Under the pieces are notes generated by a model that was not told the origin of the DNA, did no database searches, and worked only from the letters and a program-made list of their open reading frames with translations. From contig JAWMAR010000015.1 in assembly GCA_036785375.1 (NCBI GenBank), forward strand, positions 5,084,001 to 5,148,000: DNA of 64,000 nucleotides. Direction: 5' to 3'. Both the position numbers and the translations under genes were made by a program. Origin of the DNA: Leucoraja ocellata. Taxonomy: Eukaryota. Positions 1 to 64,000 of the stretch are shown piece after piece. The stretch's first letter is position 1; the number at the start of each line of letters is the position of its first letter.

Positions 1-583
1 GGCTTTAACTTGCACTAAACATTATTCCCTTATCATGTATCTATACACTGTAAATGGATCGATTGTAATCATGTATTGTCTTTCTGTTGACTGGTTAGCA
101 CGCACCAAAAGCTTTTTACTGTATCTCGGTATACTTGACAATAAACTAAGCTATACTAAATCTGATGAATCCCCCTTTTCCAACCTTGCTCACTACATCT
201 TCAATGATAAATCTTGAAACGTACTGTATGTTGATGGGTACAGCGCATTGTGATTTTCTGGCATTCTATCACTACTTCCCCAATAATATTACCAGGATTT
301 CCTAATGATAGATGTCAGGTTAACTGGCTCCACAGTTCCCTGTTCCCTTTGCCCTCCAGTCTTGTCTAGACTTTTCCCAAATTCCAATCCGCTATCCACT
401 CGGTCCTCTCTGGAATCCGAGGAATGTTGAAGGTTCTGTGCATCTGCCATCACGGCGACTCCTTCTTGTAAAACTCTTGAATGCAAACCATTGGTCTGGA
501 GATTTTGGCAATCTCCTGTAACTATCAATTTAAAATTAAAGCAGAAAATGCTGGTAGCATTCAGCAGGGCAGAATGGCATTAA

Positions 584-821
584 GGCAGCACAGTGCCGCT
601 GCAATAGAGTTGCTGCATTACAGGGCCAGATGTCCGGGTTCAATCCTGAGTATGGGTGAAGTCTGTACGGAGTTTGTACATTTTCCCGGGGCCATCCGGT
701 TTCATCCCACACTCCAAAGATGTACAGGTTTGTAGGTTAATTTGGCTTTGGTAAAAATTGTAAGTTGTCTCTAGTGTGTAGGATGGTATCTCTATAGTGT
801 GCTATATCTTTAAACTCAACT
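584..821 (+). mobile_element. HE1-type tRNA-derived V-SINE, degenerate and internally deleted
   Basis: tRNA-like head (ggcagcacagtg...gggttcaatcc) and V-domain gtctgtacggagtttgtac...cccacactccaaaga; matches the other copies in the window. Confidence 0.8.
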
Positions 822-1469
822 AGATCCATCAATGCTTGTGATTCACTCATCATTCTTCTTCTATGAACTTTGTCTTAGTGGCATCTTGGGCTTTGCATTT
901 ATTTAACAAGAATTACAGTTATAATGTATTAATTTTTTTAATTATTATATTTATGTATATTGTATTAACAGGCATTTATGCTGCTGCAGGTAAGAATTTC
1001 ATTGCTCCGTTTATCAGTACATATGACAATTAAACAATCTTGTCTCTTAACTCATGACTTCTGATTCTTACCATTCACGGAACGTTTATTATTACTTTCA
1101 AAAATCCACACACTTCATCTTCCTCATCTTAGTTCTCGGGATGACCTCCAAAAATGGTTGGTCCTCAAAATAAAGTGCTGATTACAGGACTTAGGTCTAC
1201 TTGCAAGATGGTCAGCTATCCAACAAAGCTGGTCAGAATCAACATTGTGTTGCTCATATTCACGATTTCATTGCCTGCTTAGAAAGAGCATCAAAAGCTT
1301 TTTTAGCAAATCCCCCCCAAGCTCTGAAAAGCCAATGGAAATACACATGTACCCTTCTCCGAACACCATCTCAGTGAACCAGGCTTTCTATTTGGCAAGA
1401 TGAAAGCTTTTGGATGCAGTATTAAAAAGCAGCAGCCAATACCCTGCGGCTTGGAACAATAAAATGAAA

Positions 1470-1640
1470 GAAATTGCATTTCATCGTTGGCCTCTCAAAT
1501 CATTTTACGGTCAATCAAGTACTTCTGAAACATGGTCAACATTTTGAAAAGAGAATGTGGGTGCCAATTTCCTCACTCTAAATTTCTGCATGCAGAAATG
1601 AGATTAATGACCGAGATTCTGCTTCTTGTAGTCATGTTGT
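1470..1640 (-). mobile_element. Ancient Deu-domain SINE relic (SacSINE1/AmnSINE1-like), 3' part
   Basis: ttgcattt...aagtacttctgaaa...gccaattt...aatgagattaatgacc resembles the reverse complement of the DeuSINE 3' region; similar to 11285-11535. Confidence 0.45.
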
Positions 1641-1770
1641 GTGATAGACTAGTGTAGCACCGTGCACTTTCTGTATTGTATTAGGTCTGATCTTACATTG
1701 TATGTCTAATTGTGTAGCTTAGTTTTAGGTGTAGTGTAGTGTAGTTTAGTTTAGTTTAGTTTAGTTCTGA

Positions 1771-1865
1771 GGTAGACCAAAGTGCTGGAGAAACTCAGCG
1801 GGTGCGGCAGCATCTATGGAGCGAAGGAAATAGGCAACGATTCGGGCTGAAACCCTTCTTCAGAC
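1771..1865 (-). mobile_element. Short PLE-terminus element with a degenerate hammerhead-like motif
   Basis: Closely matches 57545-57637, the terminus of the Penelope element; sits inside a (TTAGT/TTCAG)n microsatellite. Confidence 0.8.
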
Positions 1866-1898
1866 TTCTTCAGTTCAGTTCAGTTCAGTTCAGTTCAG

Positions 1899-2110
1899 TT
1901 TAGTTTAGATACAGTGGAAACAGGCCCCCTCAGCCCATTGAGTCCACACTGACCAGCAATCACTCGTACACTAGTTCTATCCCACACACTAGGAACAACG
2001 TACAGAGGCCAATTAGCCTACAAACCTACACATCTTTGGAATGTAGTAGAAAATCAGAGCACCCGGAGAAAACCCACGCGGTCATGGGGAGAATTCCACA
2101 CAGACCAGCA
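1899..2110 (-). mobile_element. HE1-type V-SINE, 3' part
   Basis: Reverse complement of the tail (tttagatacagtggaaacaggcc) and of the V-domain. Confidence 0.8.
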
Positions 2111-2176
2111 TACCTGAAATGTCAGCTGGATTTCTGCCCTTAAGTCCCACTCAGAGCCCCTCTGAGTTTCAACCAT

Positions 2177-2450
2177 ATGGAATTTAATTCAGATAAATGC
2201 AAGGTGTTGCATGTTGGTAATACAAGTCAAGGTAGGACTTACACAGGAAATGGTGGGACTCTGGGGATTGGTGTAGAACAAAGAAACATCGGGGTGCAGG
2301 TACATAATTCCCTGAAAGTGGTGACACAGTTCGACAGGATGATGCAAAAGGCACAGTGTATGTTTGCCTTCGTTGGTCAGGATATTGTGTGCAGGAGTTG
2401 GGCCTACTGCCATGTTGCAGCTGTACAAGACAGTGGGGAGACCATTGTCT
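2177..2450 (+). mobile_element. CR1 (HER1-like) LINE ORF2 fragment
   Basis: MEFNSDKCKVLHVG...GVQVHNSLKV is typical CR1 post-RT sequence. Confidence 0.85.
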
Positions 2451-2582
2451 CGTAGTGGTTTAGAACAAGGAACTGCAGATGCTGGTTTTCCAAGGAAAAC
2501 AAAAGAGGCTGGAGTGACTCACCGTGTCCCTGGAGATCATGGATGGGTGATGTTTCGGGTTGGGATCCTTCTTCAGACTGTA

Positions 2583-2890
2583 ATTTAGTTTTGTTTGGAG
2601 ATACAGCATGGAAACAGGTCCTTCAGCCCACTGAATCCACACGGATCATTCATCTACCGTAAACACTAGTTCTGTTTAGTGTTTACTTTCACATCCACTC
2701 TCTACACACTAGGGGCAATTTACAGAGGCAATTAACCTACAAACCCATAAATCTTTGGGATGTGGGAGGAAACAGGAGCATCCGGAGAGAACCCAAGCAG
2801 TCACAGGGAGAAGCAGCCAAGGTCATGATCGAATCTGGCTCTCTGGTGCTGTGGGGCAGTAGCTCTACCAGCTGCACTGCTGTGCTACCC
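2583..2890 (-). mobile_element. HE1-type V-SINE
   Basis: Tail, V-domain and tRNA-like head visible on the minus strand. Confidence 0.8.
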
Positions 2891-3691
2891 TTAACTAGTG
2901 GCCTCAACCTTACTCTAAGCTCTTGAGTACATCATGAAAACAAAAAAAAACTGCAGATGCTGAAATACTGAAAAATAAACAGCGAATGCTGGAAGCAAGT
3001 CAGTAGGTCAGCAATCATCTGAGGAAAGATAAATGAAGAAAATGTTTCAGGCCAAAGACCCTTCATGAGAACTGCAATAGAGTGAAAAGAGTCAGCCTTA
3101 AGTTGCGGAGAAGCTGAGGGAGGGGTGGATAGGTCAGTGGGAATATCTGAGGTAACGTGAGGCCAGGGTTTCTGTGGAGATGGATCTTTATTAAGCAACA
3201 TAAATGGTGACAACAGGTTTGTTGTGTTGCAAATTGTAATTCAGGCTGCACAAATGGAAGCATAAAAAAACACACTAATACTACAGACAGTTGACACAGC
3301 AAAAAGGGCCAACCATGATATTATGATAGAAACGAATTATTGAATGCAAAGGAATGTATTTCTATGATTTTCATTATGTCCTCAGTGAGTGAGAATTGAA
3401 GCCACTAATTTCTTGTTCAGAGAGTGAATGGGAAACCCACAGATACTATTTGACACAGCAGCAGAATAAAGATGGCCATTACTGTATGAGATGAACTCCA
3501 ACAGTTGGGGAAGCAAAATAGTGCAGCACAATGGTACCACTAGTAGAGTGGCAGCCGCAGGCTCTGGTGACCAGGGTTCAATCCTGACCTAGAGTGCTGT
3601 CTGTGTGAAGTTTGCACGTTCTCTCTGTCACCTTATAGATTTTCCCCTGGTGAATTAATTGGGTGCTCCAGTTTCTTCCTGTTTGTCAAAC

Positions 3692-3993
3692 AGTGGCGCA
3701 GTGATGCAGCGGTGGCGTTGCTGCCTTGCAACCCGCTAGAGACCCGGGTTTGATCGTGACTACGGGTGCTTATCTGTACGGAGTTTGTACATTCTCCCGG
3801 GATGTGCGTGGGTTTTCTCCTGGATCTCCAGTTTCTTCCCACACTCCAAAGACGCACAGGTTTGTAGGTTAACCGGCTTGGTAAATTGACCCCAGTGTTT
3901 GTATGAAAGTGTTAGTGTGTGAAGATCGTTGGTCAGCGCAGACTCGGTGAGCCAAAGGGCCTGTTTTCATGCTGTATCTCTAAACTAAACTAA
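3692..3993 (+). mobile_element. HE1-type V-SINE
   Basis: A-box-like gtggcgcagtg, B-box-like gggtttgatc, V-domain, (CTAAA)n tail; nested in an older copy at ~3523-4190. Confidence 0.9.
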
Positions 3994-4446
3994 AATTTAA
4001 TCTAAAAGCGCAGTTGGTAGGTTAATAATTTACTATAAGTTACCCCTGGTGTGCAGAATCTGGAAATAGTTTGGTGCGAATTGTAGGAAGGATAAAATGG
4101 CCAAGTGTTGAAATGAGTGCTTCATGGTTGGCATGAACATGGTGGGCTGAAGGGCCTATTTCCATGCTGTGTGGCCCAGCGACTCTAAAACCAAATCAGC
4201 TCCCAATGATCCAGATGATTTGTGCTTGGCTTGGCAAGGAGGAGAGGGAGAGGTCAGATGTGGTTGAGTGCTCTGTTAACTGTGGAAGGGAAGCTAGGAG
4301 GAAATTTTAAAAAAAGTGGGCGCCTCAGTAGTAATGCTGTAGAAGTGATTCAACTGAGAGAATGGAACAAAGACCTTACAGGGAGGGAGATGGAAGGAGG
4401 TGTAGCCAAGATAGACATGGGAGTCTGTGGACTTGAACTGGCAGAG

Positions 4447-4535
4447 AGTCTGAAGAAGTGTCTTGACCCGAAACGTCACCTATTCCTTCGTTCCATAGAT
4501 ACTGCCTCACCCGCTGAGTTTCTCCAGCATTTTTT
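4447..4535 (+). mobile_element. Short PLE-terminus element with hammerhead-like core
   Basis: CTGAAGA-a-gtgt-cttg-accc-GAAACGTC at 4450-4477. Confidence 0.8.
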
Positions 4536-5024
4536 CTAGCTTCATTTTTATAAATACGTTTACATGAATTTACAAAGGGAATAGGAGGAAAAAATATATT
4601 CATTTAAAAAATGACTAAATAATTTATTTGAAAGTTGTTATCCAATTGCAGCACCTGCTTACATACTTTGTTTTGTTTGACCTTGACTTATTTGGTGAAA
4701 TCCTTGAGACGTCAACTGTGTAAAAATTAAAAAATCTTTATTTTATGTCGACTTCCTCTCCATATCCATGTTTGTGTCAACACTTCACATTTTAAGCTTC
4801 ACTGCTACATTCATGAAGGGTTATGTTTATGTGAACACATCACTCTGCAGCCAATGCACCCTATAAATGATGTTGGCCTATCAGCTCAATTTCAAACTGC
4901 TCAAACATACTCCAGAGAAACTCATATTCTGACCAACATCTGCTCTGCTCTTCAAACTGACATTAGATTCCTTCTCATATTTAAAATGATAATATTGTTC
5001 CAATATCAGAAAGTTAAATTAGAG

Positions 5025-5546
5025 TGGCCACAGTGGCGCAGTGATAGTTACTGCCTTATGCCCCTGTCCCACTTAGGAAACCTGAACGGAAACCTCTGGA
5101 GACTTTGCGCCCCACCCAAGGTTTCCGTGCGGTTCCCGGAGGTTGCAGGTGGTTGCCGGAGGTTGCAGGTAGTGGAAGCAGGTCGGGAGACTGACAAAAA
5201 CCTCCGGGAGCCGCACGGAAACCTTGCGTGGGGTGCAAAATCTCCAGAGGTTTCCATTCAGGTTTCCTAAGTGGGACAGGGGTATTACAGCGCTTTCAGT
5301 GCCAGAGACCCAGGTTTGATCCCGACTTTGTGTGTTCGCCCTGTGACCGCGTTGGTTTTCTCCGAGATCTTCGGTTTCCTCCCACACTCCAAAGACGTAC
5401 ACATTTGTAAGTTAATTGGCTTAGTGTATGTGTAAATTGTCCCTAGTATGTGTAGGGTAGTGTTAATGTGCGGGGATCGCTGGTCGGTGCAGACTCGGTG
5501 GGCCAAAGTGCCTGTTTCTGTGCTGTATCTCTAAACTAAACTAAAA
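5025..5546 (+). mobile_element. HE1-type V-SINE interrupted by a MITE
   Basis: SINE head resumes (tta cagcgc) after the insert; V-domain and CTAAA tail present. Confidence 0.9.
5059..5284. mobile_element. Palindromic MITE, PIF/Harbinger-type
   Basis: Long inverted arms TGCCCCTGTCCCACTTAGGAAACCTGAA...TTCAGGTTTCCTAAGTGGGACAGGGGTA; TTA TSD at 5056-5058 and 5285-5287. Confidence 0.88.
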
Positions 5547-5984
5547 TAGATCAAGTGACGTCTACAAGACCTCCGAGCGCAGCCCTGAAAACCAGAGAGT
5601 CGAGGAGGAGGGAGGATTGGTTCACTAAGAGAGGGACCGGGGTAATGCCTTCGGTTGAAAGAGTTGCCTCTCCCGGACGCAGTGGCGGTTGGGCGAGGAG
5701 AGGGACATCGGTTGTCGGGCTGAGCTGGTCGAGGGTGACGGAGGAGGCCCTACAGCAGCCTTGGGCTTATCTGGATTGGGCACTCTCCAGTAAATCCAGC
5801 ATGGATTCACACATCCAGCATGAACTTTGGACTTTGGACTTTTTTCTTTTTCTTTTGTAAATGGCACCAAAATATTGTGGCGGGTGCAAGGATTTCATTG
5901 TGCAGTGCATACATGACAATAAAGGGTTAATTGAGTTATCCCATCACCTTATCTGTATTAGAGCAAATCTGATTGCTCCATTAC

Positions 5985-6770
5985 TGAATTACTGTGGAAT
6001 TCTCTGCCTCAGAGGGCATTGGAGGCCGGTTCTCTAGGTACTTTCAAGATAGAACTAGAGAGGGCTCTTAACGATGGCGGCGTCAGGGGGGAAAGCAGGA
6101 ACAGGGTACTGATTGAGGATGATCAGTCATGATCACGTTGAATGGCGATGCTGGCTCAAAGGTCCGAATGGCCTACTCCTGCACCTATTGTCTATTATCT
6201 ATTGAAAGGATGTGGAGGCTTTAAAAATGGTGCTTCAGACGTTTACCAGCACACTGCTTGGAATAGAGGGTATTGTCTATAAGGTAAGGTTGGACAAACT
6301 TAAATCATTTTCTCTGGGCCTGAGGTGTCACCTCATAGAAGTATATACCATTATGAAAGTCAGGGATTGGGTAGACAGTCAAAACCATTTGCCAAGGTGA
6401 AGATGTCAAAGAATAGAGAAATGGAGGGATATGGATCACAAGCAGGCAGAGGAAATTTGTTTAACTTGGCATCATGTTCAGCAGAGATATTGTGTGCTAA
6501 AGGGTCTGTTCCCATGCTGTACTACTCTGTTTATCGTTATTCCTTTGCAGATCATTGTAACAAATGACAAAGAAACAGGAAACCTGAAACAGGTGCATGA
6601 ATATCAAACTTACATTTAAGAAACATTTAGATAGGCACATGGATAGGGTCAATTTAGAGGGATATGGGCCAAAAGCAGGCAGGTGGGACTAGTGTTGATG
6701 GGGCATGTTGGTCATTGTGGGCATGTTGAGCCAAAGGGCCTGTTTCCATGATGTAACATGACTCCATAAC
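5985..6770 (+). mobile_element. Cluster of CR1/HER1 LINE 3' fragments
   Basis: ctgtggaattctctgcc, gaatggcctactcctgcacctattgtctatt tail, and further CR1 ORF2-end and 3'UTR pieces. Confidence 0.75.
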
Positions 6771-6973
6771 TACCATGTGATACCTTTAGTACTGATGTGA
6801 AGATTAACTTCCCAGCCACCATGATAATAAATGGATCTCATCCAATGAAACTTCACAAAGACAAGCCATATACTTGGGCACTGTAAGTCAACAAAGAAAG
6901 TCAATATCATATCACAGGCACCACAATGAGATAAAGTATGAACATGAGGGTCTCATTTCCACTTAAAATTGTA

Positions 6974-7285
6974 CGGCATAATGGCGCAGTGGTAGAGTTG
7001 CTGCCTCACACGCCCAGAGACTCGGGTTTAATCCTGACTACGGGGGCTGTTTGTACAGCGTTTGTATCTTCTCCCAGTGACCACTTCGGTTTTCTCGAGG
7101 TGATTCAGTTTCCCCTCACGCTCCAAAGATGTACAGGTATGTGGGCTAATTGGCTTATGTAAAATTGTAAATTGGCCTTAGTGCGTGTAGGATAATGTTA
7201 CTGTGCGGGGTTCACTGGTCAGTGCGGAGTCGATGGGCCGAAGGGCCTGTTTCCACGCTGTATCTCGAAACTAAACTAAACTAAA
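6974..7285 (+). mobile_element. HE1-type V-SINE
   Basis: Full head, V-domain and (CTAAA)n tail. Confidence 0.9.
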
Positions 7286-8364
7286 CCAGAGCAGTACAGG
7301 CATTAATCATTGCTTGAGTGTGCTCATGTTTCTGGCTGGTTGTATCTTGGCTCTTGTTACAGGCAAGTTGCCTGCTAATGTGAGTTGCAGAATGGAGTTG
7401 GGAGTCTAGCCTAGAGATAACTCATGTTGCCCAGTTGTCACCTTCTGTGTAATTGCAGAGATTGATTGATAATTGCATAGCGACCTGCTGGAGAATCGGA
7501 CTGCAGCATACACACCGAACATGGACCAGCATAATGCAATGTGTATGGTTACACACCATTTGGTACCGTGTAGGGTGGCATCTGTTTGGATGTGGTACAT
7601 CTTCAGGTTGGCATTAGGCATGTTTAACGTGAGGCGTGCTGAGTCAATGGTGCCCTGAGTCAATGGAAATCCTGTAATTGGGCACAGCTATGTCACCTCA
7701 CTCCATAAGCTAACTGCTCAATGATTTGGAATACACTGCACCTTCATTCTAGATAGACACAAATGTTGGAGTAACTCAGCGAGTCAGGCAGCATCTCTGG
7801 AGAAAAGGAATAGGTAACGTTTTTGGTCTGGACCCTTCTGCAGACTCTTTATCTTTCATGTAAACCAGCATCTGCAATTCCTTCCTACACACCACCATCT
7901 TCCATGGCCACTGGTATAGTAGCTGCACTTGTACTTGAATCATAGAGTGATACAGTTGGAAACAGGCCCTTTGGCCCAAGTTGCCCACACTGACCAACAT
8001 GTCCCAGCTACACTAGTTCCACCTGCCCGCATTTGGTCCACATCCCTCCAAACCTGTCCTATTCATGGACCTGTCAAACTGTTTCTTAAACGTTGCGGTA
8101 GTCCCTGCCTCAACTACCTCCTCTGTTGTGTTTGGAACATTAGGCAATCTGCAGTTAGGGTTCAGTCCTGATGGGGCATCTCATCCATTGCTCCCTACTG
8201 GGAGATGGGGTTGGGAGGAAGGGGATATGTTGTCCTGCTATGGGTCCTTTTCATCCCCCTACTTCCATCAGTTTTGTAGGCCATCTTCTTAACTCCCATT
8301 CCTGTATTCAGAGAGGAAGGGCAAATGCATCAGAGGTTAAAGGAATGTCATACTAATCTCATCT

Positions 8365-8913
8365 GTCCAACTTCTACCACTGTACCATAGAAAGCATCCT
8401 GACCACGTGCTTCACGGTATGGTACAGCAGCTGCACCACAGCTGACAGGAAGGCACTGCAACGGGTGGTGAAAACCGCTCATCACACCATTGGTGCCCCG
8501 CTCCCTGCCATGGCTGCCCTCCACCGCACACGGTGTCTGAGATGGGCTGGGAAAATCATTAAGGACCCCTCACACCCCAACCATGGACTATTTGCCCTCC
8601 TCCCATCAGGGAGGCGGTACAGGAGCCTTAGGTCTCGCACCAGCAGGCTGAGGAACAGCTTCTTCCAAAATACCATTACCCTGCTGAACTCACAGGCCCG
8701 ACGCTGGCTATCTTTTATACCCTTTTATCTGTATATATTTATGTGCCTATGTACTAGTTCAACTCATCCACATTGTACATATTGTTTTAACCAGGATTTT
8801 ACTACCTTGCACTCTGATTAGATGCTAAACTGCATTTTGTTGTACCTGTACTTGTATTTGTGCAATGACAATAAAGTTGAATCTAATCTAATCTAATCTA
8901 ATCTAATCTAATC
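8365..8913 (+). mobile_element. Rex1/Babar-type LINE 3' fragment
   Basis: IIKDPSHPNHGLFALLPSGRRYRSLRSRTSRLRNSFF C-terminal motif; AATAAA followed by an (AATCT)n tail. Confidence 0.85.
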
Positions 8914-9199
8914 AAACAAACCTCTTGGCTAACACAACGGTTTTCAAAAGCATCAAATGGTCCATTCTCAGGACCAGCAGCATGGGTCATAGATCCAATG
9001 GGCCCTGGGTCACAGAGTGGGGATTGACTATCTATATATACAGTAAGACGTGCAACGTCACCAAACTATGCACCGACAAAGCCGTGATGACCAGCAGATT
9101 TGGTACGTCATCAACAGTTAACATATACCATCTCTTCATCAAGTTCCAATCACAACTAGTTCTTCCTAAATTATCTCTAGTGTGTGTAGGATAGTGTTA

Positions 9200-9491
9200 A
9201 GGCCCTGTCCCATGATGTGACTTTACCCAAGAGATCTCCCAAGTTTTAAAAAAATCACTTGTGGTACTTCATCACGAGTATTTTTTTACTCTTAGAAATT
9301 TTTCACACTGTTGAAAAAATTCACGAGTTTCCGCTTTTCCCGAGTACCTGCGGTTAGCATTACGAGCCGCTACGAGACTTCCACGATCTCCGACATACCC
9401 GCTACGTCGAAGTATGCGTACTTACCACGAGTTTGATTTTTTTTTAACTCCGGAGAGCTCATGGATAAACTCGCCTCATGGGACAGGGCCT
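9200..9491. mobile_element. PIF/Harbinger-type MITE inserted in an HE1 SINE
   Basis: TIR AGGCCCTGTCCCATGA...TCATGGGACAGGGCCT; TTA TSD at 9197-9199 and 9492-9494; interior homologous to 24504-24820. Confidence 0.88.
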
Positions 9492-9659
9492 TTAGTGTGC
9501 GGGGATCGCCCTTCAGCGCGGACTTGGTGGGCCGAAGGGCCTGTTTCCATGGTGTATCTCTGAACTAAACTAAAGGTGTTGTGGTGGATTGCTTATTTAT
9601 TTCAAAGAAATGTTTTATTTAGAATAATATATGCAGGAAATATAATCAATACACATTTT

Positions 9660-10000
9660 TCACCACTTGTTCTGGAGACATATACATCATGACCCACTGG
9701 GCACCATCCATCCTGGATCTCCAGGTGAAATTGAACATGGTTTGGGTGAATGCCAAGGTGCAGGAACAAGGCACCACACCTGTGCCAAGTACTGCAACAC
9801 TGAGATCACCTCGTACCTGATGACCAGGTTCGTGCCATTCATCAAGAGGGAGCTCAGCTTCCGTATTCCCAGGCTCAGTTTCACTAATGACTATCAAGTC
9901 CTGCCGATTCTTGCTACATGCCCCATGTGTATCAAGGTTGATGCTGACTGATAGGAAAATGTCCAGCCCAAACACGGGTCTGGAGGTCACATTGGATCAC
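9660..10000 (-). pseudogene. Degraded Tx1-like LINE ORF2 fragment
   Basis: Frameshifted peptides GTNLVIRYEVISVLQYLAQVW and FTQTMFNFTWRSRMD resemble the Tx1/L1 post-RT region. Confidence 0.6.
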
Positions 10001-10089
10001 ACTGTGTGATCTGAACAGGATGGCCTTATTTTACCATCATTGGCCATATTCATCAATATTAACGTTCGCTGAAAATCCAAGGAAGCTTC

Positions 10090-10352
10090 CTTTTAGTCGG
10101 CTAACCAGTTCCACAGTCGCAACGATGTATCACACCATCTATAGTCAACAATATGGTGGCCGATCGGAACCACCCTGTTGGCCCTAATTTGTCCTGGTCT
10201 TTTCTTGCTTCCAGTCCCCCCGCCCCAACCATCAGTCTTAAGAAGGGTACCGACCTGAAACATCACCTATCCATTTTCTCCAGAGATGCTGCCTGACCCA
10301 CTGAGTTACTCCAGCACTTTGTGTCCATCTTTGGTATAACCCAGCATCTGCC
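10090..10352 (+). mobile_element. Degenerate PLE 3'/terminal fragment
   Basis: cagtcttaagaagggtaccgacctgaaacatcacc...gagatgctgcctgacccactgagttactccagc. Confidence 0.7.
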
Positions 10353-10360
10353 ATCAAATT

Positions 10361-10542
10361 NNNNNNNNNNNNNNNNNNNNNNNNNNNNNNNNNNNNNNNN
10401 NNNNNNNNNNNNNNNNNNNNNNNNNNNNNNNNNNNNNNNNNNNNNNNNNNNNNNNNNNNNNNNNNNNNNNNNNNNNNNNNNNNNNNNNNNNNNNNNNNNN
10501 NNNNNNNNNNNNNNNNNNNNNNNNNNNNNNNNNNNNNNNNNN
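10361..10542. other. Assembly gap (182 N)
   Basis: Run of N. Confidence 1.
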
Positions 10543-10813
10543 AGGCCCTTCGGCCCACCGAGTCCAACGGTCACCCGCTCACACTAGTTCTATGTTATCC
10601 CGCTTTCTCATCCACTCCCTAAATACCAGGGGCAATGCACAGCGCCCAGTTAAACTATCGCCCACACACGTCCTTGGGATGTGGGAGGAATCTGGAGGAA
10701 ATCGACAGAGTCACAAGAGAAAGGTGGAAACTCCACACAGACAAGGTCAAGATCAAACGCGGGGCGGTTGCGCAGTGAGGCAGCGGCTCCCACAGTTGCA
10801 CCACCGTGCCACC
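10543..10813 (-). mobile_element. HE1-type V-SINE
   Basis: Reverse-complement tail, V-domain and head (caccaccgtgcc). Confidence 0.8.
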
Positions 10814-11284
10814 CTTTTATTGAAGGTCACATTGTCTTCACCGATGTTTCCCTTAAATATTTCAAACATAGATGCACCTCAGCAATTATTGGTCTTGCCT
10901 ATCGATTATAATTACCGGCAGCACATCACAAAGGAAAGAGATGGAGTTGGCAGTTTTGTAAGATGAAAACCCCTTTTAATATATAAATGAGAGAACTGAG
11001 AGAACCACTGAGAGAACACAAGAGGCAAAAGTAATGGACTCAGCATTTTGAGATCTAAGTGTGATGCTAATATTTGCAATTTCAACACTTGCTTTGGAGA
11101 ATCAAAAACTTTACAGCAAATCTCTCCCCATGCACTGAAAATCCAGTGGAAATATACTGGTACCTTCCTCATAACACGAACGCAGAGAGCCGAGCTTTCA
11201 CTGAGCGTCAAATGCTTTAGGATGCTGTATTAAAATGCAACAGCAGATCCCCAGTGAATTGAAGCGGAGGGAGCAATGAAAGAA

Positions 11285-11535
11285 AATGATATTTACATTG
11301 CAACTTTCATGAGCTCACCATGTTGCAAAGTGCTTTCCAACAAGATAAGTACTTTTGAAATGTAGCCTTTGTTGCCATGTTGGAAATGTGGCAGCCAAAT
11401 TGCATACGGCAGGGTTCCAACAAGCAGCAATAGGACAAACAAACATGTTTCGTTTTTAATCGATGTTGGGCAAAACTCCAGGCTGCTCGCAAGCTGTACC
11501 GTGTTCCTTGGGATGTTTCATTTACACCTGAGGGT
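11285..11535 (-). mobile_element. Ancient Deu-domain SINE relic
   Basis: aaagtgctttc..aagtacttttgaaatgtag..ggcagccaaattgc..gggatgtttcatttacacctgag matches the recalled DeuSINE consensus in reverse. Confidence 0.65.
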
Positions 11536-11670
11536 AGGTTGGACAGTGATCCAGCAACTCATTCTTACTGGGTCAAACTGATACGTGACTAGTCTGCCAC
11601 CTGTGTGTCTGACTTCATTGCCCTCTAACCTGGACTAACAACTAATTTGGTAATTAAACTTTTATGACAA

Positions 11671-11954
11671 GGGCGGCACGGTGGCACAGCGGTTGAGCTA
11701 CTGCCTTATAGCGCAGGGACCCGGGTTCAATCCTGACTATAGGTGCTTGTCTGCACGGAGTTTATACGTTCTCCACGTAACCTGCGTGGGTTTTCTCCGA
11801 GATGATTGTAGATTAATTGGCTTGGTGTAAATGTAAAACTGTCCCTAGTGTAGGTGGGGTAGTTAATGTGTGGGGATCGCAGGCCAGTGCGGACTCAGTG
11901 GGCCGAAGGGCCTGTTTCCGCGCAGTATCTCTAGACTAAACTAAACTAAACTAA
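11671..11954 (+). mobile_element. HE1-type V-SINE (internal deletion)
   Basis: gggcggcacggtggcacagcgg head, gggttcaatcc B-box, CTAAA tail. Confidence 0.9.
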
Positions 11955-13139
11955 ATAAGAATAAAACAAGATGGATCACCTGTCATTGTATTGGATTTCA
12001 CACAAACAGACCCAGTCTAATCATCTTGCAAAGTGCTTTTCCTCGTCTGTGAATTGGGGGAAGAGTCACATAGACTGTAATCTTGGATACACTCTCAATC
12101 ATATTTTACAGCCAACATCCCACATTCCTCAATCTCCATCCTTTATTATGTCTTGGCCCATTAGCAGGACAGATCCACAGAGATGATGATACCATGGTTT
12201 ATTGTTCAGAAAGGATTGGATCTGGGTGGACAGTGGCAGAGTTGTACCCTGAATATGAACACTTGTGCCTTGACGCATTCCCCTCTCTGGCAAGACGATT
12301 AAGTCATGATGACTAACCCAGACCTACAGAGGAGTGAAGAAACCTCTTCTAGGAGCAACACGAGGGGCACCTAACACTGAACGTTCAGCCCAGTGCACCA
12401 TCAGATGTGGGTACTAAGCAGCACAGACACATGTTATACACAGCCAGCAGATCAGATCAAAAACCTACAGGACTGATACATGAATGGAACTGGACAATTA
12501 AACTGCTGAGGAGATGCAACCAGCAACTCCAACCTCAACAGTTGCAGAGCTCAGAACGTGTGTGTGGAAGAGAATGCTGGATGGAGAATGGACTGCCCAC
12601 CTAACTTCTCCTGATATCTGCGTGGTCAGGAAACCTGATTTTGAAGTTCAGAAAAGCAGAGGCCCAGGTCACCGGAGGTTATTACTAATCTGAAGAGATT
12701 CAACGAGGTTGAATAGTAAGAAGCTATTTCCACATGTGGAGAGTTCAAGGTTTATAATGTGAAGCTCAGTATCTTTGGGAGTAGTTGAGAGAAATTACGA
12801 TAGGTGCGATGAAGGGAATTGAGTTTCACGGTTGAGGGATCTCAGTTGCATTAGTTTGTCCTCCACAAAGCAAAGAAGGTTGAAAGGAAGTTTAACAGAG
12901 ATTTACAAGATCCCGAAAGGATAAGCAGAAGGAAAGTGCTTTCCGTGATGGATCATTCAAGGGGAACAATAATTGGCGGAGATTTTGTGCCTATGGAAGT
13001 AAAGCTGAAGAGATCGGATTACTCCACATGGAGTTCTATATGTACTTAATTAGCCTCCATCTCTCTGGGATGGTCCTATGATTCCACTGGTGGGAGGAGG
13101 TCTTTATACAGCACAAGCCTGAGGTTGAAGGGTTTGCTT

Positions 13140-13398
13140 CCACCAAGATGCATTACAGAACGCCACAGGATTTCCTTTTTCCCTGTGGCTATCAAACTGT
13201 GCAACTCCTCCCCTTTTTATCATGGGGTAGAATAATTCCCCCCCCCCCCCCCCCCCCCCCACCTCCCATAACATTTTTGCACATCTTTAAACCTTTCCAC
13301 TCGTCTAATTTCATGATGCATCTTGTGTTTTACCACTGTTGGCAGATCGATTTCCCTCCTGGGATGAATAAAGTTCTATCGTATCGCATGGCATCGTA
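13140..13398 (+). mobile_element. Rex1/Babar-type 3' end with C-run and (TATCG)-like tail
   Basis: Homologous to 52360-52619 and 17905-18030. Confidence 0.65.
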
Positions 13399-13921
13399 AC
13401 TTCCACGGGACTTTGATCAGTCCCCTTGTGCAGTATTAGGCTGAGGAAACTCCAGCCCTCAGCCCTTCCTGCACCAGCACTGACAAATATACTGCATGAG
13501 GCTGGAGAGGGTGATGAGTGTGAATCGGGGAATGTGTGAGCATGCGTTGCCAAGCAGATGAAAACCCTCCCGATGTGTACAGTTGGGCGGGGGGGGGGGG
13601 GGGGGGGGCAACAGCATTTGCGATCCACTTTACTCCGGCCCTTCCAGACTCGCAAATCAAGCAGCTCATACAGTCACACTGCTCTGTCGGGTTTAATTAG
13701 AGGCTAATTATTCAAAGCTAATTCCTTGCGGCCAAGTACCTTATGCAAATTTGTTAATTTTAATCTTTAACTGAAGGGCAGCAAACAGAAACTGCTGATA
13801 TGATTTCATTAGTTTATAATTCACATTTCCCTTCTCATTCAGGCCTTTGTCCTATGAATTTCAAACTCCTGCTCATCGCAGGCCACGTCAGATTTTATTA
13901 CTTTAACTATTCTCTGACCTT

Positions 13922-13987
13922 CAATGCAGCTCGTAACTCCACTTGGTACACTTACAATGCAGCTCGTAACTCCACTTGGTACACTTA
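13922..13987. repeat. Perfect 33-bp tandem duplication
   Basis: caatgcagctcgtaactccacttggtacactta x2. Confidence 0.95.
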
Positions 13988-14079
13988 CTTAAGTTCTGAA
14001 TGAAACTTACAGTTGAATCACTCAGGGCACCTAGTGCTATGCAACATTAACCGTCCCTTGAAGAGCAATCACCTTTGTT

Positions 14080-14210
14080 TAGGAAGGAACTGCAGATGCT
14101 GGATTGTACCGAAGATGGCCACAAAGTACTGGAGTAACTTCGCTGGTCAGGCAGCATCTCTGGAGAAAAGGAATAGGTGATGTTTCAGGTCGGAACCCTT
14201 CTTCAGACTC
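14080..14210 (-). mobile_element. Short PLE-terminus element
   Basis: aggaaggaactgcagatgctgg...tgtttcaggtcggaacccttcttcagac. Confidence 0.8.
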
Positions 14211-14942
14211 TTTATCTTTCCCTTTGTTTGGCAGCTTGTGTTTATGTTCATAAGTTCATATGTTCCAGGAGCAGAATCAGGCCATTCGGCCCATCAAGTC
14301 TACTCCACCATTTAAACACTCTCTCAACTCCATTCTCCTGCCGTACAGACTAAGCATTTGTATTAACCTGCCAGAAAACGTAGTATACCATCTTTGGTTT
14401 TGGTAGTTCCTCATAAGGTCATAAGTGATAGGAACAGAATCAGGCCAATCGGCCCATCAGATCTTCTCTGCCATTCAATGATGGCTAATCTATCTTTCCT
14501 TCCTAACCCCATTCTCCTGTCTTCTCCCCATAACTCATGACACGAGTCTGTCAGGAAGGACTTGCTTCCACTGTGGATTCTAAGGCCAGTATGGAGGCCA
14601 CATATTCTGCCGCAGCTGGGCTAGGAGGTGCTCCATATGGCGGGCATGTAGTTTTGGTGGTGGTGCACTCCCTGCCATGCCTGATGGACATCCATTGGCT
14701 CCCGACAAAGGCTCTCTGTGCCCTTCCATTTTGATTAGTCACACTGTCACGAGTTGGTGAAGGTGTTACATTACGTCAAGGAGACACTGAGAACATCCTC
14801 AAATGGCTTTCCTGGTGATCTCTTCCCAAGGCAGAGATAACCATTGGTGTAGGTCGAGAGCTAAATAGAGTCTTGACGCTGAAAATATTGGCCTGGGAGG
14901 GTGAAGATATTGGTTCGCTTAGACTTCTAGCGCTTTTGGAGA

Positions 14943-15033
14943 AGACACAAGGAGCTGGAGTAACTCAGCAGGTCAGGCAGCACCCCTGGAAAACATGAAT
15001 AGGTGACGTTTCGGGTCGGGACCCTTCTTCAGA
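14943..15033 (-). mobile_element. Short PLE-terminus element with intact hammerhead-like core
   Basis: Reverse complement reads CTGAAGA-A-GGGT-CCCG-ACCC-GAAACGTC. Confidence 0.8.
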
Positions 15034-16646
15034 TACCAAGCAGACAGCTTCGGAATGTTTTTCCCGAACCTTGAAGCATTTCCTGAAGGCAGTCCATGCC
15101 TCCAAAGCTTACAGTTTGACCTCCTGTTTTCTGTGCACTCTTGTCCTCAGACGACCAAGGACTGGATTGCACATTGAAGAGAATGGCGAATTTCATTAGC
15201 AATTATTTTCTTTGCTAAGAAGAGTTTCCCCAGAAAATATAACGTCCAATTTCTTCCAGCGTCCAGTAATGCACACATAATTGTGGGGTGGGGGCCAGGA
15301 TGCTGCCTGTCCCGCTGAGCTACGCCAGCTTTTTGTGCCTACCTTTGGAATTACCTCGACTGGAGCAGGAAGTTGCTTTGAAAGTGAGGTGGAATGAAGA
15401 GGATTAAAATAAATTATGTGGTGATGCCAGTGCCTTATATGACCCCCTAACTGCAACTAGATTTGGCCCTATGGTGAATCCATAATCCATTGAAGGGGCG
15501 ACACGGTGGTGCAGCAGTAGAGTTGTTGCCTGTAGACCCGGGTTTGATCCCGACTACAAGTGCTGTCTGTATGGATAGAAAATACAAATAGAAAATAGAG
15601 TAAAACAAATTACGCAAATAAAAAACCGCGCAAACTGGAAGATCACAAGATCAGAGTTTTAGCTGTGTAATATGGAGATAGAGATAGATAGAAGATAGAT
15701 ACTTCTGCCTGTTAACCTTCTGATCGGCCAATAAATCTGAAGGGCTGCAGTCTTGTGGGAAGATCAATTCGCTGACGTAAAGTAAATTAAATCAGGGCAA
15801 CTGAAGGCCTGGAATGTAACATAAATTCCACTAAGTTAAGTCTTTCACAGTCGGGGTCCATTCAAGGACTCGGTTTAAAAGAAACGCATTACTGTTCGGT
15901 GAATTGAAGTTGAGTAATGTGTATTTAGGATTGATGAGAAGGTTAATCCAGGATTTTGATGGCATCATTAGCAGTGAAAATGCAATTTGAGCACTTCAGA
16001 TCTGTCAGCCTAATTCCAAAATTAAGGTATCCTGCTATGTTTTACGGCCGAAAACAGAAGAAAGAAACATAGAAGGAAAAGAAAAAATCACGCATTGTGT
16101 GAATGGTGTGGCAGGCCTTCACTGGAGACTTCAATATGGAAAGAACAGCCATTCTCCTCTCCTCCTCCCCCTGCTCCCCTCTTGTGAAATCACCGTATGT
16201 TGTCCTCATTGACTCCACCGATGTGACCATCCTCCAATGCCTCACCAACACGGAGATCGCTCTTCCTGCCAATTATGAAGTCACCACGGAAATAGACCCT
16301 CCGGCCCATCTCGTCCAGCAACGATCATGGTACCCCATCTAAGTTTGTTCCATTTGCCTGCATTTGCCCCATATCCTTCTAAGCCTTTCCTATCCATGTA
16401 CCTGTCCAAGTGTTAGATGCTGTAAGAATACCTGCCTCAACTACCTCCTCTGCCAGCTTGTTCCATATACCCATCCAAGTTGTTTAGCTCAATCACATCA
16501 CGAACATGGCAATCTTGATCCTAACCGCACAGCAGACATCATACAGAAAAGGATCCTGTCTGACCTCCCTTCTCCGTTGTTGTATCCCTAATATATCAAT
16601 CCCAAATACATGTTACTCAACTTCAATTCACTAATCAGTAGTGCAC

Positions 16647-17179
16647 GGGCCGCACAGTGACGCAGCAGTGCAGTTGCTACCTTACAGCGCCAGTGACACA
16701 GGTTTAATCCTGACTACGGGTGCTGTCTGTACAGAGTTTGTACGTTCTACATATGACCGTGTGGGTTTCCCCCGGGTGCTCTGGTTTCATCGCACACTCC
16801 AAAGATGTACAGGTTTGTAGGTTAATTGACTTTGATAAAAATTATAAATAGTCCCTAGTTGTAGGATTGCGCTAGTGTGCAGGGATCGCTGGTCAGCACG
16901 GACAAGGTGGACAGTAGACAATAGACAATAGGTGCAGGAGTAGGCCATTCGGCCCTTCGAGCCAGCACCGCCATTCAATGTGATCATGGCTGATCATCCC
17001 CAATCAGTACCCCGTTCCTGCCTTCTCCCCATATCCCCTGACTCTGCTATCTTTAAGAGCCCTATCTAGCTCTCTCTTGAAAGCATCCAGATAACCTGCC
17101 TCCACCGCCCTCCGAGGCAGAGGGCCTGTTTCTGCGCTGCATCTCTAAACTATACTAAACTAAACTAAACTAAACTAAA
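16647..17179 (+). mobile_element. HE1-type V-SINE interrupted near its tail by an antisense CR1 3' fragment (~16912-17120)
   Basis: SINE tail resumes at agggcctgtttctgcgctg; the insert carries agacaatagacaataggtgcaggagtaggcc. Confidence 0.85.
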
Positions 17180-17264
17180 TATTGGCTTGGCCTGACTGAT
17201 TTCAGCACTGGAATTAGCATATAGTTGTGATACTAAAGGAACCAGTGGATTTAAAAAAAAAGAC

Positions 17265-17663
17265 TATTTGCTTCCATAACAACATGCAAATTCTGGCACA
17301 GAAAGATCCCACACAAGCAAAATCGAACAATGTGGTTCCTGAAGAAGAAAGCTGTTTTTGCAATAATGCATCAGGGGGGGACAGTAGTAGCCAAGACTAT
17401 GAGAGCTCAGCCAATCTCTGTCAAAATGAACAATGGAATGGACAATAGTCTGAAGAAGGGTCTCGATGCAAAACGTCATTCATTCCTTCTCTCCAGAGAT
17501 GCTGCCTGTCTCGCTGAGTTACTCCAGCATTTTGTGTCTATATTTAATGGAATCTTTTATGTCCACCCAAATGTTGACACAGCTGCAGTGCAGTGTAAGG
17601 ACTGGCGTGCAATGGGTGCTTGATGGGTTGGTGCAGACTTGGGCTGAATGGCCTGTTCCCGCC

Positions 17664-17700
<37 letters not shown>

Positions 17701-17830
17701 ACTCCACCACACCTCTGCAGTGCTGTATTGTGAGTGAGTGCCAGATTAAATTAGCCGATCACTTCGCGGAAGTGGGACCTGATTCATAACCTTCTGATTC
17801 AGAGGCAAGAGTTCAACTCATCATGCAACA
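17265..17830 (-). mobile_element. Fragmented Deu-domain SINE relic with younger insertions
   Basis: aaagatcccacacaagc, atggaatcttttatgtccacc, and tRNA-head-like gtgggacctgattcataaccttctgattcagaggcaagag; PLE piece inserted at 17447-17542. Confidence 0.5.
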
Positions 17831-19377
17831 ACTAACAACTTAGCACCCATCTGAAGAGGTCACTTCAATGTTCATCAGGGTATTTGCCAAGAGAGTTTGT
17901 ATCCTTTCCATTCGTCACTTTAATTTCATGTTTCATGTATTTTGTGTTTTTATGAATGAATGTTGGCAGATCAATTTCCCTCCTGGGATAAATAAAGTTC
18001 TATCAGATCATATTGTATCGTATCGTATCACTGCACAATAATCAACTGGTTAGCAACCAATAACTGAGAAGCTATTGTACATAGCTAGAGATGAGAACTC
18101 AAAGAGCAGCCAGTGTGGTGAACTCTGCATAAGAGAGCAGGGATGAGCCTGGCCAATTGCTCCACTATTCACGGGAGCTGGGGTCTGAATTAGACCCTAC
18201 CAGTCTCCACCACTGCCTTTCCAACAAAATAGCCATCTCAGCTGGGCAACGTCAATCTCAAACTCCATTTACAACAAGCAGTTGATGAATTTTCATGGGC
18301 TGGTTTGTCTGGAGCTTTCACTGGAGTGAGCTGCCCTTTCCCCCACACTTTTTTCTCCTGCTTTTAAATCCATCATTTAAATGCAGAAGGTGACACCCAC
18401 CGTCCCCACTCCCTGACTACTCGAGACCCCAGCATACTCCCAGAAAATAGTACTATTTGGCGCATTATGGAAGTCCTTCTGTTAAAGTTTTAAGGAAAAA
18501 TTTGTACTCAGCTGAAGTATACAAGCGACAAAGACCTCCACCTGACTGAGCAGATCCAGTGAATCTCTACAGCTGACCTAGCAGCACCTTGGTGAATTAA
18601 ACCATTTGCTTAAAAGCCATGAGCGGTGCCGTCACATTTTAATGCTGTTAAAAGTTGAACTTTTATGTAAATTGCACTGGCTGCACTGTGTGAAAAGAAC
18701 CATTTTTAAAACATAATTGTGCAACTGATTCTATGTTTTTAACTATCACTGGGGGTGGAGATGAGGAAGGCGTGTTGCAAGCCACACATCATTATTTCTC
18801 TGGGTCAGAGCAGATCGCCTGCAGAGACTTAATGGCAATTCCAACAAATATGCCCACATGGCATCTCAATTATTTGGGAAATTCGTGACCATCATTTTCA
18901 TAGGTTCCACTGCAAAATATCTGGGAACTACATTTTACATTGATAAATGCTTATTTTTTTTTCTGCAGTTTAAAGAAAATAGTATTAAACTGCACGCCTG
19001 ATTACTGTAACATTCCACAAGGCCTCCCAATAGCAGTTTACAGTTGCCCTGTAATCACCGATCCTCAATGCCTTGCCATCAAATAATCTAGATTTCTGAT
19101 CGACTTTGAGATCATATTTCCTTTGAGATATTTTTTTGATGAAACGTTGAAACGTAGAAACATAGGAAGTAGGTGCAGGAGTAGGCCATTTGGCCCTTCG
19201 AGCCAGCACCGCCATTCAATATAATCATGGCTGATGATTCAGAATCAGTATCCTGTTCCTGCATTTTCTCCATTTCCCTTGATTCCGTTAGCCCTAAGAG
19301 CTAAATCTAACTCTCTCTTACTCTCTCTTGAATACATCGAAAGAGGGTAAAGGGTTACTTGATAGAATGGATAATTT

Positions 19378-19930
19378 TTAGAGTTTAGACTACATAGAAT
19401 ACAGCGCAGAAACAGGCCATTTGGCCCACCAAGTCCGTGTCCACCAACATCACATACACTAGCATTACCCGACACTGAGGATAATTTACAATTTACAATT
19501 TACAAAAGCCAATTCACTTACACAAAATGCTGGAAAACTCCGCAGGACTAGCAGCATCTCTGGAGAGAAGGAATGGGTGAAGTTCTGGGTCGAGACCCGT
19601 CTTCACACTTCAGTCGTCCCAGTCTGAAGAAGGGTCTCGACCCGAAACGTCAACCATTCCTTCTCTCCAGAGATGCTGCCTGTCCAGCTGAGTTACTCCA
19701 GCATTTTTTCTCTATCCAGTGTAAACCAGCATCTGCAGTTCCTTCCTACCAATCAACTTAAAAATCTGCATGACTTTGGAGTGTGGGAGGAAACCAGAGC
19801 ACCCGGAGAAAACCCACGTGGTCTCAGGGAGAATTGTATAAACTCCGTATAGACAGCATCCGTAGTCAGAATCCAACCTGGGTCTCTTGGGCAATAAAGC
19901 AGCAACACTAACACTGCACTACTGTGCCAC
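19378..19930 (-). mobile_element. HE1-type V-SINE interrupted by an inverted PLE-terminus pair
   Basis: Tail at 19378-19520 and head at 19750-19930 flank the insert. Confidence 0.8.
19521..19750. mobile_element. Inverted pair of PLE-terminus elements; + arm with intact hammerhead-like core
   Basis: ~19525-19609 is the reverse complement of ~19621-19708; CTGAAGA-A-GGGT-CTCG-ACCC-GAAACGTC at 19624-19651. Confidence 0.85.
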
Positions 19931-21281
19931 CCCCCCCCCCCCCCCCCCCCCGCCAATGAGTTGGTAAAATATCAGAGAGCTTTAGCTCAGTGAACCAAAT
20001 GAGCCGGAGCTTCTAGGTATGTGTAACAATCCTTAAAGCATAGAACATTCTGCTCTCTCTTATCCTCATTAGACTTTGATGGATTAAAAATAAGTCTTGA
20101 TTAGGTCTGTACATTCACTTGAACTAATGTCTTGTGTAATCCCTTCAACCAATAGTGTAATGTGAGCATCTGCTTCTCAGCAACGTACCAAGTTCATAAA
20201 TAGTCCACAACATTCAGCTTGCACAAATAGTTTGAAGACTCAACACGCAAAAGTGAAGTTTCCTGCCTCATAAGTAAACCCCCATAACTTTGGATATATT
20301 CAATGTTCAATTCATTCCTGCCAACCATCACAGTAACGATCCAACATTGCCTCAGTGCTGGCGGCTGGGGATCAAGTGGATGGAGCACAGTTTAAGGCAT
20401 GACCTTATTGAATAGTGGAGCAGACCCAAGAGACCAACTCTAACTTGTATTGCTTAAGTTTTATGTGTAGATTTATAGTGTGTTTAACTCTTTATTGACA
20501 CAGGCAAAACTGGGGCCTTGTGTTATTTAGTGAAATACCCAGTCATTTCATATCTTCTCCACCATTGTAGTTTCTGAAATGTTAGTGTTTAAATGTTAAA
20601 TTACCATACAGTCAGCGATGCGTACAGCGTGGAAACAGGCCCTTCGGCCCAACTTGCCATGGCAACCAGCATGTCCCATCTACAGTAGTCCCACCTGCCT
20701 GCATTTGGCCCATATCCCACTAAGCCTACCTAGTCCCTGCCTCAACTACCTCCTCCAGCTGTTTGTTTCATACACCCACCGCCCTTTGTGTAAAAAAGTT
20801 ACCCCTCAGGTTCTCATTAAATCATCTCGCCTCCTCACCTGAACCTACGTCCTCTGGTTCTGATTCTCTACCATGTACAACCTAACTACACAGACACTGT
20901 AAAGCTGGATTTCTTATATTCAGCGTTTTTGTTCAACCCGTGGAGTAGATTTCGAGCCCTTCTCTACAACTGCTTGTCTGCAAAGCAATCTTTTTGTTCT
21001 ATTTTCAGCGGGGGCAATTTCTATGCTATAAAAGCTGAAAGTGCAAGAAATACACAGCGGGTCAGATAGGATCTGTGGAGAAAGAAACAAAACGGCAAAT
21101 GTTTTTAGATCAATGACCTGCCATTAGATTAACCAATTAATGTCTTTTGACCTGATGCTTAACTCTGGTTTTTTTTTTTCATTCAATAAGTTACACCTAC
21201 AAAGTATTTCTAACATTTCTGTTTTAATTTGGGCAGCACAATGGCACAGGGGGAGAGTTGCTGCCTTACAGCATCAGACGT

Positions 21282-21334
21282 GGGGTGGAAGATTGCAACC
21301 TTCATGTGGTCCGCCCTGTTTCGACGAATGCTAT
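21282..21334 (+). ncRNA. Predicted minimal HDV/CPEB3-like ribozyme
   Basis: P1 GGGGTGG/CCGCCCT, P2 ATTGCA/TGCTAT, P3 ACC/GGT, L3 TTCATGT, J4/2 CGAA. Confidence 0.7.
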
Positions 21335-21429
21335 CAGCCCGGCGTGCACAATCAAATAAGATCAAATAGAACAAGTTGTCCTACAACTGTAGGCTGTGCA
21401 CACCATACACAAGAAGAAGAAGAAGAAAA
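21282..21429 (+). mobile_element. ~140-bp (GAA)n-tailed short retroelement with 5' HDV-like ribozyme, copy 1
   Basis: Imperfect 9-bp TSD agcatcaga / agcgtcaga (21270-21278, 21430-21438); homologous to 23423-23562 and 59698-59838. Confidence 0.85.
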
Positions 21430-22539
21430 AGCGTCAGAAGTCCAAGCACAATCCTGACTATGGGCGCCTCTGAACGGAGTTTGTACGTACTCCCCATGAC
21501 CTGCGTGGGTTTTCTCTGAGAACTCCGGTTTCCTCCCACACTCCAAAGAAGTACAGGCTTGTAGGTTAATTGGCTTGGTAAAATTGTAAATTGTCCCTAG
21601 TGTGTGTAGAATAGTGTTAGTGCGCGGGGATCGCTAGTCAGCGTGGACTTGGTGGGCTGAAGGGCCTGTTTTTGTGCTATATTTCTTAAGTAAACTAAAC
21701 TAAATGTAGACTTCAGTGTGCAATAAATGCTCCATGGTTCAAGTACCTAGAAATTCACCGAACTATGATATTCCTGGCAGTTTGTGGGAGAACTGAGGGC
21801 TCTATAAACCTGTAAGATGAAATCAGACAGGGGCCGAGCGAGAGAACTGTGTAGTAGCTGAAATTAAACATTCCTTTTCTTCTCTGGGTTCCTGTGGTTT
21901 TTGACTCTCCGCAGAAACTGTGAATTTCACAAGGCTGTAATAACTAGGGCTCCAAAAGTCTGGATTCATCCCCAAGGTCTTTGAAATTTTAAATCGTCAG
22001 ACCTCTGTTGAGTTGAAGACCATTACAAAAGCACTTCAATATGCAAACTAAAAACAGAGTAATTGAAACCCTGCTCCATCATGAAGAACAGTTTGTTTAC
22101 AGAACACCACTTCATCTACAACAATGATACCAATCAACTTAAAAATCTGCACATCTTTGGAGTGTGGGAGTATGCTCAAACCTTCACAGCAGATGAAGAA
22201 AATAAAGAAGTTGGCATGTATTGGAAATTACATTTTCCCACCTGATATGTTTTTCCATAGAAAATAGAGCATCGAACAGTAAAGCAGAGGAACAGATCCA
22301 TTGGTCCACAATGTCCGCGTCAAACACGATGCCAAGTTAAACAAGTCACATTTGTCTGCACATGATCCATATCCTTCCTTTCCCCACTGATCCGTTGTGC
22401 CTAATTAAAAGTCTCTTAAATGCCACTCACATCTGCCTCCACCACCACCCCTGGCAATACGTTGAAATTTATCGAAATATAACTCCATTATAACTTCATG
22501 AATGGATTATTTCCATGTATTCCTCACTTGAAATGTGTA

Positions 22540-22630
22540 TTTGTGTGTGTGTCTGTGTATGTGCATGTGTGTTTGTATCTGTGTGCATGTGTGCATATGT
22601 GCGTATGTGCGCACATGCAAATGTGTGTGG
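22540..22630. repeat. (TG)n-rich alternating purine-pyrimidine microsatellite
   Basis: tgtgtgtgtgtctgtgtatgtgcatgtg... Confidence 0.9.
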
Positions 22631-23184
22631 GTGGTGGGTGGGGGGGGAGGGGTATGGATGGGGTAGCGGGTGTGATGGGTCAGGTGCACACAATCCTGGA
22701 GCCTCATGCAAGAGAGAGATTAAGGTACCCGTTTAAATTTGAGAGTTTTTACAGGCATCATTCTACATTTCGCTTCAGAATTCTAACCATAAATGGCTGG
22801 AAGCTTGATTTGGTTGTCCAAGATTTAAAGTGGGAGCTAAATCTTGGCTGAATGATTCATAATGCTCTCCTATTAGTGGGAGCTCTGGAAGCAGCCTCAT
22901 CAACACTTTCTAATTCTCAATTTCCCTGTACAAAAGGCAGTGTATGCACATTGGGTTAGGATAATATTGGGACTTAGCTGTGATCCTGTCATTAGTCGGC
23001 CTCATTGCCTCGACTCACACAGCTCAAATAATGAAGACCATCTGTGAGCGAAAAGAGGCCAGAAGTGGTGACAGTGGGGGTGGTGCCGGCTAAAATAGGC
23101 TGCTGAAGGGATGTTAACACTGAAAGGTCGCTCCAGGTGAGGTGCAAGTGGAAGGACATTAGAAGGCTCCTGTGCATCAGCGAG

Positions 23185-23385
23185 TATAGCCACTGCCTCC
23201 CCAGGTAGTTTCCCCTGCATCTGCAGGAGATGCAACACCTGTCCTTACACCTCCTCCTTCGACTCCAGCCAGGGACCCCGACAATCCTTTCGGGTGAGAC
23301 AAAGATTCACATGTACCTCCTCCAACCTCATCCACAGCATCTGGTGTTCCCGATGTGGCTCCTGGACATCAGCTAGTACGAAGGT
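23185..23385 (+). pseudogene. Degenerate Penelope GIY-YIG fragment
   Basis: RQRFTCTSSNLIHSIWCSRCG matches RQRFTCISSNLIYCVRCSRC in ORF 57750-58490. Confidence 0.8.
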
Positions 23386-23422
23386 CTGCCAAGGCCTATG
23401 GTATCTCTTGGTTGCTAACCTT

Positions 23423-23562
23423 GGGGTGGAAGATTGCAACCTTCATGTGGTCCGTCCTGTTTCGACTAATACAATCAACTCGACGTGCACAAGCGGAAGA
23501 TCAAATAGAACAAGTTGTCCAACAACTTTAGGCTGTGCACGCCACACACGAAAGAAGAAGAA
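23423..23562 (+). mobile_element. ~140-bp (GAA)n-tailed short retroelement with 5' HDV-like ribozyme, copy 2
   Basis: Perfect 12-bp TSD gttgctaacctt (23411-23422, 23563-23574); element starts exactly at GGGGTGG. Confidence 0.88.
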
Positions 23563-23627
23563 GTTGCTAACCTTTAGACTTTAGTCTTTAGAGATACAGC
23601 GTGAAAACAGGCACTTTAGCCCACTAA

Positions 23628-24055
23628 TGGGCATGTCCCACTTGGGCGACTTTTTAGGCGACTACAGGAGACTATGTGGTTCGCGAGTGGTTGCCAGGGA
23701 GTCGCCTTCATGGACGTGAGTAGTGCCCTCAGACTCGCAACAAGTCGGAACGGCATTCTGGTCGCCGCAAATTTTTCAACATGTTTAAAAAAATCAGCCG
23801 CGACCTGAATTTTGACGCCATGGAGATTAGCGAGAATTCTCGTGACGTAGGTGCAATGGTAGCGGGTCGCCAGGAGGTCGTAGGTTGTCATAGGATGTCA
23901 TCGGTTGCCGCCTTTGCTGACCAGTGAATTTCATTGGCTCATTGGGGGAAAAAACGTAAACAGTAGTTTTCAGAACCAAGGATAACCGACCGGTAATGTT
24001 AATGTCCGCCGAGCTTCACAGCCGTTTATCTCTGGCTTCTTAAAAGTTGTCTCCA
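23628..24055. mobile_element. Harbinger-type non-autonomous element, one end only
   Basis: TAA followed by TGGGCATGTCCCACTTGGGCGAC terminus shared with 45607; CpG-rich interior; second TIR not seen. Confidence 0.65.
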
Positions 24056-24503
24056 CCTTCTCCCCACCCTGTCTTCCCCTTCTCCCCCCTCTCTCTCCCC
24101 CCCCCCCCTTGTATTTCATATTTTGCTTGGGTAACTTACAACCCAGCGGTATGGACATTGAATTCTACTAACACTTCCCCACTTCCCTCCCCCCTTATTC
24201 CACCCTAGTCGTTTAACCAGTTCCACATTTCACAACAATGTACCCCTCGTGAAATCACACCCTCTCGAGCCAACAATGGGCCTTCCATTCTGCCCATTTC
24301 AAGATTAAGTTAATAAATCTATGAAACTCTGAAACTGCTTTCAACATAATATAATCATTTCATAAATAAGGAAACCAATAAGATGCACTCACCAATAACT
24401 GAAGCAATCATTTCCCTGTTTCTGAGGTAATAAGTATTTACAGTCTATTTGCTTACTTGAAAATTTATAGGATCATACAAGCCTTTTACGAATCATATTC
24501 TAA

Positions 24504-24820
24504 TGGGGCTGTCCCACTGTACGAGCTAATTCAAGAGTTCTCCTGAGTGTCCCCTGATTCGAACTCGGAGAATTACGGTAATAGCCGCTCGTCGGTACTC
24601 GGGGCTCTCGTGGACATTTTTCAACTTTGAAAAATCTTCACAAGTCTTCACGAGCTTACCGCGTTTCCCGAGTACCTGCCGTTAGCGTTACGAGCCGCTA
24701 AGAGACGTCCCGAGCTCCGACGTACCCGCTACGTACATTCTACGTGCTTACCATGAGTTTGATTTTTTTTTTTTTGCTCGGGAGAGCTCTTGAATTAGCT
24801 CGTACAGTGGGACAGGCCCT
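24504..24820. mobile_element. PIF/Harbinger-type MITE
   Basis: TIR TGGGGCTGTCCCACTGTACGAGCTAATTCAAGAG...CTCTTGAATTAGCTCGTACAGTGGGACAGGCCCT; TAA TSD at 24501-24503 and 24821-24823. Confidence 0.9.
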
Positions 24821-24823
24821 TAA

Positions 24824-25260
24824 GACACCCAGATCACTTTGTATCTCAAAGACCTGCAGTTTATATCCCTTTGTAACCTTCTTATGACCTCTTTGCAAGA
24901 CTCTTTCGTACCTACCGTTGTACCATCATCAAATTCAGCAGCTGTACCTTCAGTGCCTTCAGCAAAGTCATTTATATAAGCTGTAAAATGTTGAGGTCCC
25001 AAAACAATCCCTGTTACAACCACTTATTACATCTTGTTAAGCTGAACGACGCATTCATGTTTGGTCCTTTTTGGCCAATTTCTGGCTTTGCCAATGTTAC
25101 ATCTTACGTTTTATTTTCCGTAATAACCTTTGATGTCCCTTATCAAGTACCTACTGTAAATCTAAGCATAATACATTAACTAGTTCATCTTTATCCACAG
25201 CACATATTGCATCTTCAGAAAATGCCAAGATGTTGGTAAAAAATAGTTTTCTGTGCACAA
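24824..25260 (-). pseudogene. Degenerate CR1 RT fragment
   Basis: GIVLGPQHFTAYINDF...EFDDGT resembles the GSVLGP..YINDL..KFADDT motifs. Confidence 0.7.
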
Positions 25261-25890
25261 TGCACTGCATCAGTTATCAGCATTAGGCTGAATTCAGCTA
25301 ACCCTCTTGAATGTTTCCATAGTACCCTGGTTAATACTGTAGCAACAGTTCCTAACTTGACAATCTAACACAATTTCCGTGACTGTGTAAGTAGGTTCTT
25401 CAAGTACACAACGCATAAGTATAAATCTTGTTACAAGGTTATATCCAGTGTAGCAGCCAGGTTTACAAAAAAAAGGTTAAATGTACTTTATAAACAAAGG
25501 GAATAAAGGTAATAAAGCAGATTTCACCCACCCCCTTCCCTTCCAAATCAGATAACACATTAGTCAAGAGTCAGGAAGGACAAAGAATGGTCAACACACT
25601 GTATATTTCCCTTTACATAGCTTGATGTCCATTAGCTGTAGTATCTCACCGATGCACCACATTATAATGCGTCTGTTTCAGCCTTGTGTGCCCAATTGCA
25701 GAGATGCTTCATCCTCTTCAATCCCCTTCTCTAACCAGGAAAGAGTTGCAGGGCATTAAGTGCAATGCCAATTAAATATGTATGATCTCCTCAGCACTTC
25801 AAGTTAGTTCTACCACAATTTTTACACAATACATTATAAATTCAAGGCACATGTCGCACATGTCTCTGAGCTAGAAGGAGAGGTTAGACG

Positions 25891-25895
<5 letters not shown>

Positions 25896-25927
<32 letters not shown>

Positions 25928-28100
25928 TTTATTTTATTAGAAGTAAGCACAGTCATATGGCACCAAAGTGCCTAATATATATTTTCATAATACATTTTAT
26001 GTACAACTTCTTTTTTTTTTGTTACATTGAAAAAAGATGAGAATAAGAAAAAGAAGTTAGATAGTAAAGGATAGAAAAATGTGAAATATATAGTGTGTGA
26101 AGAAAGAAAACGAGTAAATGAAGAAAGTTGAGAGAGAAAATAGTGAAAAGAAAAGGAGATCATTATTTATAGTCTTGACCAACCCTCGTCCAGTCCTGAA
26201 ACAGTTATTTTTTACAATTGTGTTGCACCATATGATTCCAAAAAAACGACGAATGGAGACCAACTCGTTATGAATTGGTCTGATTTATCCATTAGGAGGA
26301 ATCGCATTTCCTCAAGATGAGCGGTGTCCAACATACTTGCAATCCACATTTTAAGCGTTGGTATTGATGTACCCTTCCAAAATTTAAGTATTAATTTTTT
26401 TGCTATTATTAAACCATAATTAAGGAATAGATTTTGAGACGCGTTCAATTTATTCCCATCTTCCATTACACCAAATATAATCATTTCAGTATTAGGTTCC
26501 ATTCTTGTCTTGAATAATTTTGTAAGTATTTCAAAAATATCATTCCAAAATCTATAAAGTTTTATGCAGGAAACTAAGGAGTGTGTTATAGTTGCCTTTT
26601 GGGCTAGACATTTATCACAAGTGGCGGATATATTTGGATAAAATTTGTTCAATCTTGTTTTTGAATAATATAATCTATGTACAATTTTAAATTGTATTAG
26701 ATTATGTCTTACATTAATTGAACATTTGTGAATATATATCAGGTATTTTTCCCATTTAACCTTCGTAATTTTTATCATTAATTCCCGTTCCCACTCTTCT
26801 CTAAGTACCTCTGTCGATGGTAGGTCTATATTTAGAATACTATTATATAAATAGGATATTAATTTTTGTGAGTCAGCTTCAATATTCATTGCTTCTTCCA
26901 ATAAGTCAGGAGTTACTTTTTGATATCCTTGTATATATTTTTTCACAAAGTCGCAAATCTGAAGATATTTAAAATATTGGTTGTTTTTCAATTTAAATTT
27001 TAATTGTAGTTGTTGGAATGATAGTAGGTTTCCTATTTCGTACATATCCCTGATCCTTCTAATTCCGAGACTTTCCCATTGGTTATATGTCTTATCAATA
27101 AGAGATGGTTTAAATAAAGGGTTATTCGCAATTGGCATTAACAGTGATAGATTTCTTAATTTTAAAGATAATTTTATTTGTTTCCAAATTCTTATTGTAC
27201 CATATATAATTGGGTTCTTCTTATATATTGTGTTATTCAGTTTTTTGGGGGAAAAGAGGATCGTTCCTATATTACAAGGATGACAATCCTCCTTCTCCAT
27301 TTTTATCCATTCTGTCTGTTGTGTAGAACTATCCAACCAATAAATCATATTCTTAATATGCACTGCCCAGTAATAATACATAAAATTCGGAAGTGAAAGT
27401 CCCCCGACCTCTTTTGGTTTACATAAGTGTTTTTTTGTGATTCTATGTGATTTATAGTCCCAAATATAATTTGTAATGTTAGAGTCTAATTTTAAAAAAA
27501 AAATATTTTGGTATATATACCGGTATAGACTGAAATAGGTATAGTAATTGTGGTAAGAAGATCATTTTTATTGCATTTATTCTACCTAATAATGATAAGG
27601 GAAGTGTTTTCCAAAATTTAATCCGTGTATTAAGTTTATTTAATAAAGGTATGAAATTAGCATTGAATAATGCTTTATATTTTCTAGTAATCTGAATACC
27701 CAAATATTTAAATTTTTCTGTTGCGATTTTAAAGGGGAACTTCAGTAAGTGTGTAGGTTCTTGAGGTTTTAATGTCATGATTTCGCTTTTGTTCCAGTTT
27801 ATTCTATATCCAGAAAAAGACCCAAATTCCTCTATTAAGTTTAATAAATTTGGTATGCTCGTTTGTGACTTTGTAATATATAAAAGTATATCGTCTGCAT
27901 ATAATGAGATTTTATTCTTTGAGTCCCTGGTATTATAGCCCTGAATATTCGGATGAATTCTTATACTTTCAGCCAGGGGTTCTATCATAAGGGCAAATAG
28001 CAGGGGTGATAGTGCACATCCCTGCCTATTACCCCTTGATAGTTGAAATTTTTGAGATAACATGTTATTAGTTAAAATTCTTGCCATTGGTTTATCATAT
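25896..28100 (-). mobile_element. 5'-truncated L1-clade LINE with poly(A) tail
   Basis: 15-bp TSD AGGTTAGACGAACTT (25881-25895, 28101-28115); T-run to 25922; AT-rich; inserted in a CR1 relic. Confidence 0.93.
26212..28087 (-). pseudogene. L1-type ORF2 C-terminal half (RT motifs plus Cys-rich domain), frameshifted near 27490
   Basis: RGNRQGCALSPLLF, LYADDILL, FKYLGIQI in 27479-28087; CDKC...H...C motif in 26212-27381. Confidence 0.9.
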
Positions 28101-28374
28101 AGGTTAGACGAACTTGGATTGTTTTTCTCTCTGGAGCGTCAGAAGCTGTGGGATGAACCGATGGAAGTGTATACAATTATGAGAGGCACAGATAGGTTAG
28201 ATAGTCATTTATTTATCCCTTGGCCAGCCAAACAAAGAAAATCACTAAGAAATAATTAACAAAACCAAGGGGAGCAGCAACTACCACACCCATTCAACAA
28301 ATTCAACACCCATTCTCAAAAAAAACCATTCCCATAAAACCAGCAGGTTGTTTATTGAAGGGAACCTTTACCCA

Positions 28375-28795
28375 GAACCTTCCTGACCTTCCTTCCATCG
28401 AGGGGATCTATCGCAGTCGCTTCCTCAAAAAGGCTGGCAGTATCATCAAAGACCCACACCATCCTGGCCACACACTCATCTCCCTGCTACCTTCAGGTAG
28501 AAGGTACAGGAGCCTGAAGTCTGCAACAACCAGGTTCAGGAATAGCTACTTCCCCACAGCCATCAGGCTATTAAACCTGGCTTGGACAAAACTCTGATTA
28601 TTAATAACCACTTTCTGCTATTTGCACTTTATCAGTTTATTAATTCATGTGTGTATATGTTTATATCATGGTATATGGACACATTTATCTGTTTTGTAGT
28701 AAATGCCTACTATTCTCTGTGTGCTTAAGCAAAGCAAGAATTTAATTGTCCTATACAGGGACACATGACAATAAACTCACTTGAACTTGAACTTG
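28375..28795 (+). mobile_element. Rex1/Babar-type LINE 3' fragment
   Basis: IIKDPHHPGHTLISLLPSGRRYRSLKS..RFRNSYFP; AATAAA followed by an (ACTTGA)n tail. Confidence 0.85.
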
Positions 28796-29467
28796 AGAGT
28801 GGTCTTTGTGTGGGACTCGCTAATACAGGAAGACGGTGAATAACCAGATATATAATAGATGCATTGAAGTAGATTCTGTGTAAATACATGAGGGCAAACG
28901 GAACAGAAAGATATGCTCATTGGTTATTATAAAGAAGAGGCACAAAGGATCCATTAGGTCTGTTTCTCGGCTGCAACGCCTGTGTAATTTTATGTAAATT
29001 GTAAATTATATAAGAAGGAAATAAAAAACAAAACCCTTGTGAATGTTGGAAAGCCAAACCCCGAGTAGAAAATAGTGGAAATATTCAGCAGGTCAGGCAG
29101 CACCTGAGGAGACAGAAACAAAGTTACTGCTTCACATTGTAGGCCCAGTAAAATCATGTCATTTCCACAAGGGATTCCTAGACCCAAATAATCCTTGTCT
29201 TGAAGCTGGATTTGCATTGTATTTTCCGTGTTGCTGGATTCCTGCTAATTGGGTTGTGATGTGACTGGCCTGTCATGGTCTTCTGTGTTTGACAATCAGC
29301 TCTCATGACAGACCACAGGTCGCCCTGGCAAGGCACAGATGGCAGGATGCTTCCGGCATGTTCTTCCAGCCTGCCCTCTGTCCATCGCAAGGGATATCTA
29401 TGGTTTGTCATGGGACATGATTATCAGACTCGGATGACCACGCCAGGCCAGTCACATCATAAATCTG

Positions 29468-29599
29468 AGTCTGAAGAAGGGTTTCGGCCCGAAACGTTGC
29501 CTATTTCCTTCGCTCCATAGATGCTGCTGCACCCGCTGAGTTTCTCCAGCTTTTCTGTGTAACCTACGATTCTCCAGCATCTGCAGTTCCCTCTTTAAC
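29468..29599 (+). mobile_element. Short PLE-terminus element with intact hammerhead-like core
   Basis: CTGAAGA-A-GGGT-TTCG-GCCC-GAAACGTT at 29471-29498; near-identical to 57505-57637; flanked by duplicated acatcataaatctg. Confidence 0.88.
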
Positions 29600-29757
29600 A
29601 TCATAAATCTGCTCCATTTCATTCCTTCATTGAAGCTGCCCATTATCACCTCTTCACTGCAATGGAATGATTCACACTCGGGTTACAATGGTGGCCAGCT
29701 CCTTGAGTCAGAGTCAGCTGTTTTCAGGGCATGAGCTTTAAGGGCTGTTAATGAATT

Positions 29758-30034
29758 ATAACCATATAACCATATAACAATTACAGCACGGAAACAGGCC
29801 ATCTCGGCCCTACAAGTCCGTGCCGAACAAATTTTTTTCCCCTTAGTCCCACCTGCCTGCACTCATACCATAACCCTCCATTCCCTTCTCATCCATATGC
29901 CTATCCAATTTATTTTTAAATGATACCAATGAACCTGCCTCCACCACTTCCACTGGAAGCTCATTCCACACCGCTACCACTCTCTGAGTAAAGAAGTTCC
30001 CCCTCATATTACCCCTAAACTTCTGTCCCTTAAT
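29758..30034 (-). mobile_element. Young CR1 3' fragment with (TTATATGG)n tail
   Basis: Almost identical to 44500-44782 and similar to 41384-41725. Confidence 0.85.
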
Positions 30035-30125
30035 TATGATGAATTATGCCGATCTTTGTTGAATTGTGCTGATATTTTTTCCAGAACTTTATTTTTATTT
30101 CATTGACATATAGGGAGGAATAAAA

Positions 30126-30424
30126 TGGCACAGTGGTGCAGCAGTAGAGTTGTTCCCTTACAGTACCTGAGACCCGGGTTTGATCCTGACTATAGGTCCT
30201 GTCTGTATGGAGTTTGTACATTCTCCCTGTGACTGGGTGGGTTTTCGTCAGGTGCTCTGGTTTCCTCCCACATTCCAAAGATGTGCAGGTTTGTAGGTTA
30301 ATTAGCCTCGGTAAAATTGTACAATTGTGTATCAGATAGAACTAGTGTATGGGGTGATCGTTGGTTGGCGCGGACACGGTGGCCCGAACATAAACTAAAC
30401 TAAGCTAAACTAAACTAAACTAAC
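30126..30424 (+). mobile_element. HE1-type V-SINE
   Basis: Head, V-domain and CTAAA tail. Confidence 0.9.
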
Positions 30425-30514
30425 TATATGGCATTCTATACTTTTGTAATGCTATCAAGTCAAGTAGTTCACCAAATCTGTACATTCAAAGAAATATCAA
30501 GTTAACACATTTTA

Positions 30515-30960
30515 TCAGCAGGACAGGCAGTATCTCTGGAGAGAAGGAATGGGTGACGTTTCGTGTCAAGACCCTACTTCAGGCTGAGAGTCGAGGGGGA
30601 AAGGAAACCCGAGATATAAATGGGGATGTAGAGAGATATAGAACAAATTAATGAAAGATATGCAAAAACGTAACAATGATAAAGGAAACAGGCAGTAGCT
30701 GTTTGCTAGGTGAGAACAAGAAGCTGGTGTGACTAGGGTGGGGGAGGGATGGAGAGAGAGGGATTGCATGGGTTATTTAGTTAGATAAATCAATATTCAT
30801 ATCCCTGGGTTGCAAGCTGCCCAAGTTAAATACGAGATGCTGTTCCTTCAATTTGTGTTTAGCCTCACTCTGACAATGGACTCAACCCGAAACGTCACCC
30901 ATTCCTTCTGTCCAGAGATGCTGCCTGTCTTGTTCAATTACTCCAGCATTTTGTGTCTAT
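30515..30960. mobile_element. Degenerate PLE 3' fragment (-) followed by an inverted terminal piece (+)
   Basis: ctgggttgcaagctgcccaag..aaatacgagatgctgttcc is the GIY-YIG C-terminus in reverse; cccgaaacgtcacccattcc in the opposite orientation at 30886. Confidence 0.75.
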
Positions 30961-32373
30961 CAATGACTTATGTGGAGTCCATAATGTAATACACATCCCA
31001 AGGCACAACATTGGAGTTTTAACACCCAAGAAGATATTAAGATAGGTGATGTACCACAGCAGGCTTTACTGGGTAGTGCATAGGAGGAAGTGTAGAGAAA
31101 TAAAGAGGTCTGGGGAAGAAATTACTGATGTTAATTCCTTGGCACAGTTACCAGTGGAGAGAAATAAAGAATTGAAAAAGAGGGAAGAGCAAGAAAGAAA
31201 CGGTGAAGGGGTGCAGAGATGTACAAAGTTGTAGGCTACATAAAGTCTACTCCACAATTCAATCATGGCTCCACTGTTTAGTTTGGTTTGGAGACACAGC
31301 ATGGGAACAGGCATTTCAGTTTACTTCTCCAGACTGATGGAGTTGAGGGGAGGTAGTTGATAAAAAAAAAGATGAGGGGAAGGGGTGGGGCTAGAGCTGG
31401 TAAGTGATTTGTGGATCCAGGTTGGAGATAGAACCAAGGCTTGTGAGTGAACCATCCTTTCTCTGGGAAGAGGCTGTGATATTTCTACTCGTGAACTTCT
31501 TCTTATGTCTTAAAGAATAAGTCTTCTTTTACTGGAAATATTCTTCATTTCTCACCGTTGAAAGAGCAAGGGGATAAGAAAAAGCAATGAAGAACCTTGC
31601 AGAAGGATAAGAAGAAAGATCTTCATCACACTCAGATACAGCAGCTTACGATGAGGAAAGGGACTATTGTAGAAACTGCAAAATGTTGCTTCTTTTTAAA
31701 ATATTTTTACTCAAGTCCTCAGGGGGTTGCATGTCCTTGATCAACATTGCTTTGGAGCTGCTACTCTGCAGTTCTAAAACAATGCACCTTCATTGTGAGA
31801 ATCATTGTGTGATTCACAGAGGGATTACTTGGCTTGCCTTCTAACAAAACCCTCACCTCATCTTCTGACAATGTTAATCAGCAGACTCTTAACATGTAAA
31901 TGTATTTGCACATTAAAAAATATCCTGGGGATTGAAGAGAACAAGATTAGACCTAATCTCACGGCATTGTTCTCCAGATTTCATTCCTTTAATTCTTTAA
32001 TATTTATGTATCCACACTAATTTGGGTTTAGATTTTTATTGACTTTGCATGTTGCTAATTTTTTTAATGGCAATTTCCATGCAAACTGGTTGCTACTGCA
32101 AAACCTCTTGGCAAATAATGTCTGTGCATGCAGTCAGAAAAACGTCCATTAAGTTAACTGGACATGGAATCCAGACTCCGATCTTTACATCATGATACCA
32201 AACACCCTGAAAATTTGGTTGCTGTTGTTCAAGTCCTGACTTATTCATCCAGTCTCTTGTTCATGCTGATCTTGTTAGGTCCTGAACCACTGCAATATTC
32301 CTAATCTGGCGTTTCAATCCCTTCAGGATGTCCTATTCCCAGGGTATATAACAACCTCCCATACTGCCTCATA

Positions 32374-32677
32374 TGGCAGCAGAGTAGTGCAGCTGATAGA
32401 GTTGCTGCTACACAGTGCCAGGGACCCAGGTTGGATGCTGACCACAGGTGCCACCTGTGTGGAGTTTGCATGTTCTCCCTACGACTGCATGGGTTTCCAC
32501 CCACATCCCAAAGACTTGCGGGTTTGTAGGTTAATTGGCTGCTGTAAATTTCCCCTAATGTCTAGGGATGAGAAATCGGGATAACATTGAATTAGTGTGA
32601 ATGGGCGTAGATGGTCAGCGTGGACCTGGAGGGCTAAAGTACCTGTTTCCATGCTGTATCTCTAAACTGAACTAAAC
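32374..32677 (+). mobile_element. HE1-type V-SINE (older subfamily)
   Basis: gtgtggagtttgcatgttctccc V-domain; tail. Confidence 0.85.
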
Positions 32678-35103
32678 AGTGGAGTTCCACTGGGGTGTGT
32701 GTCATGACCTCTGCTGTTGGTGTTATATATAAACGTCTTGGACATAAACATAGATGTGTTGGCTAGGAAGTTTCAGATGACACCGAGATTGTGGGATTAT
32801 GTGTAGGCAGATAAGAGTTGTTCTTGGCATAATGTAATGCACAGGCATTGTGGGCTGGAGGACTGTTTGTGTGCCTAACTGAACTATTTTCTGTACTCTG
32901 TGATTTTTCAGTTGCATCAAAACATATTTTAATATGAACATATAGTTTGAAGGTCTCAACCTAAAACATAACCTGTCAATGTTCTCCAGAAATGCTGCCT
33001 GAGATACTCCAGCACTATGTGCCTTTTTGTAAATGAACTAGCGTCTGCAGTTCCATATTTCTACGTGTATTTTCTAAAGTTGCTTCCAGTTCTGCATTTG
33101 CAAAATCGTTTCAATGGGTTATTCAGGCTCTGATATCCATCTTTCCCTGAAGTACATTAACAATTCATACTCTACCCTTATTCAAATTCCCAAATTACAA
33201 TTTCCAGCTCATCCTTTCAATATAAAGTCGGCTTTGAAAAAAAAATCGGATATACTTCCTGTTAACACTGAAGCATCCAATTATTTAATGTCACCTACAA
33301 TTAAACTCCCTCAGTACTCAGCAGCCATTTACACTTTCAGGTTTCTAACAAAGTGCTAGTCTAATGAAGCATGCAGTCTAGTTACATTATTTACATTTTA
33401 TTTTCATTACCTTGCATTTGTGTAGAAGTTGCATGAATATGTTGTTTCTGTGGAAGATGAATCATGCTGGATCATTGCTAAGCAGAAGATCCAACACCAC
33501 ATCAGATCTCATTAAACAGTGAACACATTGTGTTGCCGTGCAGCTTCTATGCCTTGCTCTATGAATTTCTTTCACCTTGAAAATAATGTGAAATTCCTTG
33601 CCAATTGATTTCTACATTTAAAAGTGTGCTGTTATGCTACTTCTCAAACTTATCTCTTTCAGATCAAGAGTTGTCCCTGTTTTCCAGTCCACAAAAGCTC
33701 GCATTGCTTGGTAAATTGACCTATGAATTACTAGCGTGCACTGGTAATGCAGAATAGGCAGCTGGTGATGTTAATCTCCCTATAATTTGCAAAATTGAAT
33801 CATGTATACCTCCAGAAAGGACTATTCAAACTTGCCTTTGCCCAACAACGCCTCAACCCACCTCACCACCACAGTTCCATTAAAGGATGCCCCCAGTGAG
33901 TGGCTGGCTTGATTTGGAAATCTCTTCATGGTTGGCAGCTATGTTCATTGATATTTCTAGAGCGGTCGTCCTTAAACCCTTCAGGCAGTGCTGCGCTGGG
34001 TCTGACACTCTTTTTCCAAGTAATACCAAACCGGGGCACTCGGAGAAAACCCACACAGTCACACGAGAGAACATGCAAACTCCGCACAGTCAGCACCTGT
34101 AGTCACGATCAAACCCATGTCTCTGGTGCTGTGAGGTACCAATTATACCGCTGCGCCACCATGCCGCACAGTAGCTAGTATCCAGTAGCCATTAGCATTT
34201 CACCTAAAATAAGGATCAACACTATAATTGACCAAATTTAGTGGCATCTTCTCAGGCATTTTGAAGTCCAAGGTACTTGGTCTAATTATTTAATAGAATG
34301 ATTGGAATTTATGACCAGCAGGATAAAAAAAACTAAAATCTGCCTTCAAGCTAAATACTTTGCATCATCAGCAGAGGCCAGGAAGAAATCTAATTAATTA
34401 GCTCAGAATTAGAAGACCTTGGAATAAATATGCACATCGACATGACCTGTGCTTAAAATTAAATTAAAAAATTCAAATATTATGAATATATTTCAGTAAG
34501 ACGGTGGTCTATCTGTAAATCCGATGCCCAGAGGGAGAGCAGGTACGGTCAACATTCATAAAATCATAAGACATAGGAGTAGAATTAGGCCATTCAATCA
34601 TGACTGATCTATCTCTGCCTCGTAACCACAGTCTCCTGCCTTCTCCCCATAATCTCTGACATCTGTACTAATCAACAATCTACCTATCTCTCCCCTAAAT
34701 ATGTCCACTAAACCATTGATCCACTCAAGTGCAATTTAAACGGAGTCTTTATGAAAGCATTATTTTAGGGTTCGGTTTCTGGGATGTTTGGGAGTTGTAG
34801 AAAGTGACGCAAGCTTGGAAAGAGCAGGGAATGACGGATATATGGTTCCCAAGATTCTCTGTCACTGACACTTTCCTGATAGAGTCATAGTCATAGAGTG
34901 ATACAGTGTGGAAACAGGCCCTTCGACCCAATTTGCCCACACCAGCCAACATATCCGAACTACACTAGTCCCACCTGCCTGCGCTTGGTCCATATCCCTC
35001 CAAACCTGTCCTATCCATGTACCTGTCTAACTGTTTCTTAAAAGTTGGGATAGACCCAGCCTCAACTATCTCCAGAATTAGATTGGTGCTCGCAAGGCCT
35101 TTA

Positions 35104-35392
35104 GGTTAGTTTAGCTTACAGATACAGTGTGGAAACAGGTCCTTTGGCCCACCAAGATCAAGATCCCTGTACACTAGCACTATCCTACACACACTAGGGG
35201 AAATGGACAATTTACAGAAGCCAAATTAACCTGCAAACCTGCAGGTCTTTGGAATGTGGGAAGAAACCGGAGCACACAGGGAAATACAACGTGGTCACGG
35301 GGAGAACGTATAAACTCTACACACTGTACCCCTAGTCAGAATTTAACCCGTGTCTCTGGTGCTGTAAGACAGCAACTCTGCCACTGTGCCAC
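35104..35392 (-). mobile_element. HE1-type V-SINE
   Basis: Reverse-complement head, V-domain and tail. Confidence 0.85.
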
Positions 35393-35660
35393 CTTTATTT
35401 ATTGGCCTTTGCCAATTGCCCACAAAAAAAGCAATGGGGATGTATCTGCAGTCCCAGTAAAGGTGCTGGGTATGAAATTCTAGTATTGCAGGTAGGGTTT
35501 TAGATCCAGCAATGGTGAAAGACTTGTAATCTATTACTAAAATAGAATGGTTTGTGACTCTGAGGTAGTGCTCCATGTACTTGCTGCCTCTTCCTTCTTG
35601 GTGGTAGAAGCTGAGTGTTGGAGATGCTGTCAGAGTAGCCTGAGTATGTAACTGCTGTGT

Positions 35661-35718
35661 ATGTTATAGATGTACACGTTATAGCCACTATGTTATAGAT
35701 GTACACGTTACAGCCACT
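35661..35718. repeat. 29-bp tandem duplication
   Basis: atgttatagatgtacacgtta(t/c)agccact x2. Confidence 0.9.
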
Positions 35719-38040
35719 ATGTGCTAGTGCTACAGGGAGTGAACATTTAAACTGGTGGATGGATGCCAAGTTTGCCATGTACAGGTTTATAGGTTAATTG
35801 GCTTTGGTAAAATGATAAAAATTGTCCCTATTGTGTAGGATAGTGCTAGTATATGGGATGATTGCTGGTCGGCCCGGATTCAGTGGTCTGAAGGACTAAT
35901 TTCCACGCTGCATCTGTAAAGATTGTGCAGCTGCTGCTGGCAGTATATCATGCCCCATGGTGCACAGTTTTCAGTTGCCAGGTTTATTCTGAATCTATAG
36001 CGTTTAGGATGGTGGCAGTGCTATTGTTAGAGTTACAAGTGGATTTTGCACAAGGGCTACGGTAGTCTCTTCTCTGACCGCTGCTATAGATGGATGCTCC
36101 AGCCAGGTTAGTCAAGGTGAGGACAAGCTGGCTTATCCATCATGCTGCACCAATCTGGCAACAGTGTCCTCCAGGACTTGGCCAAGTCTGTCAGTGATGC
36201 TGGATGGCCTGGCTACTCTCGGTAATGGACAATGAAGTCCTCATATCCAAGTCCCAGGGTGGCAGAGAAGATATAACGGAGGCTTGATCTTTTCTTGCTC
36301 AGCATCTCCCAAGTTGATTGTGTTGCCTCTTTCTTCCTCGGGCCATACTTCACAGCCTTGACTAGTATTTAGTCAGCTCACTTGACCATGGAGATTTAAC
36401 ATGACAATTTGACCCAAGGTTAAAACCTCGTGCTACCGAGTTGTGCGGTGATAAGGCTGGCTGATTGCCCCCTTCCTTTTTACCAGTAGTTGACTCCCAG
36501 TTGCAGAGATGCATTGAACCTGTTTGGCCAAGAAGAGGTCCCCAACTTCCCCAACAAGAAAGGATCTCCACAGATGCTGCCTGACCTGCTGATAATGCAA
36601 AGCATTTCTGCCTTTATTTCAAGAGCTTAGCATCTTCAGTGTCTTGCTTCTGTGGCCTTTGAGAAACTTGGATAGCTTCAAAACTACTATTTGATTAGGA
36701 TGGTCCGTTTGGAATAGAGACCAGATACAGGATGCTACAAATGGCTGAGGTGATTGAGGTGAAAATCGGCACAAAATGCTGGTGTGATCTCCAGAGATGC
36801 TGCATAACCCGCTGAGTTACTTCAGCATTTTGTGTCTATCTTTGGTGTAAACCAACATCTGCAGTTCCCTCCTGCACATCATGCTACTAATGGGATTGTT
36901 AGAACCTTGCTGTGTCTTTTCTTCTCCTTCCCTCATCTCAGACCTCATTCAACATTAATGAGAAGGATGAAACACTGTGTGCCACAGGGAGCATCTGCAG
37001 ACCCATCTCAGGCAATTGGAGTTCAAGACACAGTGCTCATTGTAATTTTTCCCTCTCATCTCTGACCTTCAAAGGAGTTGTCCGTGAGGAGATGATAAAA
37101 ACATCAAATGCATAAGTAATGAGTTGGACAAAAAAAGAATCGGTGTTTAAAAGTTACATCTTTCTAGTGAAGTCTGGGAATATGTTTGATTTGATATGTG
37201 GATAATATCTCTGCTGGATTCCTTCAGCAATCAACTCAGCCAATTGACAACTTATGCCGAGGTTCTCTATCATGGGCTATTTTGTTACGTGTGCGCTTTT
37301 CTTTTTAACCCAGTGATTTCATGAGATAACATCTTCATGAGCAGCCAAGACCAAAAGGTTATTAGTTTCCCTTCTCCCTTTTCCACCTCTTCCTCTGTAG
37401 TTCTTGGTCTAGCTTGATAGTAGAACACATGTCTTGTTATAGGGTTCTTGTGCAACATGCAGGCCATTATAAACCTATCCTGTTGAGTACTAGTTTAGTT
37501 TAGTTTAGTTTAGTTTAGAGATACAGAGCAGAAACAGGCCCTTTGGTCCACCTAGTCCACACCGACTAGTGATCCACATACAGTAACACTATCCGACACA
37601 CACTAGGGACAATTTACAATTTTACCAAGCTAGTTAGCCTACAAACCTGTACGTCTCTGGAGTTGTGGGGTCATGGCAGACTTGTATTGGTAGGTTCTTC
37701 TTAGTGGTCACAACTGTGGATTAAAATTGAGTTTAATTACCACAGCAATCCTAAGGGAGAAGATAAGAAAATGAAGGGAGATGAAATTGATGGGAAAGAA
37801 TGATGAACATCTTCAAAAAGTTTCACAAATATGTTTGGATAAACGTTGGATGCAAAGGGAGAACTGTTGATTTATAGAAAACAATCAAAAATGGTGGATA
37901 AATAAATAATCTTAATAAATAATTCACATCAATCTTTATTAATATGAAGCATACTGGACAGAGAAAATGGTGAAATAAGTGAGAAGTGCGTAATGTTCTA
38001 ATGGGTAAAATAATCCATAATCCATTAGAATCCATAGAAG

Positions 38041-38348
38041 GGGCGGCATGGTGGCGCAGCGGTAGAGTTGCTGCCGTACAGCCCTTGCAGCACTGGAGAT
38101 CCGTGTTCGATCCCGACTACAGGTGCTGTTTGTACGGAGTTTGTACGTTCTCCCCGTGACCGTATGGGTTTTCTCCGAGATCTTCGGTTTCCTCCCATAC
38201 TCCAAAGACGTACAGGTTTGGCGGTTAATTGGCTTGGTAAATGTGAAAATTGTCCCTAGTGTTAATATGCGGGAATCACTGGTCGGCGGGGACCTGGTGG
38301 GCCGAAGGGCCTGTTTCTGCGCTGTATCTCTAAACTAAACTAAACTAA
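38041..38348 (+). mobile_element. HE1-type V-SINE, well preserved
   Basis: gggcggcatggtggcgcagcggtagag A-box, gttcgatccc B-box, V-domain, tail. Confidence 0.92.
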
Positions 38349-38394
38349 TTTGGCCTTGAATCTGTAATAGGGAATATTTTGGAATCTGATTGTA

Positions 38395-38760
38395 AGTTAC
38401 CAAATCGTGAAAGACCTGGATAGAGTGGATGTAGAGACGATGTTTCCACTAGTGGGAGAGTCTGAGACCAAAGGCCATGGCCTCAGAATTAAGGGATGAA
38501 CCTTTAGAAAGAAGATGCGGAGGAATTTCTTTGGTCTGAGGGCGGTGAATCTGTAGAATTCATTGCCACGGACAGCTGTGGAGACCAAATCATTGGGTAT
38601 TTTTAAGGTGCAGATTGACAGATTCTTCATTAGTAAGGGTGGCAAGGGAGGGAAGGCAGGAGAATAGTGTTGAGAGGGTAAGCCGTGATTGAATGGCAGA
38701 GTAGACTTGATGGGCCGAATGGCTTAATTCTGTTCCGATAACTTGTGTACTTATGAATTT
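38395..38760 (+). mobile_element. CR1 LINE 3' fragment
   Basis: gatgtttccactagtgggagagtctgagacc...gggccgaatggc CR1 ORF2 end and 3'UTR. Confidence 0.8.
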
Positions 38761-39204
38761 ATAAACTAATGAATAGATATAGTCACATGGCTTTCTACAC
38801 ATGAGTAAAAAATTCATTCCTGTCGTCAATAATAAATGCTGTCAAAGATCATCATATTTCTGATGAAAGGTCATCAAACTGTTTTTCTCACCACGGCTAT
38901 GCCCTGACTTGAGGAGTATTTCCAGCAATTTCAGTTTATATTTCACATTTCCAACATCCGCTGTTCATCAGAATTGCGGCTTTATCAGCTGCAACACATT
39001 GTACGTGTTTTCTGAAGCACTAAGTTTATTGAATAACAAACTTTCACAAATTGGTTGTGGTTTCCACATAACTTACACTGCTCTCCTTTGGCACCTTATT
39101 GCTGCATTGTCTGGGTTGCTGCCACCACACTAACAACACTTCGGCTTATTTCACTGATATTGCCAATTGTTCTCTGCTGATGGTTTTGAGTGAAAACTTA
39201 TGCC

Positions 39205-40938
39205 CTACTTCGAGCCTGCACCGTCATTCAATATGATCATGGCTGGTCATCCAACTCAGTATCCTGTACCTGCCTTCTCTCCATACCCCCTGACCCCTTT
39301 AGCCACAAGGGCCACATCTAACTCCCTCTTAGCCAATGAACTGGCCTCAACTACATTCTGTGGCAGAGAATTCCAGAGATTCACCACTATCTGTGTAAAA
39401 AATGTTTTCCTCACCTCAGTCCTAAAAGATTTCCCCTTTATCCTTGAACTGTGACCCCTTGTTCTGGACTTCCCCAACATCGGGAACAATCTTCCTGCAT
39501 CTAGCCTGTCCAACCCCTTAAGAATTTTGTAAGTTTCTATAAGATTCCCCTCAATCTTCTAAATTCTAGTGAGTACAAACCGAGTCTATCCAGTCTTTCT
39601 TCATATGAAAGTCCTGACATCCCAGGAATCAGTCTGGTGAACCTTCTCTGTACTCCCTCTATAGCAAGAATGTCTTTCCTCAGATTAGGAGACCAAAACT
39701 GTATGCAATATTCCAGGTGTGGTCTCACCAAGACCCTGTACAACTGCAGTAGAAACCTCCTTGTTCCTATACTCAAATCCTTTTGCTATGAATGCTAACA
39801 TACCATTTGCCTTCTTCACTGCCTGCTGCACCTGCATGCCTACTTTTAATGACTGGTGTACCATGACACCCAGGTCTCATTGCTTCTCCCTTTTTCCTAA
39901 TCGGCCACCATTCAGATATTAGTCTACTTTCCTGTTTTTGCCACCAAAGTGGAAACCTCACATTTATCCACATTATACTGCATCTGCCATGCATTTGCCC
40001 ACTCACCCAGCCTATCCAAGTCACCTTGCAGCCTCCTAGCATCTTCCTCACAGCTAACACTGCCCCCCAGCTTCGTGTCATCCGCAAACTTGGAGATGTT
40101 GCATTCAATTCCCTCGTCCAAATCATTAATATATATTGTAATTAGCTGGGGTCCCAGCACTGAGCCTTGTGGTACCTGGGTCTCCTCCATGGCCTCAGCG
40201 AGCAGCACCGGAAATTGGAGGAACAGCACCTCATATTCCGTTTGGGGAGTCTGCACCCCGGGGGCATGAACATCGAATTCTCCCAATTTTGTTAGTCCTT
40301 GCTGTCTCCTCCCCTTCCTCAGCCCCCCTGCTGTCTCCTCCCATCCCCCAGCCTTCGGGCTCCTCCTCCTTTTCCCTTTCTTGTCCCCACCCACCCCCGC
40401 CCCCGATCAGTCTGAAGAAGGGTTTCGGCCCGAAACGTTGCCTATTTCCTTCGCTCCATAGATGCTGCTGCACCCGCTGAGTTTCTCCAGCTTTTTTGTG
40501 TAACCTTGTGGTACCTCACTAGTCACTGCCTGCCATTCTGAAAAGGACCCATTTACTCCCACTCTTTGCTTCCTGTCTGCCAGCCAGTTCTCTATCCACA
40601 TCAATACTGAACCCCCAATACCGTGTGCTTTAAGTTTGTATCCTAATCTCTTATGTGGAACCTTGTCGAAGGCCTTCTGAAAGTCCAGATATAACACATC
40701 CACTGGTTCTCCCTTATCCATTCTACTAGTTACATCGTCGAAAAAGTCTATAAGATTCGTCAGACATGATTTATCTTTCTTAAATCCATGCTGACTTTTA
40801 CCAATGATTTCACCACTTTCCAAATGTGTTGCTATCCCATCTTTAATAACTGACTAGCAGTCTCCCCGCTACTGACGTTAGACTAACTGGTCTGTAATTC
40901 CCCGTTTGCTCTCTCCATCACTTTTTAAAAAGTGGGGC
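39205..40938 (-). mobile_element. CR1/HER1 LINE fragment (RT region to 3' end), interrupted by a PLE insert
   Basis: SQHGFKKDKSCLTNL, YLDFQKAFDKVPH, VPQGSVLGP, KFADDTKLGG, RPHLEYCIQFWSP. Confidence 0.95.
40178..40503 (+). mobile_element. 5'-truncated young Penelope-like insertion
   Basis: 13-bp TSD ccttgtggtacct (40165-40177, 40504-40516); near-identical to the reverse complement of ~57541-57868; hammerhead-like core at 40412-40439. Confidence 0.92.
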
Positions 40939-41383
40939 AACTCCAGCTTTTTGTGTCTATAATTAGATTAGGTGTGTGAATTTATTGTCATCTCAAAATC
41001 TACAAGGTTCAATGGTAAAGCAACAGTGTTTTAATACATCACGATCTCACATTATGATCAAAGTAAAAATGATCATCTTGGGTGGGACTCAAATGGAAGC
41101 AAGGTTGAAACTTGCGGTATTTGTATTTCTGTTAATGTTCCTTACTGCCACAGTAAATTCCAATAGTTTTATCCCTCTATAGTTGTATCGTTATATATTT
41201 GTGATTATGCAAACCTGCTTGGTGTGCATCCATAATGTGATAAGGATTCATTACTCAGATATCCTGCTGAGAACAGTGAAAATAATACCTGCTTTATTTT
41301 AACCTGAAATTGCTGGAGTATCTCAGCGGGACAGGCAGCATCTCTGGAGAGAAGGAATGGGTGACGTTTCGGGTCAAAACCTT

Positions 41384-41725
41384 ATAACCATATAACCATA
41401 TTACAGCACGGAAACAGGCCATCTCGACCCTTCTAGTCCGTGCCGAACACATAATCTCCCCTAGTCCCATATACCTGCGCTCAGACCATAACCCTCCATT
41501 CCCTTCCCATCCATATAACTATCCAATTTATTTTTAAATGATAAAAACGAACCTGCCTCCACCACCTTCACTGGAAGCTCATTCCACACAGCTACCACTC
41601 TCTGAGTAAAGAAGTTCCCCCTCATGTTACCCCTAAACTTCAGTCCCTTAATTCTCATGTCATGTCCCCTTGTTTGAATCTTCCCTACTCTCAGTGGGAA
41701 AAGCTTTTCCACGTCAACTCTGTAA
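41384..41725 (-). mobile_element. Young CR1 3' fragment inserted into a PLE-terminus element
   Basis: (ccatataa)n tail; splits the hammerhead-like motif (gggtcaaaacctt | aaccttcttcagac). Confidence 0.8.
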
Positions 41726-42869
41726 CCTTCTTCAGACCCTTCTTCTGAAGAAGACGTCACTCCAGCATTTTGTGTCTATCTTCGGTTTAAAACGGCATCT
41801 GCAGTTCCTTCCTACACCTGCTTTATCTAGTTGGTTGACCCCGTGCCACTGGGCATGCTCAGAGCCATACACAGTGGAGAGGAAAGAAACCCAGCCCTCT
41901 TACAAAGAGAATGCAATTATGTGGCATTATAAAAACACCACAGAGTCAATCCAATAAATCTGCACCCGCCATCGAGATGTCCATAACATCACACTGAAGA
42001 AGGGTCTCTACCAGAAACGTCACCCATTCCTTCTCTCCAGATATACTGCCTGTCCCGCTGAGTTACTCTGTTGGTTTAAACCAGCATCTGTAATTCCTTC
42101 CTACATCACTCCCAAAGTATGTTACTAAAAATTCCACACAAGGCTTTATAAAGTCTTACAGAATTTCCTTGCTTTTATGGAGTAAACTGCTATTTATAAA
42201 GCTAAGAATCCCAAATGCCTCTTTACTTGCTCTTTTCACCTCCCTTTCTTGTTTCAAAGATTTATGTACTCATTCACTGGACTCCATTTTCCCTGTGCAA
42301 CCTTTGGTATCACTTAGTCCTGACTAAAGGTATTACCTGGCCAAATAAATATTTCTTGTCTTTTTATTCCATTTATGTTGTGCTCTTTCTTCCTGTTTCT
42401 CCCAGACACCGTTCCCTCCTCTGCAATGAATTGCGTTTGCCCTGTATTACAAACATAAAAAATAAACATAAGATCACAAGAAGAAGAAGCAGGAGTCGGC
42501 CATCTGAGCCAACTCACCATTCATCACGATCATAGTTGGTCTCCTACATCTGTGCCATTTTCCTGCACTCACCCTACATCCCTATAGAAGGGCAGGTGTG
42601 GGGTAGATGGTGACATGCCTGCACCATTGTGGATGGAAGTTGACAACGGTGTATCTGTCCAGGAAGATGAAGCTTGGCCAGAAGAGAGAGCCGTTAGACA
42701 TGAGATCTTCCTGGGAGCAGATAAGCCAATAGTTTGATCGAAGCATGGCGATGTTGCGTACTAAGGAGAGACATTTTGGATTATGGACAGGTCTGGGTGA
42801 AACCAGGTGAGGTCACCAGGTGAGGCCAGGTGAGATAGAATGATAGTAAATAAAGATATGTTTAGATTT

Positions 42870-43230
42870 AATTTTGGTTTAGTTTTGTTATAGTTTTAGA
42901 GATGTAGCATGGAAACAAGTCCTTTGGCTCACCGAGTCCATGCCGACCATCGATCACACCATTTCATAAGATCATAAGATCATAAGTGACAGGAGCAGAA
43001 TGAGGCCATTTGGCCCATCAAGTTTACTCTGCCATTCAATCATGGCTGATCTATCTCTCCCTGCTAACCTCATTTTCCTGCCTTCTCCACATAACCAACG
43101 TAGTTCTTTGTTATCCCACTTTCTCATCCACTCCCTGCACACTCAGGGCAATTTACAAAGGCTAATTAACCTACAAACCCGCACATCTTTGGAATGTGTG
43201 AGAACACCAGAGCAACCAGAGGAAGCCCGA
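42870..43230 (-). mobile_element. HE1-type V-SINE 3' part with a CR1-tail insertion
   Basis: Tail and V-domain in reverse; (cataagat)n-tailed insert at ~42965-43097. Confidence 0.7.
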
Positions 43231-43237
43231 GATGAGA

Positions 43238-43630
43238 CTTCATTCTTACGTAAGTGTCTCTGTTGTCGAGGTGGGAGAGGCGGAATGAAGTGCCGTTGAG
43301 ATGGCATCCTCCGTACTCCTGTTCTTGCAGTGGGCAAACTGATAGGGATCCAATGTGGGGGGTAGGCAGCCTTTGAGGTGTGCCAGGACCAGCCTCTCGA
43401 AGCACTTGGTGATGATGGGAGTAAGTGCAACTGGCCAGAAGTCGTTGAGGCTTGCCGCAGTGGAGTGTTTTGGCACCAGCACGATGGAGGTGGTTTTAAG
43501 GCACGTGGGGACAACTGCTTGGGCAAGTGACAGGTTGAAGATGTCAGTCCGGACGTCTGTCAGCTGCGCAGCACAGGCCCTGAGGACGTGCCCGGGGATG
43601 CCGTCATGGGCCAGCAGCCTTAAGTGCATT
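43238..43630 (-). pseudogene. Rex1/Babar RT N-terminal fragment
   Basis: [69 protein letters not shown] across frames. Confidence 0.9.
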
Positions 43631-43877
43631 AATCCTACTCAGTGCCATGTCCTGTGGGATCTACCCCTGCAAACATCAAAATGCCTTAAGTCAATGTTCT
43701 TCGGTTTGTGACTGATGCAGCTCTGTACATGAAAAAAGCTGCTTGTGCTCTTAAAGTTTTATTCCCCAAAATGTTGCATTTGACATGCTTAGCTCACAGA
43801 CTCAATAGAATTGCCGAGCACATACGTAGCTTGTTTCCAAATGTCGATCGCCTAGTTCCCAATGTCAAGAAAATCTT

Positions 43878-43972
43878 AGGTAGACAAAAGTGCTGAAGAA
43901 ACTCAGCGGGTGCAGCAGCATCTATGGAGCGAAGGAAATAGGCAGCGTTTTGGGCCGAAACCCTTCTTCAGA
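43878..43972 (-). mobile_element. 95-bp PLE-terminus element
   Basis: 12-bp TSD caagaaaatctt (43866-43877, 43973-43984) within the hAT relic. Confidence 0.9.
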
Positions 43973-44499
43973 CAAGAAAATCTTCCTCAAAGCACCGTCA
44001 CGTGTGCAGTTGTTCAAGGAAATAGCACCTGATATTCCGCTGCCTCCTCAGCCTGTTTTGACTAGGTGGGGTACATGGCTCTCTGCAGTCCTTTACTATG
44101 CTGCAAATTTTGAAAAGATAAAACTGTTTTGAAGAAGAAGAATCTGCTGCAGTCAGGACCATCAATGAAATAATGCAGAAAAAGTCCCTCCAACGTGATC
44201 CTGTGATTATTGCTTCCAATTTTGCAAACTTCCCACGAGCTATTACTTCCCTTGAGAAACATTAGTGCAGTTTTTCAACAAAGTAACTGATGATATTCGT
44301 AAAGTCCCTGGCAATGTAGGTAAAGACACACAAGGAAAATGTGAGAGAGTAATTTTAGCTAACAAAGTTCTTGAAGAAATACAAAACATAGCTAAAGTTC
44401 TCAAAGGTTGTTGTTATGCACAAGATATCAACATGAATATAGAGTTTGGAGTATAGGGCAGAAAGGCGTTTTTCACATCTGAAGCAAATTCTGTCTGAC

Positions 44500-44782
44500 C
44501 ATATAACCATATAACCATATAACAATTACAGCACGGAAACAGGCCATCTCGGCCCTACAAGTCCGTGCTGAACAACTTTTTTTCCCCTTAGTCCCACCTG
44601 CCTGCACTCATACCATAACCCTCCATTCCCTTCTCATCCATATGCCTATCCAATTTATTTTTAAATGATACCAATGAACCTGCCTCCACCACTTCCACTG
44701 GAAGCTCATTCCATACCGCTACCACTCTCTGAGTAAAGAAGTTCCCACTCATATTACCCCTAAACTTCTGTCCCTTAATTCC
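44500..44782 (-). mobile_element. Young CR1 3' fragment
   Basis: ctgac duplicated at 44495-44499 and 44783-44787; (ccatataa)n tail. Confidence 0.85.
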
Positions 44783-44811
44783 CTGACGGACGGCATAGTT
44801 TAACACCAGAT

Positions 44812-45056
44812 GCCCTAGACATTTTATGGCTGTTTTTACTTGTATTTTAATGTTGCTGTTTTTACCAGCATTTTTTTAAACTACTCATACTGTTTTATCA
44901 GGAACTGGATTGTTTTTTTAATTGTTTTTTTATTTTATGCGAGAAATGTTTAAGTTTTATATGCGATGCTCCGGTATACCCTGGGAAACGTCTTCTCCTT
45001 TTGCATTGTATAACTGTTGCTTTGCAAGATGACAATAAAGGATGATGATGATGATG
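44812..45056 (+). mobile_element. LINE 3'UTR fragment with (GAT)n tail
   Basis: AATAAA then gatgatgatg; interrupts the hAT reading frame. Confidence 0.65.
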
Positions 45057-45606
45057 AGATAATTTGAAAAAAAATGCTAGTAATTATGTGCAACCAGGCA
45101 AGTTTGGTCATTTAATGCAGTGTACCTTTATAATTATCATTTTAAACCATATTTTGGTGCTGGAAATAAATGCATTTTTATGCCATTTTTGTCATTTTAT
45201 TCTGCCTTTTTACCTGCCTATTTCAGAGATTTTTAGCACCTGAACATCCTGGCTCTGGTCATGAGACATAATTCATAGTATTGACTGATTAGATGTCTGT
45301 CTATTCACCGCTGTGGATTGAAGAGCTTCCAGCGCGGGCAGCGCTGACTTTAACATCGCGGAGTCCTGGGGCCATTTGCCGACCGCCAGCGTGAATCCTG
45401 TGGACTTCAGGAGCCACGGACTCCGATCAAGCCTAATTGATCCAGAAAAGAGTTACAGTGGAAATGACTTGCAACTTCAAACAAGTCGGCAGGAGTATAA
45501 ATGATCCGGCATCAGTGGGAAGCTAATGGAGGTCAGGATGCAAAACAGGATGAAAGGAAAGCATATGATGGATATCTTTAAGAAGCAACCAAATCTGAGA
45601 TGTTTA

Positions 45607-46107
45607 AGGGGCTGTCCCACTTGGGCGACCTATTTGGTGAGTTTAGAAGAGTTTGAAAAAATGACATGTTGAAGACCTCCTTTGGCTATGTTGAAGACCA
45701 GCTTCAACTAGCTACGACTAACTTCAGGAACATTGGACATCGAATAGTGCAGAGTGAAGATGATCTCCTTCGACCTCCCTTTGACTTCCCTTCGACTATG
45801 ATGAAGACTATCTACAACTACCTTTGACTACCCTCGATTACCTACGACTAACATGCCGACCTACTACGACCTACTACGACTAAACCTACGAGTAAAATAG
45901 TATTGATTTTTTCCATGGGGACATTTTTTTACTCATGGGCATTTTTTAACATATTGAAAAAAACGCCGCCACCTAGCTGGGGCCTCGATTACACGGAGAC
46001 CACTCTCGAGCATGAAGGAGAGTTACGAAGACCTCCTACGACCTCGTGTCGACCATGCTGCAAGTATGAGTCGAGGGCAAACTCACCAGAACTTACGGAT
46101 TAGGGCG
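45607..46107. mobile_element. Harbinger-type non-autonomous element, right end eroded
   Basis: TTA followed by AGGGGCTGTCCCACTTGGGCGACC terminus; interior of short (tacgac)-like repeats. Confidence 0.7.
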
Positions 46108-47394
46108 TAATGGTAAGTAGCATTTAAAGCTGCAATCTGATGCAAATAGTTCACTAATTGCATGATTTTGATAGCTTGTTAGGTTTAATACGTTTCTTTT
46201 AAGGGCAAGCTGCAGGGTATTGGTAACCCATGAGATCACTATAAGAACTGAGTGGTGTGACTTTGGATTTAAAACATCAATAAGAAGGCATGTTAAAGCT
46301 AAGATCAAGGGGTTTTTAGTGGAGAGTTTTATATGCACAGATAGTGATTGAAATCATTAATATTCTGCCAAAGAAGGTGGTGGAATCAGAAATAATTCTA
46401 TATTTAAGAGTCATTTAGACAGATATATAAACAGGCAAGGCATAGAGGGATGTGGACCAAATGTGTACAAGATGCTTCAGTTCATTGTTACTACCATCAA
46501 TGAAGGACATTCAGTTAACAGTTCCATCTCTGCCTTTTCAAGCAGCAACACTAAAGCTACAACCTCTGCATTTCCTGATATTACATACAGGAGCTAATTG
46601 ATTGATATGACTGCACTGTGGGGACGTATTCTGTAGATTTGTCTTCAAAACTGGATGGCAGTAATCAGTCCCTCTCAACTGTATAATGTTGTGTCATTAA
46701 TAACTGACATTTGTGTGTTCACACATATATTCCACACCAGCAAGAGATCCTTCTCTTGTTCATCTCCCATCCTCTACTGCAGCTGTCCTTGCTATTCCTA
46801 CTCATGTTTGATGTGTCCTAACTTGTGCCATTGAATCATTGAATCACAGAGGTCATGAACTAATTATCTTCTAAATTCACTTCCTAGCTCTAGAACCCGG
46901 AGTTTGCATTCATCAAGGATAATAATAATAATAATAATATTTATTTATATAGCACTTTTCAACAAAACCAGTATTTGAACCAAAGTGCTTTACAGAGATT
47001 GATTAAATTAATTGAACAGATCAATGTAATAAATCCATACAAATCAAAAAAAGAGAAAAAAAAAGATCCTTTTTATGTGGAATGAAAGTTCCTGCCTTTG
47101 TCACCCTTTCAAACAATGAATGCCAGGACTTTCCCATTCATAGGTTGAAGCCATTTTTCTGCAACTGCAGTCTCCTCAGCAAAATTAAAATGGTCCTATC
47201 TCTTCACCCTATCCACCTCCGTTATATATTCCTCTCGTTGTGTCAGTTAAAATGACCACAGCCTAATCAAGTTTCTGCATAACAAAACTCTTCTATCCCT
47301 GTCAATCAGGACATCCTATCAATGTCCTCCAAACCCTCTCTAACTCCATTACATTCTTGTCATTTTTTTAAATTTAGAAAAAGTTAGCAATTAG

Positions 47395-47690
47395 GTTTAG
47401 TTTTAGAGATACAGCATGGAAAAAGCCCCCCACGGCCACTGAGTCCATGCCAACCAACAATCACCCATACTCTAGTTCTATATTAGACACTAGGGACGGT
47501 TTGCAGAAGCCAATTAATCTACAACCCTGCACGTCTTTGGAATGTGGGTGGAAACCAGAGCACCCAGAGAAAATGCACATAGTCACAGGGAGAACGTACA
47601 AACTCCATACCGACAGCACTCGTAGTCAGGTTCGAACCTGGATCTCTGGTGCCGTAAGGCAGCAATTCTACTGCAACACCAATGTGCCAC
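47395..47690 (-). mobile_element. HE1-type V-SINE
   Basis: Reverse-complement head, V-domain and tail. Confidence 0.85.
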
Positions 47691-48975
47691 TCTAAATTAC
47701 AGTTGTTTAAAAGGCTGTAGTTCCTGGTGAAACAAGAATATTCATTAAAACAGAACACTGATGTTGATGTGAATATTTGCATTGGTGTTTGGAGGGCAGT
47801 CATCATTCTGCTTACAGTGTTAAGGAGAAAACAGCTTGTGTTGCTCAATAGTTGTGTGTTGTTGCTGGTTGTGATGTTGTTTATATGCCTCAATTACAAA
47901 TGCTGTCCTCCAATTTTGCCGAGTGATTTCTTATTGAAAGCTTTGTAATGTTCAAAGCTAATTGAATGTGGGAAAAATACCTTGCCTTAGAGAAAGAGTT
48001 GGGTGCTTGTTGGTCAACGTGAACTCAGTGGACTGATGGGCTGGTATCTTTGCTGTATCTCATTATAATTCCATGATTAATTTCAGGAGAGCAAATGGGG
48101 AACTGTGACCCTAGGAGCTTTGTATGACAAGGAATTCTGCCCTGATCAGTGACGTTTCGGCGTGAAATGTGATTTACCCATTGGGAAGGTAACCTTCAAA
48201 TAAGTCTGAAAGATGCTTTTGCATTGATACACTTGGACAATAGACTAACACTGGCTTCAGAGTAGATTTGATGGAAACACAATGTCATCCTGGTATTCTA
48301 GTGTGGGAAGTGCATCAAGTAATATTGTATTGGTCAGAAATATATCCCCATCTGGAAAAGGTTCTGTGTTGCTGGAAGTCTGTTTCCTGTAAACGTTTAT
48401 TGTGTGAACTCTGTGATAGCCCTGCAAGTGGAATTAAATCTTTAGATGGTTTAAGACTATTACATTCTGAGGTTCAGATATTTGTGGCGGCCTGACACGT
48501 AATAATGCGGCCATGGCAAGCAATTAATAAGGGAAAAGGAACATTGGCCTTTATTGCAATGGGTGATTGAGCACAAGACCTGGAAATTCTAACACTCAGT
48601 GTACAGTGCTTCAGTAGCAACGAACCTGGAAATATTCCATGCTCATAGAGTCATGCAACATGGTAACAAACCCTTCAGCCCACCGGACTTGCTGAATTCC
48701 TCCAGCAGTTTGCTTTCTGTCCTAAATTCCATCAACGGCAGTCTCTTGTGTCCAGCATTTGGTGAATTGGTGGAAGCTCAGAATGTCTAAGAACTGGCTG
48801 CAGTTAATAAGGAAGGTCAGACCAGGCAGAAAGATTTGAATGCAAGGCAGAGAATTATACTTTTGACGTTTTGCTACACTGGGCAAACATTCTGTGAGCA
48901 GGGTTTAGCGCAAACACAAAGCAAGCACATTACCCTGAAAATTACATCAGAAGTGAACTTCTGGTAGGTGGGAAG

Positions 48976-49068
48976 TAGACAAAAAATGCTGGAGATATTC
49001 AGCGGGTGAGGCAGCTTCGATGAAGAATAGGAGTAGGTGACGTTTCAGGTCGAGACCCTTCTTCAGAT
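48976..49068 (-). mobile_element. Short PLE-terminus element
   Basis: ggtgacgtttcaggtcgagacccttcttcagat. Confidence 0.8.
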
Positions 49069-49726
49069 TTTCTCACAGCATTGACTGTTCTGGAGAATGG
49101 TTCCATTTTTCAGACGGCTGCTATTTCCCATGTTAGTTGGACAGTTCCATCTCGCTGTCCAGAAATGCCTCCATTCAACTCACTCAGCATTAAAAATATG
49201 TGGGTTTAATGAAGGAAACGGACCAACTCCCCAGGGATAGCAATAAGACCTAACTTCTCCCCATGGCCTCTCCCAATGTGCCCCAATGATAACTGTTTCT
49301 TATTTCTGATTTACAGTTTTACTCTAACTCCGAGAACAATGACATTTGCTCTGGCAAGACAATGAATAATAAGCTGCTAAAATGAGCCATTTACATGAAG
49401 AATTAACAGATTAGCATTTGCAAAGGTGAGAACAGAGCCTATTAATCTATTTCTAACTTGTACATGTGTGCCTAGACTGCACAATTGTACTCTGGAGCGT
49501 GGCTACCTCCATTATACATCTTAACCTAAAGAGCTCTGGGTGAAGGCAAATAATATGAATTAGGAAAAAAAAACATATATTCAGTTAATAATGATAAAAT
49601 GATAAAATAGGGAAATAGGAAGTCAGTTTACCCTAGTCTAATATATTGAGCTGCATAGTAAGAAATACCCCTTGTTTTTTTTTGCTTCCATTCAATAAAG
49701 TAGATGGAGTCTTGATTTTCCATTCC

Positions 49727-49759
<33 letters not shown>

Positions 49760-51949
49760 GAAATGGCTTTTCGATTGTAGTCCGCTGGCTGTGAATAGAA
49801 ACATAAGACTGATGACATTCCACCTGTGGGCTTGTCCGTAGGGGAAGTATACACAATGTGGGGAGCACAAGGAGACCAATTCCAACCACTTCACCATCTT
49901 TGCGTCTGGCATTTGGGATGAATGTGGATTTGAAAATGAGTTTAGTGCAGTTTCGTTTAGTTTATCTTCATGTGGACCGAGGGACAGTGAAAAGCTTTTG
50001 TTGCTTGCTGACCAGTCAGCGGAAAAATATTACATGATTACAATCGAGCCGTCCACACAGTGTATAGGAGATATGCTGCTGTTGGAGTAGAGATTTAAAA
50101 GAGAGCTACGATTGTAATGCGTGATTGCAGGTCCACCTCTGTGACCAGCACACAAAATCGCTTGGCTTGGGTGCCGCCAAATAACGAAAATAATGGCATT
50201 TAGGATAATCCTGTTCTCACTGCCACGTGTTCCAGTCCCAGCATTTCTATCTCCACCTCAAAGGATGGGTCTGCCGCTGATATCCATCACAACGCCGCAG
50301 ATTCCCACTCCACCTCCTTCCCCGTTCCATCCTGTGGTTTCTTTGGCTCCATCTTATCATTTCTGACGGCAACACGTTCCATGCTTCAAGATTGTATCCC
50401 TTTTGCCTTAACGGTAGCTTCCCCCATCAGAACCAACTGCACGGCCACGTAAATGAACAAAGCACAGATTTCTGGCAGAATGGTGTCAAGGGACAATAAA
50501 TGAATGTAAAACCTGTTATCAGCCCCTTCCTATTCTTGCATTAATGCCTCTGTTTGCGCACTACGTTCTACTAATCAGCATTTTATATTGCCCTACCCAT
50601 GCAACCATAAGAGAAACATGATCTGCAAAGTGATACACTGAGCGACTACAGGAGAAACTAATTTGTCTGGTGAAATGGCAATGTGCATGTAATAATCAGA
50701 CCATTTAAATGAGCTGTAGAAATGAAACATTGCATTAGAGAAGAATTAAGTTATTCAGATACATTTCAATGCAGACAGAACTATGAGATCTCTTTTCGAA
50801 TTCCCATTACTGTCCTGCAATGTACTGCGGGTCATTCCTTTGTGAGCGGCTGATTGAATTGGGAACGATTTCAGTTTTAGAGAAAAGAAAATTGATGGAA
50901 AATCATATGCATTTTAAGTGGAAGTTTCATCTCCTAAAATATTACGCAATTTTCTTGTCAGCAGATCTTTGGAATAATCTATGGGAGCACATTGAGGGAT
51001 GCAGACTGGAAATGTTGCTGATGCAAAATGTAATTAACATTGCAGGGAAACTGGTGGGAAAGTGCAAATGGAAGCACAAAGGGAAATTTGAACCTCCTGA
51101 AAATATGCCCGATCGGGACATTGTTATGTTTTCTTTTATCGTTTTAGAGATCTAATGGAAGCTCTCCTCATTAATGTGAATCAAATGGTCAGCAGACGGT
51201 AGAAGAGAATGGTAAAAGCTTCATTAAAAAAGAATTAAACCAGTTATATAACATCTAATTGAATGTTTCCATGTTGTCCTATGGAACCATATAAGCACCT
51301 AATAAATATTGCCTTACCATTGCCCATATCTTTCATTCCTGGCCTATACATGATTCTGAGAAGAACATAAGGTGATAAGTGATAGGAACAGAATTAGGAT
51401 GTTTGACTTATCAAGTCTACTCTGCCATTCAATCATGGCTGATCTATCACTCCCTCCTAACCAAATTCTTCTGCCTTCTCCCCATAACCCTTGACACAAC
51501 AGGCTATATCTAAAGTCCATAAATTCCGTACTTCCCTCTCCTCAACAAATTATAGCAATTAACATCAAAGCAGACCCATGCGTTTTATCCAGAGCCCTAT
51601 AAATTCCTCATCCTTTGCAAAATTAGGTATTCAGGACATTTTCCACCACTTTTCAGAGAATTATTTGCAGATTACGAATGAGGAAATATTTCTTGTCAAT
51701 TTCTCGTCATTACCAATCACCTACACACTGGGGGTGGTTTATAGTGGACAATTAACCTATCAAACCACACAGCATTTGGACGTGGGAGGAAATCAGAGAA
51801 CCTGGAGGAAGCCCACACGGCCACTGGGAGACTGTACAAACTTTCCACGGAGATCATAAGACGTAATTTAAATTTTTTGTTGCATCCCTCTCTGTTGTGG
51901 GGTGGCAGCTTTCAGCCATAGAATTTTGGCTTTGAAATTTCTCTTACTT

Positions 51950-52619
51950 TCGAGCCGGCTGTACTTATTGAGAAGGCTCCGCTCCTTCAACATCTGCAGT
52001 GAGATGCTGCAGATGTTCCACCAGTCGGTGGTAGCCGGTGACATCTCCTTTGCTGCCGTGTGCTGGGGCAGCAGGGCGAAGGCTGCGGATGCCAATAGGA
52101 TCAACAAACTCATCAGGAAGGCTGGCTCCATCCTGGGGGCGGAGTAGGATTCATGGGAGGTGGTCTTGGAGTGGAGGATGCTCCTCAAACAGCAGAGCAT
52201 CCTGGACAATACAGCTCACACCCTCTGTGACACATTGGTCAACCTGAGGAGCACCTTGAGCAACAGTTGGATGATCAGCCATGATCATATTGAATGGCGG
52301 TGCAGGCTCGAAGGGCCGAATGGCCTACTCCTGCACCTAATTTCTATGTAACAGACTGGTTCCATCAAGATGCAAGGCAGAATGCCACAGGAGATCCTTC
52401 TTCCCTATGGCTATCAAACTTTACAACTCCTCCCCCTTCTGTCGTGGGGTAGACTGAGACTGACTCCCCGCTCCCCCCCACCCCCTCAATCTCTGCACAT
52501 GCCCAAAGCCTTTCCACTCGTCATTTTATTTCATGTTTCATGTATTTTGTGTATTTTCTACGACTGTTAGCAGATTAATTTCCCTGCTGGTATAAATAAA
52601 GTTCTATCGTATCGTATCG
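51950..52619 (+). mobile_element. Rex1/Babar-type LINE 3' fragment with an internal CR1-tail insert
   Basis: SRLYLLRRLRSFNICSEMLQMFHQSVVA..FAAVCWG..RINKLIRKAGS; (TATCG)n tail; insert at ~52267-52350. Confidence 0.85.
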
Positions 52620-53556
52620 AAACAAAGTCACCAGAGTTGTCAGATAGCAGTACCCCAATTCTACACCTTCATTTATAGTGTTCCAATTGTCATATCAAAC
52701 GATCTCGACCCGAAGCGTCACCCATCCTTTTTCTCCAGCGATGCTGCCTGTCCCATTGAGTGGCTATCTTCAGTTTAAACCAGCGTCTACAGTTCTTTCC
52801 TACACATGATTCACAATCTTGATATCAACATTCCCTAGAGTATCAACATACCTCCCAATGATCTCAATATCCTTCATAACCTTCTCCTTGGTGAATACCG
52901 ATGCAAAATACTCGCTTAATACTTGTTTAATATCTTGTCCACTTCCTATTGCTCCAGGAATACTTTTTCTCCTTTGCTGTCAAGTGGTGGTACCCTTTCC
53001 CCCAGTGCCCTTTTGTTTTCAATGTATATAAAATGTATAAAATGCCAGTCGTTACGCAAAGTTATTGTAATCTCCCACCACATGTTAAGCTGTCTTTAGA
53101 TAATAAGAAACTCTGGTTTGCCCTTATTTGGTACAATACTCCCCTGTTTGGACTGATACAGCAGTGCTAGGTTAATCCTTACCCAAAGTAAGCAGAGGCA
53201 GACTTAGTGGAGGTGCTTGTCCTACACCTCAAAATCATCTCCTCCTCTTTCCATATTTGAGTACCAGTGAAACTCCTGCATGTACCTTTGTCACTAACAG
53301 GTCCAATTTTTAATAAACTCAGCCAGTCAACTTTCCAACTTCAGTGCAATACTGAATTCAATTCATTTAATGCTCTAGTGCCACAGTGGCTGCAAATATC
53401 CAATAGGTCCAGTTGTACTGATCTCCAGGTTTCCAAACTCAAGTTATTGTGGATTTCACACTCTCCATCATGCTGTGGCAGACAGGTTTTGAAACTTCTC
53501 CAGCCCCAAGTGCCTGCTTACATCCTCTGCGCTGGTGAGAGCTTCTTTGTATCCCT

Positions 53557-53817
53557 TTTAGTTTAGTTTTAGTTTAGCGCTGAAACAGGCCCTTTGGCCC
53601 GTCGAGTCCGCACTGACCAGTGATCCCCGCAAATCAACACTAGGGACAATGTTTACATTTACCAAGCCAATTAACCTACATACTCGCACTTCTTTGGAGT
53701 GTGGGAGGAAATCGAAGATCTCAAAGAAACCCACGCGGTCACGGGGAGAATGTACAAACTCCGTACAGACAGCACCCGTAGTCTGCAAGCGCTGTAAGGC
53801 AGCAACTCTACCGCCGT
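53557..53817 (-). mobile_element. HE1-type V-SINE
   Basis: Reverse-complement head, V-domain and tail. Confidence 0.85.
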
Positions 53818-54090
53818 TGTTGGCTGGCAGCTTTCTGCCGCAGACTCAAATTTTTGTCTTGAAATTTCCCTTCCTTTTGAGGTCTCAAACCCTATAAATC
53901 CCTCCCGATACACTGCTCTCCATCTCCCCTTCCTTGCTCCCTAACACCTGTCTATGTAATTCCATCTGGCTTGAGATAAAATTCCAGTTGATATCATTCC
54001 ATTGAGTATTTTGATATATTAAACACACAATGTAAATGCAAGTTGTTGTACTTTTCTGTTTATTCATATCCTTGGATTAAAAAATCCATA

Positions 54091-54376
54091 CGGTCGGGTT
54101 GGGGAGAGTTCCCCCGCCACGGGTACCATGTAATCCCACACTACCTGCTCCATGGTTGGATAATCAGCGACTAAACCGTCTCCCCCACTTGGTTTGCCAG
54201 GTGAGGAGGGGGCTGTGGATCCCCAGCAGGACCAAAAACAAAACCTGTCAAAGGGCGGATGAGCTCCTCACGAGCCAAATGTCATCCACACTTCAGTAGA
54301 AGTTGTGATCACTGTCGTACAGAACATTGTAAGGCACCATGCCCGTTAATGTTTTCAACGATGATGATGATGATGC
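54091..54376 (+). mobile_element. (GAT)n-tailed GC-rich short element without a tRNA head (RTE/Ingi-related?)
   Basis: Abrupt GC-rich block ending caacgatgatgatgatgatg; no A/B boxes seen. Confidence 0.5.
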
Positions 54377-54449
54377 TTTCATAACTGGATGTGATCGTGC
54401 TCAGAGCTTTCATCTGATCTTACGATTCTGAGTCTACCTGATTTAACAC

Positions 54450-55275
54450 TTCACCTCCCTTGAATAACCTCACTGTGATTGCCCTGGTTCTCACCTTCCA
54501 CCTCTCTAGCCTCCACATTCAATGCATCTGGTATTTCAGATACTTCCAACTCAATGCCACCAGGAAACACATCTTCTGCGAATGTTCTTTCCACAGGCAC
54601 GACCCTGAACACAGGCTGCTGCACCCGCTGAGTTTCTCCAGCTTTTTTGTGCTGAATATTCTCTTGCATTTTTTTCTTTTTTATTTTCACTTCACATTCA
54701 AATATCTACAGAAGTTGGACATGTTTCAAACCTATACAACGGTATCTGCCACCTTCATTTCCAAGGTTTGGGAAGAGTTCCAAAGTGGGGGAACCTTCAA
54801 ATTCACCACCAGTTGCTGGCTTGGGAAGATATCTTTCATTTCAAACTTCTCTCTCTAGGCAGTCTCCAAATGCTGGTGGAACAGCATCTCATATTTCGTT
54901 TGGGCATCTTACAGCCCAGTAGTATGAATTTGTCTTCACTTCAGGTAGCCCCGCCATTCTCCCTCTCTCTCTATCCCTCCCCTACACAAGTCGCACTGAC
55001 CACGTTTTCACCCAACAAACTGCTTACAATGGCCTGTTTCCTTTATCATTGTTCCTTTTATCAAATCTTTTATTCATTGTTCTTTATCTCTCCACATCAT
55101 TGTTTATATGCCACCAGGAAACACATTCTCTCAGGAAACATCCCTCATTTCTCTTATCCCTAACCAGTCTGAAGAAGGTCGACCCAAAACTAACCAGTCG
55201 ACCCAAAACGTCACCCATTCCTTCTATCCAGAGATGCTGCCTGGCCCGCTGAGTCACTCCAGCATTTTGTATCTA
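54450..55275 (+). pseudogene. Degenerate Penelope-like fragments
   Basis: LVLTFHLSSLHIQ..FQLNATRKHIF and LVEQHLIFRLGILQPSSMN match ORF 57750-58490; terminal motif at ~55166-55270. Confidence 0.75.
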
Positions 55276-55619
55276 TTTCCTAACAGTGAAGATGACTCTC
55301 TTTTTCACTTCAGTGGGAGCTGCTCAGTGGACATGTTTTGTATGTTTAAATGCCTAATGCAAAATAACAGATCAATGATTCTATTCAATATCTAAAACAC
55401 GATCTCTCTCCACCCAAAGTTATTTTGAACCAAGGAAAGGGAGCTCCATATTAATAATAGGTGAATGAGAAACTCAGCTGATCAGAGAATCGATGCAATA
55501 GAATTAACCGTAATAAAAATTCAATTAAAGTAATTGAGCAGGAGTCAACATTCAATATTATTATTTTTTAAAGTATCTTTGCACAGGCCTTCTCAACACT
55601 TCACAATGGAGCTATTATG

Positions 55620-55650
<31 letters not shown>

Positions 55651-55959
55651 ATTGCTGAGATACAGTAAAAATGTTAGAATCGTACAGTAATACAGTGTGG
55701 AAACAGGCCCTTTGGCCCAACTTGCCCACACCGGCCAATATGTTCCAGCTACACTAGTCCCACCTGCCCGCATTTAGTCCATATCCCTTCAAACCTGTCC
55801 TATCCATGTACCTGTTTAACTGTTTCTTAAATGTTGGGATAGTCCTTCCCTCTGATATATCCCCTAGCAGCTTGTTCCATACACCCACCACCCTTTGTGT
55901 GTACCTTTTAAAAGGTGTGGCATTCAGAGCAAGATAAAGTCTGATAAAGTTTCATCAGA

Positions 55960-56530
55960 GAGAGTTCAAAGGTCTCTGATGAGGTAGATGGGAGGTCAGG
56001 CCACATGCTAGCTGGTGAGGGGACAGTTCAGTTGCCCGATAACAGCAGGGAAGAAACTGTCCATGAATCTGGAGGTGTGAGTTTTCAAACATCTGTACCT
56101 CTTTCCTGATGGGAGGGGGGGGGGGGAAAGAGAGCAACCGGGGTGAAACTCGTCCTTGATTATGCTGGTGGCCTTCTCAAGGTAGCAGGGGTGTAAATGG
56201 AGTCAATGGAAGGGATTGCATGGTGGTCTGGGCTATATCCACAACTCTGTAATTGCTTGTGGTCTTGGATGGAGCTGTTCCCAAACCGTGCTGTGATACA
56301 TCCAACAAGATGTTTTCTATAGGGCATCTATAGATGTTGGTGAGTGTTGTTGGGGACATGCCGAACTTCCTAAATCTTCTGAGGAAGTAGAGGGATTGGT
56401 ATTGCCACTGCTTTGATGTGGCTGGTCCAAGACAAATTGCTGATGATATTTGATCCTAAGAAATTGAAGCTTTTGGCTATCTCTACTTCGGTGCCATCAA
56501 CATATACTGCTGTGTGTACTGATTCGCATC
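55960..56530 (-). mobile_element. Rex1/Babar-type LINE fragment
   Basis: MSPTTLTNIYRCPIENIL peptide; typical 3' ORF2 remnants. Confidence 0.7.
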
Positions 56531-57504
56531 CTGAAGTTGTTATCTGACAATGTTTGATTACTCAACAGCACATTGACTCCGTCTGTCCCTGTTAGCTTGT
56601 ACTCAGTCTGCTTATGGACAGATACAAACATCATGCCGTACATGATGTGTCTGAGGAAGGGTCCAGACCCATAATGTCACCTATTCCTTTTCTCCAGAGA
56701 TGCTGCCTGACCCGCTGAGTTACTCCAGCATTTTGTACCTATCACCATGCTATACAAGAAGTGAATGGCTGGCATAATGGTACAGCTGGTATAGAGAGAC
56801 ATTGCGTTGCAGCTTCAGTGATTCGGGTCCGATGCTGACCTCGGGTCTGTTTGCATGTTCTTGGGCTTCCTCTCAAATCCCCAAAACATGTGGGTTGGTT
56901 GGTTAAATGGCCACTGTCAATTACACTTCATGGAGATGGACGGTAGAAGAATTGGGGGAGGGAAACAATTGATGGGCTCATGAAAGACAATAGGTTAGAA
57001 GGAAGGGAGTGGGAGAATAGAGTATGCCTGAGAGTCAGTAGACTTGACGGGCCATATAGTCTCCGACAGTTTTGAAGGGAAATATGAAAAACTTCATACC
57101 CCGTGGCTTCAGTGAAACAATTCCTCTTTCAGTCACTTCAAAACTTGTGGAAACCATTAAACAGACATGTTGTCCATTTGATTTCAGGCCAAACCACCCA
57201 AATCACCTGTTTCAACTATCAATGGGTCCCAATGACTACAAGATTCAAAGTGGATGGTTCTGAAGAACTGAGGAACCACAACTGAAACCTTGGACAATCG
57301 GCAGAAGGAGAGGCAGATATTACATGCCTTCCAAAAGCTAGTTTCTGTTTGAATAGCCATGCCATTCATCAAAGGAAGCTACAGAAGTGGCCACCACTTA
57401 GCGCAATATCAACTTCTGGATACAACCATGCATGTTCAGGCTCTTTCATGCATCAGCTATTTTTTTGCATCTTGGATTCAAAAGAAAACTCAGGGAACTA
57501 ACAG

Positions 57505-58664
57505 TGTTTAAGAGGGAACTGCAGATGCTGGAGAATCGAAGGTTACACAAAAAAGCTGGAGAAACTCAGCGGGTGCAGCAGCATCTATGGAGCGAAGGAA
57601 ATAGGCAACGTTTCGGGCCGAAACCCTTCTTCAGACTGATCGGGGGCGGGGGTGGGTGGGGACAAGAAAGGGAAAAGGAGGAGTAGCCAGAAGGCTGGGG
57701 GATGGGAGGAGACAGCAGGGGGCTGAGGAAGGGGAGGAGACAGCAAGGACTAACAAAATTGGGAGAATTCGATGTTCATGCCCCCGGGGTGCAGACTCCC
57801 CAAACGGAATATGAGGTGCTGTTCCTCCAATTTCCGGTGCTGCTCGCTGTGGCCATGGAGGAGACCCAGGACAGAGAGGTCGGAGACGGAGTGGGAGGGG
57901 GAGTTGAAGTGCTGAGCCACCGGGAGGTCAGCTTGGTTATTGCGGACCGAGCGGAGGTGTTCGGCGAAACGATCGCCCAACCTCTGCTTGGTCTCACCGA
58001 TATAGATCTGCTGACATCTAGAGCAGCGGACGCAATAGATGAGGTTGGAAGAGATGCAGGTAAACCTCTGTCGCACCTGGAACGATTGCTTGGGTCCTTG
58101 AACGGAGTCGAGGGGGGAGGTAAAGGGACAAGTGTTGCATCTCTTGCGGTTGCAAGGGAAAGTGCCCGGGGAGGGGGTGGACCGAGAGGGAAGGGAAGAA
58201 TTGACAAGGGAGTTATGGAGGGAGCGGTCTTTGCAGAAGGCAGATATGGGGGGAGATGGGAAGATGTGGCGAGTAGTGGGGTCACGTTGGAGGTGGCGAA
58301 ACTGACGGAGGATTACTTTTTGTATGTGACGGCTGGTGGGGTGAAAGGTGAGGACTAGGGGGACTCGGCCCTTGTTGCGAGTGCGGGGATGGGGAGAGAG
58401 AGCAGTGTTGCGGGGTATGGAAGAGACCCTGGTGCGAGCCTCATTTATGGTGGAGGAGGGGAACCCCCGTTCCCTGAATAGTGAGGACATTTCAGATGTC
58501 CTGGTGTGGAACGCCTCATCCGTGGAGCAGATGCGGCGTAGACGGAGGAATTGGGAGTAGGGGATGGAGTCCTTACAGGAAGCAGGGTGGGAAGAAGTGT
58601 AGTCCAGATAGCCATGGGAGTCAGTGGGTTTATAGTGTATGTCGGTTAGAAGTCTATCACCTGC
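57505..58664 (-). mobile_element. 5'-truncated Penelope-like element with terminal region
   Basis: Open RT-tail/GIY-YIG frame followed by a 3' terminus with hammerhead-like core at 57607-57634. Confidence 0.93.
57750..58664 (-). CDS. Penelope-like ORF, C-terminal part (RT thumb, Cys-rich linker, GIY-YIG endonuclease); 5'-truncated, frame open upstream of the annotated ATG at 58490
   Basis: TDIHYKPTDSHGYLDYTSSHP..SIPYSQFLRLRRICS; CNRKRCNTC; NLIYCVRCSRCQQIYIGETKQRLGDRFAEH; GMNIEF. Confidence 0.9.
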   Translation of the reverse strand, partial: AGDRLLTDIHYKPTDSHGYLDYTSSHPASCKDSIPYSQFLRLRRICSTDEAFHTRTSEMSSLFRERGFPSSTINEARTRVSSIPRNTALSPHPRTRNKGRVPLVLTFHPTSRHIQKVILRQFRHLQRDPTTRHIFPSPPISAFCKDRSLHNSLVNSSLPSRSTPSPGTFPCNRKRCNTCPFTSPLDSVQGPKQSFQVRQRFTCISSNLIYCVRCSRCQQIYIGETKQRLGDRFAEHLRSVRNNQADLPVAQHFNSPSHSVSDLSVLGLLHGHSEQHRKLEEQHLIFRLGSLHPGGMNIEFSQFC

Positions 58665-58857
58665 AACTGGGTAGCAACAAGCACCTGATCAAATTCTGTT
58701 GCCTAGCATGCTTGAACATCAGACCGTGCAATTAAACTGCTGAGCCTGTAGTGTTAGACTTGCAAAGCAAACAAAATCTAGACATATTTGACAATCAAAG
58801 TGATGGTGAAAACTAATTCATCCAGTTTTCTCATTTGTTCTATGTCACCACATTAGT

Positions 58858-59180
58858 GGGATGGCACGGTGGCGTAGTGGTAGAGTTGCTGCCTCACAGC
58901 GTCAGAGACCAGGGTTTGATCCTGACTACGGGTGCTTGTCTGTGTGGAGTTTGTACGTTCTCCCTGGGATTTGCATGGGTTTTCTCCGGGTGCTCCAGTT
59001 TCCTCCCACACTCCAAAGACGTACAGGTTTGTTGGTCAATTGGCTTGGTATAATTGTAAATTGTCCGTAGTGTGTGTAGGATAGCGTTAGTGTGCGGGGA
59101 TCGCTGGTCGGCGCGAACACAGTGGACTGAAGGGCCTGTTTCCGCACTGTATCCCTAAACTAAATTAAACTAAGCTAAAC
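58858..59180 (+). mobile_element. HE1-type V-SINE
   Basis: Full head, V-domain and tail. Confidence 0.92.
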
Positions 59181-59539
59181 CACACCTGCAGTTGACTTTA
59201 AATATTATAGGCTTCTACATTCCTATCTATAACACTTTTTAGGCCACAAAGTGCTGGAGTAACACAGCAGATCAAGCAGCATCTCTGGAGAATGTGGATA
59301 GGTGACGTTTCAAGTCAAGACCTGACACTTTATACTTCTCTAACTTCTCCAATCTGATTCATGAAGCTGTACAAATGAAATATATTACTTGTTTTTGCTT
59401 TCAAATCTCAAGATGTCCTTGCTCCGTGTTACTAGAATAGTGGCGTCCTGATACACATGTTACTTTGGCACCTCGTTTCTCCATTCCCTCCCCAAGTCTA
59501 ACCTTTTGAACCCCCAACCTAGTCTTTAAGTTACTTTGT

Positions 59540-59680
59540 TCAAGAAGGAACTGAAGATGCTGTAAAATTGAAGGTAGAATCGGTCTGAAGAAGGGTTTGT
59601 GCCCGAAACGTTGCCTATTTCCTTCGCTCCATAGATGCTGCCGCACCCGCTGAGTTTCTCCTGCACTTTTGTCTACCTTT
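59540..59680. mobile_element. PLE-terminus element (+) preceded by a short inverted terminal piece
   Basis: CTGAAGA-A-GGGT-TTGT-GCCC-GAAACGTT at 59585-59612; aggaactgaagatgctg piece in reverse upstream. Confidence 0.8.
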
Positions 59681-59697
59681 AAGTTACAGCACCAGCT

Positions 59698-59838
59698 TCT
59701 TCTTCTTCTTGCATATGGAGTGCACAGCCTAAATTTGCAGGTCAACTTGTTTTATTTGATCTATTTGTTTGTGAACGTCAGGTCGATTGCATTAGTCGAA
59801 ACAGGGTGGACCACGTGATGGTTGCAAACTTCCACCCC
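59698..59838 (-). mobile_element. ~140-bp (GAA)n-tailed short retroelement with 5' HDV-like ribozyme, copy 3
   Basis: Reverse complement GGGGTGG AAG TTTGCA ACC ATCACGT GGT CCACCCT GT TTCGA CTAA TGCAAT; 8-bp TSD caccagct (59690-59697, 59844-59851). Confidence 0.85.
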
Positions 59839-60369
59839 AACTTCACCAGCTCCGCTCCCAAGAGTCTTCCAAAAACTGCCAATGCAACATGGTGGTATAG
59901 TATAATTGCTTTAATCCTGACCTCGGGGTCTATCTGTGTGGAGTCTGTACCTTCTCCCCATGACCAGGTGGGTTCCCTTATGTCATCTAGTTTCCTCCCA
60001 CATCCCAAAGATGTGGGGGCTGTTAGGTTAATTGCTAATATACACATCCACTTGTGTGTAAGTGAAGGGTAGAATCTGGAGGGAGTTGGTGAGAATCTGC
60101 TGAGAATAAAATGTGGGATTATTATCGGACAAGTGTAAATGGGTGTGTGATGATCAGTGAGGGTGGGCCAAAGACTTGGACACCATGTTTATGGCAACTC
60201 ACCCCCTTGACCACACATTTCCATCTCCACCTTCAGCGTTGCTTCCTGCTTACTGTATACATTTCTTTGGTGAAAGTTTTTGAATATGAGATCTTTATAT
60301 ATGTGTCTTTATATATGAGATCCAATTTTAGAATACAAGTCAGTCTTACATACTGTAATGCCTTTCAAT

Positions 60370-60610
60370 CCCTCCCAGGATTTTCCAAATTGCTCTTCAG
60401 CTCATTACACATTTTTGAAGTAAAATGTTTACTGTACAATAGCAAATGGGCAGAAAATTTACACAGAGGAGACTCCTACAGCTGGCCAAAATATGAGTCA
60501 ATTGTACTGATGTTGATTGAGGGAATAATATTGACTAAGAGACTTGGGTTAATTATCTGGTCAATTGCAAAACAGTGCAGTTAAGAGGATGCATTGGAAA
60601 TGGATCTCAT
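60370..60610 (-). mobile_element. Ancient Deu-domain SINE relic
   Basis: tttttgaagt..ggcagaaaatttacacag..gatgttgattgagggaataatattg. Confidence 0.5.
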
Positions 60611-61739
60611 GAAAGTTTTGCTTTTCTCTTGCCCTCCTTTGCTTTGTTCTAACCCTTTCCCTGACTAATCAACTCACTCTGTACACAACACTACAGATGT
60701 GAGCAGTTCTACAGTTCAATCCTGCAAATGGGCCAAGTGAATGCAGAAACACGGATGCAGAAGATGCTGACTTTAAAAAAAATCTCCCTCACTACAAAGA
60801 AAACTTCAGAACTCACCCTGAGAGGACTGGCGATATTCCATCTCAATGATTCATTGATACTTTATTGTCACATGTGCCTAGGTTCAGTGAAATGGTTTGT
60901 TTTGCACGCAACTCGGTAGGATCATATAGCAAGCTGCACCTGGGCAGTACGCAAGTGTCGCCATGTTTTGCCGCAGAAAAAGTAGCAAAAGCTCACTGAA
61001 CATCGTTATCTGCTGCCCTCCGCTGCACGTGGCAGCAGCCCCCTCTCCCCCATATCCCCCCCCCCCCTCCCCGCACCCCCACCCACCGTCAGGTCCCCCT
61101 TTCAATCTCCCCCCCCTCCGCCCACCCTTGACCGAGTCGCCCTTTGTTCTCGGCTGCTCCCCATTGGGTCCCCCTTCATTCCATACTACCAATGACATAA
61201 AATTCTCATTGAGAACTCTATATCCATGGGTCAAGATCTATTTCTCGTCTTCAGTCTCACCAAATGGCCTCAGATCCCAAGCTTCAACTACCTTCTCCCC
61301 TGTTGTTCTTGAGTTAAATTCTCAACTGATTCCCTGTCATCCCAACCCCAGGTCTCCCCGCTGTTTGCACCTCCAATTTCAATTGAGAGTCTCCGAAAGG
61401 GGAAGGAATCACTGCGAAGAGAGTTATTAACAGTGCGCAAATAAGTCAGCGGTTTCAAATTATCCTTGTTGCAGGGAGCTGTCCTATCAATCTCCAGAGG
61501 GCATGTATGCACATTAAAGCTAATCTAAGGGAAATAACATATCACAATATTTACAGTGCACGTTAAAATGACCGTAATTTGTAGCTAAATGCAATCTCGC
61601 TCCGAGAAACCAAGTGAAAAAATAGATAGTCGTTCAGGAGGCACGGTATAATAAAATGTTGTGGTGCAGCATGGCAGAGGATCTGTGCTTTAGCACAAAT
61701 TCTAGGCTAACAGTCCAGTACCGCCACTGGAAGTGACTC

Positions 61740-62297
61740 ACAGAGGGATCCAGGAGTACATGTCTACAGTTCAGTCATCATGATATCACAGGTAGACAAG
61801 GTGGTGAAGTAGGCATTTGGCCCGTTAACCTTCATCAGTCAGGGCATTGAGTTTGCAAGCTGGGATCTTATGCTGCAATTGTACAAGATGTTGGTGAGTC
61901 CACATCTGGAGTATTGTGTTCAGTTTTAGTCACCTTGCTATAGGAAAGATGCAATTGAGCTGGAAATAGTGCAGAAAGGATTTCCAAGGATGCTGCTATG
62001 ACTTGAGTGACTGAGTTATAGGGAGAGGTTGGGCAGGCTAGGACTTTATTTCTTGAAGTGCAGGAGTTTGAGAAGTGATCTTAGAGAAGTCTATAAAATC
62101 ATGGGGGCACAGATAGTGTAAATGCATACACTCTCTTACCCAGGATGGGGAATCAAGATGGCATTGGTTTAAAGTGGGGAGGGAAAGATTTAATAGCAAT
62201 TTGAGGGACACATAGGGTGATACTTATATGGAACGAGCTAGCAGAGGAAGTAGTTGAGGCATGTACTATGACAACATTTAAAAGACATTTGAACAAG
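61740..62297 (+). mobile_element. CR1 LINE 3' ORF2 fragment, degenerate
   Basis: ttggtgagtccacatctggagtattgtgttcagtttt (PHLEYCVQF) and downstream CR1 motifs. Confidence 0.85.
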
Positions 62298-62299
62298 TA

Positions 62300-62470
62300 C
62301 AGGTTGAACACCGATTTTCCGGCACCCTCGGTTCCAGAGCCATTCTGGATTAAATGTTTTTCTGGACCAACAGAGGTCACGTAATAATGAAACGACAATA
62401 CACCCTTGGCCCGCTAATGACACCTCTCCCGTGTCTCTAGAGCACCACGGAGTGCCAGAAACTATATAAA
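62300..62470 (+). mobile_element. Possible Tc1/mariner (Tigger/pogo-like) end
   Basis: TA followed by CAGGTTGAACACCG start truncating the CR1; no second TIR found. Confidence 0.35.
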
Positions 62471-64000
62471 ATGTAAACTGAATGTGAATAAAATGGCCTG
62501 CTGATCCACTCTTGCTCCCACCATCTCCCTGAGCCTGGCTTCTGACCCCACTCCCGACTCTCAATGTGCACCAGCGAACCCCTCTCCCCTGCTGCTGCTT
62601 CTTGTTGCCGGCGGTGGCTTTATACGCTCCCCGCTCGATCACCACCACCTGCTTCTCCCGTCCCTCTGTCCAGTCAGCATCTTCTCCTCCTTCTCATCTT
62701 GGTTTCTGAGGGGCCCTTTTCTCACTCTAGTTATCCTATCTAATAAACATAAAATCTCCTTGGATTTTCCCTAATTTTATTTTCCAGAGCTATTTCCTGC
62801 CCCCTCATTGGCCTGCTGATTCCCTTCCTCAGTTGCTCCTCAGCTCCATAGATTCCTGCAGGGATACACTTGATCCCAGCTGCCTGTACCTGCCCAAGAC
62901 GCCCTCTTTCTCTTGACCAGAGCCTTAATTTCTCTCCTCAACCTGGCTTCCTTACGCCCATTGCCATGACATTCACCTTAATCGGTAAAGTAACTCCCCA
63001 TTCCCCTTTACCTCACCCCTATCTTGCCTGCAGAATCTTTTAGCTACTTCAATTGTTTCAGAATTCTCCTAGGAAATTATTTTGTCAAATATCTTTGTCA
63101 ATGTGCTTTGGTCAAAAATATCTACCAGATAAATATCCAGCAAGCTTTATTTCTCCATTATCAGTTATTCTTCACTCCTGTCGTAATTTTTGCAGTTTGA
63201 GATGGTAAAGAAATCTTAGGAAGTGCTTGCCTGGTACCCTACTACAAATAATGATGTGCTTTGAATTTTTTGCTTTGGAGAATGGTGAGTGAGATTCCTT
63301 GCTGTGTGTTGGGAATGCTTCCTTTGATTTGTGTTGGTGGTCAATGGCCATTGCTACAAGCAGCATCTTTTAGAAAACAAAAAGCAAGTGTACGTCTGTG
63401 TCGTGTGATGGAGAAACGCTTTCATGTGAGATTTTCTCATTGCCGACTTTCAGCTCTGCTCAATGCTTAACCGTTAGTTTGATGTCTCCTGGAGGTACAT
63501 CATCTGCTTGAGGCTGTGCCAATCTTCCAGAAGATTATTCCCTTTGATGGGGACTCTTCAGTTGCCAGATGAAAGCCCTAGCCAACTCTACAACTTGTCT
63601 GAACTTCGAGTTTCTTGGCTGGTGCTTGCATGGGTCCTGTGAACATACATTGTCAAAAGGAACATTTTTCTTTGAGGACCTGCCATCCACCACCTCGAAC
63701 TGATATTGTCTGGATGAAGGGGCTGTGGGGGAGAAATATTCCGAATTAGCGATAGCACAGTAATAATACAGCAACATATTGTTATTGTCACCATGATCAG
63801 AATAACAAATTAACATGGTTGAGTCTTGGATGTGTTGGTCGGTGTGGGCAAGTTGGGCTGAAGGGCCTGTTTCAACACTGTGACGATGACTCTACGAGTG
63901 TTGAATAACATGCGGACCACGCATGTGAATGTTTCTCCGGATACTGGGTGGTCCTCTTTCCCCATTACTAATGGCCAAGTGCACCAATGCATCCTTCATC

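Follow-up and report, generated by a model that had tools for sequence, protein, structure and literature searches.

The window analysed here, a stretch of 64,000 nucleotides of Leucoraja ocellata DNA, contains a short motif that resembles an HDV-type ribozyme with the core of the mammalian CPEB3 ribozyme and no P4 helix. Two questions arise from this locus: whether a vertebrate repeat carries a natural minimal ribozyme, and whether vertebrate ribozymes of the CPEB3 type may derive from mobile elements. We consider in turn the fold of the motif, the repeat to which it belongs, the relatives of that repeat in other sequence collections and the 5' ends of its RNA.

Results

A ribozyme fold without P4

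Read pair by pair on the minus strand, on which all of its parts lie, the motif forms a nested double pseudoknot of the HDV type, 54 nt in length (59785–59838), in which G1 (59838) opens the element described below and is also the end of the predicted cleavage product. The original prediction gave the ribozyme about 53 nt from 59786; it reaches one base further, to 59785, because P2 has seven positions. The 5' strand of P1 (nt 1–7, 59832–59838) pairs fully with nt 30–36 (59803–59809), as had been claimed, and this 7/7 helix, opened by a G1-U36 wobble as an HDV-like P1 should be, is found in all three copies of the repeat in the window. A two-nucleotide J1/2 leads to P2, the 5' strand of which (nt 10–16, 59823–59829) faces nt 48–54 (59785–59791) from G10-C54 to A16-U48 and pairs at six of seven positions, the exception being U11-U53. 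P3 (3/3 pairs) and its 7-nt L3 occupy 59810–59822, the loop retaining the CACGU part that had been noted originally, and P1.1 is a single pair, C22-G37, with U21 and U38 beside it. Only five nucleotides stand in place of P4 (nt 39–43, UUCGA, 59796–59800) between the GU linker and C44, which bears out the feature that first drew attention to the locus. J4/2 (59792–59795) reads C44 U45 A46 A47, with the putative catalytic cytosine at 59795.

In available passages of PMC6326823 the descriptor of HDV-like ribozymes has a 7-bp P1 opened by G1-Y and a catalytic C opening J4/2, and C44 holds this latter place in all three copies; CUAA deviates from the CRRA of the descriptor at its second position. 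The U20-G25 reverse wobble, which the same passages describe as crucial for catalysis, is absent from the copy at 59838, where A20 (59819) replaces U20, and is kept in the two other copies and in 98% of the family in all four sequencing runs sampled. When a generic HDV descriptor allowing a spacer of 1–41 nt was applied to both strands of the 64 kb, only the three repeat copies matched, the copy at 59838 only once the U20 requirement was relaxed, because of its A20; each of 20 dinucleotide shuffles gave no match (20/20). The fold at 59785–59838 is real and beyond chance. Rfam returned no ribozyme match, either for the window at the gathering threshold or for the copy at 59838, and a U4 match beside that copy was rejected as chance. 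A hairpin GU-UUCG-AC, which had been raised as a competing fold that would sequester the catalytic C, is ruled out on energy, being unfavourable by +1.7 to +2.0 kcal/mol with a pair probability of at most 0.06.

The ribozyme heads a short retroposon

A non-autonomous retroposon of about 142 nt begins with these 54 nt; it is composed of the ribozyme, a body of about 74 nt and a (GAA)n tail, and flanked by 12-bp target duplications that abut G1 in all three copies. Copy A (59838–59697, minus strand) comprises the ribozyme, a body at 59711–59784 and a tail at 59697–59710; its 5' target duplication (59839–59850) matches the 3' duplication (59685–59696) at 9/12 positions. Copy B (21282–21425, plus strand; duplication 10/12) retains U20, has CGAA in J4/2 and sits within another SINE-like repeat, and copy C (23423–23562, plus strand; duplication 12/12) retains U20 with CUAA. 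Each copy pairs 6/7 in P2, with the mismatch at a different place in each. Searches of the window with blastn, nhmmer and a covariance model gave no further copy, the next best match having an E-value of 0.024. A T occupies position -1 in all three copies (59839, 21281 and 23422) and in the top rows of 5' loose ends (59839, runs X1 and X12), and likewise in 36 of 58 metagenome loci described below, among the matches listed; it may mark a preference of the target site or of cleavage.

Ribozyme sequences share 48–50 of 54 bases between copies and the bodies 57–62 identities in about 74. A palindromic GUGCAC/GUGCAC stem closes the body in copies B and C and is broken in copy A; among 200 shuffles, 5 and 8 fold as well as the stems of B and C respectively, and 194 as well as that of A. 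The minimum free energy of the whole element is no better than that of shuffles (z from -0.08 to +1.04), which is to be expected of pseudoknots, yet is not support. No two-sided pair changes occur among the three copies, a number that gives no power, and a MAFFT alignment of eight ribozymes, which misplaces J4/2, was left out of the covariation analysis. Neither Rfam nor ARAGORN detected a Pol III head of the tRNA, 5S or 7SL type, and the element begins at G1 of the ribozyme. It has no open reading frame; its target duplications and simple-repeat tail fit a bipartite, non-autonomous Vingi derivative. One frame of the body reaches its stop codon just ahead of the tail with the ending L-Q-[IL], a weak resemblance to the L-x-[IVL] ending of 14 of 40 full-length Vingi-type proteins.

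Copy A is a poor representative of the family because of A20, its P2 mismatch and an upstream competitor of P2. The competitor, a chance feature of this copy, is a stretch of 10 bases (59879–59888, minus strand) complementary to C44-U53 and lying 41–50 nt upstream; when 60 nt of flank are included, a pseudoknot-free model, which overstates competitors, gives C44 a pairing probability of 0.98. The copy at 59838 is a decayed member and, on these predictions, probably a poor cutter.

Other repeats surround the element. A Penelope-type ORF fragment (57753–58688, minus strand) gives a weak GIY-YIG match, and the best 6 of its 314 relatives are all elasmobranch proteins, 58–67% identical. About 100 nt from the HDV-like element, an abundant repeat contains a core resembling that of a hammerhead ribozyme, its stem II short (59585–59640, plus strand), and further cores of this kind occur at 19624, 29471 and 40412 on the plus strand and at 57634, 49066, 15032 and 14206 on the minus strand; the hammerhead pattern gave nine matches in all, the ninth (38971) being unrelated. 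Hammerhead-like cores are typical of the ends of Penelope-like elements. Reverse-transcriptase fragments of other LINEs lie on the minus strand at 26215–28138, 39927–40853 and 43249–43638.

The family keeps the fold

We sampled the family with 4 of 24 sequencing runs, aligned to 59681–59905. Organisms A and E yielded 4111 and 4557 matching contigs, and two RNA runs of organism B, a relative, yielded 2613 and 2239 matching reads; the summed depth of these runs is not a copy number. Depth is confined to about 59689–59840 in all four runs and falls to flank level beyond, which marks the borders of the element. The majority letters differ from the copy at 59838 at nt 20 (U, 98%) and nt 11 (A, 95–97%), so that L3 is restored to UUCACGU, identical to that of CPEB3 as the original prediction held for the consensus, and P2 to 7/7. 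The accompanying claim, that the consensus J4/2 is the CGAA of CPEB3, proved wrong: the copy at 59838 and copy C have CUAA, which is also the family majority, and G45 is a minority (9–21%) in all four runs. U45 removes a CpG at the catalytic C (59794–59795), and the G45 subfamily may be exposed to CpG decay.

Variants above 15% are found in the ribozyme only at nt 8 (in J1/2), nt 32 (U-A to U-G) and nt 45 (in J4/2), and none breaks a pair; C22, G37 and C44 are absent from the best 40 of 46 variant rows. CpG-type changes reach 3–11% at C24, G25 and G42, and run X24 alone has variants of 7–10% at nt 27, 35, 36 and 39, those at C35 and G27 (7%) being disruptive of pairing. A family-specific pattern had no match in viral contigs and none in metagenome contigs. 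The idea that a vertebrate repeat harbours a natural, minimal ribozyme of the HDV-like kind without P4 is supported for the family, by structure, by conservation in thousands of copies and by the RNA ends at G+1 described next, its activity being a prediction; the copy in which it was noticed represents it poorly.

RNA ends at the predicted cleavage site

RNA evidence comes from organism B and may derive from any copy; the figures are counts of reads and not of molecules, for loose ends among the rows listed. In run X23 (single-cell), 526 of 2239 reads match the element up to 59838 and no further; three additional C follow, and then one non-genomic string common to these reads (agreement 0.8). 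Another 141 run on into A-rich flanks at 59839. In run X24 (bulk), 250 of 2613 reads part from the element at the same point with a mixed consensus (agreement 0.44), and 211 run on into one flank at 59840. The strings at the junction are presumably template-switch oligos. At the tail, 118 and 173 reads of X23 are joined to poly(T). No RNA read is at least 99% alike to the copy at 59838, for which the table of read beginnings and ends is empty.

Strand invasion would consume a genomic G and would not add three, according to available passages of PMC4534009, so that genuine 5' ends at G+1 are the most likely source of these reads. RNAs of the element in a relative most likely start, then, at the predicted cleavage site. 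Such ends would be left by cleavage and by an internal promoter alike, and self-cleavage itself is a prediction from the modelled fold.

The core is a signature of Vingi LINEs

The passages available from Kojima 2018 (PMC5786205) state that bipartite derivatives without an ORF are made only by RTE, Ingi, Vingi and R2 elements. Four Vingi 5' ends printed in the portion of its supplement consulted begin with a G-run and contain L3 UUCACGU, the CCCU-GU junction and C-N-A-A-U. Vingi architecture, as an excerpt of PMC13708176 gives it, is APE and RT without RNase H.

A scan of metagenome contigs for L3 and the CCCU-GU core, with a spacer of 4–33 nt, found at least 117 loci; many are redundant, and a small number of related assemblies supplied most of them. 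Among the matches listed, 58 of 117 pass a test of the helices that forms no part of the pattern; their spacers are 19–30 nt and none lacks P4. These reduce to 35 distinct sites, which are not independent because most belong to one LINE family, and at 25 of the 35, again among the matches listed, sequence on the same strand and no more than 600 nt away matches a Vingi-type protein; of the ten without such a match, seven had less than 400 nt of sequence. Six loci (L014, L016, L017, L054, L093 and L114) have good P1 and P3, another register of J4/2 and P2, and contexts that look unrelated. The core pattern had no match in viral contigs and eight in prokaryote genomes, none of which (0/8) has the helices.

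The metagenome LINE is about 3.3 kb in length, and its relatives are proteins of 1000–1050 aa in which Pfam detects APE and RT but no RNase H. It ends in an AAG-type tail, makes duplications of 11–14 bp and has given rise to a bipartite derivative of 289 nt by internal deletion, with a 14-bp duplication (L027, L050 and L106, apparently one site in several assemblies). The 5' end of the window element shares the Vingi core while its helices differ, so that the likeness is a match of signature and not of high identity. No Vingi-type fragment occurs in the window, in which tblastn gave only RT matches of 25–37% and a Pfam scan of all 173 frames of at least 75 aa (173/173) found RT, zf-RVT, GIY-YIG and otherwise weak matches only. 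The body of the element did not match the 3' ends of the metagenome LINE, no cartilaginous fish is among the named homologues of the LINE protein, and an Atlas search returned generic RT clusters only. By sequence comparison, the CPEB3-like core is to be read as a signature of Vingi LINEs.

Vingi 5' ends and the CPEB3 ribozyme

When the gharial Vingi-2_Gav 5' end (from the supplement of PMC5786205) is set against CPEB3 (from the template oligos in the supplement of PMC6326823), 51 of 54 compared bases are identical by eye: 37/40 up to and including the start of P4, and 14/14 over the last part of P4 and on to the end of P2, with only distal P4 differing. This identity takes in P1, P2 and P3, helices that otherwise vary freely among families. 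In the same PMC5786205 supplement, the middle part of alligator SINE2-1_AMi closely resembles the CPEB3 ribozyme, as does Vingi-2_Gav; CPEB3 is not mentioned in the text of Kojima 2018. One metagenome locus, present in two assemblies (301–379 of both L099 and L104), scores 66.5 bits on the CPEB3 model RF00622, for which the gathering cut-off is 35; it has a longer P4, and no Vingi ORF matched within 294 nt downstream. Among six other metagenome loci tested, four score 26–31 bits, under the 35-bit cut-off. The window copy at 59838 gives no RF00622 match at an E-value of 10 and, with P4 absent, falls outside the CPEB3 class.

The window motif itself resembles CPEB3 in the core alone, a likeness that for this pair may be due to convergence. 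Vingi LINEs are a stronger bridge to CPEB3 than this direct likeness, and a direction from element to host is proposed. The link between CPEB3 and mobile elements that had been raised gains support, then, but indirectly, through the 5' ends of Vingi LINEs; drawn directly it is weaker, for the two have in common no more than the core with the G-run and CCCU ends, and their helices differ.

Discussion

The 54 nt are probably the head of a bipartite, non-autonomous retroposon of about 142 nt, most likely mobilised by Vingi, of which the head would cleave itself and a LINE protein would retrotranspose the RNA. Copies would be transcribed largely by read-through from host sequence, and the head would fold co-transcriptionally into the HDV-type double pseudoknot without P4. 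By analogy with HDV chemistry, C44 and the U20-G25 metal site would then cut the RNA just 5' of G1. The released RNA, beginning at G+1 and carrying the 3' stem and GAA tail, would be taken up by the protein of a partner LINE, which would use the stem and tail for target-primed reverse transcription and so leave duplications of about 12 bp abutting G+1. The partner would belong to the Vingi clade (APE-RT, no RNase H) and act in trans; it is only by inference a Vingi element, because the searches did not turn up the LINE that mobilises the window element.

It is unlikely, on balance, that the head serves mainly as an internal promoter like Pr77, with capped Pol II transcripts starting at G+1 and a ribozyme fold that is secondary or left over from a parent LINE. 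Pr77 itself combines the two functions at a single +1, and the L1Tc cleavage site coincides with the start of transcription; moreover, three unencoded C are usual for capped RNA, T-1/G+1 fits the pyrimidine/purine (YR) initiator rule, and the tail reads joined to poly(T) (118 and 173 in X23) are what short, discrete transcripts would give. A promoter alone, however, would not need the helices and catalytic positions that the family majority keeps, nor common variants that are neutral to structure, and the poly(T) joins may come from oligo-dT mispriming on the A-rich GAA tail.

Quite improbable is a partner other than Vingi, such that the same self-cleaving head would be processed for RTE, Ingi or another LINE and the CPEB3-like core would have arisen by convergence. 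RTE and Ingi elements also bear 5' ribozymes and make bipartite derivatives, L1Tc (an Ingi element) shares the single-pair P1.1, all helices differ from those of CPEB3, with no RF00622 score for the copy at 59838, and the partner LINE was not found. Against this, the exact L3 and CCCU-GU core heads Vingi-type ORFs at 25 of 35 sites among the matches listed, and the window copies match the main family of LINE heads also at nt 6–8, 10, 18–19, 27–28 and 30–31, beyond the letters that the search imposed. A last reading would have the fold inactive throughout the family, five nucleotides being too short for the gap, and would trace the reads with adaptor to an artefact of library preparation at the G-run, since G-rich sites do promote template-switch artefacts. 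It is very hard to credit, given that strand invasion would replace and not add G, that its register (59839) shows the A-rich flank consensus, that abalone has a 5-nt replacement of P4 and that P4-less silkmoth R2 ribozymes cleave.

Starting from a Vingi-mobilised, self-cleaving head, we also put forward a wider proposal, tentatively and as slightly more apt to fail than to hold: that Vingi-type retroposons were the source of the vertebrate CPEB3-type ribozymes, that mammalian CPEB3 is a domesticated Vingi 5' end, and that in sharks or rays this same lineage of elements gave rise to a retroposon of about 140 nt, through which active 54-nt ribozymes were scattered by the thousand across the genome, where they would cut host transcripts in vivo. 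This would give a concrete and testable origin to the CPEB3 ribozyme, which is studied for its role in memory and for which the literature passages searched give no source. We found no link between Vingi and CPEB3 in the literature searched, and subscription papers, Repbase or Dfam may already name the likeness or the element; the parts of Bendixsen 2021 available contain nothing on the origin of CPEB3, on transposition or on mobile elements.

Comparison with known systems

Both the loss of P4 in HDV-like ribozymes and bipartite retroposons headed by ribozymes are already known; a high-copy vertebrate element of about 140 nt whose head lacks P4 and whose RNA ends lie at G+1 was not found in the literature searched. 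Such a family offers a natural library of a minimal HDV-like ribozyme at very high copy number in a vertebrate, and because its G+1 RNA ends are visible in public data, rules relating sequence to activity could be read from the natural copies. Few natural templates would be smaller than a 54-nt head joined to a short 3' module, and the LINE clade concerned is now used in gene-writing platforms (PMC13708176).

NARTc and L1Tc of Trypanosoma cruzi, Ingi elements with the Pr77-L1TcRz ribozyme (PMC3383444, PMC3185411), invite comparison: NARTc, like the window element, is short and non-autonomous, with the HDV-like cleavage site at its first base, and the single-pair P1.1, target duplications and ambiguity of promoter and ribozyme at +1 are shared as well. 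NARTc differs in having 263 nt, a 77-nt ribozyme with P4 and a poly(A) tail, whereas the window element has about 142 nt, a 54-nt ribozyme without P4, a GAA tail and a vertebrate host. The Vingi 5' ends of PMC5786205, in the portion available, share the G-run start, L3 UUCACGU, CCCU-GU and C-N-A-A-U with the window element and have known internal-deletion derivatives, and the metagenome example adds an AAG-type tail and duplications of 11–14 bp, but the four printed ends and all 58 helix-passing metagenome loci among the matches listed keep P4, and the sequences of the helices differ. CPEB3 (RF00622) resembles the window family in its 2-nt J1/2, 7-bp P1 and P2, 3-bp P3, majority L3 and single C-G P1.1 with U-U, and differs in retaining P4, in CGAA, in the sequence of its helices and in being single-copy and intronic.

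Minimal HDV-like ribozymes, some of them metagenomic, and theta ribozymes (Riccitelli 2014, as cited elsewhere; Kienbeck 2024, PMC10879173), as described in the passages at hand, resemble the window motif in lacking P4 and measuring about 50 nt. Theta ribozymes differ in being about 99% phage-borne and often linked to tRNAs, the eukaryotes searched in the accessible part of PMC10879173 being human, mouse and protists; ARAGORN found no tRNA in the window, and the motif is associated with neither a phage genome nor a tRNA 3' end. Closest in the loss of P4 itself are the R2 ribozymes of silkmoths, which lack it in 5/5 moth species, and the abalone ribozyme, which has only 5 nt in its place (Eickbush 2013, PMC3774820, in the sections available). 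By the same account the moth R2 ribozymes have J1/2 loops of 216–498 nt and use 28S sequence, whereas the window element is compact, dispersed and present in very high copy number.
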